IMG/VR virus record: IMGVR_UViG_3300028603_000001
Location: 96,001 to 160,000 of that record
DNA from: a virus
Lineage: Duplodnaviria > Caudoviricetes
Length of the DNA: 64,000 bases
Direction: 5' to 3' (one strand)
Part shown: positions 1-64,000 of the stretch, in pieces
How the letters are laid out: each line of letters starts with the position of its first letter
Position numbering within the stretch: position 1 is the first letter of the stretch
Position numbers and translations under genes: made by a program
The notes under the pieces: model-generated
Told to the model about the DNA's origin: nothing
Databases searched by the model: none
Seen by the model: the letters and a program-made list of their open reading frames with translations, nothing else

Positions 1-1
1 T

Positions 2-1015
2 AAACTAGCTGATATTCAAAGAGAAAAGTTATATTCAAAAGAACTTGGAAACGTTATACATCTAGCTAGAGAGATTGAAATTCCGCTTTTACCTGTTATA
101 GGTGAAATGGAATCAGCCGGAATGGAAGTAGACCAAGAATATGGAAAACTTTTATCTGCAAAATACAATACACAATTAGAAGAAGTAGATTCTGAGATAA
201 GCGTTGAATTAGAAAAATTAAAGCCTATGATTGATGCTTGGAGATTAACTCCAGATGCTAATTTCAGACCTATTATTGGAAGAACAAAAACAATAAACAA
301 GATTCAATATAAATATTATAAAGGATCTAACCGTGATGGTGATGAACCTTATTGGTATGAAGCTAAAACATCTCGAAAATTATCTGATGCTGAAGCATAT
401 AATCTAAATTTAGTAGCTACAGAGCAGAAATCAAAATCTGAACAGTTAATAGATCCCATTAATTTAGGATCACCGACACAGTTAGCTATATTATTCTATG
501 ATATCTTGGGAGCACCAACAGTCAGCAAAAAATCTCCAAGAGGAACAGGTGAGATGGAGTTAATTGCTATTTCTAAAAAAATAGATAATCCTATCTGTAA
601 ATTAGTTATAAAAAGAAGAGAATTAGTAAAACTTATATCAACGTATATCGACGTTATCCCAGAATTGGCTAAAAGGTGGCCTGATGGTAGAGTTAGAACA
701 CATTTTAATCCTTATGGTGCTGCAACAGGTAGATTAAGTTCAAGTGATCCGATTAACTTCCAAAATATACCAGCGCATAATAAAGAAGTAAGGATGCTTT
801 TCTGCTCTTCAAATAAACAGGAAGACATACCTATTACTAGTAATCAGATAATTGTTAAGAAGTTTACAGAAGTTAACACATCAGAAGGATTTGTTTTCGC
901 TGAAGATTTAAAAACAGGCGAGTATTTAATCTTAGACAATGATGATGGAACAACTGAAGCAATTAAGATAATAGATATTAAAACAGAAGGATTATTTACA
1001 ACAATAATTATTTAA
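2..1015 (+). CDS. polA: DNA polymerase family A, N-terminal fragment (5' end outside window), ending in a degenerate Hint-like tail
   Basis: Frame is open from base 2. PolA motifs NLGSPTQLAILFY, ATGRLSSSDPINFQNIP and RMLF. The ORF stops 70 codons after RMLF, before motif A. Confidence 0.93.
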   Translation, partial: KLADIQREKLYSKELGNVIHLAREIEIPLLPVIGEMESAGMEVDQEYGKLLSAKYNTQLEEVDSEISVELEKLKPMIDAWRLTPDANFRPIIGRTKTINKIQYKYYKGSNRDGDEPYWYEAKTSRKLSDAEAYNLNLVATEQKSKSEQLIDPINLGSPTQLAILFYDILGAPTVSKKSPRGTGEMELIAISKKIDNPICKLVIKRRELVKLISTYIDVIPELAKRWPDGRVRTHFNPYGAATGRLSSSDPINFQNIPAHNKEVRMLFCSSNKQEDIPITSNQIIVKKFTEVNTSEGFVFAEDLKTGEYLILDNDDGTTEAIKIIDIKTEGLFTTIII

Positions 1016-1105
1016 CTTGACCGGAATAGTCTGAACCGATAATTCTTTAAAGTTTGGATATATTAAAAGAAAATCATCAAAATATGACAAAGGAGAATTC
1101 ATATA

Positions 1106-2017
1106 ATGTATGGGTATATCTATAAAACAATCAACATGATTGATGAAAAAGTTTATATTGGAAAACATACTAATGAATATGTTCGTAAAAATAATTGTAT
1201 TGATCCTAAATATTTTGGATCAGGAAAGGTTATTACTAATGCTATAGCAAAATATGGAGTAGATAAATTCAAATGTGAGATTCTTGAGTGGTGCGATTCA
1301 TTAGAAAATTTAAACAACAGAGAGAAATATTGGATTAATTATTATATGACTAATTATCCTACTACATGTTACAACTTAGCTGAAGGTGGGTCGGGGGGTA
1401 ACAATTTAAAATATAAAACCGAAAAAGAAAAATTAGAAATATTTGATCGCATTAGAAAATCAATAAATACTTATTATCAAACAGATGCTTTTAAAAATGC
1501 TAGAAAAGAGTTGCTCAATAAACCAGAATATCATCAGCGCTTAAGTGATGGTATGAAGGCCGCTAGAGCTAATACTAATAGCAAATATCATACAGATGAA
1601 TATCGACAGAAGAAATCAGAAGCTATTAAAAAGCAATGGTCAAATACGAATAGTAAATATAATAGTCAAGAATATCGTGAGCTGCTTAAGAAAAGAAATT
1701 CTGAAAAATGGGCTGAATTGAGTACTGAAAAGCTTGAAAAATTTAAAGAAAAGAAGCGACAAGAAGCTCTTAAGCGTTGGAAGAACCCAGATCATAGAGA
1801 ACTTATAAAAAAAGCAAAAGCAAAATGTATAATTATATATAACGACTCTGGTGATGAAATTATATTTGATTCTATTGGTGATTGTAACCGAACATTAAAT
1901 ATAGATTCTAGATATTTAATTAAAACAGGTGGTTATATTAAAACAAAAAAATATAAAGGTTGGCGGATAGATTACTATTGTCCAACAAAGATAGGAGGTG
2001 GTAAAGATGATTCTTGA
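1106..2017 (+). mobile_element. Free-standing GIY-YIG homing endonuclease inside the split polA locus
   Basis: N-terminal YGYIYKTIN...VYIGKH, REKYWI and YNLAEGG; basic helical C-terminus; SD AAGGAG. Confidence 0.9.
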
Positions 2018-2096
2018 AAAAAGTAATTCTAAAAAATTACGCACTAAAACTGGGTACAAGATAATTGGCTCAGATTATAGTGGTCAAGAACCGTAA
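2007..2096 (+). CDS. polA: polA middle fragment (29 aa, MILEKSNSKKLRTKTGYKIIGSDYSGQEP) carrying the first half of motif A
   Basis: Not in the ORF track. AGGAGGT SD at 1993-1999, ATG at 2007. Encodes GYKIIGSDYSGQEP with the catalytic Asp of motif A, then TAA. Confidence 0.85.
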   Translation: MILEKSNSKKLRTKTGYKIIGSDYSGQEP

Positions 2097-2101
2097 GGTT
2101 G

Positions 2102-3259
2102 CCTAGACTTACCGCATTTTACTCGCAAGACCAGAATATGATAAAAGCTTATGAGGAAGGAAAAGACTTATACGCTGTTATTGCATCAATGTCTTTTGAT
2201 AAACCCTATGAAGAATGTCTAGAATTCTACCCTGAAGGAACTGAAATTATTCATGAGGGAAAAAAAATAATTACTGGAAACAAAACACACCAAAATAAAG
2301 CAGGTAAAGAAAGAAGAAATTTCGCAAAGAGTATCTTGCTCGGCTTGCTCTACGGACGTGGAGCAGCATCTATTGCTGAACAAATTAAAAAATCAAGAGA
2401 AGAAGCACAAGAGATTATTGATAAATTCTTCGCAGCTTTTCCAGCTGTTAAAAATTGGATTGATAAAACAATTGAAGATGCTCATAAATATGGTTATGTT
2501 GAAGATATAGCAGGTAGACGCAGAAGATTACCTGATATACAATTACCGCAATATACTGTTGAATTTTTAGATAAAAAGAAAACAGGAACGCTATTTAATC
2601 CATTATTAGAATGTGATGATAAGATTGATGAAGCTTCAAATAAGTTAATTAAAAAATATCAAGAAAAATGTTCAAATATTAAATATGCTAGAGATTATGA
2701 AAATCTAAAAGCTGAAGCATTAAAAGAAAAAATAGTTATACATAATAATACTGGTTTTATTGCTCAAGCTGAACGTCAAGCGGTTAATAGCCGCGTTCAG
2801 GGTGGAGCTGCGTCATTAACTAAAACAGCTTTAATCAACATCCATAATGATCAAAAGCTAAGAGATATGGGAGCGTATCTAATAAATACAGTTCACGATG
2901 AAATCTTAATAGAAGCTCCTGATAAATATGCAAAAGAAGCTGCTGAACGCTTAACAGAGATAATGATAAATTCAGCTAAAAAATATGTTCCTAATGTTCC
3001 AATGAGTTGCGATGCATATATAACGAATTCATGGTATTTAGATGAGTTTGCTGTAACGGTTAGATCTGAATTTAAAAAATTAATTAGCGGAGATCCAGAT
3101 GAAAATGTATATCCTATGGACCCAATGGACGCTTTTGAATATATGTGCAAATTAAGAAAAGAATCAACTAGAAGTCAATTATATGAATTAGTAGGTAAAT
3201 TACTACCGAGAGTTCCTGAAAATGTTGATACCTCATACGTATCATTAACGGAAGATTAA
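2102..3259 (+). CDS. polA: polA C-terminal fragment (rest of motif A, motifs B and C)
   Basis: Begins PRLTAFYSQD. Motif B RNFAKSILLGLLYG, ERQAVNSRVQG, motif C VHDE. The TTG at 2099 has no properly spaced SD. Confidence 0.93.
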   Translation, partial: PRLTAFYSQDQNMIKAYEEGKDLYAVIASMSFDKPYEECLEFYPEGTEIIHEGKKIITGNKTHQNKAGKERRNFAKSILLGLLYGRGAASIAEQIKKSREEAQEIIDKFFAAFPAVKNWIDKTIEDAHKYGYVEDIAGRRRRLPDIQLPQYTVEFLDKKKTGTLFNPLLECDDKIDEASNKLIKKYQEKCSNIKYARDYENLKAEALKEKIVIHNNTGFIAQAERQAVNSRVQGGAASLTKTALINIHNDQKLRDMGAYLINTVHDEILIEAPDKYAKEAAERLTEIMINSAKKYVPNVPMSCDAYITNSWYLDEFAVTVRSEFKKLISGDPDENVYPMDPMDAFEYMCKLRKESTRSQLYELVGKLLPRVPENVDTSYVSLTED

Positions 3260-3271
3260 CAATAGTATTAC

Positions 3272-3280
3272 GCTAAATTA
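3272..3280 (+). promoter_or_regulatory. GCTAAATTA phage-specific (putative late) promoter motif; representative of 11 copies
   Basis: Exact 9-mer recurs upstream of genes, always co-oriented with them (see findings). Confidence 0.6.
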
Positions 3281-3319
3281 TATGATTAAAAAAAATCATA
3301 AAAAGGAGATTATAAAAGT

Positions 3320-3910
3320 ATGAAAAAAGGATTAACTTTAGAGGAAGCTTTTAAGGCTTTGAGTGGTAGAGGTAAAGTTACTGAAAGCGAAAAAAAGTTG
3401 AAAGAAGAGTTTGATGATTTTCCAAAACTTATAGACTTAGCAAAAGGTGATGTTTTTACAGCGTATTTTGGAAATCATGAAAGTTGTGATTTTTCATATG
3501 ATTCAAAAAAAGATACTTTAATACAGAAATATTATGACCCAGCTGATACTTTTAAATTTAAAAATATTAAAACACAAACAGATTTTGAGAAAGTTGTTAA
3601 AGATGAGTTAGGTGATGGTAAGATAACTTGGGAAAAAAAAGTAAGAGAAAGTGCTGCTACTGAAGTTAAAATTCCAGAACCTTATAATAAATATTATCAA
3701 GTAGCTGAAGTTGATGGTGGTTATAAAGTTGGTGACCAAATTGAAGGTTATGACATACGCATTCTTGCATATCTTGACGCTAAACCTGAATATGAAGATA
3801 TATTAAAAGAACCATTTGCAGTATTAACTGATGATGAAGATTATCCAGTTTGTGTAATTGTAGGTAGAAGACTTTTTAATGTTTCTATTAGAGATTTACC
3901 TGAAGAATAA
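3320..3910 (+). CDS. Hypothetical acidic protein, possible internal virion protein
   Basis: SD AAGGAG, preceded by GCTAAATTA. LEE/VTES/LKEE/VRES motifs recall prohead-protease cleavage sites. Confidence 0.5.
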   Translation: MKKGLTLEEAFKALSGRGKVTESEKKLKEEFDDFPKLIDLAKGDVFTAYFGNHESCDFSYDSKKDTLIQKYYDPADTFKFKNIKTQTDFEKVVKDELGDGKITWEKKVRESAATEVKIPEPYNKYYQVAEVDGGYKVGDQIEGYDIRILAYLDAKPEYEDILKEPFAVLTDDEDYPVCVIVGRRLFNVSIRDLPEE

Positions 3911-3990
3911 AATATAATTATAAATAAACAGAGTTCGAAAAATCCTCTGTATAATAAAAACCAAAAAATGATTAAATAGTATATAAAAAA

Positions 3991-4030
3991 AATAAATACT
4001 ATCGCTTATTTTTAGGTGGTAGTATTTTTT
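3991..4030 (+). terminator. Intrinsic terminator
   Basis: AATACTATCGCTTA/TAGGTGGTAGTATT hairpin followed by a T run. Confidence 0.6.
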
Positions 4031-4040
4031 ATTTTCTTAA

Positions 4041-4054
4041 TTGTATATTAATAG
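4041..4054 (+). promoter_or_regulatory. TTGTATAWTA putative middle promoter motif; representative copy
   Basis: Recurs upstream of many replication and metabolism genes (see findings). Confidence 0.55.
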
Positions 4055-4130
4055 CGATATTTAGAAATGGTTAAATAAATATGATTTAGAGCTCAGCATA
4101 ATTTTTTAATCATAAATCAAAAATATAAAA

Positions 4131-4192
4131 TACGTGAAAAAACACGTAAGCGCAGTTCACGTCTGAATATCCTGCGCTTAAAAAATTAAAAC
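4131..4192 (+). ncRNA. Candidate preQ1-I-like riboswitch / switchable leader of the transporter gene
   Basis: Stem TAAGCGCAG/CTGCGCTTA, loop starting TTC and ending C, A-rich tail AAAAAATTAAAAC. Lies directly upstream of a VUT/YhhQ gene. Confidence 0.4.
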
Positions 4193-4210
4193 TTTAAAGG
4201 AGAAAGAAAA

Positions 4211-4993
4211 ATGAATAAAATTAAACAAGCATTAAAAAAATCATTAACCTCAACTAGAAATATAAGAACACTATCAATTTTCTTGGGGTTAGTTTCTGTC
4301 TATTGTGTTATTGTTGTTCTTTACAATATTTTCGAATATAAATTCTTTGGGTTCACAGTATTAGAAAACATAAAAGTTCTTGGTGAACCAGTAATGATTG
4401 GAATGGGCGCTGGAACGTTAATTTCATGGATATCGTTCTTAATAATGGATGTTGTCACTGAAGTTTGGGGTAAAAAAACAGCCATTAAGATATTCACATT
4501 TGCAATGATTATTAGTATCACAACATCATTCTTTGGAATGGCTATAGCAAAAATAGGTGAACCATCTTATGGAGATGCTATTGAAAATATTTTTGGGAGT
4601 CATCCTAGAGTAACGATTGCTTCAGCATTTGCATTCTGGGTAGGAAGTTATGTTAACACATTGATAATGCATGTTATGAAAACACGAGCTGAAGATAAAG
4701 GAAAAGCAAAGAACAAGAAATTATTTGCTTTTAGAGCAACAACATCGACGTTACTTGGTCAAGCTGTTGATAATGCATTATTCCAAATAATTGGATTAGC
4801 ACCATTCGGAGTTGGTTTCTGGTTAGCGTCTCCATTTGGGTGGACATGGGGAATGGTAGTTGGTTCAATCATTGTTGGAACAATTTTAGAATTAGCTATT
4901 GAAGCAGTTCTAGTTCCATTCATAACTATTCCTCTATCTAACAAGTTGATCGCTAAAAAAGAAGCTGAAGAAGCAGAATTAGTTGCAGCTTAA
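4211..4993 (+). CDS. yhhQ: VUT/YhhQ (DUF165) queuosine-precursor transporter
   Basis: Multiple TM helices; motifs SFLIMDVVTEVWGKK, RVTIASAFAFWVGSYVN and RATTSTLLGQAVDN. Confidence 0.85.
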   Translation: MNKIKQALKKSLTSTRNIRTLSIFLGLVSVYCVIVVLYNIFEYKFFGFTVLENIKVLGEPVMIGMGAGTLISWISFLIMDVVTEVWGKKTAIKIFTFAMIISITTSFFGMAIAKIGEPSYGDAIENIFGSHPRVTIASAFAFWVGSYVNTLIMHVMKTRAEDKGKAKNKKLFAFRATTSTLLGQAVDNALFQIIGLAPFGVGFWLASPFGWTWGMVVGSIIVGTILELAIEAVLVPFITIPLSNKLIAKKEAEEAELVAA

Positions 4994-4995
4994 AA

Positions 4996-5661
4996 ATGAA
5001 AATTTTAATCACAGGTGCTAGTAACGGAATCGGTCTAGCAACAGCAAAATTATTTTTAGATCGAGGTTATGATGTAGTAGGATTAGACTTAGTTTCTAGT
5101 CCTCTACAAAACCTTAATTATGAACATTATATTTGCGATGTTTCTGAAAAAGATCAGCTACCAGACATTGATGATGTAAATATTTTATTTGTTAACGCTG
5201 GTTTTCAGAATACAGATGACGACATAAAAAACAATTTGTATTCAGCAATATATACTGTTGAAAAATATGGATTACAGAGCTCAATAAAATCTATATTATT
5301 TAACGCTTCAGTATCAGCTCACACAGGATTTGAATTTACTGAATATGTAGCAAGTAAAGCTGGTATGTTAGGTTTAATGAAAAATATAGCTGTTAAAGTT
5401 GCTAAATATGGTGCAACTTGTAATAGCTTAAGTTGTGGTGGTGTTTTAACCGATTTAAATCAACCTGTAATTGAAGATAAACAATTATGGGAAGAAATTA
5501 TGCAAGTCACACCGCTAAAGAAATGGGCAACAGCTGAAGAAGTTGCTGAATGGGTTTGGATGTTTACAGTCATTAATAAATCATGCACAGGACAAGATTT
5601 AATTATCGACAATGGAGAAAAAGATCTTAATAATAACTTTAAATGGCCTAACTACGAATAA
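4996..5661 (+). CDS. Short-chain dehydrogenase/reductase (SDR)
   Basis: ITGASNGIG Rossmann motif, NAG, catalytic YVASK, C-terminal TGQDLIIDNG. Starts 2 nt after the transporter stop. Confidence 0.9.
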   Translation: MKILITGASNGIGLATAKLFLDRGYDVVGLDLVSSPLQNLNYEHYICDVSEKDQLPDIDDVNILFVNAGFQNTDDDIKNNLYSAIYTVEKYGLQSSIKSILFNASVSAHTGFEFTEYVASKAGMLGLMKNIAVKVAKYGATCNSLSCGGVLTDLNQPVIEDKQLWEEIMQVTPLKKWATAEEVAEWVWMFTVINKSCTGQDLIIDNGEKDLNNNFKWPNYE

Positions 5662-5675
5662 AAAATAAATTCAAT

Positions 5676-5718
5676 AATAAATACTTCAAGAAATCAATTG
5701 TCTTGAAGTGTTTTTATT
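5676..5718 (+). terminator. Intrinsic terminator after transporter-SDR operon
   Basis: AATACTTCAAGA/TCTTGAAGTGTT hairpin plus T run. Confidence 0.65.
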
Positions 5719-5828
5719 TATAACATAAATACATATGTTTATATTAAAAAGTTAAGAGAACTTAAATTTTATATGTTAAATCTTAATATTAACTTGTATT
5801 ATATAATAAAGAAAGAGGTAATATAATT

Positions 5829-6119
5829 ATGGCACAAATACTAAATCAATTGATAGAACAAATAAAAGATCCGATAGAAATAATCAGTATATCAGCATCA
5901 TTTTTAGTTCTTATTTCTATGCTGGTTAAAACAACAAATTTCAAAGGAACAATATTTATGAGAATTTTCAATACTATTGGTAGTGTAATTTTTGTTTATT
6001 ATGGAATTGCAAGAATTTTACCAGCGGTTATTTTAATGAATAGTTTAATTGTGATTATTAATGTTATTTATATAATTAAGGAAACTAAAGACCACAAAAA
6101 GACTGCAAAAAATATATAG
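5829..6119 (+). CDS. Small 3-TM membrane protein (YgjV-like)
   Basis: Hydrophobic helices; RIFNTIGSVIFVYYG...MN...N pattern. Confidence 0.6.
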   Translation: MAQILNQLIEQIKDPIEIISISASFLVLISMLVKTTNFKGTIFMRIFNTIGSVIFVYYGIARILPAVILMNSLIVIINVIYIIKETKDHKKTAKNI

Positions 6120-6165
6120 ATATAAAAAAAATTGTATATTATATAATAAAGGAGGATTCTAATTT

Positions 6166-6732
6166 ATGAAAGAAAAAATAGAAGCCAGAACTTGTATTAT
6201 TCCTGTTCCAAAAGAGGAATGTGAACTTAAAAAATGTAAATGCACAGAATGTGATCATAAACCAGGTTGTGATTATGGTTGGATAATAGAATTATGGGAA
6301 AATGAAAATAAAGTCATGGGTAAAGATTCTTTACTAGGCCCAGCTGACCCCCGAATGATAAAACCAGATATGAGAAAAGGTCATTTTATAACAATTACTG
6401 GAAAATATGATTTCTGTCGTTTCAATGTCTCTAGAAAAAAAGATCTTATTATTATATATGATATCTATGTTGATGAGAAGGGTAGAGGGCAAGGTTTAAG
6501 TAGAAAATTACTTCAATATTTAATGGATAAGTATGACCGTGATATATTTGCGAAATGTGTCCGAGGAACATCAGCGGAAGATTTCTGGCGCCATATCGGT
6601 AAACAATTGGATGCTAATTTAGGCAAACCAGAACCACATGACATGTATGAGCATAGAGATGGTAAACGGGATTTAGGTTGGTATCTTGTGGAAAATAAAA
6701 ATAAGAAAACAACGAAAGAAGAGTTGTGGTGA
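6166..6732 (+). CDS. GNAT acetyltransferase with Cys-rich N-terminus
   Basis: Acetyl-CoA motif IYVDEKGRGQGLSRKLL and AEDFWRHIG. Confidence 0.8.
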   Translation: MKEKIEARTCIIPVPKEECELKKCKCTECDHKPGCDYGWIIELWENENKVMGKDSLLGPADPRMIKPDMRKGHFITITGKYDFCRFNVSRKKDLIIIYDIYVDEKGRGQGLSRKLLQYLMDKYDRDIFAKCVRGTSAEDFWRHIGKQLDANLGKPEPHDMYEHRDGKRDLGWYLVENKNKKTTKEELW

Positions 6733-6813
6733 AAATCATGAATCTTCTGTTTTATTAATTAATATATTGTATAATATATTACAACAAAATATACAGATAA
6801 ATGGAGGTATAAA

Positions 6814-7872
6814 GTGTTACCAGAATTAAAACCAGAACAACAAAATTGGACAAATCCATTTAAGGATATAAAACTAACTCCGTATCGATTAATTGCAGCA
6901 GGTGGTGGACCTAGAAATGTTGTCTTTCCTGATGGCTCAATTTTAAGTGCTGGAGATGTCAAACGTGAATTGAATTATCCTGGATTATTTGCTTGGAATG
7001 CCGAGAAAAAAGAATTGTTAGAATCGGTAGAATTTCTACATAAAAATCCTGATAGTAATTGGGATTTAGTAGTTGATAGTGGAGCTTATTCTGCTTGGTC
7101 AAAAGGTAAAATGTTTGATATGGATGAGTATATTACTTTTCTAGAATCAAATAAAATTTTAGACGTGTGTTTTTGGGCTGCTGAAGCGGATGTTATTCCT
7201 GGTTCCTTTGGAGTTGACCCGACAGAAGAACAAAGATTATCTGCGCCTGAAGAATCTTGGAATAATTACCTATACATGATTAAACGAGTTTCATGGCCTA
7301 AAAAGATAGTTCCTATTTTCCACCAAGGAGAAGATTTTAAACATTTGAGAAGAATGTTAGAGTATACATTTCCTGATGGTGATCATATTCCTTATATTGG
7401 GATTTCACCTAGAAATGATGTTCATGTAAGTGAAAAAATGAAGTGGTATGAAATGGTTTGGGGAATTATCAGAGAAAGTTCAAATCCAAATGTTTTAACT
7501 CATAACTTTGGTATGACAACAATCTCTATGATGGAACAATATCCAAGCTGTAGTTCAGATTCTACATCTTGCGTAAGAAGCGCTTCGTTTGGAAATATTA
7601 TGTTAGTAGTAAATGGTAAAGTTAAATCTATTTACGTAAGTGATCGACACATGGACAGTTCAGACCACATCTTAAATCAACCGCAGGCTATCAAAGAAGC
7701 AGTTGAGGAAGAATGTAAACGTATAGGACATGGATTAACTTTAAATGATTTAGTTTATAATGACCCAAAAGGGCAATACAGAGCTTTATTTAATTTATTT
7801 TCTTTATATGAATGGAGTTCAAATTTTGTATATGAAGGAACAAATCAATTTAAAGAATCATTATGGGATTAA
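6814..7872 (+). CDS. TGT/DpdA-like guanine transglycosylase (candidate DNA 7-deazaguanine insertase)
   Basis: TGT-type motifs VVDSGAYSAW, DVIPG, PIFHQGE, HNFGMT and SSDSTS. GTG start with SD GGAGGT. Confidence 0.75.
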   Translation: MLPELKPEQQNWTNPFKDIKLTPYRLIAAGGGPRNVVFPDGSILSAGDVKRELNYPGLFAWNAEKKELLESVEFLHKNPDSNWDLVVDSGAYSAWSKGKMFDMDEYITFLESNKILDVCFWAAEADVIPGSFGVDPTEEQRLSAPEESWNNYLYMIKRVSWPKKIVPIFHQGEDFKHLRRMLEYTFPDGDHIPYIGISPRNDVHVSEKMKWYEMVWGIIRESSNPNVLTHNFGMTTISMMEQYPSCSSDSTSCVRSASFGNIMLVVNGKVKSIYVSDRHMDSSDHILNQPQAIKEAVEEECKRIGHGLTLNDLVYNDPKGQYRALFNLFSLYEWSSNFVYEGTNQFKESLWD

Positions 7873-7901
7873 AATGAGAAAAGAAAGGAATATAAATAAA
7901 A

Positions 7902-9032
7902 ATGATATTAAACACAAAAGAATTTAAAAATATTTGTAGTATAATTTTAAGTGCTGTCGATGGAAGTGAATTATCAAACTTAACAGAAACACTTGAATTA
8001 AAAACAATTGGAAAAACATTAACGTTATCAACAACCAATAAAGAGTATTACGCTAAAGTTTCGTTCCCTTTAGAACACGAAGAAGATTTTCACGCAGCGG
8101 TTAACGCTAATTTATTCTTAAAACTAATTGCTGCTATCACAACAGAAACAGTTGAATTGTTAGTAAAAGGAAATGTACTACATATTAAAGCGAACGGTAA
8201 TTATAAACTTCCTATTATCACTGAAAATGATAAGATGTTAGAAATTCCTGTTATTACAATCGAAAATAAAACCTTAGAAATGAATATCAATAGCTCTGTT
8301 TTAGACAGCATTGTGACTTATAATAGTAAACAATTAGCTATCGGCTCTGTTGCAAAACCAGTTCAAAAAATGTTTTATGTTGATAATAAAGGTTGTATAA
8401 CTTTTACAACAGGAGCCTGCGTAAACAGTTTTGAATTAGAAAAACCATTCTCTTTATTATTAAATAGTCGCTTAGTAAATCTATTCAAATTATTTAAAAA
8501 TACAGTTGTAAAATTCAGTTTAGGTTATGATCCAATCAGTGAAACAATTATCCAAACAAAAGTCTCTTTTGAGACTGATACAATAACTTTAACAGCTGTC
8601 ACAGGATGTGATGATAAATTATTAAGTCAAGTTCCAGTTGATGCAATTAGGGGAAGAGCTAATAAAGCTTATGATAATGTTGTTGTTCTAAATGTTATAG
8701 CAATTACAGAAGCTATTAACCGTCTACTATTATTTAGTGCTGGATATGGAAGTAAAGAAAATCTAAAACCTTATAGCTTATTTAAATTTGTAGATGATAA
8801 AGTAACTATTTATGATACTAAAGAAGAAAACACAGAGATTTTAAATTATCAAAATGGAACAACTCTTACAAATGAATATTCAATGACTTTAGATTTAATT
8901 GAATTTAAAAAAGTTTTAGATAACTGCAATGAACAGTATATGACAATGAACTTCGGAGATGGAAAAGCTTGTGTTATAACTAGAGGTTCTATTAAAAATG
9001 TATTACCTGAAGTAGTAACGAAATCTGTATAA
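7902..9032 (+). CDS. dnaN: DNA sliding clamp (DnaN/beta-like)
   Basis: 376 aa with alternating beta/alpha pattern; N-terminal LTLSTTN and C-terminal VLPEV features typical of clamps; replication context. Confidence 0.6.
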   Translation: MILNTKEFKNICSIILSAVDGSELSNLTETLELKTIGKTLTLSTTNKEYYAKVSFPLEHEEDFHAAVNANLFLKLIAAITTETVELLVKGNVLHIKANGNYKLPIITENDKMLEIPVITIENKTLEMNINSSVLDSIVTYNSKQLAIGSVAKPVQKMFYVDNKGCITFTTGACVNSFELEKPFSLLLNSRLVNLFKLFKNTVVKFSLGYDPISETIIQTKVSFETDTITLTAVTGCDDKLLSQVPVDAIRGRANKAYDNVVVLNVIAITEAINRLLLFSAGYGSKENLKPYSLFKFVDDKVTIYDTKEENTEILNYQNGTTLTNEYSMTLDLIEFKKVLDNCNEQYMTMNFGDGKACVITRGSIKNVLPEVVTKSV

Positions 9033-9058
9033 TATTATGTAGAAAGGAATAGTTTGTT

Positions 9059-9802
9059 ATGCTTATTGACTTATTAAACTCGTCTAATTATATAATGGTT
9101 AATATGGAAGCTATTCGCATTTTTGGATTAAACACAGCAGTATATTGTTCAGAATTATTGAATATATATAAAAAAGCTGTAACTAAAAATAAATTATATA
9201 ATGAAAACTACTTTAAAATTGATAGGGACTATATTAAAAAACAGACTTCACTAGAAATTGAAGATCAACTGAAATGTGATGCTAATTTACGCAAAGTTAA
9301 TATAATACAACCAGATGAAACAAATCCAGATATTATTTATTTTGATGTTGAGATTTACGCTTCTTTATTATCAAGCGAAGATGTTAAATTATTAGACAAA
9401 GTTTCAGCTAAAGTAAAAGTTGAAAACCCTAAAAACATAAAACAAGTACAGCGAGATAGAATTATTATCGCGTTAAAAGAATCTATCAGGTGTAAGACTG
9501 TCCCTGTGATGCAAAAACTTCAAGAGTGGATTGATTCTATTATGGCAGATCCTAATAAATATCTATCCAAACAGCAAGTTTCTGCTTTTAAAGACACTTT
9601 AGATGATTATTGTAATGGAGATTTACAGAAAGCTTTAGATATTATTAACATCGCTATGATACAGGGGTATATCAACTGTCAATGGGCTATTAATCTTTAT
9701 GAAAGGGATAATAAACCACGCATGTCCTCTAACCCGTCTGTAGGTGCGGTACGAGTAACACAGCAGAAAAAAACAACATCATTGGGAACAGAAGAATTTT
9801 AA
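9059..9802 (+). CDS. Putative replication initiator / winged-helix protein
   Basis: N-terminus LLNSSNYIMVNMEAIRIFGLNTAVYCSELL resembles phage replisome-organizer domains. Confidence 0.45.
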   Translation: MLIDLLNSSNYIMVNMEAIRIFGLNTAVYCSELLNIYKKAVTKNKLYNENYFKIDRDYIKKQTSLEIEDQLKCDANLRKVNIIQPDETNPDIIYFDVEIYASLLSSEDVKLLDKVSAKVKVENPKNIKQVQRDRIIIALKESIRCKTVPVMQKLQEWIDSIMADPNKYLSKQQVSAFKDTLDDYCNGDLQKALDIINIAMIQGYINCQWAINLYERDNKPRMSSNPSVGAVRVTQQKKTTSLGTEEF

Positions 9803-9860
9803 AATAAACATAAATATTGATTATAACTACATTTGAGCTATGAAAAGGAGATTATAGAAG

Positions 9861-10139
9861 ATGGCTAAAAAAACAACGATAAGATGCCCTCACTGCAACG
9901 CAGAATATTTACCAGCGGAGATATATTACCCAAACGAATTTTTAGGTAAACCTTTTAACATCATTAAAGATGGTGCAGGAAATATTCTAGGGTATAATGG
10001 GGATGATATGAATACAGAAGAAACATATAGATGCGATAATTGTGATAAACCTTTTAATATAGATGCTTCGGTTACTTTCAGAACAACATCAGCTATAGAT
10101 ATTTTTGAGGAAGATGAGTTTGACATTCCTGAAAAATAA
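9861..10139 (+). CDS. Zinc-ribbon protein
   Basis: CPHC...CDNC. Confidence 0.6.
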   Translation: MAKKTTIRCPHCNAEYLPAEIYYPNEFLGKPFNIIKDGAGNILGYNGDDMNTEETYRCDNCDKPFNIDASVTFRTTSAIDIFEEDEFDIPEK

Positions 10140-10153
10140 GGAAGGAAAAACTA

Positions 10154-11158
10154 ATGATTAGAATAAAAGAAGACAAGTGTTTAAAACTGTCGGGGATAAC
10201 ATCATTATTTATATCTTTTGATTTTAATCTGAAAGTTATTGAAGTTATAAAATCAACAGATAAGTACGATTATAATAAAAAAACACATACATGGGAAGTT
10301 CCAATAACATCACTTGCTTATCTTTTAGATGAATTAACTTATATTGATGATATTGAGCTGCAGTTATATAATGAAACAGATAGTAAAGAACATTACTATC
10401 CAACATTGAATTATAAAATTCCACCTTTTAAGCACCAACTAGAAGGCATCGAATGGGGATTAAACATAAAAAAGGGGTTATTATTAGATGAGCCTGGAGC
10501 TGGAAAAACAACACAGATGATTTATTTAGCTGAAGAATTGAAAGCACAAAAAGGATTAGAACATTGTTTAATTATTTGTGGTATTAACGCTTTAAAATCA
10601 AACTGGAAAAAAGAAATAAATAAATTTTCTAGTTTATCTTGCAGAGTTTTAGGTGAAAAAGTAAATTCCAAAGGTAAAATTTCTTATTCAACAGTTAAGG
10701 AAAGGGTTCAAGAATTATTATCTCCAATAGATGCTTTTTTTGTCATCATCAATATAGAGACAATCAGATCAGATGAGGTTATCAAAGCAATAAAAAATGG
10801 TCCTAATAAGTTTGAAATGATAGTTGTTGATGAAGTACATAAGTGTTTTTCTGGTGATACATTAATAGCTACCGATAAAGGAAGTTTAAAAATAAAAGAT
10901 ATTGTTGAAAATAAATTAATGTGTAAAATTAAATCATATAATATCGACACTAATAAAGAAGAATATAAAGATATAGATATTTACTCATTATATAAATCTG
11001 AAAATGAAGAATCATTAATTCAATTAGAGATATTAGATGATAATAATAAGATACATATAATTAAATGTACGTTAGACCATCCAATATACACATTAAACAG
11101 AGGTTATGTAAAAGCTGAAAATTTACTAGAAACTGATGATATTTTAATCAATAATTAA
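10154..11158 (+). CDS. SNF2/DEAH helicase N-terminal half fused to split intein N-part
   Basis: Walker A DEPGAGKT, Walker B DEVHK, then CFSGDTLIAT (intein block A) and CTLDHPIYT (block B). Confidence 0.92.
   Translation: MIRIKEDKCLKLSGITSLFISFDFNLKVIEVIKSTDKYDYNKKTHTWEVPITSLAYLLDELTYIDDIELQLYNETDSKEHYYPTLNYKIPPFKHQLEGIEWGLNIKKGLLLDEPGAGKTTQMIYLAEELKAQKGLEHCLIICGINALKSNWKKEINKFSSLSCRVLGEKVNSKGKISYSTVKERVQELLSPIDAFFVIINIETIRSDEVIKAIKNGPNKFEMIVVDEVHKCFSGDTLIATDKGSLKIKDIVENKLMCKIKSYNIDTNKEEYKDIDIYSLYKSENEESLIQLEILDDNNKIHIIKCTLDHPIYTLNRGYVKAENLLETDDILINN
10844..11155 (+). mobile_element. Split intein N-fragment (104 aa)
   Basis: Cys1 block A, TxDH block B, RGYVKAENL, then stop. Confidence 0.92.
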
Positions 11159-11205
11159 TTGCTAAATTAGGTGTAAAAGTACACCGAAACAACAAGGAGT
11201 TAATT

Positions 11206-12324
11206 ATGAAAAAAATTTATAAGATAGTAAATACAGTAAATGATAAGATCTATATTGGAAAAACAATTAAAAAACTAGAAGATCGATTTAATGCTCATTT
11301 ATATGAAGCTAAAAGGTATGCAAAATGCTGCTTAGAAAAGAAATCATTTGGATATAATAGCTTGTTATATCCCGCTATGATAAAATACGGATGTGAAAAT
11401 TTTAAAATAGAATTAATTTCAGATTTTCCAGATGATGTTAATTTAGAAAATCTAGAAATTGAATATATAAAAAAATTTAATACGTGTGACCCAAATATTG
11501 GTTACAATATAAGCCCTGGAGGATTAGGTGGACCTTTATTTAAAGGACATATTCATTCAGATAAAGTGCGAAAACTAGCAAGCTTAAGGACTAAAGGTAT
11601 ACCACAATCTAAAGAATTTGTCGAAAAAAGAGTTCATAAACATAGAAAAAGATATCAAAATCTAAATACCGGAGAGATTTTCGAAGGTGCGAAAGCTGCT
11701 GAACAGGTTTATGGCGGGAGTATATATTATGCTGTAAAATATAATGGTAAGGCTAATGGTTATTTTTGGATAATGCTTGATGATAATCATTTCAATGGTT
11801 ATGATGAAATCGAAAGGTCAGAAATAGTAGCAATTCGGGAACAAGACTTACATAAAAGACGAGTTGAAGCTGTAATGAAGGGGAAACAAACCCAATCAGA
11901 AGAAGCAAAAAAGAAAGCTATAGAAAAAAGAGTCTTAACCTATAAAGAGAGAGCTTCTAATAGAACAAGAGAAGAAAAACTTAGGATAGCTAGAAATATT
12001 TCTCAAAGCCTAAAAGGTAAAAAACATTCACCAGAACGAATTCAAAAATTAAAAGATTATTATAAAACAGCACCTATAGAAGAATTAGAATTAAGATGGA
12101 AACGTAATGGTGATGGTCAAAGAGGTAAAAAACGTTATGAAAATGTAGATACTGGTAAACATAAAATGTTTATTCCAGGGCAACAACCAGAAGGATGGGT
12201 GAGGGTAATATCAAAACCAAAACCTAGGGGAAAGAGAAAATTTACAAATAAAATAACAGGTGAACATAAAATGTTTTTTCCTGAAGATGTTGATACTAAT
12301 TTATGGGAAAGGACTAGAAAATAA
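11206..12324 (+). mobile_element. GIY-YIG homing endonuclease with NUMOD3-like repeats between the intein halves
   Basis: KIYKIVNTVNDKIYIGKT, GYNISPGG, GHIHSDKVR and KGKKHSPE. Confidence 0.9.
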
Positions 12325-13415
12325 TGCTTGGAAAATTAATTAAAAAAGAAAAGCTTTTCGATAAAGAGATAGTTTATAATATTGGTGTTGCTGATAATGA
12401 TAATTATTTTGCAAATAACATATTAGTTCACAACTGTAAAAATAAATCTAGCCAGCAAGGTGATAATCTGCTTAAATTAACCGCTGATTACACTATAGGC
12501 TTAAGCGGTACTTTGATTTTAAATAATCCGATTGATGCCTTTGTTCCTTTAAAGTGGATTGGAGCAGAAAAATCTAATTTAACTAATTTTAAAGGAACTT
12601 ATTGCGTATATGGGGGATTTGGAAACAGAGAGATAATTGGGTATAAGAACTTAGATATATTAAAAGAAGTTCTACAAAAATACTCATTAAGAAGAACAAA
12701 ATCTGAATTTGCTGATTTACCTCCTAAAACAATTATTCGAGAAACTTTGGAAATGGACGCTTCTCATAAAAAGTTTTATGAAGATGTAAAAGCAGGAATT
12801 AAATCTGAGTGTGACAAAATAGAATTAAAAGCTGGAAATCTTTTATCATTAACCACGAGGTTAAGGCAAGCAACTAGCTGTCCATCTGAATTAACATCTT
12901 CTAATATAAAATCAGTTAAACTTGAACGCGCTGTTGAATTAGTAAGAGAAATTATTAGTAACGGAGATAAAGTCTTAGTGATGTCGATGTTTAAAGCTCC
13001 TATCTATGAACTCAGTAAGCTATTAGCTGAATATAAACCACTTATAGGAACTGGAGATCTTTCAGATGATGATGTATCTAAGAATAATGATTTATTTCAA
13101 GAAGATCCTAACTATAAAGTATTCTTAGGGACAGTTCAAAAAATAGGTACTGGGTTGACTTTTAATGCCGCTAATTATGCGATATTTATTGATTGTGCTT
13201 GGACAGCTGGTATGCAAGTACAATATGAAGATAGAATACACAGATTTGGAAGCACAAAACCAGTGTTTATTTATAGATTAATCTGTGAAAACACCTTTGA
13301 TGAAATTGTTGAAGAGATATTAGAAACAAAAAAAGCTTTCAGTGATTTCTTGATAGATGATGTTATTGATGAATCAACAATTCAAATACTGAGAAAATAT
13401 ATAGAAGATTTATAA
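12324..13415 (+). CDS. Split intein C-part (12324-12434) fused to SNF2 helicase C-terminal half
   Basis: VYNIGVADNDNYFANNILVHN|C, then LSGTLILN, LRRTK, GTGLTF and QYEDRIHRFG helicase motifs. Confidence 0.92.
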   Translation: MLGKLIKKEKLFDKEIVYNIGVADNDNYFANNILVHNCKNKSSQQGDNLLKLTADYTIGLSGTLILNNPIDAFVPLKWIGAEKSNLTNFKGTYCVYGGFGNREIIGYKNLDILKEVLQKYSLRRTKSEFADLPPKTIIRETLEMDASHKKFYEDVKAGIKSECDKIELKAGNLLSLTTRLRQATSCPSELTSSNIKSVKLERAVELVREIISNGDKVLVMSMFKAPIYELSKLLAEYKPLIGTGDLSDDDVSKNNDLFQEDPNYKVFLGTVQKIGTGLTFNAANYAIFIDCAWTAGMQVQYEDRIHRFGSTKPVFIYRLICENTFDEIVEEILETKKAFSDFLIDDVIDESTIQILRKYIEDL

Positions 13416-13557
13416 GATAACCCTAACCGCTAAATTAAGTGCATAAATCTAATATAGAAACAAGCCAAGATGGAATCATATGCTGTAATGTTTTCATCTT
13501 ATATTTTTTATATTAGTAAAAAATATAATTAATTAAATAATAAGAAGGAGAAGAATA

Positions 13558-13758
13558 ATGGAAGTGATATTATTTACAACACATTGCCCTAAATGCCGAG
13601 TGTTGACTATGAAATTAGAAGAGAAGAAAATAAAATATGAAACTAGAACAGATGTTGATGAAATGATTGAATTAGGAATAATGTCTGCACCTATGCTTAA
13701 AGTAAATGGAAAATTCTTTGATTTTTCAGCAGCCATGAATTGGATAAAGGAGCAGTAG
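13558..13758 (+). CDS. Glutaredoxin/NrdH-like redoxin
   Basis: CPKC and SAPMLKVNG. Confidence 0.8.
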   Translation: MEVILFTTHCPKCRVLTMKLEEKKIKYETRTDVDEMIELGIMSAPMLKVNGKFFDFSAAMNWIKEQ

Positions 13759-13762
13759 AAAG

Positions 13763-15730
13763 ATGTTAATTTCATTGAAACTTACTAAAGATTTTGAAAA
13801 CTGTTTGGAAGATTTAAAAAAAGAATTTGGAGAAGATTTTGAGTATATAAACGGCGTACATTCAAGTCAGTTAGATTTTTCAGAATTCTTAAATAACTTT
13901 GTAGATAAAGACACTATGGCTGATGCAACTATCGACCCAAATTCTAACGCTAATCATAAAGACATCAGATCGTTTATGACTGAAAAAGCTAAATCAGAAG
14001 ATAAATTATTTGGGTTAAATAAAATATTTTTAACGATCAAAAAAATGTGGGGTTTAAAAACTGCAAAACAGTGGTTAAGACAAGAATTCAGTAAAGGTTT
14101 CTACCTTAATGATTCTGCATCAGCTAGTTATTACCCATATTGCTGGTCAAATGATCTTACCAAACTAGCGACTGAGGGGTTATTTTTCTTAAAAAACTAT
14201 AATAATAAAGCTCCAAAACATTTAACAACGTATTTTGATGATGTTATTGAATTTGTTTCTTTTTTAAGTAACAGACAGTCTGGAGCTGTTGGTTTACCGA
14301 ATGTTTTAATTTGGGCTTATTATTTCTGGAAAAAAGATGTTGAGGATAATTATTACACTAGAGATCCACAAACTTATCTAAGACAAAATCTTCAGAAATT
14401 TATATATAGATTAAATCAACCTTTTTTAAGAATTGATCAATGTGCTTTTACCAATGTTTCTATTTTTGATAGACGTTATTTAGAAGCTTTATTTGGAGGT
14501 GTTATATTTCCAGATGGAACGTTAGTTGTAGATTGCATAGAGGGATTGATTGAAATTCAAAAGATATTTATGGAAGTTGTAAGTGATATTAGAGAAGAAC
14601 AAATGTTTACGTTCCCAATCTTGACTTTTTCTTTATTATATAGCGATGGAACGTTCCAAGACGAAGAATTTGCTAAGTGGGCAAGTACACATAATATGAA
14701 ATGGTCAGACAGTAACTTCTTTATCTCAGATAACGTTGGGGTATTATCAAATTGTTGTCGTTTATTATCAGATACAGCAAAAGTAAACAAATTGGGTGGC
14801 TTTGTAAACAGTATTGGTGGAACAGCTTTATCAATAGGTTCTTGCCGTGTTTCTACTATAAACTTAGTAAGAATAGCTTATGAATCTTTAAATTATGGCT
14901 CACCTAAAAAAGAACCTTCTAAAGAAAAGGCTAAAGAAAATTATCTAAACATTTTACGTGATAGAACGCTATTAAATTGTAAAGCTTTAGCTTCAATGCG
15001 CCATATTTTAAAAAGAAATATAGAAAAAGGGTTACTTCCAAACTACCAAGAAGGAGCAGTTGAATTAGATAAACAGTACTGCACGATTGGAATTTTGGGT
15101 ATGTATGAGGTTATGGATATATTTGGTCTTATTAGCACTGATGAGTTTGGGAATAAATATTATACTGATGAGGCTATAGATTTTGCAAGTAATATATTTT
15201 ATATTTTAAATGAGGTTAAGGATAACTTCGAATGTGATTTTACCTTTAATATAGAAGCTATACCAGCAGAAAACTGTGCAGGAGTTATTTGTTCGGCTGA
15301 TAATTTAATATATGAGCAAAATAAATATTTCATATATAGTAATCAATGGATACCTTTAATGGAAAAATGTACCATCCAAGAAAAATGTAAAGTTAGTTCT
15401 ATATTAGACGCTAAATGCTCTGGTGGTGCGATAGCTCATATAAATATTGAGAGTAAGTTTGCAACTGAAGAGCAGGCATGGGATATGTTAACTTATGTTG
15501 CAAGTAAAGGTGTTATTTATTCAGCTTTTACAACAAAAATAAATGTTTGTAAATATAGACACGCTTTTATTGGTTATTCTTCTTGTCCTGATTGTGGGGA
15601 ACCTGTGGTTGATCAATATTCTCGCGTTGTGGGTTTTTACGTACCAGTTTCTAGCTATCAAAAAATAAGAAAAAGAGAATTTAATGTAAGAAAGTGGTAT
15701 AACACGCTTAATAGACCTGAGGTAATGTAA
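13763..15730 (+). CDS. nrdD: Anaerobic (class III) ribonucleotide reductase, no ATP cone
   Basis: QSGA, SNCCRL, IPAE, SGGAIAHIN, Zn site CPDCG, glycyl-radical loop SRVVGF. Confidence 0.93.
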   Translation: MLISLKLTKDFENCLEDLKKEFGEDFEYINGVHSSQLDFSEFLNNFVDKDTMADATIDPNSNANHKDIRSFMTEKAKSEDKLFGLNKIFLTIKKMWGLKTAKQWLRQEFSKGFYLNDSASASYYPYCWSNDLTKLATEGLFFLKNYNNKAPKHLTTYFDDVIEFVSFLSNRQSGAVGLPNVLIWAYYFWKKDVEDNYYTRDPQTYLRQNLQKFIYRLNQPFLRIDQCAFTNVSIFDRRYLEALFGGVIFPDGTLVVDCIEGLIEIQKIFMEVVSDIREEQMFTFPILTFSLLYSDGTFQDEEFAKWASTHNMKWSDSNFFISDNVGVLSNCCRLLSDTAKVNKLGGFVNSIGGTALSIGSCRVSTINLVRIAYESLNYGSPKKEPSKEKAKENYLNILRDRTLLNCKALASMRHILKRNIEKGLLPNYQEGAVELDKQYCTIGILGMYEVMDIFGLISTDEFGNKYYTDEAIDFASNIFYILNEVKDNFECDFTFNIEAIPAENCAGVICSADNLIYEQNKYFIYSNQWIPLMEKCTIQEKCKVSSILDAKCSGGAIAHINIESKFATEEQAWDMLTYVASKGVIYSAFTTKINVCKYRHAFIGYSSCPDCGEPVVDQYSRVVGFYVPVSSYQKIRKREFNVRKWYNTLNRPEVM

Positions 15731-15733
15731 TAA

Positions 15734-16213
15734 ATGATTTTAAAGAATATTATTGCAGAAGATTTTACTAATTATCATAAAGCCAGTATGTGGTTAATAT
15801 TTCCTTATTGTGATTTTAAATGTGATAAAGAGCAAGGTATAAAAATATGTCAAAATAGTTCTTTATCGCAATCTGCTAATATAAAAATATCAGTTGATTC
15901 TATAATTGAAAAATATCTAAATAATACAATAACAAAAGCTGTAGTTTGCGGGGGTTTAGAGCCTATGGATAGTTTCAATGATTTATTTGAGTTTGTATAT
16001 AAATTAAGAACTACGTATAATTGTGATGATGATATTATAATATATACCGGTTACTATAAAGAAAAAATCTTAGATAAAATAGCAGATCTAAAAAACTTTA
16101 ATAATATAATAATCAAGTTTGGAAGATATATTCCGAATCAAAAACCACATTTTGATCCGATTTTGAAAATAGAGTTAGCTAGCGATAATCAGTATGCAGA
16201 AAGAATCTCTTAG
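15734..16213 (+). CDS. nrdG: Anaerobic RNR activating radical-SAM protein
   Basis: CDFKC...CQN, GGLEP, IYTGY and LASDNQ; follows nrdD. Confidence 0.88.
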   Translation: MILKNIIAEDFTNYHKASMWLIFPYCDFKCDKEQGIKICQNSSLSQSANIKISVDSIIEKYLNNTITKAVVCGGLEPMDSFNDLFEFVYKLRTTYNCDDDIIIYTGYYKEKILDKIADLKNFNNIIIKFGRYIPNQKPHFDPILKIELASDNQYAERIS

Positions 16214-16347
16214 ATGCAAGTACTCTTCTTGTGTAAAAGAAATGAGTGATAATAATAATTGGAGGATTAATTAATGCTCCAATTTTTTATTTAATTGAAG
16301 AAAATTGTATATTATTATATATAAGTATAAAAATTAGGAGGCTTTTA

Positions 16348-18204
16348 ATGTCGAATTATAATGCAGAAAATATAAAAATATTAGGTGATATAGATCATAT
16401 AAGATTAAGGAAAGGTGTATATATTGGAGAAGCATCTGATCCTAGACAATTGTTATCTGAAATATTTGATAATGCAATTGATGAAGTACAATCAGGCCAT
16501 AGCCCAAAACTGCAAGTAACCATAGACACAAAATTAAACAAATACATGGTTAGAGATTGGGGTAGAGGAATCCCGCACGGTGAGAAGGTTTTAGAAAATG
16601 GTCAGAAAAAAGAAGTGTTAGAAGTATTAATTACAAAAGCTAATAGCGGTGGGAAGTTTGATAATTCTAGTTACAATTACAGTAGTGGTTTAAATGGTTT
16701 AGGATTAACTATCACAAACGCTTTGTCTAATTATATGTCAATAACATCTTTCAGATCAAGAAAATTTGTAAGAGTTGAAGCTGGTCATTCTTCAAATGTA
16801 ACGCTAACAAAAGGCGATTCTAATGAATTAGATGGAACTGTTGTTGAATTCATTCCTGATAAGACTATGTTTAAATCAGCAATTATCCCACTAGATTTTA
16901 TCAGCAATAGATGTAAGATAGCTTCAGCTTTAGGGTTTCAAGCTGATTTAGTCGTTGATGGTAAAAAAATAAATATTGATAGCGATATATTTGGATTAAT
17001 TACAGAAGAAGATGATAAAATTGTTTCTTATGTTGATATCCCTGAAATAAGTGCGACAAATAAGACTAAAGAATTGATGAAAGTAGCTTTAAGATACTCT
17101 TCTGATACCAAAGATCGATATTTTGGATATACGAATTTATTATCTAATTACCTAGGTGGAACGCATGTTCAGGTGCTATCAAAAACATTATGTAACTGTT
17201 GGGAAACATTTATAAATAAACATAAAAAATTAACTCCATCTGTTAACTTAAAGACATCTGATTATCTAGTTGGATTAAGAGCTGTCTGCGCAGTGTTTAT
17301 AAGCACACCTGAATTTTCATCACAGACAAAAGAAAAACTAGTTGTTAATAAAAATTATTTTGATGATTTGATGGCAAGTTTTAGCAAGATGTTTTTAAAA
17401 TATTTAGAATCTAATATCTTAATAGCACAACAACTGTTAAAAAGGTTTGAAGAATACAGAATAGCTCAAAATACGCTTTTATCTAGAAAAGAAATTAGCA
17501 GTTTAATTAAAATAAATGAAGATACTTCTGATAATATACGACGAAGATCTGTTGTAAGTAAATTAGTTGAATGTACATCTAAAAAAAGAGAGGGTACTGA
17601 ATTATTCATTGTTGAAGGTGATAGTGCTATGGGACCTTACCTATATGTTCGAGATAAAGAAACACAAGCTATACTCCCAATCAGGGGAAAAATTTTAAAC
17701 ACAACATATAAGGATTTAAAAGAAATTATTAAGAATAAAGAAGTTTGTGATATAGCTAACAGTATTGGATGCGGTATTGGTGCAAACTGTGATGCTAATA
17801 AATCTAGGTATGATAAAATAATTATTTCAGCTGATGCAGATCCAGATGGTTTACAAATAAATTGTTTAGTTTTGGCGCTATTTGTAAATATGTTTCCAGA
17901 TATGATTAAACAAGGAAGAGTTTATATTTCAATTCCACCTTTATATAGCTGGGGAGATAATCCTAAAAATTATGGTTGGACAAACAAAGTAGAAAATATC
18001 CCAAAAGGTGTTAAAGTGGGGAGATTTAAGGGGCTCGGAAGTATGAACCCTGACCAGCTCTATTATTATCTAGTTGACCCAAAAACAAGAAATGTGTTGC
18101 AAATTGAATATCCTTCTGATATTGAAGAATTTAATCGTATTTTAGGAACATCAGCCGGAAAAGGTAATTTATTAAGAGAGGTAGGTATTGTTATAAATGG
18201 GTAA
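16348..18204 (+). CDS. gyrB: Type IIA topoisomerase subunit B (GyrB/ParE-like)
   Basis: EIFDNAIDE, DWGRGIP, GGKF, GGTH, VEGDSA, PIRGKILN, DADPDG and RFKGLG. Start moved to ATG 16348 (SD AGGAGG). Confidence 0.93.
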   Translation: MSNYNAENIKILGDIDHIRLRKGVYIGEASDPRQLLSEIFDNAIDEVQSGHSPKLQVTIDTKLNKYMVRDWGRGIPHGEKVLENGQKKEVLEVLITKANSGGKFDNSSYNYSSGLNGLGLTITNALSNYMSITSFRSRKFVRVEAGHSSNVTLTKGDSNELDGTVVEFIPDKTMFKSAIIPLDFISNRCKIASALGFQADLVVDGKKINIDSDIFGLITEEDDKIVSYVDIPEISATNKTKELMKVALRYSSDTKDRYFGYTNLLSNYLGGTHVQVLSKTLCNCWETFINKHKKLTPSVNLKTSDYLVGLRAVCAVFISTPEFSSQTKEKLVVNKNYFDDLMASFSKMFLKYLESNILIAQQLLKRFEEYRIAQNTLLSRKEISSLIKINEDTSDNIRRRSVVSKLVECTSKKREGTELFIVEGDSAMGPYLYVRDKETQAILPIRGKILNTTYKDLKEIIKNKEVCDIANSIGCGIGANCDANKSRYDKIIISADADPDGLQINCLVLALFVNMFPDMIKQGRVYISIPPLYSWGDNPKNYGWTNKVENIPKGVKVGRFKGLGSMNPDQLYYYLVDPKTRNVLQIEYPSDIEEFNRILGTSAGKGNLLREVGIVING

Positions 18205-18493
18205 AAAAATGAAAATGGATCTTGAACATCTTTTATTTATGCAAGCTAAGTATATAATGGAACCCAAATATGAGGCTATTGTTAATGAAGAGGAATGGTT
18301 TGAACCTGGACCTTTGTATAAATCTCTTGGTTTTGTTTCTTTAAGATATGGCAAATATGATAAGCATAAACTTGATGGAAAAAACGAAGATGGAAGTATT
18401 ATTTATGGAATCTATCCAGTTAAAATATCGTTAGCTACTGCAGATGAAGTTTTATGTGATAAAAGCAAAGCAGAGGTAAGCATAAATGGCTAA
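18197..18493 (+). CDS. Hypothetical protein inserted between topoisomerase subunits
   Basis: Overlaps both neighbours by 8 nt. Confidence 0.6.
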   Translation: MGKKMKMDLEHLLFMQAKYIMEPKYEAIVNEEEWFEPGPLYKSLGFVSLRYGKYDKHKLDGKNEDGSIIYGIYPVKISLATADEVLCDKSKAEVSING

Positions 18494-19976
18494 AAAACAC
18501 AAAGAGGAAAATATTGTTAATTTGTTTGATAGTTATGAAATAGATGAACCAATAAGAAAAAATAATAAAGAAATAAAAGAAGAACCAAAAACAAAAGATG
18601 CTCTAGAATTAGCTAGAGAAAATTATAAAGAATATGGAATATATGTTGGTTCAGGAAGAGCTTATCCACAGTTATTAGATGGTGCTAAGTCTAGCTATAA
18701 AAGAGCTATTTATGGAATGTGGAAAGATGCTCCTAGAAGAGTTGCTAAAGTAGCAGAATTAGCTGCAACAGCACTTCCCTACCACCCACATCCAACCTCA
18801 GTGGCTAATGTAATAATTCAATTAGGTGAAAATGGTAATAAATTCAAATTTATGCATACTCAAGGGAATTGGGGCGATTCTTCAAAAAAGATAGCAGCTT
18901 CTGCTGAAAGATATATTGGTGGTATGTTGTCTGATACAGCTATAATGTTACTTTGTGATAGCATTGAGTATTGTAATTTTATCACAGGTGAGATTGATAA
19001 ACCAGAACCAGAGGCTTTACCAACGCTTCTACCCATATGTTTTATAAATGGACAACAAGGTATTCCATCTGGTTTGCCTAAATTAAATATACCTCCATTA
19101 GATGTGGCAAATATGTTTGATTATTATATTGATATTTTAGAACACAAAAATTTGAATTATGTCCCAAATAAACTGCCTATCCCAAATCTAAACGTTAACA
19201 TATTATCAACAAAAGAAGAATGGGAAAATATATTAAAGACTGGTAATGGTAGTATTAGAATAGCTCCAATAATGAAATTTGAGGATAATATAATCACAAT
19301 AACTAATCTCCCAAAATCAAAAGATGTTGAAAGCATCCGCAAGATTATCGAAAAAGAAATACTTTTAGATAAGGTTGATCTGAGAGATGAGTCTACATAT
19401 GATACCAGGGTTGTCATTGAAAAAGTTTATAAGAAACAATGTGATATGAAAGAGCTTTATAATAGAATTTATAAAAAATTACAAACAACAGAAACTTACA
19501 ATTTAGCTTTTTTTGATATTAATCATATATATGTTCCTTGTAGTTTTGATAAAGTTGTTAAAAGCAATCTTAAATATTTAATAGATACGCATAACAGTAG
19601 ATTATCACATCAGCTAATTGATAATAACAAAAAACTAAGCGTCTTAGAAATTATTGAGCAATTAAAGAAAAAAAATAATTGGAAAGATATGTTTGACTTA
19701 TCCTTTAAAGATGCTATTAATTATTTGATAAATAATTTTAATTGTGATAAAGAAATTGCAGAAGAAGTTTTCAAAAAGCCTATTTCATATTTAACAAAAG
19801 GTCACGAAAAAGAAATTGAAGAATTAAGAAATATCATAAAAAACCTGAATACTGATAAACATGATATTTATGACATGCTTCTTAAAAAATATAAAGCATT
19901 AAAACCAAAAATGTTGAAAGAAATGAACAAAAATACAACATCTTTTATTAAAATAAATAAAACATTAAAAAAATAA
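18486..19976 (+). CDS. gyrA: Type IIA topoisomerase subunit A (no beta-pinwheel CTD)
   Basis: RAYPQLLDGAK, YHPH, QGNWG, catalytic AERY, EPEALP; only 496 aa. Confidence 0.9.
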   Translation: MAKKHKEENIVNLFDSYEIDEPIRKNNKEIKEEPKTKDALELARENYKEYGIYVGSGRAYPQLLDGAKSSYKRAIYGMWKDAPRRVAKVAELAATALPYHPHPTSVANVIIQLGENGNKFKFMHTQGNWGDSSKKIAASAERYIGGMLSDTAIMLLCDSIEYCNFITGEIDKPEPEALPTLLPICFINGQQGIPSGLPKLNIPPLDVANMFDYYIDILEHKNLNYVPNKLPIPNLNVNILSTKEEWENILKTGNGSIRIAPIMKFEDNIITITNLPKSKDVESIRKIIEKEILLDKVDLRDESTYDTRVVIEKVYKKQCDMKELYNRIYKKLQTTETYNLAFFDINHIYVPCSFDKVVKSNLKYLIDTHNSRLSHQLIDNNKKLSVLEIIEQLKKKNNWKDMFDLSFKDAINYLINNFNCDKEIAEEVFKKPISYLTKGHEKEIEELRNIIKNLNTDKHDIYDMLLKKYKALKPKMLKEMNKNTTSFIKINKTLKK

Positions 19977-20097
19977 TAGCTAAAATAAAAGTAGTATTAA
20001 ATGATAGAGTTAACATATTGTAAAATTTTTTAAATAAATAGAAGATATTTAACGATATCTTCTTTTTTTATTGTATATTATATTATGAATAAGTGAG

Positions 20098-20304
20098 GTG
20101 AGAAGTTTGAAATTATTTGTTAAAATTTTAATAACTTCTATTTTAGCGATAGGGTTTGTAACAGGTCTTGCTTATGTCGCATATATTCGTAGCGATATTA
20201 GCTTTATCCAATGCGTTCTTTACGTGTTAATTGCGGCAGGCATAGCATTAGGTTTTTGTGGTTTGATTGCATTGATTTGTAAAATGTGGTTTGATTGGAA
20301 TTAA
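20098..20304 (+). CDS. Small 2-TM membrane protein
   Basis: Two hydrophobic segments. Confidence 0.5.
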   Translation: MRSLKLFVKILITSILAIGFVTGLAYVAYIRSDISFIQCVLYVLIAAGIALGFCGLIALICKMWFDWN

Positions 20305-20333
20305 TAAGAACTTAAATAAAAGGAGGCACACAA

Positions 20334-20639
20334 ATGGGAGAAAACAAAAATGAAATTATAGAAAAAGAAAAGAATATAACGAAAGAAAAAACAAATCTGA
20401 TGAATAAAGAAAGAAAGCGTGATATTGACCAAGAAAAAGCGTTGTTATCTAAAATAGTTGATGCTTGGGAATGGTTTGTGAAATTACCAAGACAACACCC
20501 AAATGAACATGATGAGTTCGCTACCGGGATACATATATTGCAATATATAACAGGCATGAGGATATTACGAAAAGAACACCCTGAACTTTTTCCGATAAAA
20601 TATTTTGAAGATGATGAAAGTAATGAAAAGGAGGAATAA
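20334..20639 (+). CDS. Hypothetical protein
   Basis: SD AGGAGG; LPRQHPNEHDEF...IH motif. Confidence 0.6.
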   Translation: MGENKNEIIEKEKNITKEKTNLMNKERKRDIDQEKALLSKIVDAWEWFVKLPRQHPNEHDEFATGIHILQYITGMRILRKEHPELFPIKYFEDDESNEKEE

Positions 20640-20643
20640 AAAT

Positions 20644-20988
20644 ATGAGAAATAAAAATATAATGTTTGAATTAACTGATATAAGTATTCTATTACAATAT
20701 TTATATCAAAGTGAAGATCACGAGGTAAGAATTAGAAATCCTTTTGCTTATTTAAGATATAAAATGGATGAAGAATTGAATATTTTATGGTTTAATGAAA
20801 ATTTTCCTGAATTAGGTTGGGGATATGCTCAGTTATCTTTTCAAGAATTATTAGCTATTAAAAGATTTTTAGAAGAAAATGTTGAAGATATCAAATTTCC
20901 TGAACTCTTTAAAAACAAGTGGGAAGAAATAAAACAAATAACTTTAACTAATAGGATGTTAAATGATAATATTAAGGGGGTGAGTTAA
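20644..20988 (+). CDS. Hypothetical protein
   Basis: SD GGAGG before ATG 20644. Confidence 0.55.
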   Translation: MRNKNIMFELTDISILLQYLYQSEDHEVRIRNPFAYLRYKMDEELNILWFNENFPELGWGYAQLSFQELLAIKRFLEENVEDIKFPELFKNKWEEIKQITLTNRMLNDNIKGVS

Positions 20989-20989
20989 T

Positions 20990-22636
20990 ATAAAAACATT
21001 ATATAATTTTAAAAAATTTGTAGATGAAATTCTTGCAGATAATAGTAGAAATTATAAAATATCTGTACTTGAAAAATATAAAGATGATGAAGATATTAAA
21101 TATTATTTAGATTTTATTTTCAATCCTTTTATTACTACTGGAATATCAGATAAAAAATTAAACAGATTAACTGAAACAGATTACACAACAAAGTTAAATA
21201 CTATTAAAGATATTTTAGATTATTCTAAAACACATAATACAGGTAGTGATAAAGATTTATCAATAATATTTAGTAATCGAGATACTTTATTTGAAGATTT
21301 TGATCCTAAATCATTAGTTGACATTGAATATTTTAGAGATAAATTATTTGGTAATTTAAAAGTCCCTAAACAATTTTTTGAATTCACTGATGATGCAGCT
21401 GGATTTAGTGGAGGTTCTATATTATCAAGTAGATGTGATATTGAAGATAAAACAGTTAGATTAAATAAACTTAAATCGTTACTGGGTGATGCTATAGGTA
21501 ATCCAGAAGTTATTAGTTATATTCAACAATATATTGATGGGTTATTAGCAGAAAAAGAAAGAAAGCAAGAACAAGATTTTCAAGATTTAGATGCATCGCT
21601 ATATAATTTATTTAATAAAATTTTAATTAAAAATTTGCAACTAGGTGTTGATGTAAAAACTATAAATAAAGTAATTCCTAATTTAATACCGACATTTAAT
21701 GTTATGTTAGCAAATAAATATTTTGATGATGTAAAATTCGTAGAAGGAAAAGAATTTGCTTTAACTACTAAAATTGATGGTGGACGTATTGTTGCAATTA
21801 AGAAAAATGGCGATGTTAAATTCTATACTCGCTCTGGTCAATTATACGAAGGTCTAGTTGATTTAGAAGAAGAAATGAAATTATATATGCCTGATAACAT
21901 TATGTTAGATGGGGAAATTACTTTATTAAATGATTATGAAGTATTATATGATTTAAAATATAATGAACCCTGTATTGGTCATAAATTAACATCAAAAGAG
22001 CAATATAAAGAAACTATGAAAATCACTAGAAAAGATGGTGAAAAACATGGTGTTAAAATGTTAGTGTTTGATGGAATGTCTGTTGAAGATTTTGAAAATC
22101 AAACTAATAGTGTTCCATATATCAACAGAAGGGGTAAGCTTGAAGAGTTTTGGAACCATGCGGAAAACTGTGGACATAAAATGATTTACTTTGAATTACT
22201 TCCTATTCTGTATCGAGGAACCGACTCATCTGAAATCACTAAATGGCTCAACTACAGCATTGAACATGGTGAAGAAGGCGTTATGATCAACATATGTGAT
22301 GCTCCTTATGAGTTTAAGCGAACTAAAAACTTATTAAAAGTTAAAAAGATGGATACATTAGATTTACGTGTCATAGATTTAGAATGCGGGACAAATGCAA
22401 ATAGCGACAGACTAGGAGCTTTCATTTGTGAATATAAAGATGGTAATATTGTAAAAGTTGGAACTGGTATTTCCCAAGAGCTGCGAATTGAAATATGGAA
22501 CAATAAAAAAGACTGGTTAAATACTATTATTGAAGTACAATTTTTTGAAGAGACTGAAAATGCTAACGGTGGAAAATCACTTAGATTCCCGGTATATAAA
22601 GGTAGACGATTAGATAAAAATATTCCAGATTATTAA
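20990..22636 (+). CDS. lig: ATP-dependent DNA ligase, probable ATA start
   Basis: KIDGGR, LDGEI, FD, EGVM, LLKVKK and SLRFP motifs. Frame is open from ATA 20990 (SD GGGGGTGA) with a ligase-type N-terminus. Confidence 0.9.
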   Translation: MKTLYNFKKFVDEILADNSRNYKISVLEKYKDDEDIKYYLDFIFNPFITTGISDKKLNRLTETDYTTKLNTIKDILDYSKTHNTGSDKDLSIIFSNRDTLFEDFDPKSLVDIEYFRDKLFGNLKVPKQFFEFTDDAAGFSGGSILSSRCDIEDKTVRLNKLKSLLGDAIGNPEVISYIQQYIDGLLAEKERKQEQDFQDLDASLYNLFNKILIKNLQLGVDVKTINKVIPNLIPTFNVMLANKYFDDVKFVEGKEFALTTKIDGGRIVAIKKNGDVKFYTRSGQLYEGLVDLEEEMKLYMPDNIMLDGEITLLNDYEVLYDLKYNEPCIGHKLTSKEQYKETMKITRKDGEKHGVKMLVFDGMSVEDFENQTNSVPYINRRGKLEEFWNHAENCGHKMIYFELLPILYRGTDSSEITKWLNYSIEHGEEGVMINICDAPYEFKRTKNLLKVKKMDTLDLRVIDLECGTNANSDRLGAFICEYKDGNIVKVGTGISQELRIEIWNNKKDWLNTIIEVQFFEETENANGGKSLRFPVYKGRRLDKNIPDY

Positions 22637-22879
22637 TGCATATATACATTTAACCCTTGATTCTCCAATAGAATTTTAAGTTCTCTTAACGTTTACTAAA
22701 TGGTTAATAACTTAACATCTAATAAGAATTATTAGCAAGACAACTGAAATTTACAAAATTAAAAAAATAAATTGTATATTATTATATATAATTAAAAATA
22801 TAAAAAATCTTAGCGATAAGGTTTTTTATTAGCTAAATTATACACATCAGGTTATTATAATATGTACCTGTAAACTATT

Positions 22880-22962
22880 TTATAATTAAAAGCCACACCA
22901 CAGGCAACTGTGGGCCGGAAAGCCAGAGGGACTCTCAGTAGTCAGCCGTGCTGCAGAAAGAG
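22880..22962 (+). ncRNA. GEMM-I (c-di-GMP-I class) riboswitch
   Basis: GCCACA-CCACAG-GCAA-CTGTGG-GCCGGAAAGCC...GACT/AGTC-AGCCGTGCTGC: GNRA-capped P2, GAAAG junction and P3. Abuts the SD of the next gene. Confidence 0.85.
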
Positions 22963-22968
22963 GTAATT

Positions 22969-23538
22969 ATGAAAAACAAAAAAGAAAAAATTAATTTAAG
23001 AAAATTTTTATTTGTACTACCCTTGCTTTTATTAGCTCTAATCACAACAGTAGTAGCTACTTTTGCTTGGTGGAATACGTTAACAGTTGAAAAAGATTTT
23101 GATGGAACAATTGGTGACTCAGTCGTATTAAAATTAACAGCTGCTGATTTCAGTGGTGTTCTGGTTCCTGAAGATGTATATGATAATGACGAAGATATTT
23201 TAAATCAAGGTTGGGTAAAAGTATGGTCAACAAACTTAAACTTTACTGTCGATAGAACAGATACAACAGGTGATTCTTTTGTATTAACTATCACACCTGT
23301 TAAAATTTTTGTTGATGGAGTTGATCGAAGTTCTTATTTTGATTTGAAAATTTTAGATGGTGAAGATGATGACCTAAGCTATGATATTAATACTGCTAAA
23401 ACTTTAACGTTAAAATTAAGTTTTAGAGATATATTAGAAGAAGAACAAGAGGAGGTTAGAACAACATTCGCAGGATTCGCAGGGGAACAGTTAACTATAA
23501 CAATTGAAGCAAAAATCACAGCACAACCACAACCCTAA
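22969..23538 (+). CDS. Secreted protein with SipW-type signal peptide (TasA/CalY-like filament subunit candidate)
   Basis: Basic N-terminus, hydrophobic core, ATFA|WW cleavage motif, beta-rich body. Confidence 0.6.
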   Translation: MKNKKEKINLRKFLFVLPLLLLALITTVVATFAWWNTLTVEKDFDGTIGDSVVLKLTAADFSGVLVPEDVYDNDEDILNQGWVKVWSTNLNFTVDRTDTTGDSFVLTITPVKIFVDGVDRSSYFDLKILDGEDDDLSYDINTAKTLTLKLSFRDILEEEQEEVRTTFAGFAGEQLTITIEAKITAQPQP

Positions 23539-23637
23539 GCTTCCCCTTTTACTAATTTATTTATCATCAATGTTACTAATATCACATAGTTCACTATTGT
23601 TGATCAATGTATTTTTAAAGAGAAAGAAGGGGATATT

Positions 23638-24216
23638 ATGAGTAAAATCTTATCAACAATTCTTGCTGTATTTATTTTTATATCTTTTCTCTCAAGTACG
23701 GACATATACGCTTATTGGAATAATTTAGAAATAACATATACAGTTACCGCACAAATAGGTGTATGGGATTACAAAATAATCCCTGACGAATGGAATCTTA
23801 ATATCTGGGAAGATGAAGATAATTTAAATCAGACAATTCCTGAAAACCAGTTATTCTCCTATAATGGTTTATTATATGTTGTAAGAGAGGGTGAGGTATA
23901 TAACCCACATTGGCATGGATTACCAGGTGAACCAAATACACAATGGGCTTATGTATCCCTTGAATTAGAATGGAGACCAAATATGAATTATCGAACATTA
24001 TCAGTTGTTGTCAGAGAAGGAAGATATTTTATAGCTAATCCAGCTTATAACGATAATTGGTTTGTTGGAGACCCATTAAATTCAGCGAATAAAGCATGGT
24101 CAGAATGGAGAGAAATAGAACAACTTCCAGAATCATATTTTGGCTTCTTATTAGATTATCCAATGGTAAAAGATTATCGCGCTAATATAGCTGATGTTAT
24201 CTTTATAACTAATTAA
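23638..24216 (+). CDS. Secreted protein with SipW-type signal and Trp-rich CBM5/12-like modules
   Basis: IYA|YW...IGVW; WRPNMNY..VVREGRYFIA..GDP...W. Confidence 0.55.
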   Translation: MSKILSTILAVFIFISFLSSTDIYAYWNNLEITYTVTAQIGVWDYKIIPDEWNLNIWEDEDNLNQTIPENQLFSYNGLLYVVREGEVYNPHWHGLPGEPNTQWAYVSLELEWRPNMNYRTLSVVVREGRYFIANPAYNDNWFVGDPLNSANKAWSEWREIEQLPESYFGFLLDYPMVKDYRANIADVIFITN

Positions 24217-24230
24217 ACAAATTCAAATTA

Positions 24231-24256
24231 TAAATCTTGGGAAACCAAGGTTTTTT
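24231..24256 (+). terminator. Intrinsic terminator
   Basis: AATCTTGG-GAAA-CCAAGGTT plus T run. Confidence 0.7.
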
Positions 24257-24321
24257 AATTTAATTAATTGTATATTATTATGAATGAATAAATCATAAAA
24301 TATAAATTTTTGGAGGTTAAA

Positions 24322-26619
24322 ATGAGAGTATTATTATTAATGAGAGGTGCTCCTGGTTGTGGTAAAACGACATGGATTAAAAACCATAATTTAGAAGATT
24401 ATACGTTATCACCAGATGAATTAAGAATTAAATGTAGTTCTCTAGAATTACAACCAACAGGTGAATTAAAAGTTTCACAAAATCAAGAAAATGAAAGTGC
24501 TGTTTGGAGTATTTTATTTAAACTTCTAGAACATAGAATGTCTCGTGGAGAGTTTACTGTTATAGACGCCACATGTTCTAAAACGAAAGATATTAAACAA
24601 TATAAAGAATTAGCTGATCAATATAGATATAGAATGTATATAGTTGATTTCACAAAAGTATCTTTAGAAACATGCCTAAAACAAAATAAAATGAGACCAG
24701 AACATAAATGGGTTCCAGAGAGAGCTATTGAAAATATCTATGCTAGATTTGCAACACAACAAATTCCCAGTGGTGTAACCATTATTCAACCAGATGATTT
24801 TGATGCAGTATTAGAAAAACCATTTGATGTTTCTGAATATAAAAGAATAGTATTTATTGGAGATATTCATGGATGTTATGATACACTAATGCAATATCCA
24901 GATTTTAAAAATGGTTTAAGAGATGATACAGAATATATTTTCTTAGGAGATTATATTGATAGAGGCAATCAAAATGCAGAAGTGTTGCATTGGTTATTCT
25001 CTATTATGAATAAACCAAATGTATGTTTATTAGAAGGAAATCATGAGAAGTGGATCAGGGATTATGGAAATAGTGTTCCTGCTAAATCAAGGGAGTTTGA
25101 ACATAAAACAAAACAGCAATTAATGAGCGGTGGTTTTGATGAAAAAATGGCAAGGATGTTATACAGGAAAGTAAGACAATTCTCTCATATTACATGGAAT
25201 GGAATTGAAATTTTAGCTTGCCACGCAGGAATCCCACATTTACAACATAATCTATTGTATGTTCCATCTATTGATTTTATTCAAGGTGTTGGAAAATATG
25301 CTGATTATTTAGCAGTTGCTGAAACATGGATGGGCAAAACAAACTTAAATCAATATCTAATTCATGGTCATAGAAATGTTGAAGGTGACGAAACACAAAT
25401 TGCCGATAGAGTATTCAATTTAGAAGGTAGAGTTGAATTTGGAGGTAAGTTAAGAATTGTTGAATTATCAATGGAATATTTAATGCCTGAATATGGTTAT
25501 ACTGCTGATGGAGGAAGAATCCCAATAGGTGTTATCACAACTCCAAGCTGGAATGTTGTTGAGTTAGATGATTGCCAACCAATTACAAAAGAGTTAAATA
25601 CAGAGGAACGAAAAGTTGAAACAGTAGCAGATGCAATTACATATTTACAAAATAATAAATATGTTCAAGAAAAAGCACTAGGCGATGGAATATCTTCATT
25701 TAATTTTACTAGAGAAGCTTTTTTTAAAGGTAACTGGAATAGACAGACTGTTCTAGCTAGAGGTTTATTTATAGACACGAAGAATAAAAAAATTATGGCT
25801 AGATCATATAAAAAGTTCTTTAATATTAATGAAGTTAGAGAAACTGAATTAGTATCACTAAGAGAAAAATTGCAATTTCCTGTAACTGCATACGTTAAAG
25901 AAAATGGATTTTTAGCTATTGTTTCTTATGATTATATTAACGATGATTTATTTATAGCTTCTAAATCAACCAATAAAGGTCCTTATGTGGAGTATATTAA
26001 AAAAGCTATTGAACCTTATCGAGAAAGGTTATTAGAATACTTTAGAGAATTATATAAGAGAGCTAACGACATTAACGGTCAAATAGCTACATTTGTATTT
26101 GAATGTATAGATGTTGAAAATGACCCACATATAATCAAGTACAATGAAAGTAAATTAATTCTATTAGATGTTATATTAAATAGCTTAGATTATAAAGCAC
26201 TTAATTACAAAGAATTAAACCTTGTTGCAAAATTAATACCAGATTGTCCTGTAAAAGAAAAAGCTTTTGAAATAAAAGACTGGGATGCGTTTAGAGACCT
26301 TTATAATGAAATTCAATCAGAAGAGTATCAATATAATGGAAAATATATTGAAGGATTTGTATTTGTTGACGAAGCTGGTTTTATGACTAAGTGTAAAACA
26401 GGTTATTATAATCAATGGAAGAAATTAAGGGGAATTACAGATCAAACTTTAAGACGTGGATATATCACTAAAACTGGTATGCTAACAACTTCTTTAGAAA
26501 ATATGTATTATGGATTTTTAAAAGACTTATATAAAAATGATTATAATAAAGAAACAAAAATTTATCCATATAAAACAGATATTATATCATTAAGAGAAAA
26601 GTTCTTAAAGGAGAATTAA
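24322..26619 (+). CDS. Polynucleotide kinase-phosphatase-RNA ligase fusion (RNA repair)
   Basis: P-loop GAPGCGKT; metallophosphoesterase GDIHG, GDYIDRG, GNHE and HGH; Rnl1-like KFFN, KENG, EGFV and KCK. Confidence 0.9.
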   Translation: MRVLLLMRGAPGCGKTTWIKNHNLEDYTLSPDELRIKCSSLELQPTGELKVSQNQENESAVWSILFKLLEHRMSRGEFTVIDATCSKTKDIKQYKELADQYRYRMYIVDFTKVSLETCLKQNKMRPEHKWVPERAIENIYARFATQQIPSGVTIIQPDDFDAVLEKPFDVSEYKRIVFIGDIHGCYDTLMQYPDFKNGLRDDTEYIFLGDYIDRGNQNAEVLHWLFSIMNKPNVCLLEGNHEKWIRDYGNSVPAKSREFEHKTKQQLMSGGFDEKMARMLYRKVRQFSHITWNGIEILACHAGIPHLQHNLLYVPSIDFIQGVGKYADYLAVAETWMGKTNLNQYLIHGHRNVEGDETQIADRVFNLEGRVEFGGKLRIVELSMEYLMPEYGYTADGGRIPIGVITTPSWNVVELDDCQPITKELNTEERKVETVADAITYLQNNKYVQEKALGDGISSFNFTREAFFKGNWNRQTVLARGLFIDTKNKKIMARSYKKFFNINEVRETELVSLREKLQFPVTAYVKENGFLAIVSYDYINDDLFIASKSTNKGPYVEYIKKAIEPYRERLLEYFRELYKRANDINGQIATFVFECIDVENDPHIIKYNESKLILLDVILNSLDYKALNYKELNLVAKLIPDCPVKEKAFEIKDWDAFRDLYNEIQSEEYQYNGKYIEGFVFVDEAGFMTKCKTGYYNQWKKLRGITDQTLRRGYITKTGMLTTSLENMYYGFLKDLYKNDYNKETKIYPYKTDIISLREKFLKEN

Positions 26620-26620
26620 T

Positions 26621-26872
26621 ATGAGCCCACGAGAACATTATCCTGAATTAACAACTGAACAATATTTGAATCTTAAAATAGGAGATTCAATTAAATATTT
26701 ATATTATGTTTTAGGTAATTACATTGAGCGCGGTGACGGAAAAATTGCAAAATTAATAATTAAAGGTAGTTCAGTCGACGATGGTTTTTATGAATATAAA
26801 TATGATAATCAGGTTATTTTAAGTAATGGAGCTAAAGTAACTTATTGTGATATAACTGAAGTGATTGAATAA
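26621..26872 (+). CDS. Hypothetical protein
   Basis: SD AGGAG, follows the upstream stop closely. Confidence 0.55.
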   Translation: MSPREHYPELTTEQYLNLKIGDSIKYLYYVLGNYIERGDGKIAKLIIKGSSVDDGFYEYKYDNQVILSNGAKVTYCDITEVIE

Positions 26873-27080
26873 AAACCAGAGGCAATATTTAATAATTACT
26901 TGAATAGAAGAATAGAAGTAGGAGCTATGTTGACATAAAAAATTATGTAATTAATTATGAGATATAAATATCAAACCTGCTGGAAGCTAAATATATGATA
27001 AAAATATGTCTATAGTGTCAAGTTGAAGAATTTAAATTGTAAATAAATATATAATAATGATTAAGGAGAGAAGAAAATAA

Positions 27081-27389
27081 ATGAAGAAATCGAGTTATAA
27101 ATTAAAAGACTTTGATATAGATTATTCTAAAGTTGTTAAATTAATTTGGAATGATATTGTTTTATATGATGATACATTAAGTTATTATGACCCAACTTTA
27201 GCTAGTGTTGAAACATTGAAAGAAATAAAAGTACAGTATATGGATAAAAATATTTATAATATCAATATGAATATAAAAAATGGTCGTGATATCGTGTTGA
27301 CTATTTTAGGAGAAAATGTGTTGACTGCTTTGTCAAAGAGTAGAATAAATATGAAACATTCTATTGATTCTATTGGAGGAGAAAATTAA
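27081..27389 (+). CDS. Hypothetical protein
   Basis: ORF with SD; stop overlaps the dut start. Confidence 0.55.
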   Translation: MKKSSYKLKDFDIDYSKVVKLIWNDIVLYDDTLSYYDPTLASVETLKEIKVQYMDKNIYNINMNIKNGRDIVLTILGENVLTALSKSRINMKHSIDSIGGEN

Positions 27390-27820
27390 TGTTTAATGTA
27401 TTCGGTGTTATTTTAGATGAAGGTGCTACAAAGCCTAGAAGAGCTCATGATAGTGATGCTGGTTTTGATTTGTTTAGTAGAGAAGATGCTGTGATAAAAG
27501 CTAGAAGTTATAAGATATTTGATACTGGTGTGCATATAAATATATTACCTGGATATGTTGGATTTATTAAGTCAAAGAGTGGGCTAAACGTGAAACATTC
27601 TATTGTAGGTGAAGGTGTTGTTGATGCTGGGTATACAGGTTCTATTATTGTAAAATTATATAATCATGGGACTGATGATTATGTAGTAATGAAGGGTGAT
27701 AAAATATCTCAGATTGTATTCTTAGAGTTACCTGTAATTGAATTAAGACAAGTATTCGAAGAAAATTTTGGTGTATATACTGAGCGGGGTACTGCTGGAT
27801 TTGGTTCGACAGGAAGATAA
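27389..27820 (+). CDS. dut: Trimeric dUTPase
   Basis: AGFDL, KSG, GVVDAGYTG, ISQ and RGTAGFGSTG. Confidence 0.95.
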   Translation: MFNVFGVILDEGATKPRRAHDSDAGFDLFSREDAVIKARSYKIFDTGVHINILPGYVGFIKSKSGLNVKHSIVGEGVVDAGYTGSIIVKLYNHGTDDYVVMKGDKISQIVFLELPVIELRQVFEENFGVYTERGTAGFGSTGR

Positions 27821-27829
27821 TGACAAAAC

Positions 27830-27861
27830 AAAAAAGGCTATTTAAAATAACCTTTTTTTTT
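27830..27861. terminator. Bidirectional terminator at the convergence of the two arms
   Basis: AAAAAAGGCTATTT/AAATAACCTTTTTTTT. Confidence 0.7.
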
Positions 27862-27886
27862 ATAATTTAACTAATAATGCGAAGGT

Positions 27887-28123
27887 TTATTCTTCTTCAT
27901 CTTCGCTTTCTTCTAAATTAGGTTTCTCTAAATCAGATATATCTTCTTTAGTTTCTTCAATATTTGGTATTTCTGTTTCTTCATATTCATAATCAATAAT
28001 ACTATTTACATCAGTATATAAGATACCAGTTGTCTTGTTTCTTATATATACATTCTTATCACTATAATTTCTGTATATTATATCACCTAAAATATGTACA
28101 ACTTCTCTAACTATCATTTTCAA
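27887..28123 (-). CDS. Small tail-associated hypothetical protein
   Basis: Overlaps the stop of the adhesin gene; YSD...I...TG..Y....D pattern. Confidence 0.55.
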   Translation of the reverse strand: MKMIVREVVHILGDIIYRNYSDKNVYIRNKTTGILYTDVNSIIDYEYEETEIPNIEETKEDISDLEKPNLEESEDEEE

Positions 28124-29466
28124 TAACCTCCATCAATTAATCTTCTATATGGAGAACTTGTACTGTTTGGTAAAGCAGATATTAATTCTAATCTCTTACT
28201 ACCATATACTATTATACCTGCACCATTATCTATACGGGTTTTAGAATTGATACTTTGGGATAATGAATTACCATCAGTAGGATATACACTAGCATTCCAA
28301 GTAATAGTTGATAATGAGTAACAGTTGTAAAGAAAATAATTTCCTATACTTGTTATGTTACTTAAATCTAAAGGTTGGTTGAATGAAAAACATTGTCTAA
28401 AGAAATTATTTCCAATACTTGTTATGTTACTTAAATCTAACGGTTGGTTGAATGAATAACAGTTGTAAAGAAAAAAATTTCCTATACTTGTTATGTTACT
28501 TAAATCCAGTGGTTGGTTGAATGAGTAACAATAACTCAAAAAATAATCACTAATACTTGTTATGTTGCTTAAATCCAGTGGTTGATTAAATGAATGACAA
28601 TAATACATAAAATTAACACCAATACTTGTTATGTTACTTAAATCTAACGGTTGATTAAATGAATGACAATAATACATAAAATTATTACCAATGCTGGTTA
28701 TGTTGCTTAAATCCAGTGGTTGATTAAATGAATAACAATAATTCATAAAAAGACCACCAATGCTGGTTATGTTACTTAAATCCAGTGGTTGATTAAATGA
28801 ATAACAATAATACATAAAATTAGCACCAACGCCGGTTATGTTACCAACTAAAGTATTTAGCACTTGATAACTATAAATTGTATTCCACGAATTTGAATTA
28901 GAAGAAAAAATAGGTGGACCAGCAGTTTCAATGAATTTATAATTTATGTCAATAGTTCCTTCACTACCATCAGGCATAATATTAGTATAAGCAAAAGTTA
29001 AACAGTTTGTGCCTGTTATATTTTCACCATAGTGTGCGTGTAGACCTTTGTATGTTAGTGTTTGATTTCCTTTAGTAAGAGTAATAGTAAAGTTTTTTAA
29101 AGATGATACATCACTAGATACATCAAATTCAACTAATACTTCTTTTGTTCCATTATTGGTAATAGTTGCTCTTCCTTCTAATCCTGAAATAGTAATATCA
29201 TAATCATTAGATTTGTAAATATGATTTACTTCTTTTTCGTTAACATTATCTTTATACGTTAATGGGATAGTAGCACCTGTAAATAATCCACTTGCTGAAG
29301 TTGTAGGAAATTCACCACTACCATTTCCACCACCTGATATTTCTAAAATTTTTGTGTGATAATCAGTAAACGGAACATCTTCCATCGCAACACCTTTATC
29401 AACTATCGCCTGTTTAATATTTTGTTTAACAGTATTTAATACTAATAACTTATCACTTATTGCCAT
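28120..29466 (-). CDS. Tail fibre/adhesin with BspA/DUF285-like leucine-rich repeats
   Basis: N-terminal KQNIKQAIVDKGV fibre-type segment; seven copies of SFNQPLDLSNITSI. Confidence 0.75.
   Translation of the reverse strand: MAISDKLLVLNTVKQNIKQAIVDKGVAMEDVPFTDYHTKILEISGGGNGSGEFPTTSASGLFTGATIPLTYKDNVNEKEVNHIYKSNDYDITISGLEGRATITNNGTKEVLVEFDVSSDVSSLKNFTITLTKGNQTLTYKGLHAHYGENITGTNCLTFAYTNIMPDGSEGTIDINYKFIETAGPPIFSSNSNSWNTIYSYQVLNTLVGNITGVGANFMYYCYSFNQPLDLSNITSIGGLFMNYCYSFNQPLDLSNITSIGNNFMYYCHSFNQPLDLSNITSIGVNFMYYCHSFNQPLDLSNITSISDYFLSYCYSFNQPLDLSNITSIGNFFLYNCYSFNQPLDLSNITSIGNNFFRQCFSFNQPLDLSNITSIGNYFLYNCYSLSTITWNASVYPTDGNSLSQSINSKTRIDNGAGIIVYGSKRLELISALPNSTSSPYRRLIDGGY
28310..28840 (-). repeat. 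69-bp coding tandem repeat (23 aa), 7 full copies plus a partial
   Basis: Near-identical DNA units such as ACTTGTTATGTTACTTAAATC. Confidence 0.9.
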
Positions 29467-29467
29467 A

Positions 29468-32400
29468 TTACACTCCTAATATTGCGTCTAACGCACTTTC
29501 TATATCGCCCAGCATTAAGTCTATCTCAGTCTTATTATATAACGCTGGTTTATTTTCAATATCTTGCCAATCAACTGTTCCTCCAATACCACCACTTGCA
29601 CTAATCACATTAGTAGTAGGGTTAATAGTAATATTATCACCTGCAACTAACTTATCTTGTTTTTCAGCTAATTCTTCATCAACATAATTTTTATTTACTA
29701 AATCTTCTTCATCAGTAGGTATTGCATTTGACTTAACTTTTTTATCTTCTTCTAAATACACATCGCCTTTAAGGTACGTTTTTTCAATTTCATCATTTCC
29801 CACTGTAATAGTATTATCACCATTTCCAATGGCTCTATTTCCAATAACGATTTCATTATTACTTGTTGAATTCTTAGCTCTTGTTCTTCCTCCTAAGAAT
29901 ACACCTTTATTAACAGTCGTTACGAATGAACCACCCTCTGTTCTTAATCCAGCTTGATAACCAAATGCAACATTTTCAGACCCTTGTGACGCTTGACCAA
30001 ATGCTTGGTATCCGATTGCGACACCTTCTATCATTTGGTTTATTGCTGAAAAGAATGCTGAATCTCCTATAGCAATTAAATGCTTTCCAGTACTATTTTT
30101 TATTAATGCTGCCCTACCTATTGCAATATTAAAATCGCCTTCAGTATTCGCATTTAAAGCAGTTGGACCTACAGCAATATTAAACTTACCTAACGATAAA
30201 GATTTTAATGCATCTGCCCCAAAAGCATAATTTCCTGTTCCTTGATAAGCCCATACTTTACCTTGTCCTACATTAACATTGCCTGCATTAGGACCTATAA
30301 ATATGTTATCACCATTTACAACATTAACTTCAACCCATTGACCTCCAGCTGCTATACATTTTTCTTCTGTATCATTTCCAGGTGCATTAATTGTACATCC
30401 CATACCTTCAAGAGCTTTTACAATTTTAAGCGCTTCTTCACCTTCATAATACATCACACCTGTAAAATCTGGGTTTTCTATATTAAGTTTATTAGATATA
30501 TCTAAAGTATGGTCTTCCCATTCTCCCCATACTTCTTCTCCAACTTGAACCCTTGAATATGTCTTACCTCCATGTGGGTCAAATAGCATTTGTGCTTTTC
30601 TTTCTTGGCCTGTTCCCCGCCATGTTTGAAGTAGAAAACCACCATCAATATAACCAGACGGGAATGTCCCTAAACCTACAGTACTAATATTGATGTAAAT
30701 AGTCCTTTCATCGCAGTCTGTGTCTATATTGAAATCATCCATACCCTCAAAGAAGTCAACAAAGTTATACTTACTTTCTAAATCTTTTGGACTAACAGTA
30801 TTTACTTCTGCACCCTCTTCTATACTACTCAACTTAGCTTTCTCTGCATCTGTGAATACATTAGTATCTGGATTTGCTTCATATAACTGCTTCACCTTCT
30901 CGGCTGTTATCTCTTCACTAATTTTATCATCAGTATATTCTTTCGCTTTATCAAAAATGACAATCAAATCTTTTTCATTTTTAAATCCCTCAATAAATAC
31001 ATACCAATTAGCGAATTGATTTTCAATATTAGTTTCTGGCCCATAAATGTTTTCATCTTTACCTGTTCCACCATATGTAACTAATCTACCTTCCCAAACT
31101 ACTGCCATTAAATACGCGATACCCATACCATAATCGTTATTCAAAAGTAAATCGACATCTTCTTCCCATTCATTCAATACGGGGTCGTAAACGTAAGTTT
31201 TACCACTCGTCCTTACTGGTGAAGAACTGCTAATATACCCACCAATAAGATAAATAAGTCCATCCCTAACAGCCATTGATGTATGACTTCTACTTTCTAT
31301 ATTAGCAACGCTTAATGGCTCAGACCAAGTTTCAGTATCAATATCATAAGCATAAAAAGTGTTTCTGTAAACATAGAGCTTCCTATTAACTATTTTAGAA
31401 CTTCCACCATCATTTGACATTGGTGGTGTAGGACCGAATGTCCAAGTGTCAGTTGCTATATCATAAATTGCAAGTCTTGGGGCGGTAAGCACACCTGCGG
31501 CACCAGTAGATTTTTCTTTTCTGGACCAATATCTTCCTGATATGTATATTTTACCATCTAAATGGTCTGCTCCACTTGATTGCATAGATGTATATAGATA
31601 ATCATCATCTTGTAAAGAGCTTAGTTCTTCATAAGTATTAGTTAAAGTATCATATTTATAATCGGGAGCAAATACAGAATCGAAAGGATAGAACTTATTT
31701 GTTCTACCAATACCTCCCAATATATAGATATCAGTTCCAACAGCAACGAGTGTTGGAGCATCTTTCCTATAAGGTAAGTCAAGATTTTCTTTCCAAGTGT
31801 TTGTTCTTAAATTATATGAAATATTTTTATTAGAAGCGCCATATAACGGTGGTGTTGCAGTAACATGAGATGTTCTTAACGTTCCACCTATCCAAAAAAT
31901 CTCATCGCCGACAATAGCACTACCTTGAATACGATTTGTTCCTATTTCATCTTTTCTTAAATAAATTGGGACTTCTCCTAATGCTTCCCAACCACGTTTT
32001 CTCTCTTGATATAAAACTTCATTCTCAAACGCTATTTTTGGGGTTTCATTAAAAACATTAGTTGATAATTTCTTCTCATCTTCAACACGTGTATCTACAT
32101 ACTCCTCTGTTATAAAATCTTCGTCATTTTCTAATTCGCTTACCTTTGTAATCTTAGGTATTGAGTTAATTTTACTATCTACCGAAGCATTAGTCGCAAA
32201 ATCGCTATCATTAACCAACTCGCTTGTTTTAGTAGGCATAGTCGGCTTATTACTTAAATCCCTATAATCGCCGCTAAATCCTTGTGGTAAATCAGCTTTC
32301 GTAACAACTACGTTATGGTTATCAAGTGTAATTTGGCTTATATATTTATTAGATTCAACATCACCATTTATAATATTAAGTTTAGGGGAACTTATTTCTA

Positions 32401-33019
32401 CCCACCTAGCACCTAAAGGCGTATCCACAGTGATGTTATTAGATTGTGTGTACATTTGTGGGGAAGTTACATTATTAAATTCACTATGTATATCAGCTAG
32501 AATGGTGATAGTTTGAGTGTCTTTATTCCAATCAATCACAGAGTTTGAATAGCTTGGGTTAAAATCACTATTCCATGTATTAGTTATCATATAATATTGA
32601 TTTTGATTATAATAGAATGCCCAACCACCGCCGTAAAACATTCTCAAAGCTGGAAAATTATTTTCACCAGCTGCAGAGTTATTTATCTGCATTGTATATT
32701 GTATGTTAGATGAATATATATTTTCAAAATATATTTTTGTTCCTTGCCTTATTGGTATAGGCATATCAGACTCTTTTATTTTATACTGTTCCTCTCTTGG
32801 TAAATTAATTAAAATAAATGCTTTACCTGTTTCAGTATTTAGCCATGTTGAACCCAAAAGATATTCAGTATCTGTTTCCGTTGGGTCTCTTTGCTCTTCT
32901 ATGGTAATTCGGAGATTTTCTAAATTTTCTGTGTTACTCTCTAACTGGTCTTCTATTTTATTTAATTTATCAGCTGTTACAATATCATCTTTCACCCATA
33001 TTGTTTTTTCGTATGACAT
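29468..33019 (-). CDS. Large tail fibre/receptor-binding protein with Kelch propeller and YadA-like beta-roll
   Basis: IYILGG/IYLIGG...YD....W Kelch repeats, NIAVG/NIAIG repeats and SELEND stalk repeats. Confidence 0.75.
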   Translation of the reverse strand: MSYEKTIWVKDDIVTADKLNKIEDQLESNTENLENLRITIEEQRDPTETDTEYLLGSTWLNTETGKAFILINLPREEQYKIKESDMPIPIRQGTKIYFENIYSSNIQYTMQINNSAAGENNFPALRMFYGGGWAFYYNQNQYYMITNTWNSDFNPSYSNSVIDWNKDTQTITILADIHSEFNNVTSPQMYTQSNNITVDTPLGARWVEISSPKLNIINGDVESNKYISQITLDNHNVVVTKADLPQGFSGDYRDLSNKPTMPTKTSELVNDSDFATNASVDSKINSIPKITKVSELENDEDFITEEYVDTRVEDEKKLSTNVFNETPKIAFENEVLYQERKRGWEALGEVPIYLRKDEIGTNRIQGSAIVGDEIFWIGGTLRTSHVTATPPLYGASNKNISYNLRTNTWKENLDLPYRKDAPTLVAVGTDIYILGGIGRTNKFYPFDSVFAPDYKYDTLTNTYEELSSLQDDDYLYTSMQSSGADHLDGKIYISGRYWSRKEKSTGAAGVLTAPRLAIYDIATDTWTFGPTPPMSNDGGSSKIVNRKLYVYRNTFYAYDIDTETWSEPLSVANIESRSHTSMAVRDGLIYLIGGYISSSSPVRTSGKTYVYDPVLNEWEEDVDLLLNNDYGMGIAYLMAVVWEGRLVTYGGTGKDENIYGPETNIENQFANWYVFIEGFKNEKDLIVIFDKAKEYTDDKISEEITAEKVKQLYEANPDTNVFTDAEKAKLSSIEEGAEVNTVSPKDLESKYNFVDFFEGMDDFNIDTDCDERTIYINISTVGLGTFPSGYIDGGFLLQTWRGTGQERKAQMLFDPHGGKTYSRVQVGEEVWGEWEDHTLDISNKLNIENPDFTGVMYYEGEEALKIVKALEGMGCTINAPGNDTEEKCIAAGGQWVEVNVVNGDNIFIGPNAGNVNVGQGKVWAYQGTGNYAFGADALKSLSLGKFNIAVGPTALNANTEGDFNIAIGRAALIKNSTGKHLIAIGDSAFFSAINQMIEGVAIGYQAFGQASQGSENVAFGYQAGLRTEGGSFVTTVNKGVFLGGRTRAKNSTSNNEIVIGNRAIGNGDNTITVGNDEIEKTYLKGDVYLEEDKKVKSNAIPTDEEDLVNKNYVDEELAEKQDKLVAGDNITINPTTNVISASGGIGGTVDWQDIENKPALYNKTEIDLMLGDIESALDAILGV

Positions 33020-33233
33020 ATATTCTTCACCTTTCTTTTATTTTACCCGCATATACCCTACAACACCTCTTCCAACAAAAGGTGTTCTTTTAATTGCTTC
33101 TATTATTGTATTTTGATTTCTTGCAGATGTTTTTGCTTTTGTTTTTTTATCTTCACCCAATATGCTGTAGATTTTATTTGTTAAACCTATTTTTCCTTTT
33201 ATACGCGTTTTCATTATATTATCCGTCCTTATA

Positions 33234-33614
33234 TCAACAGATAACTAATTTTCTTCTTGGGACTATTGTGTCTATTATAAAACCGTTTTCTTCATCATCT
33301 ATATCATAAACTAATTTTAACTTTATCTCATAATAATAGGTTCCTGGCAACAAGTTTATTGTGTCAGAAGGTTTTAATGTTATTTCAACAGCGTTATCTT
33401 CGGTTAAACACTCATGAGTAAATATTTTCCTTACCACACCTGCTTCAAAAGATTGATTTGGTTCACAAATGGAAAAATAAACGCGATCCCATTGAGATAA
33501 TACGTAATTTTCAGGTGTTCCAGATTCACCCCTATTGATAAAAAGTTGTGTTGAAAAATTATCACCTCTATTTATCACTATTATTCCATTGTTTGATATA
33601 CCTGTACGAAACAT
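33234..33614 (-). CDS. BppU-like baseplate/Ig-fold structural protein
   Basis: INRGD...ITLKPSDT..L.PGTYYYEIKL; preceded by GCTAAATTA. Confidence 0.6.
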   Translation of the reverse strand: MFRTGISNNGIIVINRGDNFSTQLFINRGESGTPENYVLSQWDRVYFSICEPNQSFEAGVVRKIFTHECLTEDNAVEITLKPSDTINLLPGTYYYEIKLKLVYDIDDEENGFIIDTIVPRRKLVIC

Positions 33615-33731
33615 TATGTTCCCTCCTTTTTTATTATTTTTTTATATAATTATCATTTAATTTAGCAGCGTTTTATTATGTATTAGAAAAAAGCTAGATA
33701 ATTAAATCTAGCTTTATTTATTTTTTTTTTG

Positions 33732-33905
33732 CTATAAATACTTCTTTAACGCTTCTGGTACTGCAGGGTAATCTTCAAAAATAGTATCTTCTGTAATTAG
33801 CCTTTTGAAATCTAACATTTCTTAATACCAATCTATAACCTCTTAACTATCTTGTTCTCTATTTCTTAATACAGCCCATTCCCAAGTCTTTTTAAATTTC
33901 GCCAT
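33732..33905 (-). pseudogene. Tail-fibre assembly-like reading frame with two in-frame TAA stops
   Basis: MAKFKKTWEWAVLRNREQDS*EVIDWY*EMLDFKRLITEDTIFEDYPAVPEALKKYL*. Confidence 0.55.
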
Positions 33906-34053
33906 TTTCTAACATCTGATTAAATATCTGTACTGCTGCTTCAGATGATTCTGCTTCAATTTCTATCTTCTCTAATTCAACATCTTCTGCAAGTACATTA
34001 TAAATTAAGTCGATTGGTGGTTTACTTTTATCAAAATAAATATATACTTTCAT
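33892..34053 (-). CDS. Small hypothetical protein (53 aa)
   Basis: SD AGGAG; MKVYIYFDKSKPPIDLIY...; not in the ORF track. Confidence 0.55.
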   Translation of the reverse strand: MKVYIYFDKSKPPIDLIYNVLAEDVELEKIEIEAESSEAAVQIFNQMLENGEI

Positions 34054-34069
34054 TTTATTCTCCTATCTA

Positions 34070-34396
34070 TTAATCACATCTAAAGTAATACACCGTACAA
34101 GCAATCGGTGTTTGACCTTCTAATCTACTGTGTGTTACACGCATAATATAACCTATACTATAATCAACAGGTGGTCGAGCAGAAGTTAAATCTGATCTAA
34201 CTGTTGCTTGAGTTCTACAACTTGCATCAGTATATACATAACCATACGTTCCATTAAAACTTCCTGGATTAGATATAGCAGTCCAAGTTGTTCCACCAGA
34301 TGGATAAACTACATTACCCATAAATCTTTCTGCTGTTATATCACTTCCATTAAGTTTATTTGAGGTGATTTGTGTTCCATTTAGTGTAATAGGCAT
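34070..34396 (-). CDS. Small tail-fibre-associated protein
   Basis: In the fibre operon; Thr/Gly-rich. Confidence 0.55.
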   Translation of the reverse strand: MPITLNGTQITSNKLNGSDITAERFMGNVVYPSGGTTWTAISNPGSFNGTYGYVYTDASCRTQATVRSDLTSARPPVDYSIGYIMRVTHSRLEGQTPIACTVYYFRCD

Positions 34397-34397
34397 A

Positions 34398-35681
34398 CTA
34401 AGTCACCTTCCAAACCTTACCAACATAAAGTGTATAGTTAGCAGTAGTCCAAGCAATTGTTGTTCCACTGAATACTCCTTTAAGATATTTCTTACTACCA
34501 AAATACAAAGTAGAGCCACTAGCCGATACTGTAAATGAATATATATTGAAGTCAGTTCTGTTGAATGTGCTAAACGAGAAGTTACGGTAGTTATTAGTAT
34601 CATTTGGTGAAGTTGAATCAGTTCCTAAAGTTACCATAATGTATTTATGAGAGTATGTATAAGAACTACCCATATTCAATTCTATTAAAAGCGTATCACC
34701 ACGAGTAACTGAGCTTAATAATGGAACACTACCTATTGTATCACCAGAACTAACAGTTGTTAGTGATGTTGTTGCTGCTCTAGTTCTTATTAAATTCAAC
34801 CTACCCGCACTTAGTAAATTTAATTCTTCTGACAAACCTGCTACGTTTGGAATTGAAGTAGGAAATGAAGTTCTTGTATCTATTCCACTTCTTGATAGCA
34901 TACCTATTGTAGATGTTCCACTTGCGTATAAAACTTGACCTGAAGTATAACTAGTCCTTCCTGTACCACCTCTGGCTACTGTTAAAGTTCCAGATGTTAT
35001 TTCAGTAGCAGAATGCGTATGAGATGCTGGAGCATAAATATCAGTTTCAATATTAATTGTTTGTGCTGAGCTACCATCATAAGTGCCTAAAGTAACATTA
35101 TCTTGTTTAATGGTTAAAGAACTTGGGTTTTTAAGTGCCGTCGGTTTATTATCTAAATTATTATAGTTTAGATAATGACTAGGTAATTGCCCACCTAATT
35201 TAGAACTGTCAGCAGCTGTTCCACCACTTAATAAAAAGGTAGATTGAGATAGTGTACCTATCCCACCTTCAGGTGTTCCTATAAGTATATCTGTATGAGA
35301 AGAACCTGTAACTATTTTGCTTATTGAGATATTGGTATTTGATACAAATTGCTCAGTAGCTACAGGAGAATATACTGAATCTCCTCCATTTTTAAGAGTT
35401 AGCTTACCACTACTTGTTCTTAAATAAATAGGTCCCACGGAACTTGACGCCATTTCTATCTGTTGCGCAGTATTATAACCAATAATTACCCGCTCTAAAC
35501 CACTAAGAATCCCACCCGTTATATCCTCAGCTGAATGTGTATGTGATTCAGTAGCTACAGCAACTGAGCTCCCAGCTTGATTTCCATAAAACAGTTTATT
35601 TTGTGTTACACCTAATTCACCATGAACTAAAGAACCCGCTGTATCTGTATTTTCTTTTCTCTTGACTTTAATTGTTGCCAT
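34398..35681 (-). CDS. Tail fibre protein
   Basis: N-terminal TIKVKR...L..GEL, HTH metal-knot motifs, LTVARGGTG. Confidence 0.75.
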   Translation of the reverse strand: MATIKVKRKENTDTAGSLVHGELGVTQNKLFYGNQAGSSVAVATESHTHSAEDITGGILSGLERVIIGYNTAQQIEMASSSVGPIYLRTSSGKLTLKNGGDSVYSPVATEQFVSNTNISISKIVTGSSHTDILIGTPEGGIGTLSQSTFLLSGGTAADSSKLGGQLPSHYLNYNNLDNKPTALKNPSSLTIKQDNVTLGTYDGSSAQTINIETDIYAPASHTHSATEITSGTLTVARGGTGRTSYTSGQVLYASGTSTIGMLSRSGIDTRTSFPTSIPNVAGLSEELNLLSAGRLNLIRTRAATTSLTTVSSGDTIGSVPLLSSVTRGDTLLIELNMGSSYTYSHKYIMVTLGTDSTSPNDTNNYRNFSFSTFNRTDFNIYSFTVSASGSTLYFGSKKYLKGVFSGTTIAWTTANYTLYVGKVWKVT

Positions 35682-35791
35682 ATTTTTTATTTCTCCATTT
35701 ATAAGGTAATAGCGGAAAAAATACTTAATATTAATTCCGCAAATTATACAGTTTTTATATTATATTATACAATATTTTTAATTAGTAAAAA

Positions 35792-37885
35792 TTAAGACCA
35801 AACACCACCATCAATCAAACCTTCAAATCTGGTAGCATATAACCACCCAGCATACTTTAATCTGGTTGTTTGTGTAGGAATAGCTGCCGTGTCTTGGCGA
35901 TAGAATGTACCATCAATATTTGTTCCACTACTTGTTGCTAATACCCCATTTATATCTGTATTGAATATACCTCCAGTAGGACCAATAGTAATAGATGTTA
36001 AAGAAGTTCCTGTTCCCCCTGTACCTATAGTTATATCTTTTGTGCCGCTTGACGTCACACCAGGAGCAATATTTGTGACTGAATTACCGGTGCCGGTATA
36101 ACCTAAAGAAAGCGTGGTAGCTGCTCCAAATGCATTAACAGTTGTACTGGCTGTATTAAATACATTCATACTTGCACTACCTGTTACTGATGTGGTGAAT
36201 GTTGGACTAGTTGCAAAAACTAACTTTCCGCTTCCTGTTTCATCGCTAATGACACCAGCTAATTCAGCTGAAGTTGTCGATGCGAACTGGCTTAACTTCC
36301 CACTGGTATAAGCAACATTACCACCTGCCCCAAAATCAACTGATATATCAGAGCTAGATGCATCAAAAGTCAATGATTTCCCAACAGTAAGTGTTTGGCC
36401 ATTCGCTATTTCTATCCCTGCGCTTGTTCCTGGGGTGCTAATTGATACATTATTAATTGTATCTGCTGTAGCATTTCCTAAACTAGGCGTTGTTAAGGAA
36501 GGACTAGTTGAAAAAACTAAATTTCCACTTCCTGTTGCATCGCTAATAATACTAGCAAGATTATTTGAGGTCATCTGATCAATATGCGCGTATGTAATTG
36601 TTCCGAATCCCAGATTTCCTGAAGCTCCTCGTCTCAGAACAGTGTTAGTATCAGCAGCTATTGAAGTAACAGAAGCTGCAGAGCCTGCGACACCTAGAAC
36701 GGAATATGCAGAACCATTAGCTAATTTACTGAATGCGATAGCAGCGTTATTTGCGATACTACTATTCCCAATTTGCCCAAATGATAAAGTACTATTTGAA
36801 CCTATTACAGGGACATGACCAGAAGTTGATGATGAAATCATTGTAATAGCACCTGATGATGTTCCAGAATGGCCTAGAAATCCACCAACCGCGCTATAGT
36901 TTAATCTCGAGTATCCTATGGTATTATTGGCAAAAGCACCTGATGGTAACGTCCCAAAAGCTAATGATTCACCATTTCTTCTTAAAACCGTCTCATCTGA
37001 ATCTGCTGTTATATGTGTTGGTTTTCCTGATTCATCTGTTGGTACACCTAGAACACTTAGCCCTGGTTGATCTGCTAACCTAAAAACTGTTCCGTCTCTA
37101 GTTATTGTATCTCCATCTCCATTATATGATCCAGCACCACTGAATTGTACCCATTCTATGGAACCACCTGGGGCGAATGAGATCGTATCAGTAATACAAT
37201 TCCAACCAGTATCTGCTTGAGTTTCACCTTCTTCTACAAATACAAAAGCAGCTCTTAATTTTTCTGGTGTATCTGCATCATCAGCTCTTTTTAAAGAGGG
37301 ATTTATACCGGTTCCGCCTAATGTAGTTATGATATATATACCGTTTTGGTTTTCATCTGATTGATTCTTAATTAAAACTCGATCATTAGCAGCTAAATCA
37401 GTAACACCATCTAGAATAAGCTTTCCAGCGGCGTTTAAATTAAGTCTGGTGTTAGATTCAACTAAAGTACCACTTAAGTTTACTGTTGATGCTGCTTTTA
37501 CTGATTTTTTAATATTTAAGCCTTGAACCCTAGCATCTACATATGCTTTAGAAACAAGCATCTTTTGATCAAAGGTCTCATGTTCTGTTGTAAACTTACC
37601 ATCAGCTCCAAAGGTATACTTTGTATTATTACCTGAATCAACAAAAGTTATTGTCTTATTTGATGCTGCTTGTAATACTAAATCTTCACCATTAAACGTA
37701 TTTTTTTGTGAAAAAACATTACTCCTATTTTGAACCGCTGCTACAGCTATACCTACTTCACTTGTTCCTCCGCTGGTAGGTCCCCAAGCAAAATAATCAC
37801 CACTTAAGCCTATTTCACCTTCTAATAACTTATCTGTACTCAAATTAGGGGCACTTGTTTTTCTCTTAACTTTAATTATAGACAT
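35792..37885 (-). CDS. Tail fibre protein
   Basis: IKVKR...EGEI N-terminus, DRVLIKNQ...QNGIY domain, SDETGSG.LVF.TSP repeats. Confidence 0.75.
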   Translation of the reverse strand: MSIIKVKRKTSAPNLSTDKLLEGEIGLSGDYFAWGPTSGGTSEVGIAVAAVQNRSNVFSQKNTFNGEDLVLQAASNKTITFVDSGNNTKYTFGADGKFTTEHETFDQKMLVSKAYVDARVQGLNIKKSVKAASTVNLSGTLVESNTRLNLNAAGKLILDGVTDLAANDRVLIKNQSDENQNGIYIITTLGGTGINPSLKRADDADTPEKLRAAFVFVEEGETQADTGWNCITDTISFAPGGSIEWVQFSGAGSYNGDGDTITRDGTVFRLADQPGLSVLGVPTDESGKPTHITADSDETVLRRNGESLAFGTLPSGAFANNTIGYSRLNYSAVGGFLGHSGTSSGAITMISSSTSGHVPVIGSNSTLSFGQIGNSSIANNAAIAFSKLANGSAYSVLGVAGSAASVTSIAADTNTVLRRGASGNLGFGTITYAHIDQMTSNNLASIISDATGSGNLVFSTSPSLTTPSLGNATADTINNVSISTPGTSAGIEIANGQTLTVGKSLTFDASSSDISVDFGAGGNVAYTSGKLSQFASTTSAELAGVISDETGSGKLVFATSPTFTTSVTGSASMNVFNTASTTVNAFGAATTLSLGYTGTGNSVTNIAPGVTSSGTKDITIGTGGTGTSLTSITIGPTGGIFNTDINGVLATSSGTNIDGTFYRQDTAAIPTQTTRLKYAGWLYATRFEGLIDGGVWS

Positions 37886-37903
37886 ATTTTTTTATTCCTC
37901 CTT

Positions 37904-40900
37904 TTACCAACCACCAAAATCAAGCATCTCGATCTCTGTTTTGGCTTTTATTTTTACTTTTGCATTTGGGGTTTCTGGTGCTTGATCTAAATAAACCTGC
38001 ATTACATCTGTATGTACCCCTGAATTATTTTGTTGTAATTTTAATTTTTCAGTGTCAGCGGTTATTTTCCAATCACTTGTAACAGATATTCCAGCAAATT
38101 CTGGTTCATCTGTTGTCTTTAATTTCTGATCTAAGTATGGATCCTCACCAGTAGATAAATCTGTTATAGCTGACATCGGATGTGATTCTGCGGTATCTCT
38201 ACCTGTTAAATCGTTGTGGTCTGTAACCCCTCCTCCGCCGCTATTTGCGTCATATGAGGTCAACCATTTCCAACCAGTTTCTATTTCACTATATAGTAAA
38301 GACACTGTATATGTTTTGTTACTAGGTGTTACTCTTTGATATATATATCTTGTTATATCTCCTGAGACAGTTGATGTTAAATATATAAACAAATCTGACC
38401 CGCCGCCTGAACCACCATCACAGAATACACTTATTCTAATTGTTTTATTAACAAAAGTATTGAATAGAACACTGTCACCAAAAAATACTTCATTTATAAT
38501 ATCGGATTCACTTAACCAATAAGAACTACCTACTTCTGGGATAAGTTCATCAAGGTTAAAATGAACAGTATCTACATAATCTTTTGTTATAAAGTCTTCA
38601 TCATTATCTAAATCACTTATTTTTGTAGGTATATCTATATCAGAAATAGTTTGATCGACATAATCTACCACAGCTTTTGGGCTTACTGTTTTATTATCAA
38701 TTGAAGCGTCTGTTTCTATGTCTGTTGATATTTCAGGAACTTCTGGTAAATCAGCTTTCGTAACATTGATTTTATGTTTATCTGATTCATCAACCTCTAT
38801 CTGACTAATATATTTTCCAGGTTCTGCGTCTCCATCTTGAATAGTAATATCTGGGATATCTTCAATTGCTGGTTTATTTTTTATGAAGTCATCTGCGTTT
38901 GTATCAGTTTGATTCCAATCGCTTTGCACGTTTTTCTGAGCGTCAGATGGTGCGTGATCTTCTTGGCTATGTGCGTAAGCTTCTTGCACTTTGTTTTTTT
39001 CTGAATCATCATAATCATTCTGAGTTAACCCATAACCTTCAATCTTATCAACCTTGCCGGCTAATATATTAATGATATCTTCACCCTCTGGATAGTTTTC
39101 AAATATTGCTAATATCTCATTTATTGTGTCAACTACCTCGTTTGGGTTATCTTCGAATAGCGCTACCAAATCATTTAGAGCTTTTTTATCTTGTGGTGAC
39201 ATTAAACCTGATAATGAATCAGTTGCTAAACCTAAAGCAGTTTTAAATTCAGTTATTGTAATATTATCTACTAAATCAATTCCAATTATTTGTCTCTCTT
39301 TTGGAACTTTATTGCCTAAAGCACTATTTGTTACGTTAACATAATTATCAAATTCAGTTTTAGTAGCCTGCTTTACATTATCAACATTTTCTAGATTTAC
39401 AGTTGCTTTAGTTATATTATGTGGATTATTTTGATCTATTATGTGTTCTTGAATGTTTGTATTTTTAGGCTCATATAAATCAGGTGCATCAAGACTGTGT
39501 TGATAAGCATCATCATAATTTTCTTTTAATTCGTCGGTTAAGTTATTTTTAGTTAGGCTGTAACCATCTTCCTTATCTACTTTATCTTCAAGTAATACAT
39601 TTAAATCTTCAGTGCTCTTATAGTTTACTAAGTCATTTACATATTTAGTTATAAAGCCAGTGTCGTTTGTTAGATCTGAAATTTTAACAGGGATATAAGG
39701 AATATCTTCTGCTGTAATAAACTCAGCATCATTAATCAATTCGCTTACATTAGTTGGAATATCTTCCTCTAAAGCAAATCCAACATCATCGTTAAATGAG
39801 CTTAAATCAGTAGGAATGTTAGCTAATGTTATAAATTCCGCATCGTTCTCCAAATCGCTTACTTTTACTGGGATATCAGACATTGTTGCAAAGTCATTAT
39901 CATTAATTAAATCGCTAGTTTTTGCTGGTATGACTGGTTTGTTTGTTAAGTCGTCGTAATTACCACTGAATCTTTGCGGTAAATCAGCTTTTCTTACAAT
40001 TATTTTATGTTTATCAGTAGAATCTATACTAATTTCACTTATATATTTATCTACCTCTTCAACTCCACCTTGAATTGTTATGTCTGGAATATTTGGTATT
40101 TCTGGTGTATTATCTATTAAGGAATAATCTAACTTATTATCAGCATCTATTAAATCCTGTTTTTTAGATAATTCTTCATCAACATACTCTTTATTAACAT
40201 CAGGTTCTTGAATATCTATAGTTCCGGCCCCTAATATTGATTGATTGTTTATTGTTTTTATATTTTGATTAATACCTTCATCAACTAATGGAACTTGAAC
40301 ACTTATATTCCCAATACCTGTTATTTCTTCATTGTTGATTGTTTTAAATGAGGATATATCTGGCAAATCTTCAACTGTTATGTATCCTGCATCATTATAC
40401 AACTCACTGATATTTTCTGGCAAATCTTCAGATGTTATAAATCCAGTATCGTTATCTAAATCGCTTAATTTTGCAGGTATATTTGGAATATCTTCTAGAG
40501 TAATAAAACCATCATCATTTTCTAACTGAGATGTTTTTGTGGGTAAAGCATCTCCTGTGATATATCCAGAATTATTATTTAAATCACTGGTATCAGTAGG
40601 GATATCTATTACTTTAGCATATCCTGCATCATTTGTTAAATCACCTAAATCTTGTGGAATATAAGGTATATCATTTTCTGTGATATATCCAGCATCATTA
40701 ATCAGGTCACTAGTGTGAGATGGAATATCTGGTAAGCCAGTAGATGTTAAATATCCAGCATCGTTAGTGAAGGCGCTAATATTAGTTGGAATATCTGGTA
40801 ATTCATTTTCGGTTATATAACCAGAATCATTATCTAATTCACTTAATTTTGCAGGTATAGCCGGAATATCAGTTTCTGTAATAAAACCAGAATCATTAAT

Positions 40901-41707
40901 TAATGAACTTGTTGTATTAGGGATATCTGTTAATTTCGCATAATCATCTGCATCTTCTAACTCAGATATCTTTTTAGGTATATCGCTGAGTGTTGCAAAA
41001 TTAGCATCATTTTCTAATTGAGATACTTTAGTTGGTATAATTGGCTTATTGCTTAAATCACCATAATCTCCGCTAAAATTCTTTATATTTAAATCTTCTA
41101 GTGATATATTACCTTTTATTTCGACATTATTTATTAAAGGTTTATTTTCTAAATCATTATAGTTACCACTAAAATCACTTTTACTTGTCCAGAAGCTTTT
41201 TTCTGCATCTGTTACAAATCTATGTGTTGGGTTTTCTATTATTTTATTTGCTGGTAAACTTGGTATATCAGAAGCGGATAAATCTGCTCCTCCTGTAACT
41301 AAACCTTTGCTGTCATATGTAATTTTAGTTTTTGTTGCACCTATGATATCTGGGTTTCTATCAACCTTATCGGATAATAGTGGAGTTAAATCACATGAAA
41401 CTTCTTCATGATCACTATTAGTTATAGTAAGTATATTATCAGTTAATTCTAAGCTAGTAACTCTCACACCACCTGTGATGTTAATTGTAGTTGAATCAAG
41501 AATATTACCTTTTGCTGCACGTAAATGCAAAGTAATGAAATCTTGACCTACTTCTTGATCAACTTCAATATATCTTCCAGTTTCAGTATCAAGTCTAAGT
41601 TTTAAAAAATTAGTGTTTAAATCATTAGATGGAGCGTCAATATTCGAAGCTGATGTGAAACCATTTTTAACATTAATGTTTGATGATGATTTAAATTCTG
41701 TTTTCAT
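37904..41707 (-). CDS. Long acidic fibre/stalk protein with many IPTK.SDL.ND.G[YF]IT repeats
   Basis: About 20 degenerate 19-22 aa repeats; also TKITYDSKGLVTGG, NPHNIT and QSDWNQ fibre motifs. Confidence 0.7.
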   Translation of the reverse strand: MKTEFKSSSNINVKNGFTSASNIDAPSNDLNTNFLKLRLDTETGRYIEVDQEVGQDFITLHLRAAKGNILDSTTINITGGVRVTSLELTDNILTITNSDHEEVSCDLTPLLSDKVDRNPDIIGATKTKITYDSKGLVTGGADLSASDIPSLPANKIIENPTHRFVTDAEKSFWTSKSDFSGNYNDLENKPLINNVEIKGNISLEDLNIKNFSGDYGDLSNKPIIPTKVSQLENDANFATLSDIPKKISELEDADDYAKLTDIPNTTSSLINDSGFITETDIPAIPAKLSELDNDSGYITENELPDIPTNISAFTNDAGYLTSTGLPDIPSHTSDLINDAGYITENDIPYIPQDLGDLTNDAGYAKVIDIPTDTSDLNNNSGYITGDALPTKTSQLENDDGFITLEDIPNIPAKLSDLDNDTGFITSEDLPENISELYNDAGYITVEDLPDISSFKTINNEEITGIGNISVQVPLVDEGINQNIKTINNQSILGAGTIDIQEPDVNKEYVDEELSKKQDLIDADNKLDYSLIDNTPEIPNIPDITIQGGVEEVDKYISEISIDSTDKHKIIVRKADLPQRFSGNYDDLTNKPVIPAKTSDLINDNDFATMSDIPVKVSDLENDAEFITLANIPTDLSSFNDDVGFALEEDIPTNVSELINDAEFITAEDIPYIPVKISDLTNDTGFITKYVNDLVNYKSTEDLNVLLEDKVDKEDGYSLTKNNLTDELKENYDDAYQHSLDAPDLYEPKNTNIQEHIIDQNNPHNITKATVNLENVDNVKQATKTEFDNYVNVTNSALGNKVPKERQIIGIDLVDNITITEFKTALGLATDSLSGLMSPQDKKALNDLVALFEDNPNEVVDTINEILAIFENYPEGEDIINILAGKVDKIEGYGLTQNDYDDSEKNKVQEAYAHSQEDHAPSDAQKNVQSDWNQTDTNADDFIKNKPAIEDIPDITIQDGDAEPGKYISQIEVDESDKHKINVTKADLPEVPEISTDIETDASIDNKTVSPKAVVDYVDQTISDIDIPTKISDLDNDEDFITKDYVDTVHFNLDELIPEVGSSYWLSESDIINEVFFGDSVLFNTFVNKTIRISVFCDGGSGGGSDLFIYLTSTVSGDITRYIYQRVTPSNKTYTVSLLYSEIETGWKWLTSYDANSGGGGVTDHNDLTGRDTAESHPMSAITDLSTGEDPYLDQKLKTTDEPEFAGISVTSDWKITADTEKLKLQQNNSGVHTDVMQVYLDQAPETPNAKVKIKAKTEIEMLDFGGW

Positions 41708-41742
41708 CTATACTCTCCTTTCCTGATTGTTTGTTTGCATTT

Positions 41743-42189
41743 TTAGTTTACTTCTGATAAGTTATCTAGTGTGATATTAAGTTTTAATTTTATAGGTGTA
41801 TTATACAGAACATTATCGACGGATTCAGGTTCCGCTTCAGGTTTAACTTTTATGATTTTTAATTGTACATATACATCTAATAAATTAGGTTTGAATTTTA
41901 GCGTATCTTCTGGAGATAATGTTAAAACTATTCTAGAACCTTCGTGTCCTGGATCTAAATTATCTTCAATAGCAAAATCATTGTTTATAGTTTGTTTATT
42001 TAGCACTACATTTAATCCTTGCCTGTAAATTATTTCTGCTTCTTCTATATCTGCAGATAAAAATGGTAGATCGAATATATGTGTACATGTAGCACCTATC
42101 GTTATGCTATCTTGTTCATCTTCTGGAACAGGTGGTCTATTATCTGGAAATTCTGTTTCTGTAAAATTAGACAAAAAATTATTTGGCAT
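41743..42189 (-). CDS. BppU-like structural protein
   Basis: LTLSPEDTLKF...VYVQLK; preceded by GCTAAATTA. Confidence 0.55.
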   Translation of the reverse strand: MPNNFLSNFTETEFPDNRPPVPEDEQDSITIGATCTHIFDLPFLSADIEEAEIIYRQGLNVVLNKQTINNDFAIEDNLDPGHEGSRIVLTLSPEDTLKFKPNLLDVYVQLKIIKVKPEAEPESVDNVLYNTPIKLKLNITLDNLSEVN

Positions 42190-42319
42190 TTTTATTAAGT
42201 CTCCATATCTTTTTTAATATTTTAAATGTTTTTATATCACATAATTTAGCAACAGAAACAATTTTAAAATAAAAAAAACGATCTTTCTATAAAGATCATT
42301 TTTCTGATTATTATTTTAA

Positions 42320-42619
42320 TTATTCTGGATCTTCAATAACAAAGTCTTCTGTTGATATTCCTGGACTTAATATTTGCACATAATTATTCCCCATATAGAT
42401 GTAAGCATCATTCAAATTATCTGTCGTATCTAGATAAATTTTACCTGTATCACCTGTAATAGGTATTGTAGTAGCAACATCCTCATAGAAAACACCATTG
42501 CTTAGATATCCAACAATAACATCATCTACAAAATCTGGTAGCTGATGCGCAGGAATTTTCCCATTGATTAAGTCGGCTTTCTTTTTTAATTTACTGTAAG
42601 TTATAATATCTAAAGGCAT
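42320..42619 (-). CDS. Small virion/fibre-domain protein
   Basis: KADLINGKIPAHQLPDFVDDV...GDTGKIYLD motif common in fibre proteins. Confidence 0.55.
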   Translation of the reverse strand: MPLDIITYSKLKKKADLINGKIPAHQLPDFVDDVIVGYLSNGVFYEDVATTIPITGDTGKIYLDTTDNLNDAYIYMGNNYVQILSPGISTEDFVIEDPE

Positions 42620-42630
42620 ACATTATCTCC

Positions 42631-42867
42631 TTAATATTCATCATCTTCGTAATCATCTTCGTAATCAAATTCGTCGTCATCTTGTTCCTCATATTCAACA
42701 TCAACATCCGATACTTCGAAATCCTTAGCATAACCATTTAATGCGATATCTGAAAATGACATCATTTTAAACTTTTCTAATGCTTCTTCATATGAATCAG
42801 CTTCAATTTCCAATCCTCTTATCCACGCATTTAAATTAAAATCAAACGTAAAAGTTTTTTCGCTCAT
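42631..42867 (-). CDS. Hypothetical acidic protein
   Basis: SD GGAGGT; IEADSYEEA motif. Confidence 0.55.
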   Translation of the reverse strand: MSEKTFTFDFNLNAWIRGLEIEADSYEEALEKFKMMSFSDIALNGYAKDFEVSDVDVEYEEQDDDEFDYEDDYEDDEY

Positions 42868-42882
42868 AATTATAACACCTCC

Positions 42883-43095
42883 TTAAAATAATACCCATTC
42901 ACCCGTGTATTTTCCATCTCCTGCTGGTGTTACTTTTAATAAATATACATCTCCACTGTCCATTTCAATAAATACACTTCCATTACTTACAATATAATTA
43001 ACATTACCATTTACAAGATTTACTCCTAATGGTTTTGTGTCTGTTGATAATCCTCTAAATTCATATAGATGCTCGTTTGTTACTGATGTGATCAT
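42883..43095 (-). CDS. Small structural hypothetical protein
   Basis: GLSTDTKP...NGSVFIEMDSG motif; follows GCTAAATTA. Confidence 0.55.
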   Translation of the reverse strand: MITSVTNEHLYEFRGLSTDTKPLGVNLVNGNVNYIVSNGSVFIEMDSGDVYLLKVTPAGDGKYTGEWVLF

Positions 43096-43216
43096 ATAAT
43101 ATCCTCCAAATTATTTTTATCTTTTTATTATCAATTAATTTAGCAATTTTATTTGCGTAATGATTCTAATAAAAATGAAGTTCATACTCAAGCTATTACT
43201 TAATTATGGAATAACT

Positions 43217-43567
43217 TTAAATATCAGTGTCCTGAACATCCTCATTTAAGATTATCTTTTTTTTCACAGGTTTATTATCTGCGTGTTCGCGATATAATTC
43301 AATAAGATTCATTATAGAATAAACAGCTAAATCCTTGAAGGTGTCTTCTAAACTCTCAAATTCGTTTTTGCCACTTCTAATTATATTTGTTGCTCTAGAC
43401 AACTTATTATGTAAAGGAACTAAACCCGCAATTGAACCTAATTCTTTATATAACTTTTCAAAACTGTTCCCATAATTAGAGTTCTTTTTCTCAAACAACT
43501 CAACCATCTCAAAGACAATTTTTTTAAATATTTCTACATCAGTCATTTTATATATCTCCGTTACCAT
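43217..43567 (-). CDS. DUF1599 / nucleotide-modification-associated domain protein
   Basis: KKNSNYGNSF...K..R...ESLEDTFKDLAVYSIM. Confidence 0.75.
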   Translation of the reverse strand: MVTEIYKMTDVEIFKKIVFEMVELFEKKNSNYGNSFEKLYKELGSIAGLVPLHNKLSRATNIIRSGKNEFESLEDTFKDLAVYSIMNLIELYREHADNKPVKKKIILNEDVQDTDI

Positions 43568-43569
43568 TA

Positions 43570-44082
43570 TTATCTACACTTTATCAAACCATATTCATCT
43601 GTATGTCTTTTATATATAATTGAAATATTATTATCATCATTAATATTTTTAAACACGTAGAAGGAATAGTCTGTTAATTCTAGCTCATCAATTGCTTCTT
43701 CTAATGATATTGGTTTTAAATCAAATATTTTTTCTTTTGTGATAGCAGGAAACATACCTGTATCCTCAATTCCTAAATCAAAAATACTTAGTTGTTTTTT
43801 TCTTTTTCTAGAATCAACTTCTTTTTTGTTAAACTTAATAACTGCTTTCTTTATTTTAGAAACTGCTTCAACGTACGCTGTATAGAAGTCACTGTTAGTA
43901 GCTTGAACTCTAAATTTATCTACAGTTAAATCAATTTTTATTTTATCGTTATTTAATTTAGTTAATTTTACTTCTGAGCGTTCAGAATTTGGAACTATCT
44001 TATTTAGCTTCTTTTCAAACGTATCTTCAACAAAACTCTTCATTGACTCTGTAAAGGTAATTTTATCACTTATAAATTTCAT
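43570..44082 (-). CDS. hpf: Ribosome hibernation promoting factor (long HPF)
   Basis: N-terminal S30AE-like region (DFYTAY) and C-terminal KPISLEEAI...FYVF.N......IIYKR....YGLI. Confidence 0.85.
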   Translation of the reverse strand: MKFISDKITFTESMKSFVEDTFEKKLNKIVPNSERSEVKLTKLNNDKIKIDLTVDKFRVQATNSDFYTAYVEAVSKIKKAVIKFNKKEVDSRKRKKQLSIFDLGIEDTGMFPAITKEKIFDLKPISLEEAIDELELTDYSFYVFKNINDDNNISIIYKRHTDEYGLIKCR

Positions 44083-44260
44083 ATTGTAATCTCTCCTTAT
44101 TTTTTAAAATCAATCTTATAATTTTCTTGTAATACCTTAATATTATTTTTACACCAATTATAAAATTGTTTTTCTTCTAATTCATCCATTTTTATTAATA
44201 AGCTTTTAAGCAAATATTCGGATGATGAATACATTATTCTTTACTGCTTTCATATGTTAT

Positions 44261-44608
44261 TTAGTTGTTATTAGTATTAACTTCTTCTTCAGGTGTTTCT
44301 TGCTCTACTTGTGGGTTATAAAACATGATATATTTCTTATCAAATCCTCCCGCAACCTCTAACCTTTTGTCATATTCTTCTTTGAACTTTTCTTCTCCAA
44401 CTGATGCTTTTACAAGAGCATTTATAACGGTTTGTACGTCTACTAACTCTGTTAGAGAGCTTTTTTGTAAGAATTCGTTAACTTCTTCAACTAACTTCTC
44501 TTTTAATGCGAAAATATACAACTCAATGTTTTCTATAGAAGCGTAATCACATATTTGATTTGCTTCTTTCATAATTTGTGGAACATTATCTCTAATTAAT
44601 TTATGCAT
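44261..44608 (-). CDS. MazG-like nucleotide pyrophosphohydrolase
   Basis: KLIRDNVP...LKEKLVEEVNEF...ELVDV...GGF. Confidence 0.8.
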   Translation of the reverse strand: MHKLIRDNVPQIMKEANQICDYASIENIELYIFALKEKLVEEVNEFLQKSSLTELVDVQTVINALVKASVGEEKFKEEYDKRLEVAGGFDKKYIMFYNPQVEQETPEEEVNTNNN

Positions 44609-44647
44609 AATTATATACTTTTTACCTTTCTCTTTATTTTTATTATC

Positions 44648-44962
44648 TTATAATTTTAAAATTTGTCTTACGCTTAAATTATCAATAAAAGCTTTTTCTT
44701 TATTGCGTAAGATTATTTCGGCAACTTCTTCAAAATTAGTTGCAACGTTTTCAACAGTTTCATCATCTCGTATATCCATATACGAATCAAAATCTATTTC
44801 AATTAAATCTGGAGATGAAAAATCTTTTTTAGTATACAGCGCGTAAATAAAAAATCTCTTATCTTCTGTAAAAAATAAACTGTAAGAACTTTTGTCTATT
44901 GGATATCTTCTCTTTCTACCAGTTATATCTAAAATAGTAGTAAATTTTTTTCTCATAGCCAT
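44648..44962 (-). CDS. Hypothetical protein
   Basis: ORF in operon. Confidence 0.5.
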   Translation of the reverse strand: MAMRKKFTTILDITGRKRRYPIDKSSYSLFFTEDKRFFIYALYTKKDFSSPDLIEIDFDSYMDIRDDETVENVATNFEEVAEIILRNKEKAFIDNLSVRQILKL

Positions 44963-44965
44963 TTT

Positions 44966-45229
44966 TTATACCTCATATTTCTCAATAAACAACGAGATAT
45001 TAAAATTATTTTTTGAAATTTTTGACATTGATGTTGTTTTAGTGGTGTACATTGGATTAACAATACTTTTGTCAGTAGTAGTATCCGATAGTCCACCTTC
45101 TTTTTTAATCACATGTAATAAAGCTGCTGCTAATTCTGTGCTTGAGTAATCTGTTAGCTCTTTTTGTTTTTTAAGACTTTCTTTATACTTATCAAACTGC
45201 AGCTCATCCATTTCCACGTACAATTTCAT
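44966..45229 (-). CDS. Hypothetical protein
   Basis: ORF with SD. Confidence 0.5.
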   Translation of the reverse strand: MKLYVEMDELQFDKYKESLKKQKELTDYSSTELAAALLHVIKKEGGLSDTTTDKSIVNPMYTTKTTSMSKISKNNFNISLFIEKYEV

Positions 45230-45244
45230 TTATCTACATCCTCT

Positions 45245-45463
45245 CTAATAAAATTTTTGCTGAGTTTTTTTATTTAACTTTCGCATTAGTCTCTGATGTT
45301 TTTCAGATTTCAATTTTCTTTTGATGCTTTTGGGCAAGAAATATTCTCGTTTTCTTACCTCATCCATTGTTCCTGCTTTTGCTATATCTTTCTTGAAACG
45401 CTTAAGCATTTGTTCTACATCAAGAATATTTCCGAAACGATCTCTGTTTGTGATCTTGGGCAC
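45245..45463 (-). CDS. rpsU: 30S ribosomal protein bS21
   Basis: EQMLKRFKKDIAKAGTMDEVRKREYFLPKSIKRKLKSE. Confidence 0.88.
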   Translation of the reverse strand: MPKITNRDRFGNILDVEQMLKRFKKDIAKAGTMDEVRKREYFLPKSIKRKLKSEKHQRLMRKLNKKTQQKFY

Positions 45464-45648
45464 TAATTGTTCACCACCTTTTTTATTCTATCTAGTAACT
45501 TATTTTTATTACTAATATAATATACAATAAAAATGATTTATTTTATCACCGATCTTAATAACATCTTTAAACATATAAAGATATTAAAAGATTATAAAAC
45601 AATATGAGCACTTAAATTTACTAAATAAACTATAATGAAAAAGAGTAT

Positions 45649-45677
45649 AAAAAAGGCTTTCTATAAAAGCCTTTTTA
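45649..45677 (-). terminator. Intrinsic terminator
   Basis: AAAAAGGCTTT-CTATA-AAAGCCTTTTT. Confidence 0.7.
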
Positions 45678-45721
45678 TAATATATTCTAACTAATTGATT
45701 AATATCGATTCTTTTGACTTA

Positions 45722-46759
45722 TTACATAGGTCCATCTCCACCAGCAGAATAAAAGTACTCTCTATAAGTAGGTGCGGTACCAAGATCGTATATGGGTTCA
45801 GATATTTTCTCAACTACAAATACAAGATTTCTCCATGTCATTCCAGCTCCAGTTGTTACAGTTAATGTTCCTGAACCACTTACTGTTCCTGGTGAGGTGC
45901 TTTTCTTTAATAAGCTGGCACCTACATTTATACCCATTAAATTAAACTCATTCATCCCATCACCCTCGAAGTCTGCTATTATTTCTAGCTTTCGAGGTAG
46001 ATTTGCGTTATATATATCAATTGAACTTGGGGTACCGGGATAGTTAAATTCTAATATAACCCATTTATCTCTATAGTCTGATAAATCAACTGGCGAAGTA
46101 GACGGGCTGATTACTATAGGGTTAGCAAAACCATCATTGAGAGTAACCATATCTTTGAAAAAAAGGTCTTTACGCTCAATCACCTCTCCCATCATACTTA
46201 CATGAATATAATTAATTGTTTCAGGAGCTATCAAAGCAGCTTTATAATGATCGTTCATTTTTAAAAGTGATATAAGGAATGCACTCCCACCTGAAGCAGA
46301 AAAACCGAAACTGTATAAACCTGATGGTAATTGATTCGTAAGTATATGTGAAATAATTGCTGTCTCGTTACTGAATAGACCTAGATCAGTAATTGGTGCA
46401 TTATTTATTAATGAGTAATCTAACTTATTATCAACATCTATTGAATCTTGTTTTTTATCTACTTTGTCATCTACTTGAGACTCAGTTTGATAACCACTGT
46501 CGTTTTCTAATTCACTTACCTTAGTAGGCACAGCAGGAATATCATTTTCTGTTATAAATCCAGCATCATTAACTAAATCACTAGTATTAGTAGGGATAGC
46601 GGGAATATCTTCTAGAGTTATAAAACCAGAATCATTAATTAATCCATCTAATTCATCTAGTTTACCTGAAATGTTTCTTCCTTTATCATCTCTAATAGCT
46701 GCGTCTACTATAATTGGATTTCCTTTTATTTTCATTTTTTTGTATGTTACTTCAGCCAT
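45722..46759 (-). CDS. Fibre-like structural protein sharing stalk repeats with 37904-41707
   Basis: LINDSGFIT and SELENDSGY repeats, DNKLDYSLI; late motif upstream; SD before MAEV. Confidence 0.65.
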   Translation of the reverse strand: MAEVTYKKMKIKGNPIIVDAAIRDDKGRNISGKLDELDGLINDSGFITLEDIPAIPTNTSDLVNDAGFITENDIPAVPTKVSELENDSGYQTESQVDDKVDKKQDSIDVDNKLDYSLINNAPITDLGLFSNETAIISHILTNQLPSGLYSFGFSASGGSAFLISLLKMNDHYKAALIAPETINYIHVSMMGEVIERKDLFFKDMVTLNDGFANPIVISPSTSPVDLSDYRDKWVILEFNYPGTPSSIDIYNANLPRKLEIIADFEGDGMNEFNLMGINVGASLLKKSTSPGTVSGSGTLTVTTGAGMTWRNLVFVVEKISEPIYDLGTAPTYREYFYSAGGDGPM

Positions 46760-46911
46760 ATTCTTTTTCCTCCATATAGACATTTGTTTTTTTTATAATT
46801 TATTTTTTATATCAATTAATTTAGCACAGCTTTCAAATAGTTATGATAAATAAAAAAAGCTATAATTATTATTTTATAGCTTTTTATCTCATATTATTTT
46901 TTTTTTGTCTG

Positions 46912-47955
46912 TTATACAGCTATTGTTCTTTCAGCGTTATATTTAGTAATACCTAATTCTTGATCATTCCATTTAGCTTCATCGCCATATACTGCTAAGT
47001 ATTCTTTTCTGATATTTGCTGCAGCACCTTCTGGGTTACCATTCAACGCTTGATCTACATATTTAGCACAGCATTTAGACCAAAATGTGATATTATCATC
47101 CATATATTTCGGATCAACTTTAAAACCAACGCTCCTTGCTTCCCAGGCATCGCTTGGCATATTTCCAGTTATAAATCCATGTAAACCATGTCTAATAGCG
47201 TATGAAGAAGCGTGGCACCAGATTAAAAATAACTTTTTACCTTTTAGATATTTTGCTTCTCCATCACCGATAACATATCCACCGCCCTGCACATTGATCA
47301 ATCCACCAGGTGTTCCATGACCTAAACAAATAATCTTATCATGTGATTCTAGTAATTGATGAAGTTCTTCCTTATCGATGTTACCATCTCTCAAAACATC
47401 CCAATTTTTTCCTTCATATATTTGTGATAACATATTAGTGGTATTATCTAAGCAATGTATTACTAAAGTATCAGATTTATTTAATTTATCTAAGAAACCT
47501 GTTGCTTTGACTGGTTCAAAGAAATGTTTGTTATTAATATATTCTCTATCTATGCTAAATAAATCATCATATTCTTCTTCATCATCAAAATATTCTTCTT
47601 CATCATCAAAATATTCTTCATCATCAGGTTCAGAGAAAAATAGATCTATATTAGAATCATTTTTGTTTTTCTGCTTCGGTTGTTTTTTTGCTGTTTCATC
47701 TTGAACAATCTGGTCAAAAAGAGCTTTTGTATAGCTTTTTTCATAAATAGCAGATGGCATAACTAAACAATTCTCTGAAGAGAACCAGTGGTCAATGAGA
47801 TGATCTAAATTATCAAATACTTTATACTCAAAATTGCTCTTATTATGTTTTTCTTGAACAAGTTTAAATTTGCCAATAGTTTCTACAATAGTATCATCAT
47901 CTTTTTCATCATCCCAAAAAGGATCTATCAATTTATTTTTGTAATTATCTCTCAT
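46912..47955 (-). CDS. Hypothetical protein with candidate caspase-like His-Cys domain
   Basis: ICLGHG...FLIWCHA; acidic 7-aa repeats. Confidence 0.45.
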   Translation of the reverse strand: MRDNYKNKLIDPFWDDEKDDDTIVETIGKFKLVQEKHNKSNFEYKVFDNLDHLIDHWFSSENCLVMPSAIYEKSYTKALFDQIVQDETAKKQPKQKNKNDSNIDLFFSEPDDEEYFDDEEEYFDDEEEYDDLFSIDREYINNKHFFEPVKATGFLDKLNKSDTLVIHCLDNTTNMLSQIYEGKNWDVLRDGNIDKEELHQLLESHDKIICLGHGTPGGLINVQGGGYVIGDGEAKYLKGKKLFLIWCHASSYAIRHGLHGFITGNMPSDAWEARSVGFKVDPKYMDDNITFWSKCCAKYVDQALNGNPEGAAANIRKEYLAVYGDEAKWNDQELGITKYNAERTIAV

Positions 47956-48202
47956 TTTATACTTACCTTTCTAATCTATGTATTTTTTTTAGTAATCTTC
48001 ACATCATATTATACAAGATATTTGAATTTATATTAATACTTTTCTGGGTTACTATTTGACATCTTTTAGATATTTCTTTTATTTGATTTTGTCATACCCA
48101 TTTAATTTAGCAAGTTTTTACTATAGCTATAAAAGTAAAAAAAAGATAATTATATTTAACTCTAATTATCTTTTATTTTTAACTGCTGCTTATTATTTTT
48201 GT

Positions 48203-48454
48203 TTATAACCAGGTAATCGAATTCTGTGCTTCTCTGATATTCTTGCTTACCTGGTAATTTTTGCCTTTAACAATATCAGCCATTGTTGTTTTTAAATTAG
48301 CAACTTTAGACAATTGGCTATCTCTTAAAGTCATCATTAATGTTTTGTCGCCAGATTTTTTGCCAAGAATGAAACTTTTATGATTACCTTTTGTTTTTAC
48401 AGCACCTAAAACTTTCCAATTTTCAAAAACTTTGTGTAGATATTTACTTCGCAT
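48203..48454 (-). CDS. Small basic hypothetical protein
   Basis: SD AGGAG, own promoter motif and terminator. Confidence 0.55.
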   Translation of the reverse strand: MRSKYLHKVFENWKVLGAVKTKGNHKSFILGKKSGDKTLMMTLRDSQLSKVANLKTTMADIVKGKNYQVSKNIREAQNSITWL

Positions 48455-48514
48455 ATGTCACACTCCTTTTACATTATAATATACAATGTTTTAGAGCGTA
48501 TTTTTATCGTTTAA

Positions 48515-49303
48515 TTAATCTATTTTTTCTTTTGGTATAACTATATTTAAAATTAAATCTGGAAACTCATCATTATATCTAGTAATCCAATATGTTTCTC
48601 TATCTCTCAATATCTTCCTATCTTCAACAACTTCTATAATTTCAAAAATATAATCGCTTATATTGTGTATAGAAAAGCGCTCAGTTAATAAATGTTGACC
48701 CCATCTAAATATTGGTATATAAGCTGTTTGGCCTATATAAAACTCACTAGTGGATTTTTTAGTTATTTTATAAATATAACCACCTCTTGAACTAGATGTA
48801 AAGGTATCTTTGGTGATAAAAACATCTGGGATAAAATCATCATCGGCGTATTTTAAAGCTGATTCATCTTCTAGCATTTTTATAATATCTTGCTTATGTT
48901 CTAATTCACATGTTTTAGAACAAAAACATAAATCGGTTATATATGTTTGATAGTTATTTAATATTTCCGGTAAGATATTATTATTCCTGAATTCATAGGT
49001 TCCTTGATATTTATGTAAAAGTTTCTGATTGCTTTTAAATGTTTTTTTACAATGGCTACATTCAAATTCAAGTATTGTTAAATAATTTTCAGGGTTGTAG
49101 CAATTATCAGAGATTGTAATGCAGTATATGTCACCGTCTTTCAGTTTTCCATTATTAGCGAATTTTATATTTGGATATAATAATCTTATATTTTCCTTAA
49201 ACGCTTCCCTTGACTCTGCTATCATAACTTCTTGATTTAAAATAGAATCAGATCTTTTAATCTTGCCTATATTTACTTCATATATTCTGTAGATAAAATT
49301 CAA
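48515..49303 (-). CDS. Protein with Zn motif and C-terminal GIY-YIG nuclease
   Basis: CSHC...FCSKTC; GYIYKITKKSTSEFYIGQT...RW..H...RETYWI. Confidence 0.75.
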   Translation of the reverse strand: MNFIYRIYEVNIGKIKRSDSILNQEVMIAESREAFKENIRLLYPNIKFANNGKLKDGDIYCITISDNCYNPENYLTILEFECSHCKKTFKSNQKLLHKYQGTYEFRNNNILPEILNNYQTYITDLCFCSKTCELEHKQDIIKMLEDESALKYADDDFIPDVFITKDTFTSSSRGGYIYKITKKSTSEFYIGQTAYIPIFRWGQHLLTERFSIHNISDYIFEIIEVVEDRKILRDRETYWITRYNDEFPDLILNIVIPKEKID

Positions 49304-49311
49304 TATATTAT

Positions 49312-49866
49312 TTACTCCTTAGCTTGATTATTTAAGAAAGTTTTTATCGTATCTAAATATTTTTCAATAATTGTTTTTGTTTTAGGATTAAGATCTTTCT
49401 TTTTATCGTGTTGAACATCAGAGTCATAAAAATCAAACAGTTCGTATAAGTTATTATTTTTCCAACCAAAGCTCCACCAATCACAGATCATCTCAATAAT
49501 GCTTTCTTGGTCCATTTCTGCACCTTTCCAATATTGAGGGTGATGCGAATTAGTCTCATAATGATGTTTCCACGCTTTTTGAAACTCTATATCATCTTCT
49601 GTTTTTGTTCCTTTTGTCTTGCCATAAAAATGTTCTGCATAAGGCATAAATTCTTCTTCACTGTATTTTGAAGCATCATGATTTTTAATCATTTCATCTA
49701 ATTTGTCTATATCACAATCTTTTAATATTTCAGGTAAATTCTTTTTTATAAATTCATAAGCTTTTTTAACATTTCTTAAATGTTCAAGAATATATTTTTC
49801 ATATTCTTTTTTAATTGATTCGGTTGTATTATTTTCTACAACGCTTTCTTTGATTTTTAATTTCAA
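49312..49866 (-). CDS. DUF5662-like HD-type hydrolase
   Basis: EH...HDASK...HH...N.HHPQYW...EMICDW. Confidence 0.7.
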   Translation of the reverse strand: MKLKIKESVVENNTTESIKKEYEKYILEHLRNVKKAYEFIKKNLPEILKDCDIDKLDEMIKNHDASKYSEEEFMPYAEHFYGKTKGTKTEDDIEFQKAWKHHYETNSHHPQYWKGAEMDQESIIEMICDWWSFGWKNNNLYELFDFYDSDVQHDKKKDLNPKTKTIIEKYLDTIKTFLNNQAKE

Positions 49867-49891
49867 TTTACAGTCTCTCTTTCTAACTAAA

Positions 49892-50164
49892 TTAATTCTC
49901 TTTCACATCGCTGCCTTTTAGGTTATCCTTTTTGTATTTCAAATTTAAGTCATTTAAATATTTGGATATAACATCTAAACATTTGGCATCTAATACAATA
50001 CCAGCAGCAGGAAAATAGCTGTATTTACGAAAAGCTGGAAACCATTTAATTTCACCTAAACATGCTTCTGTATCTTTATTAAATAACTTTATATCATCTG
50101 TTTTCTTTTTTTTGATTTGAGATAATTTTATAAAGGTGATATAACCTATTGTCAATACTTCCAT
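49892..50164 (-). CDS. Hypothetical protein
   Basis: LGEIKWFPAFRKYSYFP conserved phage-type motif. Confidence 0.55.
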   Translation of the reverse strand: MEVLTIGYITFIKLSQIKKKKTDDIKLFNKDTEACLGEIKWFPAFRKYSYFPAAGIVLDAKCLDVISKYLNDLNLKYKKDNLKGSDVKEN

Positions 50165-50166
50165 AA

Positions 50167-51192
50167 TTAAAAGTCACCATTAATAATTCTTTTATTTACA
50201 GACATTACCCACTCTTCAATTTTTTTAATATCTGGCTTTTTAGGTAACTTAGTTGTTTCTAATGCACGTTTACATTTTTCCTCAATTGAAGCTACTAAAT
50301 CGTAAAACTCTTGATTCATAGTTCCATCTTTATCCATATATTTACCATTTCTGATATCCATTAGTAATTCATGGTCTTTTTTTCTATAAGTAATAATTTT
50401 TCCTTTTTTAAGAATATCTAAACACATTAAATATAATCTGACTAAATGCATAGCATGTTTATTTAAATGTGCATCATCTTTTTTGCGGTTTCTATTTAAA
50501 AGCTCTTTATAGTTTCTAGTAGTGTTAGAAATAGTTGAATATAAATTTTCTAAATCATCTGCTGGAAAATCTTTTAAATCTAAATCATAAACAAGCTTAC
50601 CATCTTTAACGTGAGCAAATGCTGGGTTAACTTCATTATTATGTTGCGCATTAAAAGCACTAATAGCATTTTCTAATGAAATAGCAATGTGCCTATTCTT
50701 TTCTTCTTCTATGTAATTATCTCTTGCAAGTGCGTTTTGTAATCTTTTTAAATTAGCTCTCGCATAACCACCAAAAGTATAAAAACATTTTTGAGATAAG
50801 AATAAATCTTTGTGCTCTAATAATTCTTTTCCTAGTGGTGATAAATAAATATAATGCTCTGGTTTTAAGCCTAAGCATTCAATAATATTAGGGTTATTAT
50901 CGATTAGTAATTTTACAATTTTATTAAACGCATAAATAGTTGTATCTGTAGATTCATTTATAAATTGTTCGAATGTTTTAAACCCAATGATTTCTTCAGG
51001 TCGTTCAATTGCGATACCCCTAATATCTACATCAGAGGTTTCAATGTTTGTTCCATAAGCGTGACTACCACCGAAGCATAACATGATGATATTTTTACCA
51101 AGATGCTCATTCTTTGTTAGGAACTCATAATCTTTATTTTTTAATATTTCCTCATATGAATATTTTTTTAATAATTCTTTTTCAATCATCAT
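50167..51192 (-). CDS. Nucleotidyltransferase (Pol-beta superfamily, YcgL/NrdC.11-like)
   Basis: GGSHAYGTNIETSDVDIRG, NPNIIE and KHAMHLVRL. Confidence 0.85.
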   Translation of the reverse strand: MMIEKELLKKYSYEEILKNKDYEFLTKNEHLGKNIIMLCFGGSHAYGTNIETSDVDIRGIAIERPEEIIGFKTFEQFINESTDTTIYAFNKIVKLLIDNNPNIIECLGLKPEHYIYLSPLGKELLEHKDLFLSQKCFYTFGGYARANLKRLQNALARDNYIEEEKNRHIAISLENAISAFNAQHNNEVNPAFAHVKDGKLVYDLDLKDFPADDLENLYSTISNTTRNYKELLNRNRKKDDAHLNKHAMHLVRLYLMCLDILKKGKIITYRKKDHELLMDIRNGKYMDKDGTMNQEFYDLVASIEEKCKRALETTKLPKKPDIKKIEEWVMSVNKRIINGDF

Positions 51193-51278
51193 CTAAAACC
51201 TCTTTCTTTTTTTGTTTATTTTTGTGTTTTATTATATTGTTATTATAATATTGAACCATTTAAAAATCAACTCTTGAA

Positions 51279-51617
51279 CTATCTATGTGAATTAAAATAA
51301 TGAAATAGTGTATCTAAATTATAATTGTACATTTGAAATTTATCTTTAATTTTAGATAGTTTTCTTTTATCATAATCAGATAATATCTCAGCATCAATAA
51401 GATTACTCTTATATTGTAAAATTCTTATATCATGCACTAATTCATCACACTCTAATTTCCCATTAATTATTAGAAATTTATAATCAGAATTTAATAATCC
51501 AAATTTACTGAGGATATAAAATAATTTTATTGACTCATTTATGCCAAAGTTTTCAATTGAATAATATTTATTAAAAATCAAATAAAATAATGTAAAAAAG
51601 ATATTCAAAATTATCAC
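51279..51617 (-). CDS. Hypothetical protein
   Basis: ORF only. Confidence 0.4.
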   Translation of the reverse strand: MIILNIFFTLFYLIFNKYYSIENFGINESIKLFYILSKFGLLNSDYKFLIINGKLECDELVHDIRILQYKSNLIDAEILSDYDKRKLSKIKDKFQMYNYNLDTLFHYFNSHR

Positions 51618-51642
51618 TTCCCTTCATATAACATATATTTAT

Positions 51643-52005
51643 TTATTCTGATTCAGACTTTACCTGAGGGTTCTTAACCACAAACAACTCAAACGTATCA
51701 TCATTTACGGTGAAATGTCTGTTATAGTGCGATGAATTTTTTATTGTATCAGATGTTACACAGATATCTCTTTCTGGAACACAGACATATTCTTCAACAA
51801 AATCAGCACATACTGTGTAAAGCATTGCGAAATAAACTTTTTTGCTAGGAAGCATTTCTTTCACCGGGTAATCACCTGCAGGAATTTCTATATACCAATG
51901 ACCATATTCATCTTGCTGAGCTTGATTTAAAAATTCTAGTAACATTGATTTTGTAAGTATTTTTTTATTATGTAAAATATCATTTATATCTACCATCTTA
52001 ATCAT
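51643..52005 (-). CDS. Hypothetical protein
   Basis: Start overlaps the upstream stop. Confidence 0.55.
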   Translation of the reverse strand: MIKMVDINDILHNKKILTKSMLLEFLNQAQQDEYGHWYIEIPAGDYPVKEMLPSKKVYFAMLYTVCADFVEEYVCVPERDICVTSDTIKNSSHYNRHFTVNDDTFELFVVKNPQVKSESE

Positions 52006-52637
52006 TATTCTCCTTCATCTTCTCTATCACCCTTATCATCTACAGATTTTTCAATATACATATCTGCAATATTTCCTACTAATTCTAACTCACCAACAAC
52101 ATCTGCGATATCAGGAAGAAGAACGTTTTCATCACTCAATAACATATACTGACCTTCTTCAAAAACAACCCTATAATAATCATAACCATCAGTTAAAACA
52201 TCATTTTCATAGATGTCATTTTTATAGTAATCTTGAAGACCAATAAATTGACATAAACTTCCATCTAATATTTTTCCGTTATCAGTAGATAATTGGCAAC
52301 CCCCTATATAGGTTGTGTAATAATGTTTATTAAGTTTTTTATTATAGTTTTTATAAAAAGCTATTCCAGTTCCATAGACCCATTCTCTACTAACTTCATT
52401 TATTCCTTTAAATTTATAACGCTCGATTTTAGATTGTTCTGATTTAAATTCATTAACCTTACGCTCTATCATCTTTCTCTTCTTGGCGCATTTTATTCTA
52501 TTACTGCTTGATTTGTAGACCATAAAAAATAAAGATATCGCAAACAAACCACCAAGAACAATAAAAACTGCTTTTAATATGTCATTATCTCTTTCAAATA
52601 ATATTGTTTCTAATAAAAGTATTCTAACAGTATTCAT
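52005..52637 (-). CDS. YopX-family protein with N-terminal TM segment
   Basis: KFKG...WVYG...QFIGLQD....IYENDV...ELVGNI. Confidence 0.75.
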   Translation of the reverse strand: MNTVRILLLETILFERDNDILKAVFIVLGGLFAISLFFMVYKSSSNRIKCAKKRKMIERKVNEFKSEQSKIERYKFKGINEVSREWVYGTGIAFYKNYNKKLNKHYYTTYIGGCQLSTDNGKILDGSLCQFIGLQDYYKNDIYENDVLTDGYDYYRVVFEEGQYMLLSDENVLLPDIADVVGELELVGNIADMYIEKSVDDKGDREDEGE

Positions 52638-52680
52638 ATATCCTAAATTACCTAATCCTTTCTATAAATTATTGTCTAAA

Positions 52681-52890
52681 CTACTCAGAAATATTTAATG
52701 TATAAACATCACCAATATCTTCAACGCTATAATCATCAACGATAAAATCACCATAATCGCTAAGATATTCTTTTTGTTCTTCTTCGCTTAATTGCTTAAA
52801 TTCTTTTAATTCTTCTTCATTTAAATCTAATTCATAATGACCTGATCTTAAATACCCTGATACATAATCAACATATCCTGTTACTTTCAT
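52681..52890 (-). CDS. Hypothetical protein
   Basis: SD AGGAG. Confidence 0.55.
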   Translation of the reverse strand: MKVTGYVDYVSGYLRSGHYELDLNEEELKEFKQLSEEEQKEYLSDYGDFIVDDYSVEDIGDVYTLNISE

Positions 52891-52980
52891 ATTTTAATAT
52901 TTTCTCCTTTCTTTATCTATTTTTGTTTGTACGAATTTTCTAAACCAATAACCTCTTCCATAATGACTTTCACCTACTCA

Positions 52981-53421
52981 TCATTTGAAAATAAAATCAA
53001 CGTCAACGTCAACATTGTTTTCTGTGCTACTTTTTCTTCTTCGTTCTAACTCTATTTCTCTCATTAGAGCTTCCATTTCCATCCAGTTCAAATCAACTTT
53101 ATTTAAATCAGCAATAGCTTTTAGTTCTTCTACTGTAAAAACGCTATAATTAAAATCAATGTTTAAATCATTATAATCTGTAACTTTTACATCTTCATAT
53201 AAAATAGGTTTAAAATCATCATTATATTTCTTATTTATATTATCACATATTCTTTGAATTCTTTTTTTCTGTTTATAAGCGATAAGCTTAAACTCTTTTG
53301 ATTCATTTTTTAGCATATACGAACGAAATATTTTATGTTTGCCTAATTTTTTTGAATAGTACAAAGCTCTTGCTTCTTTTTTATATCTTTGTCTTTCACT
53401 ATAAGCTATGTATAACTTCAT
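52981..53421 (-). CDS. Hypothetical protein
   Basis: SD GGAGGT. Confidence 0.55.
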   Translation of the reverse strand: MKLYIAYSERQRYKKEARALYYSKKLGKHKIFRSYMLKNESKEFKLIAYKQKKRIQRICDNINKKYNDDFKPILYEDVKVTDYNDLNIDFNYSVFTVEELKAIADLNKVDLNWMEMEALMREIELERRRKSSTENNVDVDVDFIFK

Positions 53422-53537
53422 ATTTTACATACCTCCTTTTTTTATTTATTTATTATATAATATTAAAATATACAATATTTTTAATCTTTATTATAAGTTA
53501 AATTTTTTTAATTAAAAAAAGATGCTTAGCAACAAAC

Positions 53538-53882
53538 TTAAGCATCTTCTTCTATTTTTTTGTCTAGAATATTCAAATATCTATCATAGTTACTTTGTGT
53601 GTTGTTAACCTTCTTCTCAACAGAATTTATCTTTTCCTTAACTTCTTTAAGATGCTCACGCGCTTCTTGTTCCATTAAAGCTTTTATAATATCTTGTCGA
53701 CTAGGTTTTTTTATAATAACAATAGTCCAAAGCACCCCTTTAGCTAAACATACACTTAATAGCAATTGAACTAACTTCCAGCGTTCTAAGCAAACTCCTA
53801 TTATTAATGATATAATTAATAAGACGGTTAAAACAGTAACAACTAAGAAATAGGTATAATATAGCAATAATTTCTTCATCAA
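53538..53882 (-). CDS. 2-TM membrane protein with coiled-coil tail
   Basis: Hydrophobicity pattern. Confidence 0.5.
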   Translation of the reverse strand: MMKKLLLYYTYFLVVTVLTVLLIISLIIGVCLERWKLVQLLLSVCLAKGVLWTIVIIKKPSRQDIIKALMEQEAREHLKEVKEKINSVEKKVNNTQSNYDRYLNILDKKIEEDA

Positions 53883-54008
53883 TTCTCCTTTTTGGTGCTA
53901 TTTTAAAATACAATTATTCTTCTTATGCCTATGTCCTTTCATAAAAAATACTACCATCTTTATAATACAAATAATCATATTCCGACATATAATATAGCAG
54001 ATGTTAGC

Positions 54009-54764
54009 TTAATGTATTTCTTGGTTTTCTTCATTAATATTTTCATCTTCTATTTGTTCAATAGGTTCGTTGATATAAAAAAATTTCTTCCATTTTTTAA
54101 TATTTATTGATAATCTAAACATATTATTCGCATAACGTATATATAGAGATGCTTTTTTCAATTTATTCAAACATATACTTCCTACAAAATTAAAAGTCAA
54201 GTCTTTAGGATTAACATATATCAAGCCTTCTCTTAAACTGTTAAAATCTTTATAAGCAACGTGAGCTTTGAAAATCAATGAATCAGCATTATTAACAATA
54301 TTTAAAAGTTCATCAATAGTATTAAGTAGCTGTTTATATTGACTTTGATTAAAAATATCACACGCCAATTTCTCAGCTAACAATAGATTTAATACCTCAT
54401 TTCTAGAGCGACCTTTTATATCATCGACTCCTAGAACAACATTTCTAGTAACAGTGTTTAATCTTCTTATCTGCTCTTTTTCCTCATTACGCTTTAACTG
54501 TGCTAACCTAGCTTCAGCTTGCTCTTTAGTAAAGTAGAAATTATATGTGCTCCAACGATATGAGTTTTTATACTGATATGTATCTAAAGTTAGGTATTCA
54601 CCAAAAATAGAGTCTCCCTCATTAATAGCTACCTTATAACGCATAAAAGGTTTTCCAAAATGTGGATCTTCTTCAGCAAGTATTATTTTTCCTTCAGCTA
54701 TCTTCTTATAATACTTATTAACAATATATAAAGTTTTCCCTAAATTTTTTTCTGATGTTTTCAT
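54009..54764 (-). CDS. Hypothetical protein
   Basis: 251-aa ORF. Confidence 0.6.
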   Translation of the reverse strand: MKTSEKNLGKTLYIVNKYYKKIAEGKIILAEEDPHFGKPFMRYKVAINEGDSIFGEYLTLDTYQYKNSYRWSTYNFYFTKEQAEARLAQLKRNEEKEQIRRLNTVTRNVVLGVDDIKGRSRNEVLNLLLAEKLACDIFNQSQYKQLLNTIDELLNIVNNADSLIFKAHVAYKDFNSLREGLIYVNPKDLTFNFVGSICLNKLKKASLYIRYANNMFRLSINIKKWKKFFYINEPIEQIEDENINEENQEIH

Positions 54765-55000
54765 ATTTTATTAATCCTTATTTTTCTATATTCTCTTCTT
54801 CTAATAATTATTTCTTCTTATTGAGCATAAACTCATTGAAGTTCTGAAGTATTATTATTTCATTAGTTGCAACCTTAATCACAACATTGTTATTCTTATC
54901 AATAATAATACTTCAACCAAACCACCCCTTTTAAAATCAAAATTAGCTAGCTAATTATAATCAAAATTAACTAGCTATTTATCTCTTTTTTAGATTTTTT

Positions 55001-55294
55001 TTATTCTACAATTTCAATATTATAAAATAAAATATTTTCTTTTATAAATTCATCTAATGTTCCATTATAATCAAAATCATTATCTTCTTCAACAATATAT
55101 ATACTAATATTACCTTTTTTATAACTAATATAAGCATCATATGCTAAAGCAAAATTATCATAACTTAATTTAATAACTTTAGATTGATCATTTTTAATGT
55201 AATCTAATGCATTTTTTAGTTGATCATAATTATACTTAATATCATTTTCCATACTTTCATCATAATTCTTTTTTAATAATTCAAAACTAATCAT
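55001..55294 (-). CDS. Hypothetical protein
   Basis: SD AGGAG; sigmaA-like promoter upstream. Confidence 0.55.
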   Translation of the reverse strand: MISFELLKKNYDESMENDIKYNYDQLKNALDYIKNDQSKVIKLSYDNFALAYDAYISYKKGNISIYIVEEDNDFDYNGTLDEFIKENILFYNIEIVE

Positions 55295-55331
55295 TTTTAT
55301 ATCTCCTTATTCTGTTTTTCTTTACATTTAT

Positions 55332-55360
55332 ATTATATAATAAATTAAGAAATAAATCAA
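55332..55360 (-). promoter_or_regulatory. SigmaA-type early promoter TTGATT-N17-TATAAT; representative of 10 copies
   Basis: -35 at 55355-55360, -10 at 55332-55337, 17-nt spacer. Confidence 0.75.
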
Positions 55361-55528
55361 CTAAGCATACATATCAAATTCATCATCTTTTTTATCTTCA
55401 ATCAATTCTTCTAAAACGTTAATAACGAATTTTAACTCTTCAATTGAGAATGTATTAAAATTCAATTTAATAATTCTTTTATTTTCATCATCAATCTCTT
55501 TTTGCAAATCTTTATATAAATAACTCAT
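55361..55528 (-). CDS. Small hypothetical protein (55 aa)
   Basis: SD GAGGT; MSYLYKDLQKEIDD...; not in the ORF track. Confidence 0.5.
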   Translation of the reverse strand: MSYLYKDLQKEIDDENKRIIKLNFNTFSIEELKFVINVLEELIEDKKDDEFDMYA

Positions 55529-55613
55529 TTTTTAATTACCTCAGTTTCAATGATTTTAATAAATATACAATAAAAAACGCACCAACTATTTTCTTATGAT
55601 GCGTTTTCAAATA

Positions 55614-56222
55614 TTATTTAATTTCAGTATTTATTTGTTCTAGTATTGGAAGAACACTTTTACAAGTATGGCACGCACCACAAGGCTTTCCATCAGCATC
55701 AGGAATACGACAAAACCAACACATATCTAAAAGGTCTTTAGGCATTTCTTTCATCAATGTTTTCTTCTTGGTGTTTGATATCATATCTATAACGCTTAAT
55801 GTTCTACCACAAACAATTTTTCTTACCGCTTCTGCGTTTTTAGATCTTCTCCGCATTTCTATAATTCCCATTCTCTCATATTCATCTCTAGGTGTACTAT
55901 AAACTATATGTGATATGTTGTAGGTTAAAGCGATCACACCAGAGATATATCCTTTGTGAAGAATGCTATCCAAAGGCATTTTAAACTCTTTAGGCTGTTC
56001 AAATTTTGTTTCAACATATTTAAAATCATCTAATCCATGCTCTTTTAACCAATCAAGAATTTTATGGCATGCCTCTAACTCTTTCTCCCATCTTCCAGTA
56101 TTGTTAACTAATATATTATGATGAACGATAACTGTTTCATCTGATTTTTTATAATCTTTCATATATTTATAAAGGCAGTATGTGCTATCGATACCGCCTG
56201 AAAAATTAATCAATGTAATCAT
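55614..56222 (-). CDS. queC: QueC-like PP-loop ATPase (7-cyano-7-deazaguanine synthase family)
   Basis: FSGGIDST and C-terminal Zn site WFC...PCGACHTC. Confidence 0.7.
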   Translation of the reverse strand: MITLINFSGGIDSTYCLYKYMKDYKKSDETVIVHHNILVNNTGRWEKELEACHKILDWLKEHGLDDFKYVETKFEQPKEFKMPLDSILHKGYISGVIALTYNISHIVYSTPRDEYERMGIIEMRRRSKNAEAVRKIVCGRTLSVIDMISNTKKKTLMKEMPKDLLDMCWFCRIPDADGKPCGACHTCKSVLPILEQINTEIK

Positions 56223-56258
56223 TATTTATAATCTCCTTTAGTTCGTTTACTGATGTAT

Positions 56259-57170
56259 TTATTTATTATATGGACGAACTAAAACTCTATAGTGTCTTAC
56301 CTGACCATGTTTTACATTAACAATTCTATCTGTATTATAACCACCAGCTACAATCGTTTCTACTTTAGCTTGTCCGTCTTCGCCAGTTACTATTCCATTT
56401 AATGTTCCATCCATGCCTACTCTTAAGTCTGAAACATCAGTTATGTTTCCAATAATTTCAGTAACTTTTTCAACTAACTCATGATATCTATCTTGCATAT
56501 AACTATCAACATATTTTATAAATTCTTTTTCATCTCTTCTAAATTTTAAATCAATAGCAGTTCCAACCCAACCAGTTTTATAAATATCTTTCTGTGTCTG
56601 AATAAGCTCTTTATACGTTGTAGTCCATTCTTCTCTAGACATTGTTTGAAGTAATGTCCACTTATTGCTGTTCCAACTACTAATGTCACCACCGACTTTG
56701 TAGTATTCATCAACCAAAGGTCTAACTAATTCTAATACTTCATCTTTCCAATTATCAAAAAAATCTTTAAATATTTTAATAACAGGTCTGCTTTCTTTTT
56801 CATCTAGTAATGCAAGAGCATTTAAATACTTTTTCTTTGTAAGATTACTGTCTTCTAAATCTCTTTTAGCATATTTTATTTCGTTATCACATTCATCTAA
56901 AAAAGATTTATAACTATATTCTATGAAATCTTTACATTCTTGCAGAGTATCTCTTCCACCAAAATCTATATATCTACATCTAATTAAATCTTCTAATGTT
57001 TTTACTTCTTTTGGATTATCTATACAAGATCTATACCAACTGATACTCTCTTTAATAAAGCTTTCAACATTCTTTTTGTTTTCCCATTTACTTATTCTCT
57101 TATTAATTTTTTCAATTCTTGTTTCTAGCTTTGCTAATCTATCTAACAAAGTTTCTTTTGACATTGCCAT
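56259..57170 (-). CDS. Conserved phage hypothetical protein
   Basis: C-terminal LNGIVTG..G.AKVETIVAGGYN...HYRVLV. Confidence 0.6.
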   Translation of the reverse strand: MAMSKETLLDRLAKLETRIEKINKRISKWENKKNVESFIKESISWYRSCIDNPKEVKTLEDLIRCRYIDFGGRDTLQECKDFIEYSYKSFLDECDNEIKYAKRDLEDSNLTKKKYLNALALLDEKESRPVIKIFKDFFDNWKDEVLELVRPLVDEYYKVGGDISSWNSNKWTLLQTMSREEWTTTYKELIQTQKDIYKTGWVGTAIDLKFRRDEKEFIKYVDSYMQDRYHELVEKVTEIIGNITDVSDLRVGMDGTLNGIVTGEDGQAKVETIVAGGYNTDRIVNVKHGQVRHYRVLVRPYNK

Positions 57171-57232
57171 AATCTGCTATCTCTCTTTCCTTGTTACTTT
57201 TTATATCTATATTATATAATAAACCAGTAAGA

Positions 57233-57721
57233 TTAATCAACTTTCGTATATTTTCTCTTTCCTTTTATAATCAAGTTTCCTAAATTAGTCGCAGACCTCT
57301 CAAACCATATTTCATCATATGGTGGTGTTATTTTCTTAGAGAGTTTTTGATACCAATATCTCGTCGCACTAGGAATAGCGACTAGGAATGGGAATAAAGG
57401 ACCTAAAATTACTTGATGTATATGACCATACTCATGCATAGCGGTATGTTCACTGCTTTTTTTGCTTTGTAAAAACATTAGTCCTAAAGTTAATCCACCC
57501 CAACTATTTCCAATAATAAATCTATATGTATTATGATATTTTTCAGGTCTTTTTCCACCAATAAGTAAAACTAATGTAACTAATAGACCTAATATAGTCA
57601 TCGGAAGTGCCCAGGTAAACATTAATAACCAAAACAATACTTTATGTTTGCTTAAATACAGACCAGTCTTTTCGCATAGATTATACATAAATAATCCATA
57701 TCCTTTTAACGGTTTTAGCAT
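57233..57721 (-). CDS. Membrane zincin-like protein (HExxH)
   Basis: TWALPMTILG, HEYGHIHQ and WFERSA. Confidence 0.65.
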   Translation of the reverse strand: MLKPLKGYGLFMYNLCEKTGLYLSKHKVLFWLLMFTWALPMTILGLLVTLVLLIGGKRPEKYHNTYRFIIGNSWGGLTLGLMFLQSKKSSEHTAMHEYGHIHQVILGPLFPFLVAIPSATRYWYQKLSKKITPPYDEIWFERSATNLGNLIIKGKRKYTKVD

Positions 57722-57805
57722 AGTTTAGAATTCTCCTTTTTATTGCAATATTTTTTTTCACATATCTAATTAATTTAGCACGAGTATCAAAAAAAAGAAG
57801 AAATA

Positions 57806-58000
57806 TTATTTACTTCTAATCATCTGTAGATAACAATTTCTTAATTCATTAATAATTCGTTTCTTTTCTAATAGCGCCATAATAATATCAACACCAACTT
57901 CATTCTCTAATTTGTCATCAATGCGGTCAATATAATCAACGAAGAATTTTTCAACTTCATCTATATTAGCTGCTTTGCATATTTTTATATCTAATGCCAT
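57806..58000 (-). CDS. Hypothetical protein
   Basis: ORF with SD. Confidence 0.45.
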   Translation of the reverse strand: MALDIKICKAANIDEVEKFFVDYIDRIDDKLENEVGVDIIMALLEKKRIINELRNCYLQMIRSK

Positions 58001-58158
58001 TTTTTATTTCTCCTTCTAGTCCAATGCTTGATTTTTTGCAATCTGATCCAACATTTGAATCTGATTTTTTTCAATAAATATCTAATACCTTTTTTTCTAT
58101 GTTTTGTAGTACTTGTAGAATGTTCATTCTTTTCTCCTGGGTATAAAGGTCTTGCCAT
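57991..58158 (-). CDS. Small basic hypothetical protein
   Basis: SD AGGAG before MARP. Confidence 0.45.
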   Translation of the reverse strand: MARPLYPGEKNEHSTSTTKHRKKGIRYLLKKIRFKCWIRLQKIKHWTRRRNKKWH

Positions 58159-58513
58159 AAGATTGAATTCTCCTTTCATTTATATTAGCTATTTTATTTT
58201 ATACGTGCATTATAATAATACATTTTTATTATATTCTTTATTTTTACCTAGTAAATTTAAGCTCTCTTGCATTTGTATATCGGTCTTAATAAAATCTATG
58301 TTAAATTAAATTAAAATTGATTCTGCGTTAATCTCTAAAGGATTTATTTTTACACTTGCTCAATTCTTAAAATTTCAATATTCCAACAAAATATCCTGCC
58401 AAGTTATCTGGAACATTATCTGGCGTTAATTTATTATATAAAATAAATACAGCCACAAGCGTGATAATAAAGGCAACGCCTAAAGTAATATAATACATAA
58501 ATTTTCTCCTCTC

Positions 58514-58798
58514 TTATTCATATTTATGTTTTAAAAAAGCTTCTATTTGTCTTACTTCAGTATTCCAATATTTAATTACTTCAGCTTTCGCTTCCTCATG
58601 GCTTTTTATATATATAGTACTGCAACTTTGAGGTGTTGGATACCCACATACTGAGCACTTGATGATATATTCATAACAACCAGGATAGCCATGACCATTT
58701 CCTCTATCCATCGATTCTTTCTCGATGTGTGGAATATTGCCACAGATTGGGCAAGCTTTAATTGCTTCATATTTTACTTTTGCTTTAATATTTTCCAT
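58514..58798 (-). CDS. Lar-like (restriction alleviation) zinc-finger protein
   Basis: KACPICG...C..CG...A...WN. Confidence 0.6.
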   Translation of the reverse strand: MENIKAKVKYEAIKACPICGNIPHIEKESMDRGNGHGYPGCYEYIIKCSVCGYPTPQSCSTIYIKSHEEAKAEVIKYWNTEVRQIEAFLKHKYE

Positions 58799-58885
58799 TT
58801 TATTCTCCTTTTCTTATGTCTAATTTTATCTACACCTTAATTATATAATAAAAAGAGTTGAAAAATCAACTCTTAGCTTTTTATC

Positions 58886-59185
58886 TTACTCATAACTATA
58901 AATTTCTTTTAACATATCACAATCAAAAATAAATTCAACGAAATCTTCAGAATCTGAGAATTCAGCAATTAAGCTCCTCTTTGCAATGTTAGGAATTGCT
59001 TCCCCAGTTTCTTCTAGGTAATACTCTGCCATATCAACATAACTATCATGTTCCAAAACTCCAAAACCTAATAAATGCATATAAGTCATTCTCAATACTT
59101 GCAACTCAGTCACATTTTTAACAACATATCTTATTGGTGAACGTTCTCCGCTGTACTTAATTGAAATTAAATAATTTGATGTCAT
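58886..59185 (-). CDS. Hypothetical protein
   Basis: SD AGGAGG. Confidence 0.55.
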   Translation of the reverse strand: MTSNYLISIKYSGERSPIRYVVKNVTELQVLRMTYMHLLGFGVLEHDSYVDMAEYYLEETGEAIPNIAKRSLIAEFSDSEDFVEFIFDCDMLKEIYSYE

Positions 59186-59297
59186 AAATAATTTCCTCCT
59201 TATTTATTTACATATATTTTAGCTTAGTTACTGTATCAATTACCTTTTTTTAAATTATTTGATATTATAGTTTATTATTATTTTAACTTTATCGCAA

Positions 59298-59711
59298 TTA
59301 AAAACCCCAATCAATATTAGAAACTGATATTGATTTTTTATTCTTCTTTATCTCAAAGTTAAAGTCATAAACACAGTAATCATAAATTTCAGCTAAGTAA
59401 TCAACAATGAAACTCTCTGCCCCAACATCATCAACAACATCAAAATCTTCTATCTTAATTATTACCTCTGATGGAAGATTTAAATCGTTTTGGTCAATAA
59501 GGTCAAATTGTTTAAGTGCATATATAAGATTTTCTCTACATATTAATTCAGCAAAACCGCGATAAAATGCATACTTCCAGTCAGCAATATCATCATAATG
59601 CTTTTCAATTACCTTATCTAATAATATTAGTTCTTTTTTGTTTAATTCATAATCATTAAACAGTAAAGCCTGATTAATATTTTTTACAATAACTTCTTTC
59701 ATAGTTTCCAT
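59298..59711 (-). CDS. Hypothetical protein
   Basis: SD plus sigmaA-like promoter. Confidence 0.55.
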   Translation of the reverse strand: METMKEVIVKNINQALLFNDYELNKKELILLDKVIEKHYDDIADWKYAFYRGFAELICRENLIYALKQFDLIDQNDLNLPSEVIIKIEDFDVVDDVGAESFIVDYLAEIYDYCVYDFNFEIKKNKKSISVSNIDWGF

Positions 59712-59770
59712 AAATAATTATCTCCTTTATTTTATATATATATTATATACTAATATGGGAATAAAATCAA

Positions 59771-60541
59771 CTATGGTAAATTAAAATTAACTGCTTCTTT
59801 AAAACTCATAAAGAAGTGTATACCCTCAGCACACTCTATCCATCTATTTTCATTAAAATCAGAAACTTCAACCGTTTTATCAATTTCATAAGCAAAATTA
59901 TAATCAAATAAACTGCGAGCGAGTTTTATATCATCTAATTTATTACCCGCTAAATCGTAGAAACCAACAACTAGTGCTTTATCACAGCGACATTTTCGTG
60001 TAGTTGCGCTACTTCTTTTTGCATCTTTTGGAATAAGTAATTCGACAATAACAAATTCTTGTTTCTCTGCTACAACAGCTATACACTTTTTAAATCCTGT
60101 AAATGCTCCTATTTCCGGACATTGTAAATGATAAAAGGCTGTAGATTCATTTGCACTAACTCTACTTAAATCAGCCCTGTTTAAATTAGCCCTGTTTAAA
60201 TTAGCATAACGCAAATTAGCACCACTTAAATCAGCTCCGCGCAAATTAGCATTACTTAAATCAGCTCCACGGAAATCAACCATAAATAAAATAGAATCAC
60301 GTAAATCAGCGCCTCGTAAAATAGCATTAATTAAATTAACATTATTTAAATCAGCACCTCGTAAAATAGCATTACTTAAATTAGCACCGCTTAAATCAGC
60401 ACCGCTTAAATTAGTCCCAATTAAATAAGCCTTGCGTAAATTAGTATTACTTAAATCAGCACGTTCACCGCCTCTTCTGTTCAGCCAATCTGCGTGTTTT
60501 TCTAAAATTTCTTCTAATTCTTTTTCAGTTATTTCTCTCAT
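59771..60541 (-). CDS. Pentapeptide-repeat protein with DUF5758-like C-terminus
   Basis: A[DN]L.. repeats; KRSSATTRKCRC and ECAEGIHFF. Confidence 0.85.
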   Translation of the reverse strand: MREITEKELEEILEKHADWLNRRGGERADLSNTNLRKAYLIGTNLSGADLSGANLSNAILRGADLNNVNLINAILRGADLRDSILFMVDFRGADLSNANLRGADLSGANLRYANLNRANLNRADLSRVSANESTAFYHLQCPEIGAFTGFKKCIAVVAEKQEFVIVELLIPKDAKRSSATTRKCRCDKALVVGFYDLAGNKLDDIKLARSLFDYNFAYEIDKTVEVSDFNENRWIECAEGIHFFMSFKEAVNFNLP

Positions 60542-60639
60542 TTTTATATTTTCCTTTCATGACATATTTATATATACATATTATATAATAAAACAAGCTA
60601 TAAATCAACTTTATAGCTTATTTGTTTTATTTTATTTTT

Positions 60640-60975
60640 TTATTCTAAACCCCAGCTAGCAAGTTCTTCAATAGTTTCGCCATCAATTTGACTTTCAGTT
60701 ACTTTCTGCATCACCACATATTCATACTCTTCAGGAGTTTGTTCTGTTAAGTATTTGAAATCAGCTCTCACATCATCAAAATCATCATATCGCTCTGAAA
60801 GTTCTTCATTACTACCTTTTTCTTTCGACACAAGCATATAGAATTGTTCATCCTCTTCTACTGCAATTACAACATTATAAACATCTTGATACTGTTTCAA
60901 TATTCTTATTGAGTTAATTTCAACAGGATCATTTGACATCGCTTCTTTGTAAGAATTTCCATAATAATATTTCAT
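60640..60975 (-). CDS. Hypothetical protein, paralogous domain to 63142 and 63472
   Basis: RYDDFDDVRADFKYLTEQ. Confidence 0.55.
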   Translation of the reverse strand: MKYYYGNSYKEAMSNDPVEINSIRILKQYQDVYNVVIAVEEDEQFYMLVSKEKGSNEELSERYDDFDDVRADFKYLTEQTPEEYEYVVMQKVTESQIDGETIEELASWGLE

Positions 60976-61005
60976 ACACCTTCTCCTCTCTTATATTTGT
61001 GCATA

Positions 61006-61176
61006 TTAGTAATCATATTTCTCTAATTGTTCTTTTGTAAGTGTAGTTGTAAATACTTCACCATTTTCTGCAATAGTAAACTTATACCCATTTTGCACTT
61101 TTTGGGCCTTAATAAGTGAACCGCCCCACATAGAAGCTACATTTTGACCAATACGATTTAATTTTTTATTATCCAT
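61006..61176 (-). CDS. Small hypothetical protein (56 aa)
   Basis: SD AGGAGG; MDNKKLNRIGQNVASMWGG...; not in the ORF track. Confidence 0.55.
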   Translation of the reverse strand: MDNKKLNRIGQNVASMWGGSLIKAQKVQNGYKFTIAENGEVFTTTLTKEQLEKYDY

Positions 61177-61254
61177 AAATAATTTCCTCCTTTATTTATA
61201 TCTATATTATATAATAACCATAACAAATAAATCAACTAAATAAAAAACTAGGAT

Positions 61255-61686
61255 TTATTTTCCTAGTTTTAATATATTTTCAAATTTAACATTATACACA
61301 GGGCTAGCGCTACTTGAAGTTTTATTTTCACCAATCATATAAATAACCTCTTCTTTACTTATTTCTTGCCCATTTCTTAAATATCTTGTTGCGATAACAT
61401 CTGCACCACTTTCTGGATGACTTGGATCAGTTGAAGTTATTCTTAAATAATATTTTCCTTTGTGTTCAACAACTAAATTTTCTAAACCTTCAACCCATCT
61501 ACCCCAAGGAAGTTGACCTGTTTGTTTATTTTCATTAATTTTCATATTAGCATAATTAATACCTAACCTAATAACCATATCACTTTCTTTAACAATACCG
61601 CTACCTAAATCTTTTATTTTGGTAAAGTTGATATAGCGCCCTTTTTTAACTTCAGCTAATTTTTGTAAAATCTCTTGATTTGTCAT
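61255..61686 (-). CDS. Conserved phage hypothetical protein
   Basis: RLGINYAN...LPWGRW...VEHKGKYYLR. Confidence 0.6.
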   Translation of the reverse strand: MTNQEILQKLAEVKKGRYINFTKIKDLGSGIVKESDMVIRLGINYANMKINENKQTGQLPWGRWVEGLENLVVEHKGKYYLRITSTDPSHPESGADVIATRYLRNGQEISKEEVIYMIGENKTSSSASPVYNVKFENILKLGK

Positions 61687-61755
61687 AGTTTCTGTTCCTC
61701 CCTAAATCAATTATTTATTTTTACAATATAATTATATAATATCTTTAAATATAAA

Positions 61756-62004
61756 TCAACTATGTAAACGCTTTTTTACAGTATCATATTTTAAATTTAT
61801 TTTTTCTCTACCACATTTATCACAAACGTAAACATTATTTTCAGTTATACTCATTCTACGACCACAACAAAAAGGTGATTGGTATTTACTGTCTATTTGT
61901 TTTTGATTTTTAGATTCTTTTTTTAATATACCACCAAAACCCCTATCAGTAACATATGTTTTGTATAGAATATCAACTATGCTTTTTATTTTTTTCATAA
62001 TCAA
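61756..62004 (-). CDS. Small zinc-ribbon protein
   Basis: CCG...CDKCG. Confidence 0.5.
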   Translation of the reverse strand: MIMKKIKSIVDILYKTYVTDRGFGGILKKESKNQKQIDSKYQSPFCCGRRMSITENNVYVCDKCGREKINLKYDTVKKRLHS

Positions 62005-62414
62005 CTCACCTTATCTATGATTTGTTCAATCAAAACTCTCATTTCTTCTTCTTCAATTTTCTTGTTTAATAATGAAAACATTTCTTTACAAATAGTTCTT
62101 AAATCTTCAGGTTTAATTTTTTTAATCATATCCAACATCATCATTGTATTTCCGTATTGTTCTAATTTAAAAAGAAGTTCTTTTTGTTTTTCTGATTTAA
62201 AATCTTTATATTCAGGAACTAATAATGTTCTATTGTTAGATAATTTACATTTGATACCTGTTTTTTCAAATATCTCTTCAACATCATCTTCATCTACATT
62301 TTCCCAGGTAAAGTAATAACCACTTCCTGTTGTAATGAATGGATATTCTTCCCATTCCATTGCCTTGGCAATTGTTTCAATATGTTTATGTAATATAGTT
62401 GTGGCTTTAAACAT
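62001..62414 (-). CDS. Hypothetical protein
   Basis: SD AGGAGG. Confidence 0.55.
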   Translation of the reverse strand: MFKATTILHKHIETIAKAMEWEEYPFITTGSGYYFTWENVDEDDVEEIFEKTGIKCKLSNNRTLLVPEYKDFKSEKQKELLFKLEQYGNTMMMLDMIKKIKPEDLRTICKEMFSLLNKKIEEEEMRVLIEQIIDKVS

Positions 62415-62435
62415 TTTATTTCCTCCTACTTATTT

Positions 62436-62738
62436 TTATTGTTTTTCATATTTTCGACCTTTATCAACAGCTTTTAAAATATCATTTGCAAACTTTTCTG
62501 CTTCTTTTAAATTTACAGAACCTAACGCGGGCCAATTTATAGTAATACCATCATATTTTTTATCATGATAAGCATTCTTTTTTACGTACAGCTTAACTTT
62601 ACCAAATTCAAAAGTTTCGTTTATATAGTCATCATCATTAACCTTAATCGAATCATTATAAATTTGTTTTGCTTCTTCAATTGAATCTGCCATTATTTTA
62701 GTTTCTTTATCTTTTTTAGTAACTGTATAAGTTTTCAT
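62436..62738 (-). CDS. Hypothetical protein
   Basis: SD GGAGG; INWPALGSV motif. Confidence 0.55.
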   Translation of the reverse strand: MKTYTVTKKDKETKIMADSIEEAKQIYNDSIKVNDDDYINETFEFGKVKLYVKKNAYHDKKYDGITINWPALGSVNLKEAEKFANDILKAVDKGRKYEKQ

Positions 62739-62911
62739 CTTTTATTTCCTCCTGTATTTTTATATATATATATATATTATATAATAAAAGAGAGTCTAAA
62801 ATCAACTCTCTTGTTTTTTATACTAATTGTATTTGTAATCTTTTCAAAAAAATATAATCCTTAAATGTCTTTTGTTTTAACTCTAAGGATTATTTTACTA
62901 TTATACATAAT

Positions 62912-63121
62912 TTAGCTTTCTTCTTTGTCATCTAACTTTTTCATAGCATCTGCTTTGCCTAATTCATACGCTCTTTTTAAAGCTTCTGCCACGCCCCATA
63001 CAGATACATCGTAAAAGTCTAGTCTGTCGCTATATCGAGTTACTAAAGTGTTGATTAATAGGCATTCTCTTGCAATTTTTGTAAACTCGTTTTGAACTCT
63101 TCTTGAAATTGTTTCGCTCAT
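62912..63121 (-). CDS. DUF6900-like small protein
   Basis: TLVTRYSDRLDFYDVSVWGVAEALKRAYELG. Confidence 0.7.
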   Translation of the reverse strand: MSETISRRVQNEFTKIARECLLINTLVTRYSDRLDFYDVSVWGVAEALKRAYELGKADAMKKLDDKEES

Positions 63122-63141
63122 TTTTTCTTTCCTTTCTTTTC

Positions 63142-63384
63142 TTATAGATAATATGTTTCTTTGCTACACATTTTTGTTACGGTAGTTGTTTTTTCAACTG
63201 TTACATCATTAAGAGCAACATAATCATATTCAATATCATCTTGTTCAGTCAAATATTTATAATCAGCTCTTGCTGAGTCAAAATCATCATATCTGTCAAC
63301 AGTTTTCATAAGTCTTCCTTTTTTTCTATAGATAAGCTCATAATATTTCTCAATTCTTACGTGTTTCTCTAAATTATTTTTCAT
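63142..63384 (-). CDS. Hypothetical protein, tandem paralog
   Basis: Near-duplicate of 63472-63699; start set at MKNNLEK after SD AGGAGG. Confidence 0.6.
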   Translation of the reverse strand: MKNNLEKHVRIEKYYELIYRKKGRLMKTVDRYDDFDSARADYKYLTEQDDIEYDYVALNDVTVEKTTTVTKMCSKETYYL

Positions 63385-63471
63385 AAATAACTCCTCCTTA
63401 ATAAGTTCCACATTGTAAATTTTTGTGTTAATTTTTTATACAATTTATAAATGTTTTTATTCATATAATAA

Positions 63472-63699
63472 TTAAGGTATAATTATTTTAGTAGTTGTTG
63501 TTTTTTCAACTGTTACCTCATTAATAACAATATAATCATATTCAATATCATCATCATCTTCAGTCAAATATTCATAAAAGACTTTTGCTGCTTCAAAATT
63601 GTCAAATCTGTCAATAGTTTCCGTAATTCTTCCTTTCTTTCTATAGACAAGTTCATAATATCTCTCAACTCTTACGTGCTTCTTTAAATCATTTTTCAT
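63472..63699 (-). CDS. Hypothetical protein, tandem paralog
   Basis: KHVR.E.YYEL.YRKKGR shared with the neighbouring gene. Confidence 0.6.
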   Translation of the reverse strand: MKNDLKKHVRVERYYELVYRKKGRITETIDRFDNFEAAKVFYEYLTEDDDDIEYDYIVINEVTVEKTTTTKIIIP

Positions 63700-63797
63700 A
63701 AATAACTGCTCCTTATCTCATTTAATTTTACACATATATTATATAATAAATATAAAATAAAATCAACAATCATATGTTGGTATCAGAATAAATAAAT

Positions 63798-63826
63798 AAA
63801 AAGAGGGATTAGCGCATCCCTCTTTT
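63798..63826 (-). terminator. Intrinsic terminator
   Basis: AAAAGAGGGAT/ATCCCTCTTTT. Confidence 0.7.
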
Positions 63827-63854
63827 GTTTTAATATATATATATATATATGGTT

Positions 63855-63998
63855 TTATTCTTCGTAGAAGCCATCGAAGTCGTCTTCTTTGCCTGCTTCT
63901 TCATAAGATGCTTGTTCTTCTGCTCTTTCCCTAAATTGTTCTTTCAAGTAATCATGATAAGCTAAAAACTCTTTTGTATCACTTTCAATCTTATCAAT
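63855..63998 (-). CDS. Partial hypothetical protein (5' end outside window)
   Basis: Open frame ending DDFDGFYEE*. Confidence 0.5.
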   Translation of the reverse strand: MDKIESDTKEFLAYHDYLKEQFRERAEEQASYEEAGKEDDFDGFYEE

Positions 63999-64000
63999 GT

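Follow-up and report, generated by a model that had tools for sequence, protein, structure and literature searches.

A stop-containing gap in motif A of the sole DNA polymerase gene of a phage, at the boundary of a homing-endonuclease cassette: a probable case of short translational bypass

The split polA gene and the break in its motif A

We analysed a window of 64,000 nt, the whole stretch of DNA under study, from the complete 180.8-kb genome of an uncultured phage. A free-standing gene for a GIY-YIG homing endonuclease (1106-2017) divides the polA gene in the window, and motif A of the encoded PolA is interrupted at 2091-2104 by CCG TAA GGTTG CCT. The features of the locus are as follows.

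2..1015, + strand: PolA N-fragment (ORF list), matching positions 19-150 of the Pfam DNA_pol_A profile; its 589-codon open frame starts upstream of the window
797..2101, + strand: inserted cassette without counterpart in uninterrupted polA (blastn of the window against the contiguous relatives L036 and L021)
1106..2017, + strand: free-standing GIY-YIG homing endonuclease gene, 303 aa (PHROG 314 'homing endonuclease', E=4e-35)
1993..2009, + strand: SD AGGAGGTG (1993-2000), 6-nt spacer and ATG (2007-2009) of the polA C-fragment, read from the sequence
2007..2093, + strand: first ORF of the C-fragment, 29 codons (MILEKSNSKKLRTKTGYKIIGSDYSGQEP; ORF list, alignment with relatives)
2089..2100, + strand: AACC-GTAA-GGTT hairpin with a 4-bp stem over the take-off codon and the stop (folding); real, of possible relevance
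2091..2093, + strand: proposed take-off codon CCG (Pro), the last sense codon before the stop (rule from 23 loci)
2094..2101, + strand: putative untranslated gap, stop TAA (2094-2096) and GGTTG (2097-2101); all 16 distinct gap types start with a stop
2102..2104, + strand: proposed landing codon CCT (Pro), the first codon of resumed homology to uninterrupted polA
2105..3259, + strand: second ORF of the C-fragment, from AGA (Arg), RLTAFYSQD..., with motifs B and C (Pfam DNA_pol_A positions 165-380, E=1.7e-49)

The N-fragment carries a C-terminal extension of ~70 residues and ends at the stop TAA 1013-1015. The last 11 nt of the endonuclease gene are also the first 11 nt of the C-fragment ORF, read in another frame; the matches of the endonuclease to Pfam SegE_GIY-YIG and GIY-YIG were just below the cut-off. 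The 29-codon ORF holds the catalytic Asp and Glu of motif A, and the second ORF comprises 384 codons and the stop TAA 3257-3259, which gives a predicted hop product of 413 aa. Neither the endonuclease gene that splits polA nor the 29-codon ORF with its own SD and ATG appeared in the initial annotation. A promoter and terminator scan gave nothing above the shuffled expectation.

The window sequence at 2085-2110 is CAA GAA CCG TAA GGT TG CCT AGA CTT. The upstream frame ends in ...KIIGSDYSGQEP at the stop TAA 2094-2096, and the downstream frame, read from 2102, gives PRLTAFYSQD... and runs on to the stop 3257-3259. When 11 nt are skipped, motif A is restored as DYSGQEPRLTAFYSQD, and the identical string with the same spacing occurs in the uninterrupted relatives L011, L009, and L036. 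Alignment of the DNA with the close relatives L011, L002, and L012 revealed a clean 11-nt insertion in the window. The initial annotation had described an 11-nt stop-containing insert within motif A, and the sequence bears this out, including the restoration of the spacing found in uninterrupted relatives.

The interrupted gene encodes the sole DNA polymerase of the phage: no PolB or DnaE was found in the complete 180.8-kb genome, and the gapped PolA is likewise the sole polymerase in five other genomes that carry a gap. The downstream ORF of the window showed dN/dS of 0.09-0.12 against its relatives, and conservation with purifying selection holds on both sides of the gap. Downstream ORFs are under purifying selection throughout, with dN/dS of about 0.1; those located 3' of gaps are intact (296-385 codons), and their dN/dS values of 0.04-0.22 equal those of ungapped gene pairs. 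Megablast against GenBank phages detected no near relative, and tblastn found relatives at 45% identity or less only.

The break as the right edge of a mobile cassette

In blastn comparisons, the homology of the window to the contiguous genes of L036 and L021 stops at 796 and restarts at 2101/2102, which establishes the boundaries of the cassette. Since the homology restarts exactly at the landing codon 2102, the break marks the right-hand boundary of a mobile cassette, as in T4 mobA/gene 60. The cassette contains the C-terminal extension of the N-fragment, the endonuclease gene, the SD, an N-terminal extension, a replacement for the first half of motif A, and the stop with the gap. The same layout is common to L018, L055, L091, and L016. 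In L018, the cassette (1613-2986) takes the place of 35 nt of L006, and L055 and L091 are alike in this respect. In the window, L018, L055, L091, and L016, the gap-adjacent homology to intact genes restarts at or directly after the landing codon. The endonuclease of the window and the GIY-YIG gene that L091 has at this position share 32% identity, and the genes at this position in relatives encode GIY-YIG, HNH_3, or PHROG 655 endonucleases, or are absent altogether. The 11 nt are thus best explained as the 3' edge of a homing-endonuclease cassette that invaded and split the only DNA polymerase gene of the phage, and the location of the insert at motif A is accounted for by this cassette. By analogy with T4, where the gap of gene 60 protects against MobA, the insert may protect the polA of the phage from its own endonuclease.

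Other insertion elements were considered. Rfam searches of 700-2500 gave no match to a group I intron or another self-splicing RNA even at E<=10, and no self-splicing fold is expected within the insert, because 11 nt cannot contain one. A true group I intron adjoining the same site was found by Rfam in L042. A split intein was rejected: the N-fragment and its extension have no Pfam Hint/intein match, and the C-fragment extension is about 14 residues long and has no His-Asn.

A family of gaps and the joining of motif A

The family set comprised 142 unique related polA loci, 23 of which have a break in motif A, representing 16 distinct sequences. Apart from the window, 22 related phage genes have similar breaks of 4-16 bases at the cassette edge. 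The hop lengths among the 23 loci are 4, 6, 7, 8, 9, 10, 11, 15, and 16 nt, covering all three frames. Gaps are restricted to split genes (23/31 split against 0/106 contiguous; Fisher P=1e-19), and about a fifth of one clade of polA genes from gut and rumen phages has a gap. Gap alleles are scattered over the polymerase tree (nine changes for ten alleles), and their nearest kin are intact genes. We found no description of polA gaps in the literature searched.

Two features of the gaps are shared by the family. A stop directly follows the last sense codon in all 23 loci; the null expectation of a stop at the start is about 0.086 per locus, giving P=9e-18 for all 16 types. In 22/23 loci the insert closes with three bases that belong to the codon box of the last sense codon; the end of the insert and the take-off codon share their first two bases in 15 of the 16 types (null 0.082; P=7e-16). 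These P values overstate independence, because the cassette may have given the 16 gap types a common ancestry. The take-off..landing pairs are TCN..TCN, AGT..AGT, GAA..GAG, and CCG..CCT, and the take-off position varies inside the motif, lying after Ser, Glu, or Pro. The one exception, L002, has the imperfect landing codon ACT; its relatives have AGT there, which restores two of three pairs. The pair CCG/CCT in the window belongs to the same codon box, and a phage-encoded tRNA-Pro(UGG) could decode both CCG and CCU. Taken alone, the match in the window is weak evidence, because Pro has a single codon box and a junction that duplicated the native Pro codon would match automatically. For Ser, the ungapped alleles use AGY at the matching residue in 36% of cases, and no pair of a TCN take-off with an AGY landing occurs among the gap loci. 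Judged from these codons, the landing codon is not simply the native one. TAG is enriched as the gap stop (8/16 types against 16% genomic use; P=0.0016).

The family also bears on the possibility that sequencing or assembly errors in this metagenome-assembled genome produced the insert. The 11 nt of the window come from a single assembly, and an exact 20-mer across its gap had no match among other viral contigs. An error, however, would not yield an insertion with the exact features of 22 other independently assembled inserts, and a chimeric assembly cannot create the gap sequences, because these are present in neither parental form. Identical gap types occur in unrelated samples: the 7-nt gap TCT TAG G TCA was found in seven assemblies, one a MAG and the other six viral contigs from different IMG/VR datasets, and the C-fragments of these six contigs are only 45-85% identical. 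This recurrence of one gap in seven assemblies rules out an assembly artefact for the class of insert, and for the window itself we regard an artefact as the least probable of the alternatives weighed here.

The gapped gene could instead be broken, either as the scar of an inactivating cassette or as a three-piece enzyme consisting of the N-fragment, the 29-residue peptide with the Asp, and a C-fragment reinitiated at TTG 2099. The break of the window does lie at a recombination junction, and TTG 2099-2101 is in the resume frame, 2 nt past the stop. This TTG is, however, peculiar to the window. L002, L016, L018, and L019 have no ATG, GTG, or TTG in the resume frame after the gap, and reinitiation therefore cannot make the C-fragment in these loci; reinitiation at TTG 2099 was rejected on this ground. 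A scar would not open with a stop and close on a matching codon every time. Long downstream ORFs have stayed intact in the 23 gapped alleles, with dN/dS of about 0.1, and six complete or near-complete genomes have no polymerase gene besides the gapped one. A free peptide of 17-29 residues that supplies the catalytic Asp would also be implausible. A broken or three-piece polymerase is thus unlikely.

The initial annotation had offered excision and religation of the RNA by phage enzymes as a second way of joining the motif. In this reading the 11 nt would leave the mRNA as a micro-intron, or through cleavage and religation by a T4 Rnl1-type RNA ligase of the phage and a kinase-phosphatase. The motif is indeed restored by exact removal of the insert, and the genome encodes an Rnl1-type ligase (G000 121756-122409, window 25756-26409, E=1.5e-38). 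Excision, however, needs neither an initial stop nor a landing codon that matches the take-off codon, although both are nearly universal in the family, so that the codon matching is left unexplained. Moreover, Rnl1- and Rnl2-type ligases are absent from the five other gap-bearing phage genomes (57-74 kb; four at least 95% complete), inserts of 4-7 nt are too short for a recognisable RNA element, and there is no Rfam intron at the locus. We know of no such mRNA splicing in phages. This proposal was therefore set aside as highly improbable.

A conventional -1 ribosomal frameshift near CCG would also connect the two frames, since the resume frame is the -1 frame of the upstream frame and is open from 2081. 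Its product, DYSGQEP-VRLP-RLTA, would carry four extra residues in motif A, with the predicted junction peptide IIGSDYSGQEPVR.... No slippery heptamer X XXY YYZ and no CUU UGA-type site is present at 2081-2096, and the extra residues would alter a motif spacing that did not vary among the uninterrupted alleles examined. The relatives would need -1 and +1 shifts as well as readthrough, with 2-5 extra residues between Asp and Glu. Since the hops fall in all three frames, a single frameshift direction cannot explain all of them, and the in-frame cases need the stop to be skipped. A frameshift is accordingly very unlikely. Readthrough of the TAA in the window was rejected, because reading would continue in a frame that does not encode polymerase, and suppression by a tRNA or an altered genetic code was rejected as well: the phage has 12 tRNAs and none is a suppressor.

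The best reading is that a programmed translational stop-hop (short bypass) joins motif A, to which we assign a probability of about 0.8. In the initial annotation, peptidyl-tRNA(Pro) was proposed to hop 11 nt across the stop, leaving CCG and landing on CCT, and this proposal is favoured by the stop in 23/23 loci and the same-box landing codon in 22/23. The C-fragment would be translated from its own strong SD and ATG 2007. After 29 codons, peptidyl-tRNA(Pro) would occupy CCG 2091-2093 with UAA in the A site. Instead of termination, the tRNA would unpair, the mRNA would slide by 11 nt, and the tRNA would pair again with CCU 2102-2104, so that decoding would restart at AGA 2105. The outcome would be one chain of 413 residues (~48 kDa) with the intact motif A DYSGQEPRLTAFYSQD and the predicted junction peptide IIGSDYSGQEPR. 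We infer that the joining is done by the ribosome and that the hop is efficient enough to sustain replication.

Candidate signals for the hop were sought around the gaps. An extended SD (GGAGGTGAT-like) with a start 17-29 codons before the break was present in all 23 gap-bearing loci. A basic peptide before the take-off codon is conserved (MKKSIRVRK.Y...-like; ...SKKLRTKTGYK... in the window), and it is found also in split genes without a gap. The hairpin to which the initial annotation had drawn attention does exist at 2089-2100, but it is neither conserved nor beyond chance in two tests against randomised gaps: 11-12% of random gaps of the same length folded as well as or better than the stem of the window, and the folding energy of 15 gap types taken together was no better than that of random gaps (P=0.11). 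A strong 6-bp stem was found in L019 only.

Relation to known bypass systems and significance

For a long time, knowledge of bypassing came from a single well-studied bacterial example, T4 gene 60, together with its topoisomerase homologues. The polA break is most likely a miniature of this rare bypass, with ribosomes hopping over it. We compared the two on the basis of Atkins et al. 2016 (review, PMC5009743) and Manning & Atkins 2022 (bioRxiv 10.1101/2022.08.31.505936). In both polA and T4 gene 60/MobA, a free-standing homing endonuclease gene splits an essential replication gene, and each half carries an extension on the side that faces the split, C-terminal in the upstream half and N-terminal in the downstream one. 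The target region is present as a replacement copy, behind which a coding gap runs up to the landing codon. The gap persists in both while endonuclease families are swapped or lost. As in the MobA elements, the endonuclease ORF and the beginning of the downstream ORF share bases in different frames (11 nt in polA; 8-32 nt in MobA). As in T4 gene 60, the take-off and landing codons match, and a stop stands directly behind the former. The host of the gap differs, being motif A of polA here and the topoisomerase large subunit in T4. The gap is also far shorter, 8 nt (hop 11 nt) in the window and 1-13 nt in relatives, whereas that of gene 60 is 47 nt (20 nt in one clade). Take-off occurs at codon 17-29 in polA and at codon 46 in gene 60; a KKYK-like signal 25-30 residues from the P site is impossible in polA, because the nascent chain is too short. 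Unlike gene 60, polA has no supported take-off stem-loop, and its take-off sites vary within the motif.

Unprogrammed stop-hops are known from synthetic E. coli constructs at low efficiency (Weiss et al. 1987; O'Connor et al. 1989, summarised in PMC5009743), and unaided stop-hops in E. coli constructs are described as no more than low-level (bioRxiv 10.1101/2024.12.09.627546). Some polA relatives (TCT TAG TCA, hop 6) share the exact geometry of the E. coli hops, whereas the polA hop would take place in the sole polymerase gene of natural phages from many lineages. In Magnusiomyces capitatus mitochondria, byps are GC-rich mobile elements of 27-55 nt at 81 sites (cited in PMC5009743). Like the polA gaps, they are short inserts in essential genes made harmless by translation, with a poorly decoded A-site codon and with take-off and landing codons that match, sometimes in two out of three pairs as in L002. 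Unlike the polA gaps, byps are read by mitochondrial ribosomes, have an unassigned sense codon in the A site, and show no link to homing endonucleases. The rare-UUA case of Streptomyces phages resembles polA in that it is a short coding gap in a phage gene for which a role of an SD-like sequence has been proposed; it differs in that its proposed role is regulatory, it has no endonuclease cassette, and it lies outside a catalytic motif.

Shorter natural counterparts of bypassing had long been presumed and not found, and no natural in-frame stop-hop was known (2016 review, PMC5009743). We consider it probable that ordinary bacterial ribosomes efficiently hop 4-16 nt over a stop with minimal signals, namely a strong SD, a basic nascent peptide of ~19 residues, and a matched landing codon, and that homing-endonuclease cassettes have made use of this ability again and again, interrupting their own target sequence in the catalytic motif of phage DNA polymerases. 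If confirmed, the polA loci would offer dozens of natural variants in gap length, frame, take-off codon, and stop with which the minimal requirements of a hop could be dissected. They would also be a warning for annotation, since polymerase genes with gaps are currently called truncated or broken ORFs. If the stop-hop is real, these phages would carry a second family of bypass elements, independently evolved and much more widespread than T4 gene 60, and the combination of endonuclease and bypass would be a general strategy by which selfish cassettes reside within catalytic motifs.

Organization of the split polA gene

The polA gene of the window is a gene in pieces, a context that was absent from the initial annotation. 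An endonuclease gene separates the N-fragment from the C-fragment, and it is regarded as free-standing because no intron around it was detected by Rfam.

Features of the polA locus in the window
Stop at 1013-1015: polA N-fragment, open for 589 codons and running into the window; Pfam DNA_pol_A profile positions 19-150
1106-2017: GIY-YIG homing endonuclease gene, 303 codons; PHROG 314, E=4e-35; Pfam GIY-YIG slightly below the cut-off
1993-2000: Shine-Dalgarno sequence (SD) of the C-fragment, AGGAGGTG
2007: ATG start of the C-fragment, in an 11-nt overlap with the end of the endonuclease ORF
Stop at 3257-3259: polA C-fragment; Pfam DNA_pol_A profile positions 165-380

Since the C-fragment has its own SD and ATG, the stretch before the break is a separate ORF of 29 codons, which bears the catalytic Asp and also the Glu of motif A. 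The sequence at 2085-2110 is CAA GAA CCG TAA GGT TG CCT AGA CTT. The upstream frame terminates as ...KIIGSDYSGQEP at the TAA stop (2094-2096), and PRLTAFYSQD... follows in the -1 frame relative to it for 385 codons. Removal of 11 nt yields DYSGQEPRLTAFYSQD, the string and spacing of uninterrupted relatives, and when the DNA is aligned with that of the three closest relatives (78-87% amino-acid identity) the 11 nt stand out as a clean insertion. Because sequence, restored spacing and alignment agree, the stop-containing insert in motif A reported by the initial annotation is confirmed. The AACC-GTAA-GGTT hairpin described with it is also present, but it is not specially stable, as random gaps of equal length fold as well or better in 11-12% of cases; folding against random gaps found no supported stem-loop at the gaps.

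Both halves carry extensions without a Pfam family: about 70 beta-rich residues at the C-terminus of the N-fragment (797-1015) and about 14 basic residues at the N-terminus of the C-fragment (2007-2051). A similar insertion is retained within one chain of a contiguous polA (L037:3380-3500). A membrane protein ORF (4211-4993) lies directly downstream of polA, followed by a short-chain dehydrogenase-like ORF (4996-5661). Downstream of polA in the relative L011, positions 1392-1478 share 77% identity with the region around the start of the endonuclease gene (window 1082-1167), which suggests a second copy of this gene at another site.

Short inserts among related polA loci

Related polA loci were gathered from IMG/VR, JGI metagenomes and GTDB genomes, and 142 unique loci were classified.

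Classes of polA loci
Contiguous, uninterrupted polA: about 106
Intron-like RNA ending exactly at DYS/QQEP: 3 loci (Rfam group I intron matches beside the site in L042)
Split as in the window, with an intact motif A: 8 loci
Split, motif A interrupted by a short insert: 23 loci

Gaps were confined to split genes (23/31 split versus 0/106 contiguous, P=1e-19), and the 23 inserts represent 16 distinct sequences.

Examples of inserts (take-off codon; insert ending at the landing codon; next codon where listed; hop)
Window: CCG; TAA ggttg CCT; AGA; 11 nt
L018: TCC; TAA atggg TCA; GCG; 11 nt
L019: GAA; TAA ct GAG; CCA; 8 nt
L016: TCT; TAA cgt TCT; GGA; 9 nt, in frame
L045: TCG; TAG ggaagtgaa TCT; CAG; 15 nt, in frame
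L177: TCT; TAG TCA; CAG; 6 nt, in frame
L091 type: TCT; TAG g TCA; 7 nt
L180: AGT; T AGT, overlapping the stop; 4 nt
L147: TCT; TAG ttaaatggag TCA; 16 nt

A stop lies immediately 3' of the last sense codon in all 16 insert types (expected rate 0.086 per locus from local composition; 9e-18 for all 16), the insert ends in a triplet whose first two bases are those of the take-off codon in 15 of 16 (expected 0.082; P=7e-16), and TAG is the stop in 8 of 16 though it is the rarest stop of these contigs (16%; P=0.0016), P values that overstate independence because the insert types may be related through the cassette. If they share ancestry, the stop and the codon match would have remained constant while the intervening sequence diverged. 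The window's own CCG/CCT match carries little weight since Pro has only one codon box; the codon-match argument thus rests on the family.

The match might be trivial, the cassette's own copy of the Ser, Pro or Glu codon simply adjoining the native copy with no selection for re-pairing. This explanation falls short, as codon duplication leaves box matching unexplained: in 36% of cases uninterrupted genes encode this Ser by AGY, whereas a TCN take-off is never paired with an AGY landing and the sole AGT take-off is paired with an AGT landing. L002 (TCC..ACT) is the one exception to box matching: it has the non-Ser codon ACT where its closest relatives have AGT, and ACT pairs with a UCN-reading anticodon at 2/3 positions versus 1/3 for AGT.

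The downstream ORF is intact in every gapped allele (dN/dS 0.04-0.22), and the window compared with L002, L011 and L012 gives 0.09-0.12, the same as among ungapped genes. The window belongs to a complete genome (180.8 kb, with direct terminal repeats); PolB and DnaE were found neither there nor in five other gap-bearing genomes (57-74 kb). An identical 7-nt gap type recurs in seven assemblies, namely one MAG and six viral contigs. These contigs come from different IMG/VR datasets, and their C-fragments share only 45-85% identity; inserts of this class are therefore not assembly errors or recent accidents.

Other interruptions were observed in related polA loci, and motif A is also targeted by introns. 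L042:2848-3462 has two Rfam group I intron matches, the second of which stops about 40 nt short of the QQEP codons. In L081, L101 and L196, structured RNA of a similar kind extends up to the DYS/QQEP junction, just upstream of these codons, and it occurs at the same junction in L199, a prophage of Ruminococcus callidus ATCC 27760; none of L081, L101 and L199 reached the Rfam gathering score. In L045:53-343 the N-fragment ORF ends ...FIANGFICHN, followed by TGRFSSSNPNL, and this fragment appears to carry an intein too. Another polA interruption site is seen in L004:3256-3435 (= L014), where the LYGRGAAS codons, which lie further downstream in the C-fragment, are preceded by a structured, intron-like sequence. 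Between the halves of two split genes without a gap lie a protein of 578 aa that has HTH repeats and weakly matches REase_MTES_1575 (L012:1601-3337) and a 606-aa DUF7487/Mom-like protein (L102:1612-3432).

Probable translational bypass and alternative readings

The locus is real, and from these sequence comparisons it most likely represents a short, programmed form of translational bypass at the boundary of a homing-endonuclease cassette (probability about 0.8). The ribosomal hop proposed initially is favoured by the family-wide stop after the take-off codon and the matched landing codon. Every gapped allele has an extended, GGAGGTGAT-like SD, and in each of them a basic peptide of 17-29 residues precedes take-off; similar peptides are also encoded by split genes that lack a gap. 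In E. coli, termination is slow when Glu-Pro precedes the stop, and such a context would favour take-off in the window. The phage tRNA-Pro(UGG) could read both CCG and CCU, and no suppressor tRNA is present among the 12 phage tRNAs. Their genes cluster at the genome ends outside the window (29-659 and 179711-180748 of the complete genome), and the set includes tRNA-Pro(UGG), two tRNA-Met(CAT) and tRNA-Ser(GCU).

Reinitiation at TTG 2099 could produce the downstream part of the C-fragment, but this TTG is peculiar to the window, and the resume frame of four relatives lacks any start codon. A -1 frameshift would join the two frames; however, there is no slippery site at 2081-2096, four residues would be inserted into motif A, whose spacing is invariant, and every kind of shift would be demanded across the gapped relatives, whose hop lengths represent all three frames. 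Excision of the insert from RNA and religation by a phage ligase, the other initial proposal, is not supported: a T4 Rnl1-type ligase is encoded in the window's genome (window 25756-26409), but no Rnl1- or Rnl2-type ligase was found in five other gapped genomes examined, and excision accounts for neither the stop nor the matched codon. The Pfam RNA_lig_T4_1 domain at window 25756-26409 (E=1.5e-38) lies inside a 775-codon open frame, and a weaker RNA_ligase (Rnl2-like) match is located at window 21749-22345.

The cassette and known bypass elements

Homology to the contiguous L036 and L021 stops at window position 796 and restarts at 2101/2102, the landing codon (blastn). In L018, a segment of 1,374 nt takes the place of 35 nt present in the contiguous genes L005 and L006, which are otherwise nearly identical to it, and here too the landing codon is where homology restarts; for L055, L091 and L016 the restart lies at or just past that codon. 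The gapped alleles are scattered on the C-fragment tree (nine changes, ten alleles), adjoining intact genes. The cassettes of the window, L055 and L091 encode GIY-YIG endonucleases (51% identity between L055 and L091, 32% for the window), that of L089 encodes HNH_3 and those of L018 and L045 PHROG 655, while L002, L016 and L019 have no endonuclease in theirs.

A 2016 review of bypassing listed T4 gene 60, the mitochondria of Magnusiomyces, and candidates that were unconfirmed; according to it, the existence of shorter counterparts had been presumed for a long time, and in-frame stop-hops were not known from nature (PMC5009743). Manning and Atkins found homologues of gene 60 in topoisomerase genes only, and their element has the structure of the polA cassette: both halves are extended, the endonuclease ORF overlaps the start of the downstream half, and there is a replacement segment as well as an insert that ends at the landing codon (bioRxiv 2022). 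No literature on such gaps in polA was found. By analogy with the precedent of T4 MobA, we infer that the gap may shield the genome from its own endonuclease.

Follow-up and report, generated by a model that had tools for sequence, protein, structure and literature searches.

A candidate riboswitch-gated, salvage-fed operon for 7-deazaguanine DNA modification in a 181-kb phage genome

The closest described counterpart of the locus analysed here is the module of Streptococcus phage Dp-1, ordered QueF-QueC-QueD-QueE-FolE-QueT-DpdA (PMC6884629), in a phage whose DNA carries dPreQ1 at about 1.7% of G (Hutinet et al. 2019, PMC6884629). Enzymes encoded beside DpdA can decorate the 7-aminomethyl group of this base: DpdN N-formylates preQ1 and DpdM N-methylates it (Hutinet et al. 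2023, PMC10516641, a paper whose main text does not contain the string “acetyl”). Queuosine precursors are transported by the QPTR/YhhQ family, COG1738 (Zallot 2017, PMC5372724; PMC11130926), preQ1 riboswitches of types I-III are known (PMC11625349), and the indirect queuine salvage route outlined in PMC11130926 uses QueL, a radical-SAM queuine lyase.

The phage genome is complete (180.8 kb) and was covered entirely by profile searches and tblastn; positions below are those of the window, the whole 64,000-nucleotide stretch of this genome that was analysed. Five co-oriented genes, encoding a VUT transporter, a short-chain dehydrogenase (SDR), a three-helix membrane protein (3-TM), a GNAT acetyltransferase and DpdA, form an uninterrupted run between a split polA and the sliding clamp, just as the original prediction described. 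The start of the unit had been placed at 4131, but this position corresponds to a hairpin within a structured leader and the true start lies near 3928; the riboswitch-like nature of this leader is an addition of the present analysis. The features are:

2099-3259, C-terminal part of polA, 5' flank of the module
3928-3973, + strand, upstream preQ1-I-like hairpin, candidate transcriptional riboswitch element (own model R1)
3994-4037, + strand, terminator-like hairpin with a T-run, between both leader elements (consensus scan)
4150-4204, + strand, long-loop preQ1-I-like element abutting the ribosome-binding site (alignment A8, model R1)
4211-4993, + strand, VUT/QPTR (YhhQ-family) transporter, 260 aa (PF02592, TIGR00697)
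4996-5661, + strand, classical short-chain dehydrogenase, NAD(H)-type, 221 aa (adh_short_C2, 1.5e-21)
5829-6119, + strand, three-helix membrane protein of semiSWEET/PnuC/YgjV type, 96 aa (weak YgjV/POPDC Pfam matches)
6166-6732, + strand, DpdA-associated GNAT acetyltransferase, 188 aa (PF00583, Acetyltransf_1)
6814-7872, + strand, DpdA-type (TGT-superfamily) guanine transglycosylase, 352 aa (phrog_887, 7e-43)
7902-9032, sliding clamp, 3' flank of the module

Our reading of this locus as a riboswitch-gated, salvage-fed operon for 7-deazaguanine modification of DNA, putative in all its substrates, has a probability of roughly 0.55. The two-element leader and its terminator-like hairpin would switch the operon off at high levels of the base; the VUT/QPTR protein would import a queuosine-family precursor, possibly helped by the 3-TM protein as a second or accessory transporter component; and the translationally coupled NAD-type SDR would turn this precursor into preQ1, the base usable by DpdA, most likely through oxidation of the queuine cyclopentenediol followed by loss of the ring, with the same net reaction as QueL. 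DpdA, judged by its homology to the Dp-1 enzyme, would then put the base in place of guanine in phage DNA, and in the least secure step the GNAT would form N-acetyl-preQ1 by acetylating the 7-aminomethyl group of either the free base or the base in DNA.

The DpdA protein was 39% identical to Dp-1 gp7 (5e-53) and had no match in Pfam, TGT family included. The top Foldseek PDB matches of its AF2 model (pLDDT 92) were all tRNA-guanine or archaeosine transglycosylases (E 1e-7 to 1e-5, TM about 0.5), and D88 (motif DSG) and D249 (SDST) were invariant in 23 sequences; by their motifs, rather than by superposition, these residues are the presumed equivalents of TGT Asp102 and Asp280. As in Dp-1, the dpdA gene immediately precedes those for DnaN and a Cas4-like nuclease, and the module includes a precursor importer. 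In contrast to Dp-1, the present phage is without FolE, QueD, QueE, QueC or QueF, carries VUT instead of QueT together with the SDR, 3-TM protein and GNAT, and has a DpdA with an N-terminal extension of about 30 aa and an insertion.

Profile searches of the whole 180.8-kb genome found no folE, queD or queF (zero matches to the QueF T-fold domain, PF14489), and phage QueC/D/E/F, FolE and QueT used as tblastn queries against the whole genome gave no matches. The absence of folE, queD, queE and queF, originally noted for the window, extends to the complete genome, from which canonical QueC is missing as well. A DUF1599 gene (43217-43567, - strand) and a QueC-like gene (55614-56222, - strand) do exist elsewhere in the window as had been reported, but the QueC match is weak. 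Five relatives, three of them estimated to be at least 90% complete, lack the QueC-like gene, which is therefore no conserved component of the module. Its protein contains SGGIDS and a C-terminal CxxC...CxxCxxC and matched phrog_1550 at 2.5e-19. The Pfam QueC score was about 25 bits (25.2) for the isolated protein, with only the N-terminal PP-loop aligning and no single stretch passing, and 16.5 bits in the genome-wide search (cut-off 22); the full-length QueC profile TIGR00364 gave 19 against a cut-off of 150.

Forty-eight dereplicated phage clusters carrying this DpdA type were compared, the co-occurrence counts among them not being phylogenetically independent. DpdA was always encoded between polA and the clamp, as part of the replication module, and the polA-clamp interval held either de novo genes (QueF/C/D/E/FolE, QueC/D/E/FolE or QueD/E/FolE) or else importers (VUT or QueT, with or without the SDR); one module, L067, had QueF and VUT together. 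In the closest relative with de novo genes (L010/L050, DpdA 63% identical), QueE, QueF, QueC and FolE take the place of VUT, SDR, 3-TM protein and GNAT, and Dp-1 and Flasso combine full preQ1 pathways with the DpdA-DnaN-Cas4 synteny seen here. Because sister phages have a de novo preQ1 pathway in this slot, and because of the VUT family, the preQ1-like leader and the TGT fold of DpdA with its Asp motifs, the module very probably serves a salvage-fed DNA modification by DpdA in a phage without genes for making a queuosine-type base. Comparative genomics thus gives good support to this part of the original prediction, with the chemistry itself still putative.

The upstream leader element has a P1 of CAGAG/CUCUG, an 11-nt loop starting with UUC and an A-rich tail; it scored 28.1 bits with model R1 (E 0.0036) and 17.7 bits with Rfam PreQ1 (RF00522), below the gathering score of 39 bits, and tandem upstream copies of the same kind are present in L039, L045, L040, L006 and L046. 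The terminator-like hairpin that follows may act as the expression platform. The long-loop element (P1 GCGCAG/CUGCGC, 16-nt loop UUC...AUC, A-rich tail) leads into GGAG at 4199-4202 and the ATG at 4211. Across alignment A8 its P1 was 99% paired, with compensatory changes in 3 of 6 pairs and covariation above all 500 shuffles, and columns 7-9 (UUC), column 22 (C) and the A-tract were invariant. It did not match RF00522 and gave a weak match only to freshwater-2 (26 bits). Model R1 located non-seed copies ahead of VUT-SDR operons in bacteria and, in the de novo phage L050, directly before queF, and one bacterial VUT-SDR leader reached 28.9 bits with Rfam PreQ1 (E 2e-4), under the same gathering score. 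The leader resembles preQ1-I riboswitches in its short P1, a loop opening with UUC, a conserved C adjoining the P1 3' strand on its 5' side, an A-rich tail that extends into the Shine-Dalgarno sequence and its position before yhhQ-type and queF genes; it differs in the 15-16-nt loop of the main element and in its RF00522 results, the upstream element scoring below the gathering threshold and the main element going unmatched, and its ligand is putative.

The VUT protein belongs to PF02592 (2e-28, 100.1 bits, cut-off 27.2) and to TIGR00697, “queuosine precursor transporter” (60.9 bits, cut-off 50.95), and its gene, like E. coli yhhQ, follows a preQ1-I-type leader. It scored 17 bits with the E. 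coli-type equivalog NF008406. E. coli YhhQ transports preQ0/preQ1. In the tree, SDR-linked VUTs including the present one formed one clade (100/98 support), outside which were E. coli YhhQ and the phage VUTs accompanying QueF or QueC, those with QueF grouping in the YhhQ clade; L058, which pairs an SDR with a YhhQ-clade VUT, was the exception. The present protein differs from described QPTR members in coming from a separate, well-supported clade that is nearly always coupled to an SDR, an amidase or a GDSL hydrolase. The partnering of some relatives' VUT with an amidase or GDSL hydrolase was counted against the proposed explanation.

The SDR gene starts 3 nt past the VUT stop. In alignments of 11-16 phage members the motifs TGxSxGIG, NNAG and S-Y-K and an Asp after beta2 were found, the last invariant and suggesting a preference for NAD(H); the catalytic tetrad was intact, the divergent member L066 having Gln for Lys, and there was no invariant Cys. 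VUT was present in 13/13 phage clusters with the SDR and QueD/E or QueF in 0/13 (the clusters again not being independent). Bacterial orthologues (49-62% identity) had VUT immediately 5' in 77 of 80 gut or rumen loci, in Bacillota, Bacteroidota, Fibrobacterota, Spirochaetota and others, the VUT and SDR genes often having overlapping stop and start codons. Five bacterial genomes with VUT-SDR all encoded TGT and QueA, none a real QueC, and 4 of the 5 lacked QueF. Since the cassette is kept in bacteria with TGT and QueA and without QueC, the SDR most likely acts on the base ahead of its insertion, and on this genomic evidence it is probably a precursor-converting partner of the transporter rather than a post-insertion tailoring enzyme. 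Remodelling of the precursor had been predicted, oxidation of the queuine cyclopentenediol being one of two guesses; the conversion role fits, whereas tailoring is disfavoured by the conservation of VUT-SDR in queuosine-salvaging gut bacteria without DpdA. Queuine as the substrate is a tentative and rather doubtful assignment. The SDR would share with QueL the net role of converting salvaged queuine to preQ1 for a transglycosylase, its activity being wholly putative, and both enzymes occur in gut anaerobes without de novo synthesis, but the classical NAD-type fold and cofactor of the SDR are unrelated to those of QueL. No paper linking QPTR and an SDR was found in a literature search.

The GNAT matched PF00583 (24.7 bits, cut-off 20.7) and conserves the acetyl-CoA motif RGQG (R107-G108-Q-G; pattern R/Q-x-x-G-x-G/A). 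Its AF2 model (pLDDT 89.4) had 323 PDB matches at E<=1e-3, with GNATs throughout among the top matches listed. The gene was directly 5' of dpdA in every locus with downstream DNA on the contig, including loci whose DpdAs are down to 35-40% identical, under both salvage and de novo preQ1 supply (in L006 it is split), and the family was found nowhere else when sought away from DpdA. In phages that have de novo preQ1 synthesis including QueF, or VUT only, short-form homologues (hhalign 98%) overlap the start of dpdA. Strict adjacency to DpdA, in none but modules able to supply preQ1, fits the predicted N-acetyl-preQ1, but the acetylation itself is putative, and we rate acetylation of the preQ1 7-aminomethyl group, proposed from sequence and gene context, at somewhat short of even odds. 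The GNAT would resemble DpdN and DpdM in decorating this group from a gene beside dpdA and differ from them as an acetyltransferase.

Other explanations of the SDR were considered. If VUT imported preQ0, the SDR might be a non-orthologous replacement of QueF, reducing the nitrile to the amine of preQ1; SDR and QueF occurred together in 0/48 phage clusters, a QueF+VUT module is known (L067), and VUT-SDR bacteria mostly do without QueF while having TGT and QueA. This is nevertheless improbable: to our knowledge QueF is the only nitrile reductase, working via a catalytic Cys thioimide, while the SDR has an unrelated fold and no invariant Cys, its Asp after beta2 indicates NAD(H) and not NADPH, and the different clades of QueF-associated and SDR-linked VUTs suggest different cargo. 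It is still less probable that VUT and DpdA alone are the modification system and that the SDR, 3-TM protein and GNAT are unrelated cargo. The slot is indeed a hot spot, holding DNA methyltransferases, GIY-YIG (homing) endonucleases, isochorismatase, GDSL hydrolase, amidase and an endonuclease I-like gene in relatives, and SDRs and GNATs are very large, functionally diverse superfamilies; against this stand the VUT-SDR pairing in bacteria of several phyla and in phages and the exclusive association of the GNAT with DpdA.

Highly improbable, in turn, is a service to tRNA, with the DpdA-like enzyme as a tRNA transglycosylase that would let the phage raise queuosine levels in its own or the host's tRNAs. 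The TGT-superfamily fold would allow it, and VUT-SDR serves tRNA queuosine salvage in bacteria without DpdA, but the protein, unmatched by Pfam TGT, groups with phage DpdA (phrog_887 and gp7 of Dp-1, whose DNA has dPreQ1; PMC6884629), and its gene never leaves the replication module. Unlikely, but less so, is a GNAT target other than the base, i.e. a protein (DpdA or a host factor), another small molecule, or a role as non-catalytic partner of DpdA. Its closest structures were Naa50, NatD, RimI and EctA (protein N-terminal and small-amine acetyltransferases), its Cys-rich N-terminal extension with five conserved Cys could bind protein or nucleic acid, and in the closest relative with de novo preQ1 synthesis no GNAT gene lies within 8 kb of dpdA on either side. 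On the other side, acetylation of aminomethyl groups in phage DNA is known from the 5-acetylaminomethyl-dU system, the GNAT accompanies modules supplying an amine-bearing base and was found in 0/8 preQ0-only or CDG-only clusters, and DpdN and DpdM offer a precedent on preQ1 itself (PMC10516641).

The strongest form of the salvage reading combines a new, cofactor-simple SDR for queuine-to-preQ1 (or other precursor) salvage, a GNAT yielding N-acetyl-preQ1 and a preQ1-I riboswitch variant with a long loop, and this combination is distinctly unlikely as a whole. If true, many gut and rumen bacteria would use the SDR as a salvage enzyme, phages would have borrowed it, and N-acetyl-preQ1 would be a DNA base so far undescribed.

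The 96-aa membrane protein gave Atlas leads with scores of 0.81-0.88 (TM 0.7-0.8), and was found together with VUT in several phage modules.

Five genes in a row between polA and the sliding clamp gene, all on the + strand, were confirmed and are best explained, from comparative sequence analysis, as a regulated form, fed by salvage, of the known phage system of DpdA (DNA guanine transglycosylase). The source record is a complete phage genome (180.8 kb, direct terminal repeats, about 29% G+C), and polA, 5' of the module, is split by a GIY-YIG endonuclease gene (GIY-YIG at 1106-2017). The features of the region were:

3994-4027 plus T-run: terminator-like hairpin after the preceding ORF
4150-4204: leader element 2 (P1 GCGCAG/CUGCGC, 16-nt loop, GGAG at 4199-4202, ATG at 4211)
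4211-4993, +: VUT/QPTR transporter (PF02592, 2e-28; TIGR00697 "queuosine precursor transporter", 60.9 bits, cut-off 50.95)
4996-5661, +: classical SDR (adh_short_C2, 1.5e-21), starting 3 nt past the VUT stop
5829-6119, +: 96-aa membrane protein; its neighbours by feature or structure, leads only, were small viral inner-membrane proteins and three-helix bundles of the YgjV/PnuC/semiSWEET type
6166-6732, +: GNAT (Pfam above cut-off; AF2 pLDDT 89.4; matches to the GNAT fold)
6814-7872, +: TGT-superfamily protein of DpdA type (phrog_887, 7e-43; 39% identity to gp7 of Streptococcus phage Dp-1)
7902-9032, +: sliding clamp, directly after the DpdA gene

The DpdA-type protein had no match in Pfam; its AF2 model (pLDDT 92) found TGTs as best structure matches, and the DSG and SDST aspartates were invariant. 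PDB sequence searches with DpdA and with the GNAT gave nothing useful, and the sole match to the region among GenBank phages in a nucleotide search was a 102 bp stretch of Bacillus phage Flasso.

The original prediction had noted that folE, queD, queE and queF were absent from the window, and this held genome-wide: PTPS/QueD, GTP cyclohydrolase I and QueF were absent from the whole genome by Pfam search, the sole QueC signal was a 16-bit PP-loop match, and whole-genome tblastn with phage QueC, QueD, QueE, QueF, FolE and QueT queries gave no match. A QueC-like gene (55614-56222, - strand; SGGIDS PP-loop, C-terminal CxxC...CxxCxxC, phrog_1550 match) was rejected as a member of the module, because it is missing in five relatives, three of them with an estimated completeness of at least 90%; one relative lacking it (estimated 100% complete) has the same module of VUT, SDR, membrane protein, GNAT and DpdA. 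Judged by gene content, this phage must get the base from its host or from outside.

Viral contigs were scanned by an alignment-driven search, and the 80 loci found with DpdA of this type were dereplicated at 90% DpdA identity to 48 clusters. DpdA lay between polA and the clamp in all 80 loci and the genes in between were interchangeable, so distributed that the position appears to be a 7-deazaguanine supply slot. De novo genes were present in 18 of the 48 clusters (10 with QueF, leading to preQ1; 4 with QueC/D/E/FolE; 4 with QueD/E/FolE), QueF with only VUT in one, QueC with VUT and a small membrane protein in two, VUT alone or QueT alone in several, and VUT with SDR in 13, 8 of these also with the GNAT. 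In the closest de novo relative (L010/L050, DpdA 63% identical), QueE, QueF, QueC and FolE replace the four genes of this phage. Dp-1 and Flasso share the DpdA-DnaN-Cas4 synteny, preceded by complete preQ1 pathways, and Dp-1 DNA carries dPreQ1 at about 1.7% of G (PMC6884629). Since dPreQ1 is found in Dp-1 and de novo preQ1 pathways occupy the same slot, preQ1 is most likely the base that DpdAs of this lineage use. On salvage, the original prediction agrees with these results. Modification of phage DNA with 7-deazaguanines guards against restriction, and there are good descriptions of it for phages that make the base themselves. How phages lacking the pathway get the base was left open in a 2019 survey (PMC6884629), and the locus offers a concrete candidate answer.

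Two other observations were made on this slot. DpdA of L010 (contig IMGVR_UViG_3300021399_000106; the same in L050) has an in-frame TGA at a conserved Trp (8181-8183, LFAWN to LFA*N), open to reading as a nonsense mutation, as read-through or as TGA=Trp recoding; the remaining ORFs at the locus were apparently intact with table 11. DNA methyltransferase genes, MT-A70 or of N6 type adjoining a GIY-YIG endonuclease gene, separated the salvage genes from GNAT-DpdA in three phage loci (L004 7385-7936, L009 5704-7403 and L040 4467-6007), and the slot appears to gather several DNA-modification functions.

The SDR had been proposed as a tailoring enzyme. It is a real gene of the module, but it is tied to the transporter and not to DpdA, and is better seen as a putative partner of the former. 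VUT was present in all 13 SDR phage clusters and QueD/E or QueF in none (Fisher tests, 1.5e-4 and 7e-4, indicative only because the clusters are related). The phage SDRs were 40-87% identical to each other even where their DpdAs were just 33-49% identical, and so make up one specific SDR family. Single-sequence pattern scans of viral contigs for SDR and GNAT gave almost no new members, and alignments were required. Scanning prokaryotes at one genome per species gave 80 bacterial orthologous SDR loci (49-62% identity), all from gut, rumen or faecal MAGs (Bacillota, Bacteroidota, Fibrobacterota, Spirochaetota, Kiritimatiellia and Eggerthellaceae). VUT was directly 5' of the SDR in 77 of them, often with a 4-nt overlap with the SDR start; around the other three, QueK, QrtT and QueL-like neighbours were not found. 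All five VUT-SDR bacterial genomes checked had tRNA TGT (488-533 bits) and QueA (375-459 bits), none had a real QueC and four had no QueF. By gene content, these bacteria require preQ1 and lack the means of making it. The adjacency in 77 of 80 loci, together with TGT and QueA in checked genomes without QueC, points to VUT-SDR as a conserved salvage cassette borrowed by phages. In an order-level sample of Clostridia (121 genomes) there were 18 with SDR, 4 with QueF and none with both, numbers too small for meaning. No paper linking QPTR/YhhQ with an SDR was found in the literature; this transporter-coupled dehydrogenase, undescribed and widely distributed among gut and rumen bacteria that salvage queuosine, would close a gap in that salvage.

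The maximum-likelihood tree of VUT (61 rows; arbitrary root and a long E. coli branch) split in two with support of 100/98. One clade held E. coli YhhQ, an importer of preQ0 and preQ1, together with phage VUTs standing alone or accompanying QueF or QueC; the other held the VUT of this phage, phage VUTs linked to SDR, GDSL hydrolase or amidase, and, with one exception, the bacterial SDR-linked VUTs sampled. Among the phages, L058 was the exception, pairing a YhhQ-clade VUT with an SDR. The split suggests a different cargo, in need of processing. The SDR alignment kept TGxSxGIG, NNAG and the Ser-Tyr-Lys residues, with an invariant Asp after beta2, which in SDRs marks preference for NAD over NADP, and with no invariant Cys. 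An SDR acting as an analogue of QueF, reducing the preQ0 nitrile, is therefore unlikely, as nitrile reduction of the QueF type requires NADPH and a Cys thioimide. Alcohol oxidation with subsequent elimination is common chemistry for SDRs; the enzyme would oxidise the cyclopentenediol of queuine and elimination would free preQ1, the same net reaction, queuine to preQ1, as that of the radical-SAM lyase QueL. This conversion is put forward tentatively, as one possibility that may well prove wrong.

Other enzymes accompanied VUT. A GDSL/SGNH hydrolase was encoded between or beside VUT and SDR in L007/L045 (L007 5989-6684), L039 (4330-4941) and L101 (about 11384), and the SDR of L039 was split into 58-aa and 132-aa ORFs. 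VUT was coupled to an amidase-signature enzyme of 484-497 aa in two phage loci (L006 2338-4725, PF01425 1e-79; L040 441-2722); in relatives the amidase stands in place of, or beside, VUT-SDR, and the amidase-linked VUTs formed a supported pair in the tree. These hydrolase and amidase partners hint that several conjugated precursors are salvaged. Three Bacteroidales MAGs (L140 887-3656, L148 and L189) had a leader-like match (27-29 bits), a 199-234-aa ORF without Pfam family, VUT and SDR, with an additional HAD hydrolase in L140, an arrangement which may be an extended salvage operon.

The GNAT appears to be the partner of DpdA: the gene 3' of it was DpdA in every context read with downstream DNA on the contig. 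A search of 5.8 billion proteins gave 63 clusters, all with at least 51% identity and no relative more distant than that. In the long form, an N-terminal stretch of about 50 residues carries five conserved Cys (C10, C19, C26, C29 and C35), and the acetyl-CoA motif reads RGQG. Short-form homologues (hhalign probability 98.2 and 98.6%) lack the Cys region; they overlap the start of dpdA and were found beside a complete de novo preQ1 pathway with QueF (L074) or VUT only (L120 and L203). The 12 clusters with GNAT had SDR (8), amidase only (1), VUT only (2) or de novo preQ1 genes (1), and it was absent from all 8 preQ0-only or CDG-only clusters, a distribution which fits an enzyme requiring the aminomethyl group of preQ1. 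The original prediction of acetylation of preQ1 by the GNAT is plausibly right on this distribution, but dpdA has no GNAT nearby in the closest de novo relative, L006 has a split copy, and the nearest structures were generic N-acetyltransferases of amines and proteins. dPreQ1 is known in N-formyl and N-methyl forms, and the word "acetyl" is absent from the main text of that report (PMC10516641). The DpdA-coupled acetyltransferase is undescribed and would add a new DNA base.

A short hairpin, with a loop beginning UUC and an A-rich tail running into the Shine-Dalgarno, was present 5' of almost every VUT, phage or bacterial. These leaders were found by eye, by regex and by our own covariance model only. 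MAFFT misaligned leaders of unequal loop length (alignment A7), so scoring was limited to the long-loop class (alignment A8, 16 leaders), in which P1 was 99% paired with both sides changed in 3 of 6 pairs, and the covariation (0.293) exceeded all 500 shuffles and all slid controls; the register of the P2 pseudoknot shifts from leader to leader. Non-seed matches of the A8 model were found at three bacterial VUT-SDR operons (L142, L127 and L138; 73-79 bits) and directly 5' of queF in the de novo relative (L050 6063-6115, 54.3 bits). Weaker tandem copies were present upstream in six phages, including this one (element 1, 3928-3973). With Rfam, no riboswitch was found at the operon at gathering level in 11 bacterial VUT-SDR loci; the PreQ1 model (gathering score 39) matched a bacterial leader with a 12-nt loop end to end below that score (L155, 28.9 bits, E 2e-4), and in the window matched element 1 (17.7 bits) but not element 2. 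The regex also matched the E. coli yhhQ leader, likely a positive control, since a type III preQ1-I riboswitch of E. coli is structurally characterised and sequences of that type are linked to yhhQ (PMC11625349). The UUC at the loop start, the A-tract and the C that precedes the 3' strand of P1 were invariant and match the preQ1-contacting positions of that review (PMC11625349); for this reason the elements are termed preQ1-I-like, candidate members of the family that are probably preQ1 sensors. The phage-borne riboswitch variant is a candidate third undescribed part of the system. An extra hairpin (TACGTG-AAAAAA-CACGTA, 4131-4148, + strand) lies just 5' of the leader element, and the two together gave a weak Rfam freshwater-2 match (26.1 bits vs. 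gathering score 49.9).

Elsewhere in the window, a c-di-GMP-I riboswitch aptamer (22882-22958, + strand; 45.8 bits vs. Rfam gathering 35, full-length model match) overlaps the GTG start of an ORF (22948-23538). The helicase gene (10154-13415, + strand), like polA, is apparently interrupted by a gene for a free-standing GIY-YIG homing endonuclease (11206-12324). A ribosome hibernation factor with S30AE N- and C-terminal domains (43570-44082, - strand; 8.8e-17) adjoins the DUF1599 "nucleotide modification associated domain 1" gene (43217-43567), and a pentapeptide-repeat protein fused to DUF5758 (59771-60541, - strand) and an RlaP-like nucleotidyltransferase (50167-51192, - strand) are also encoded.
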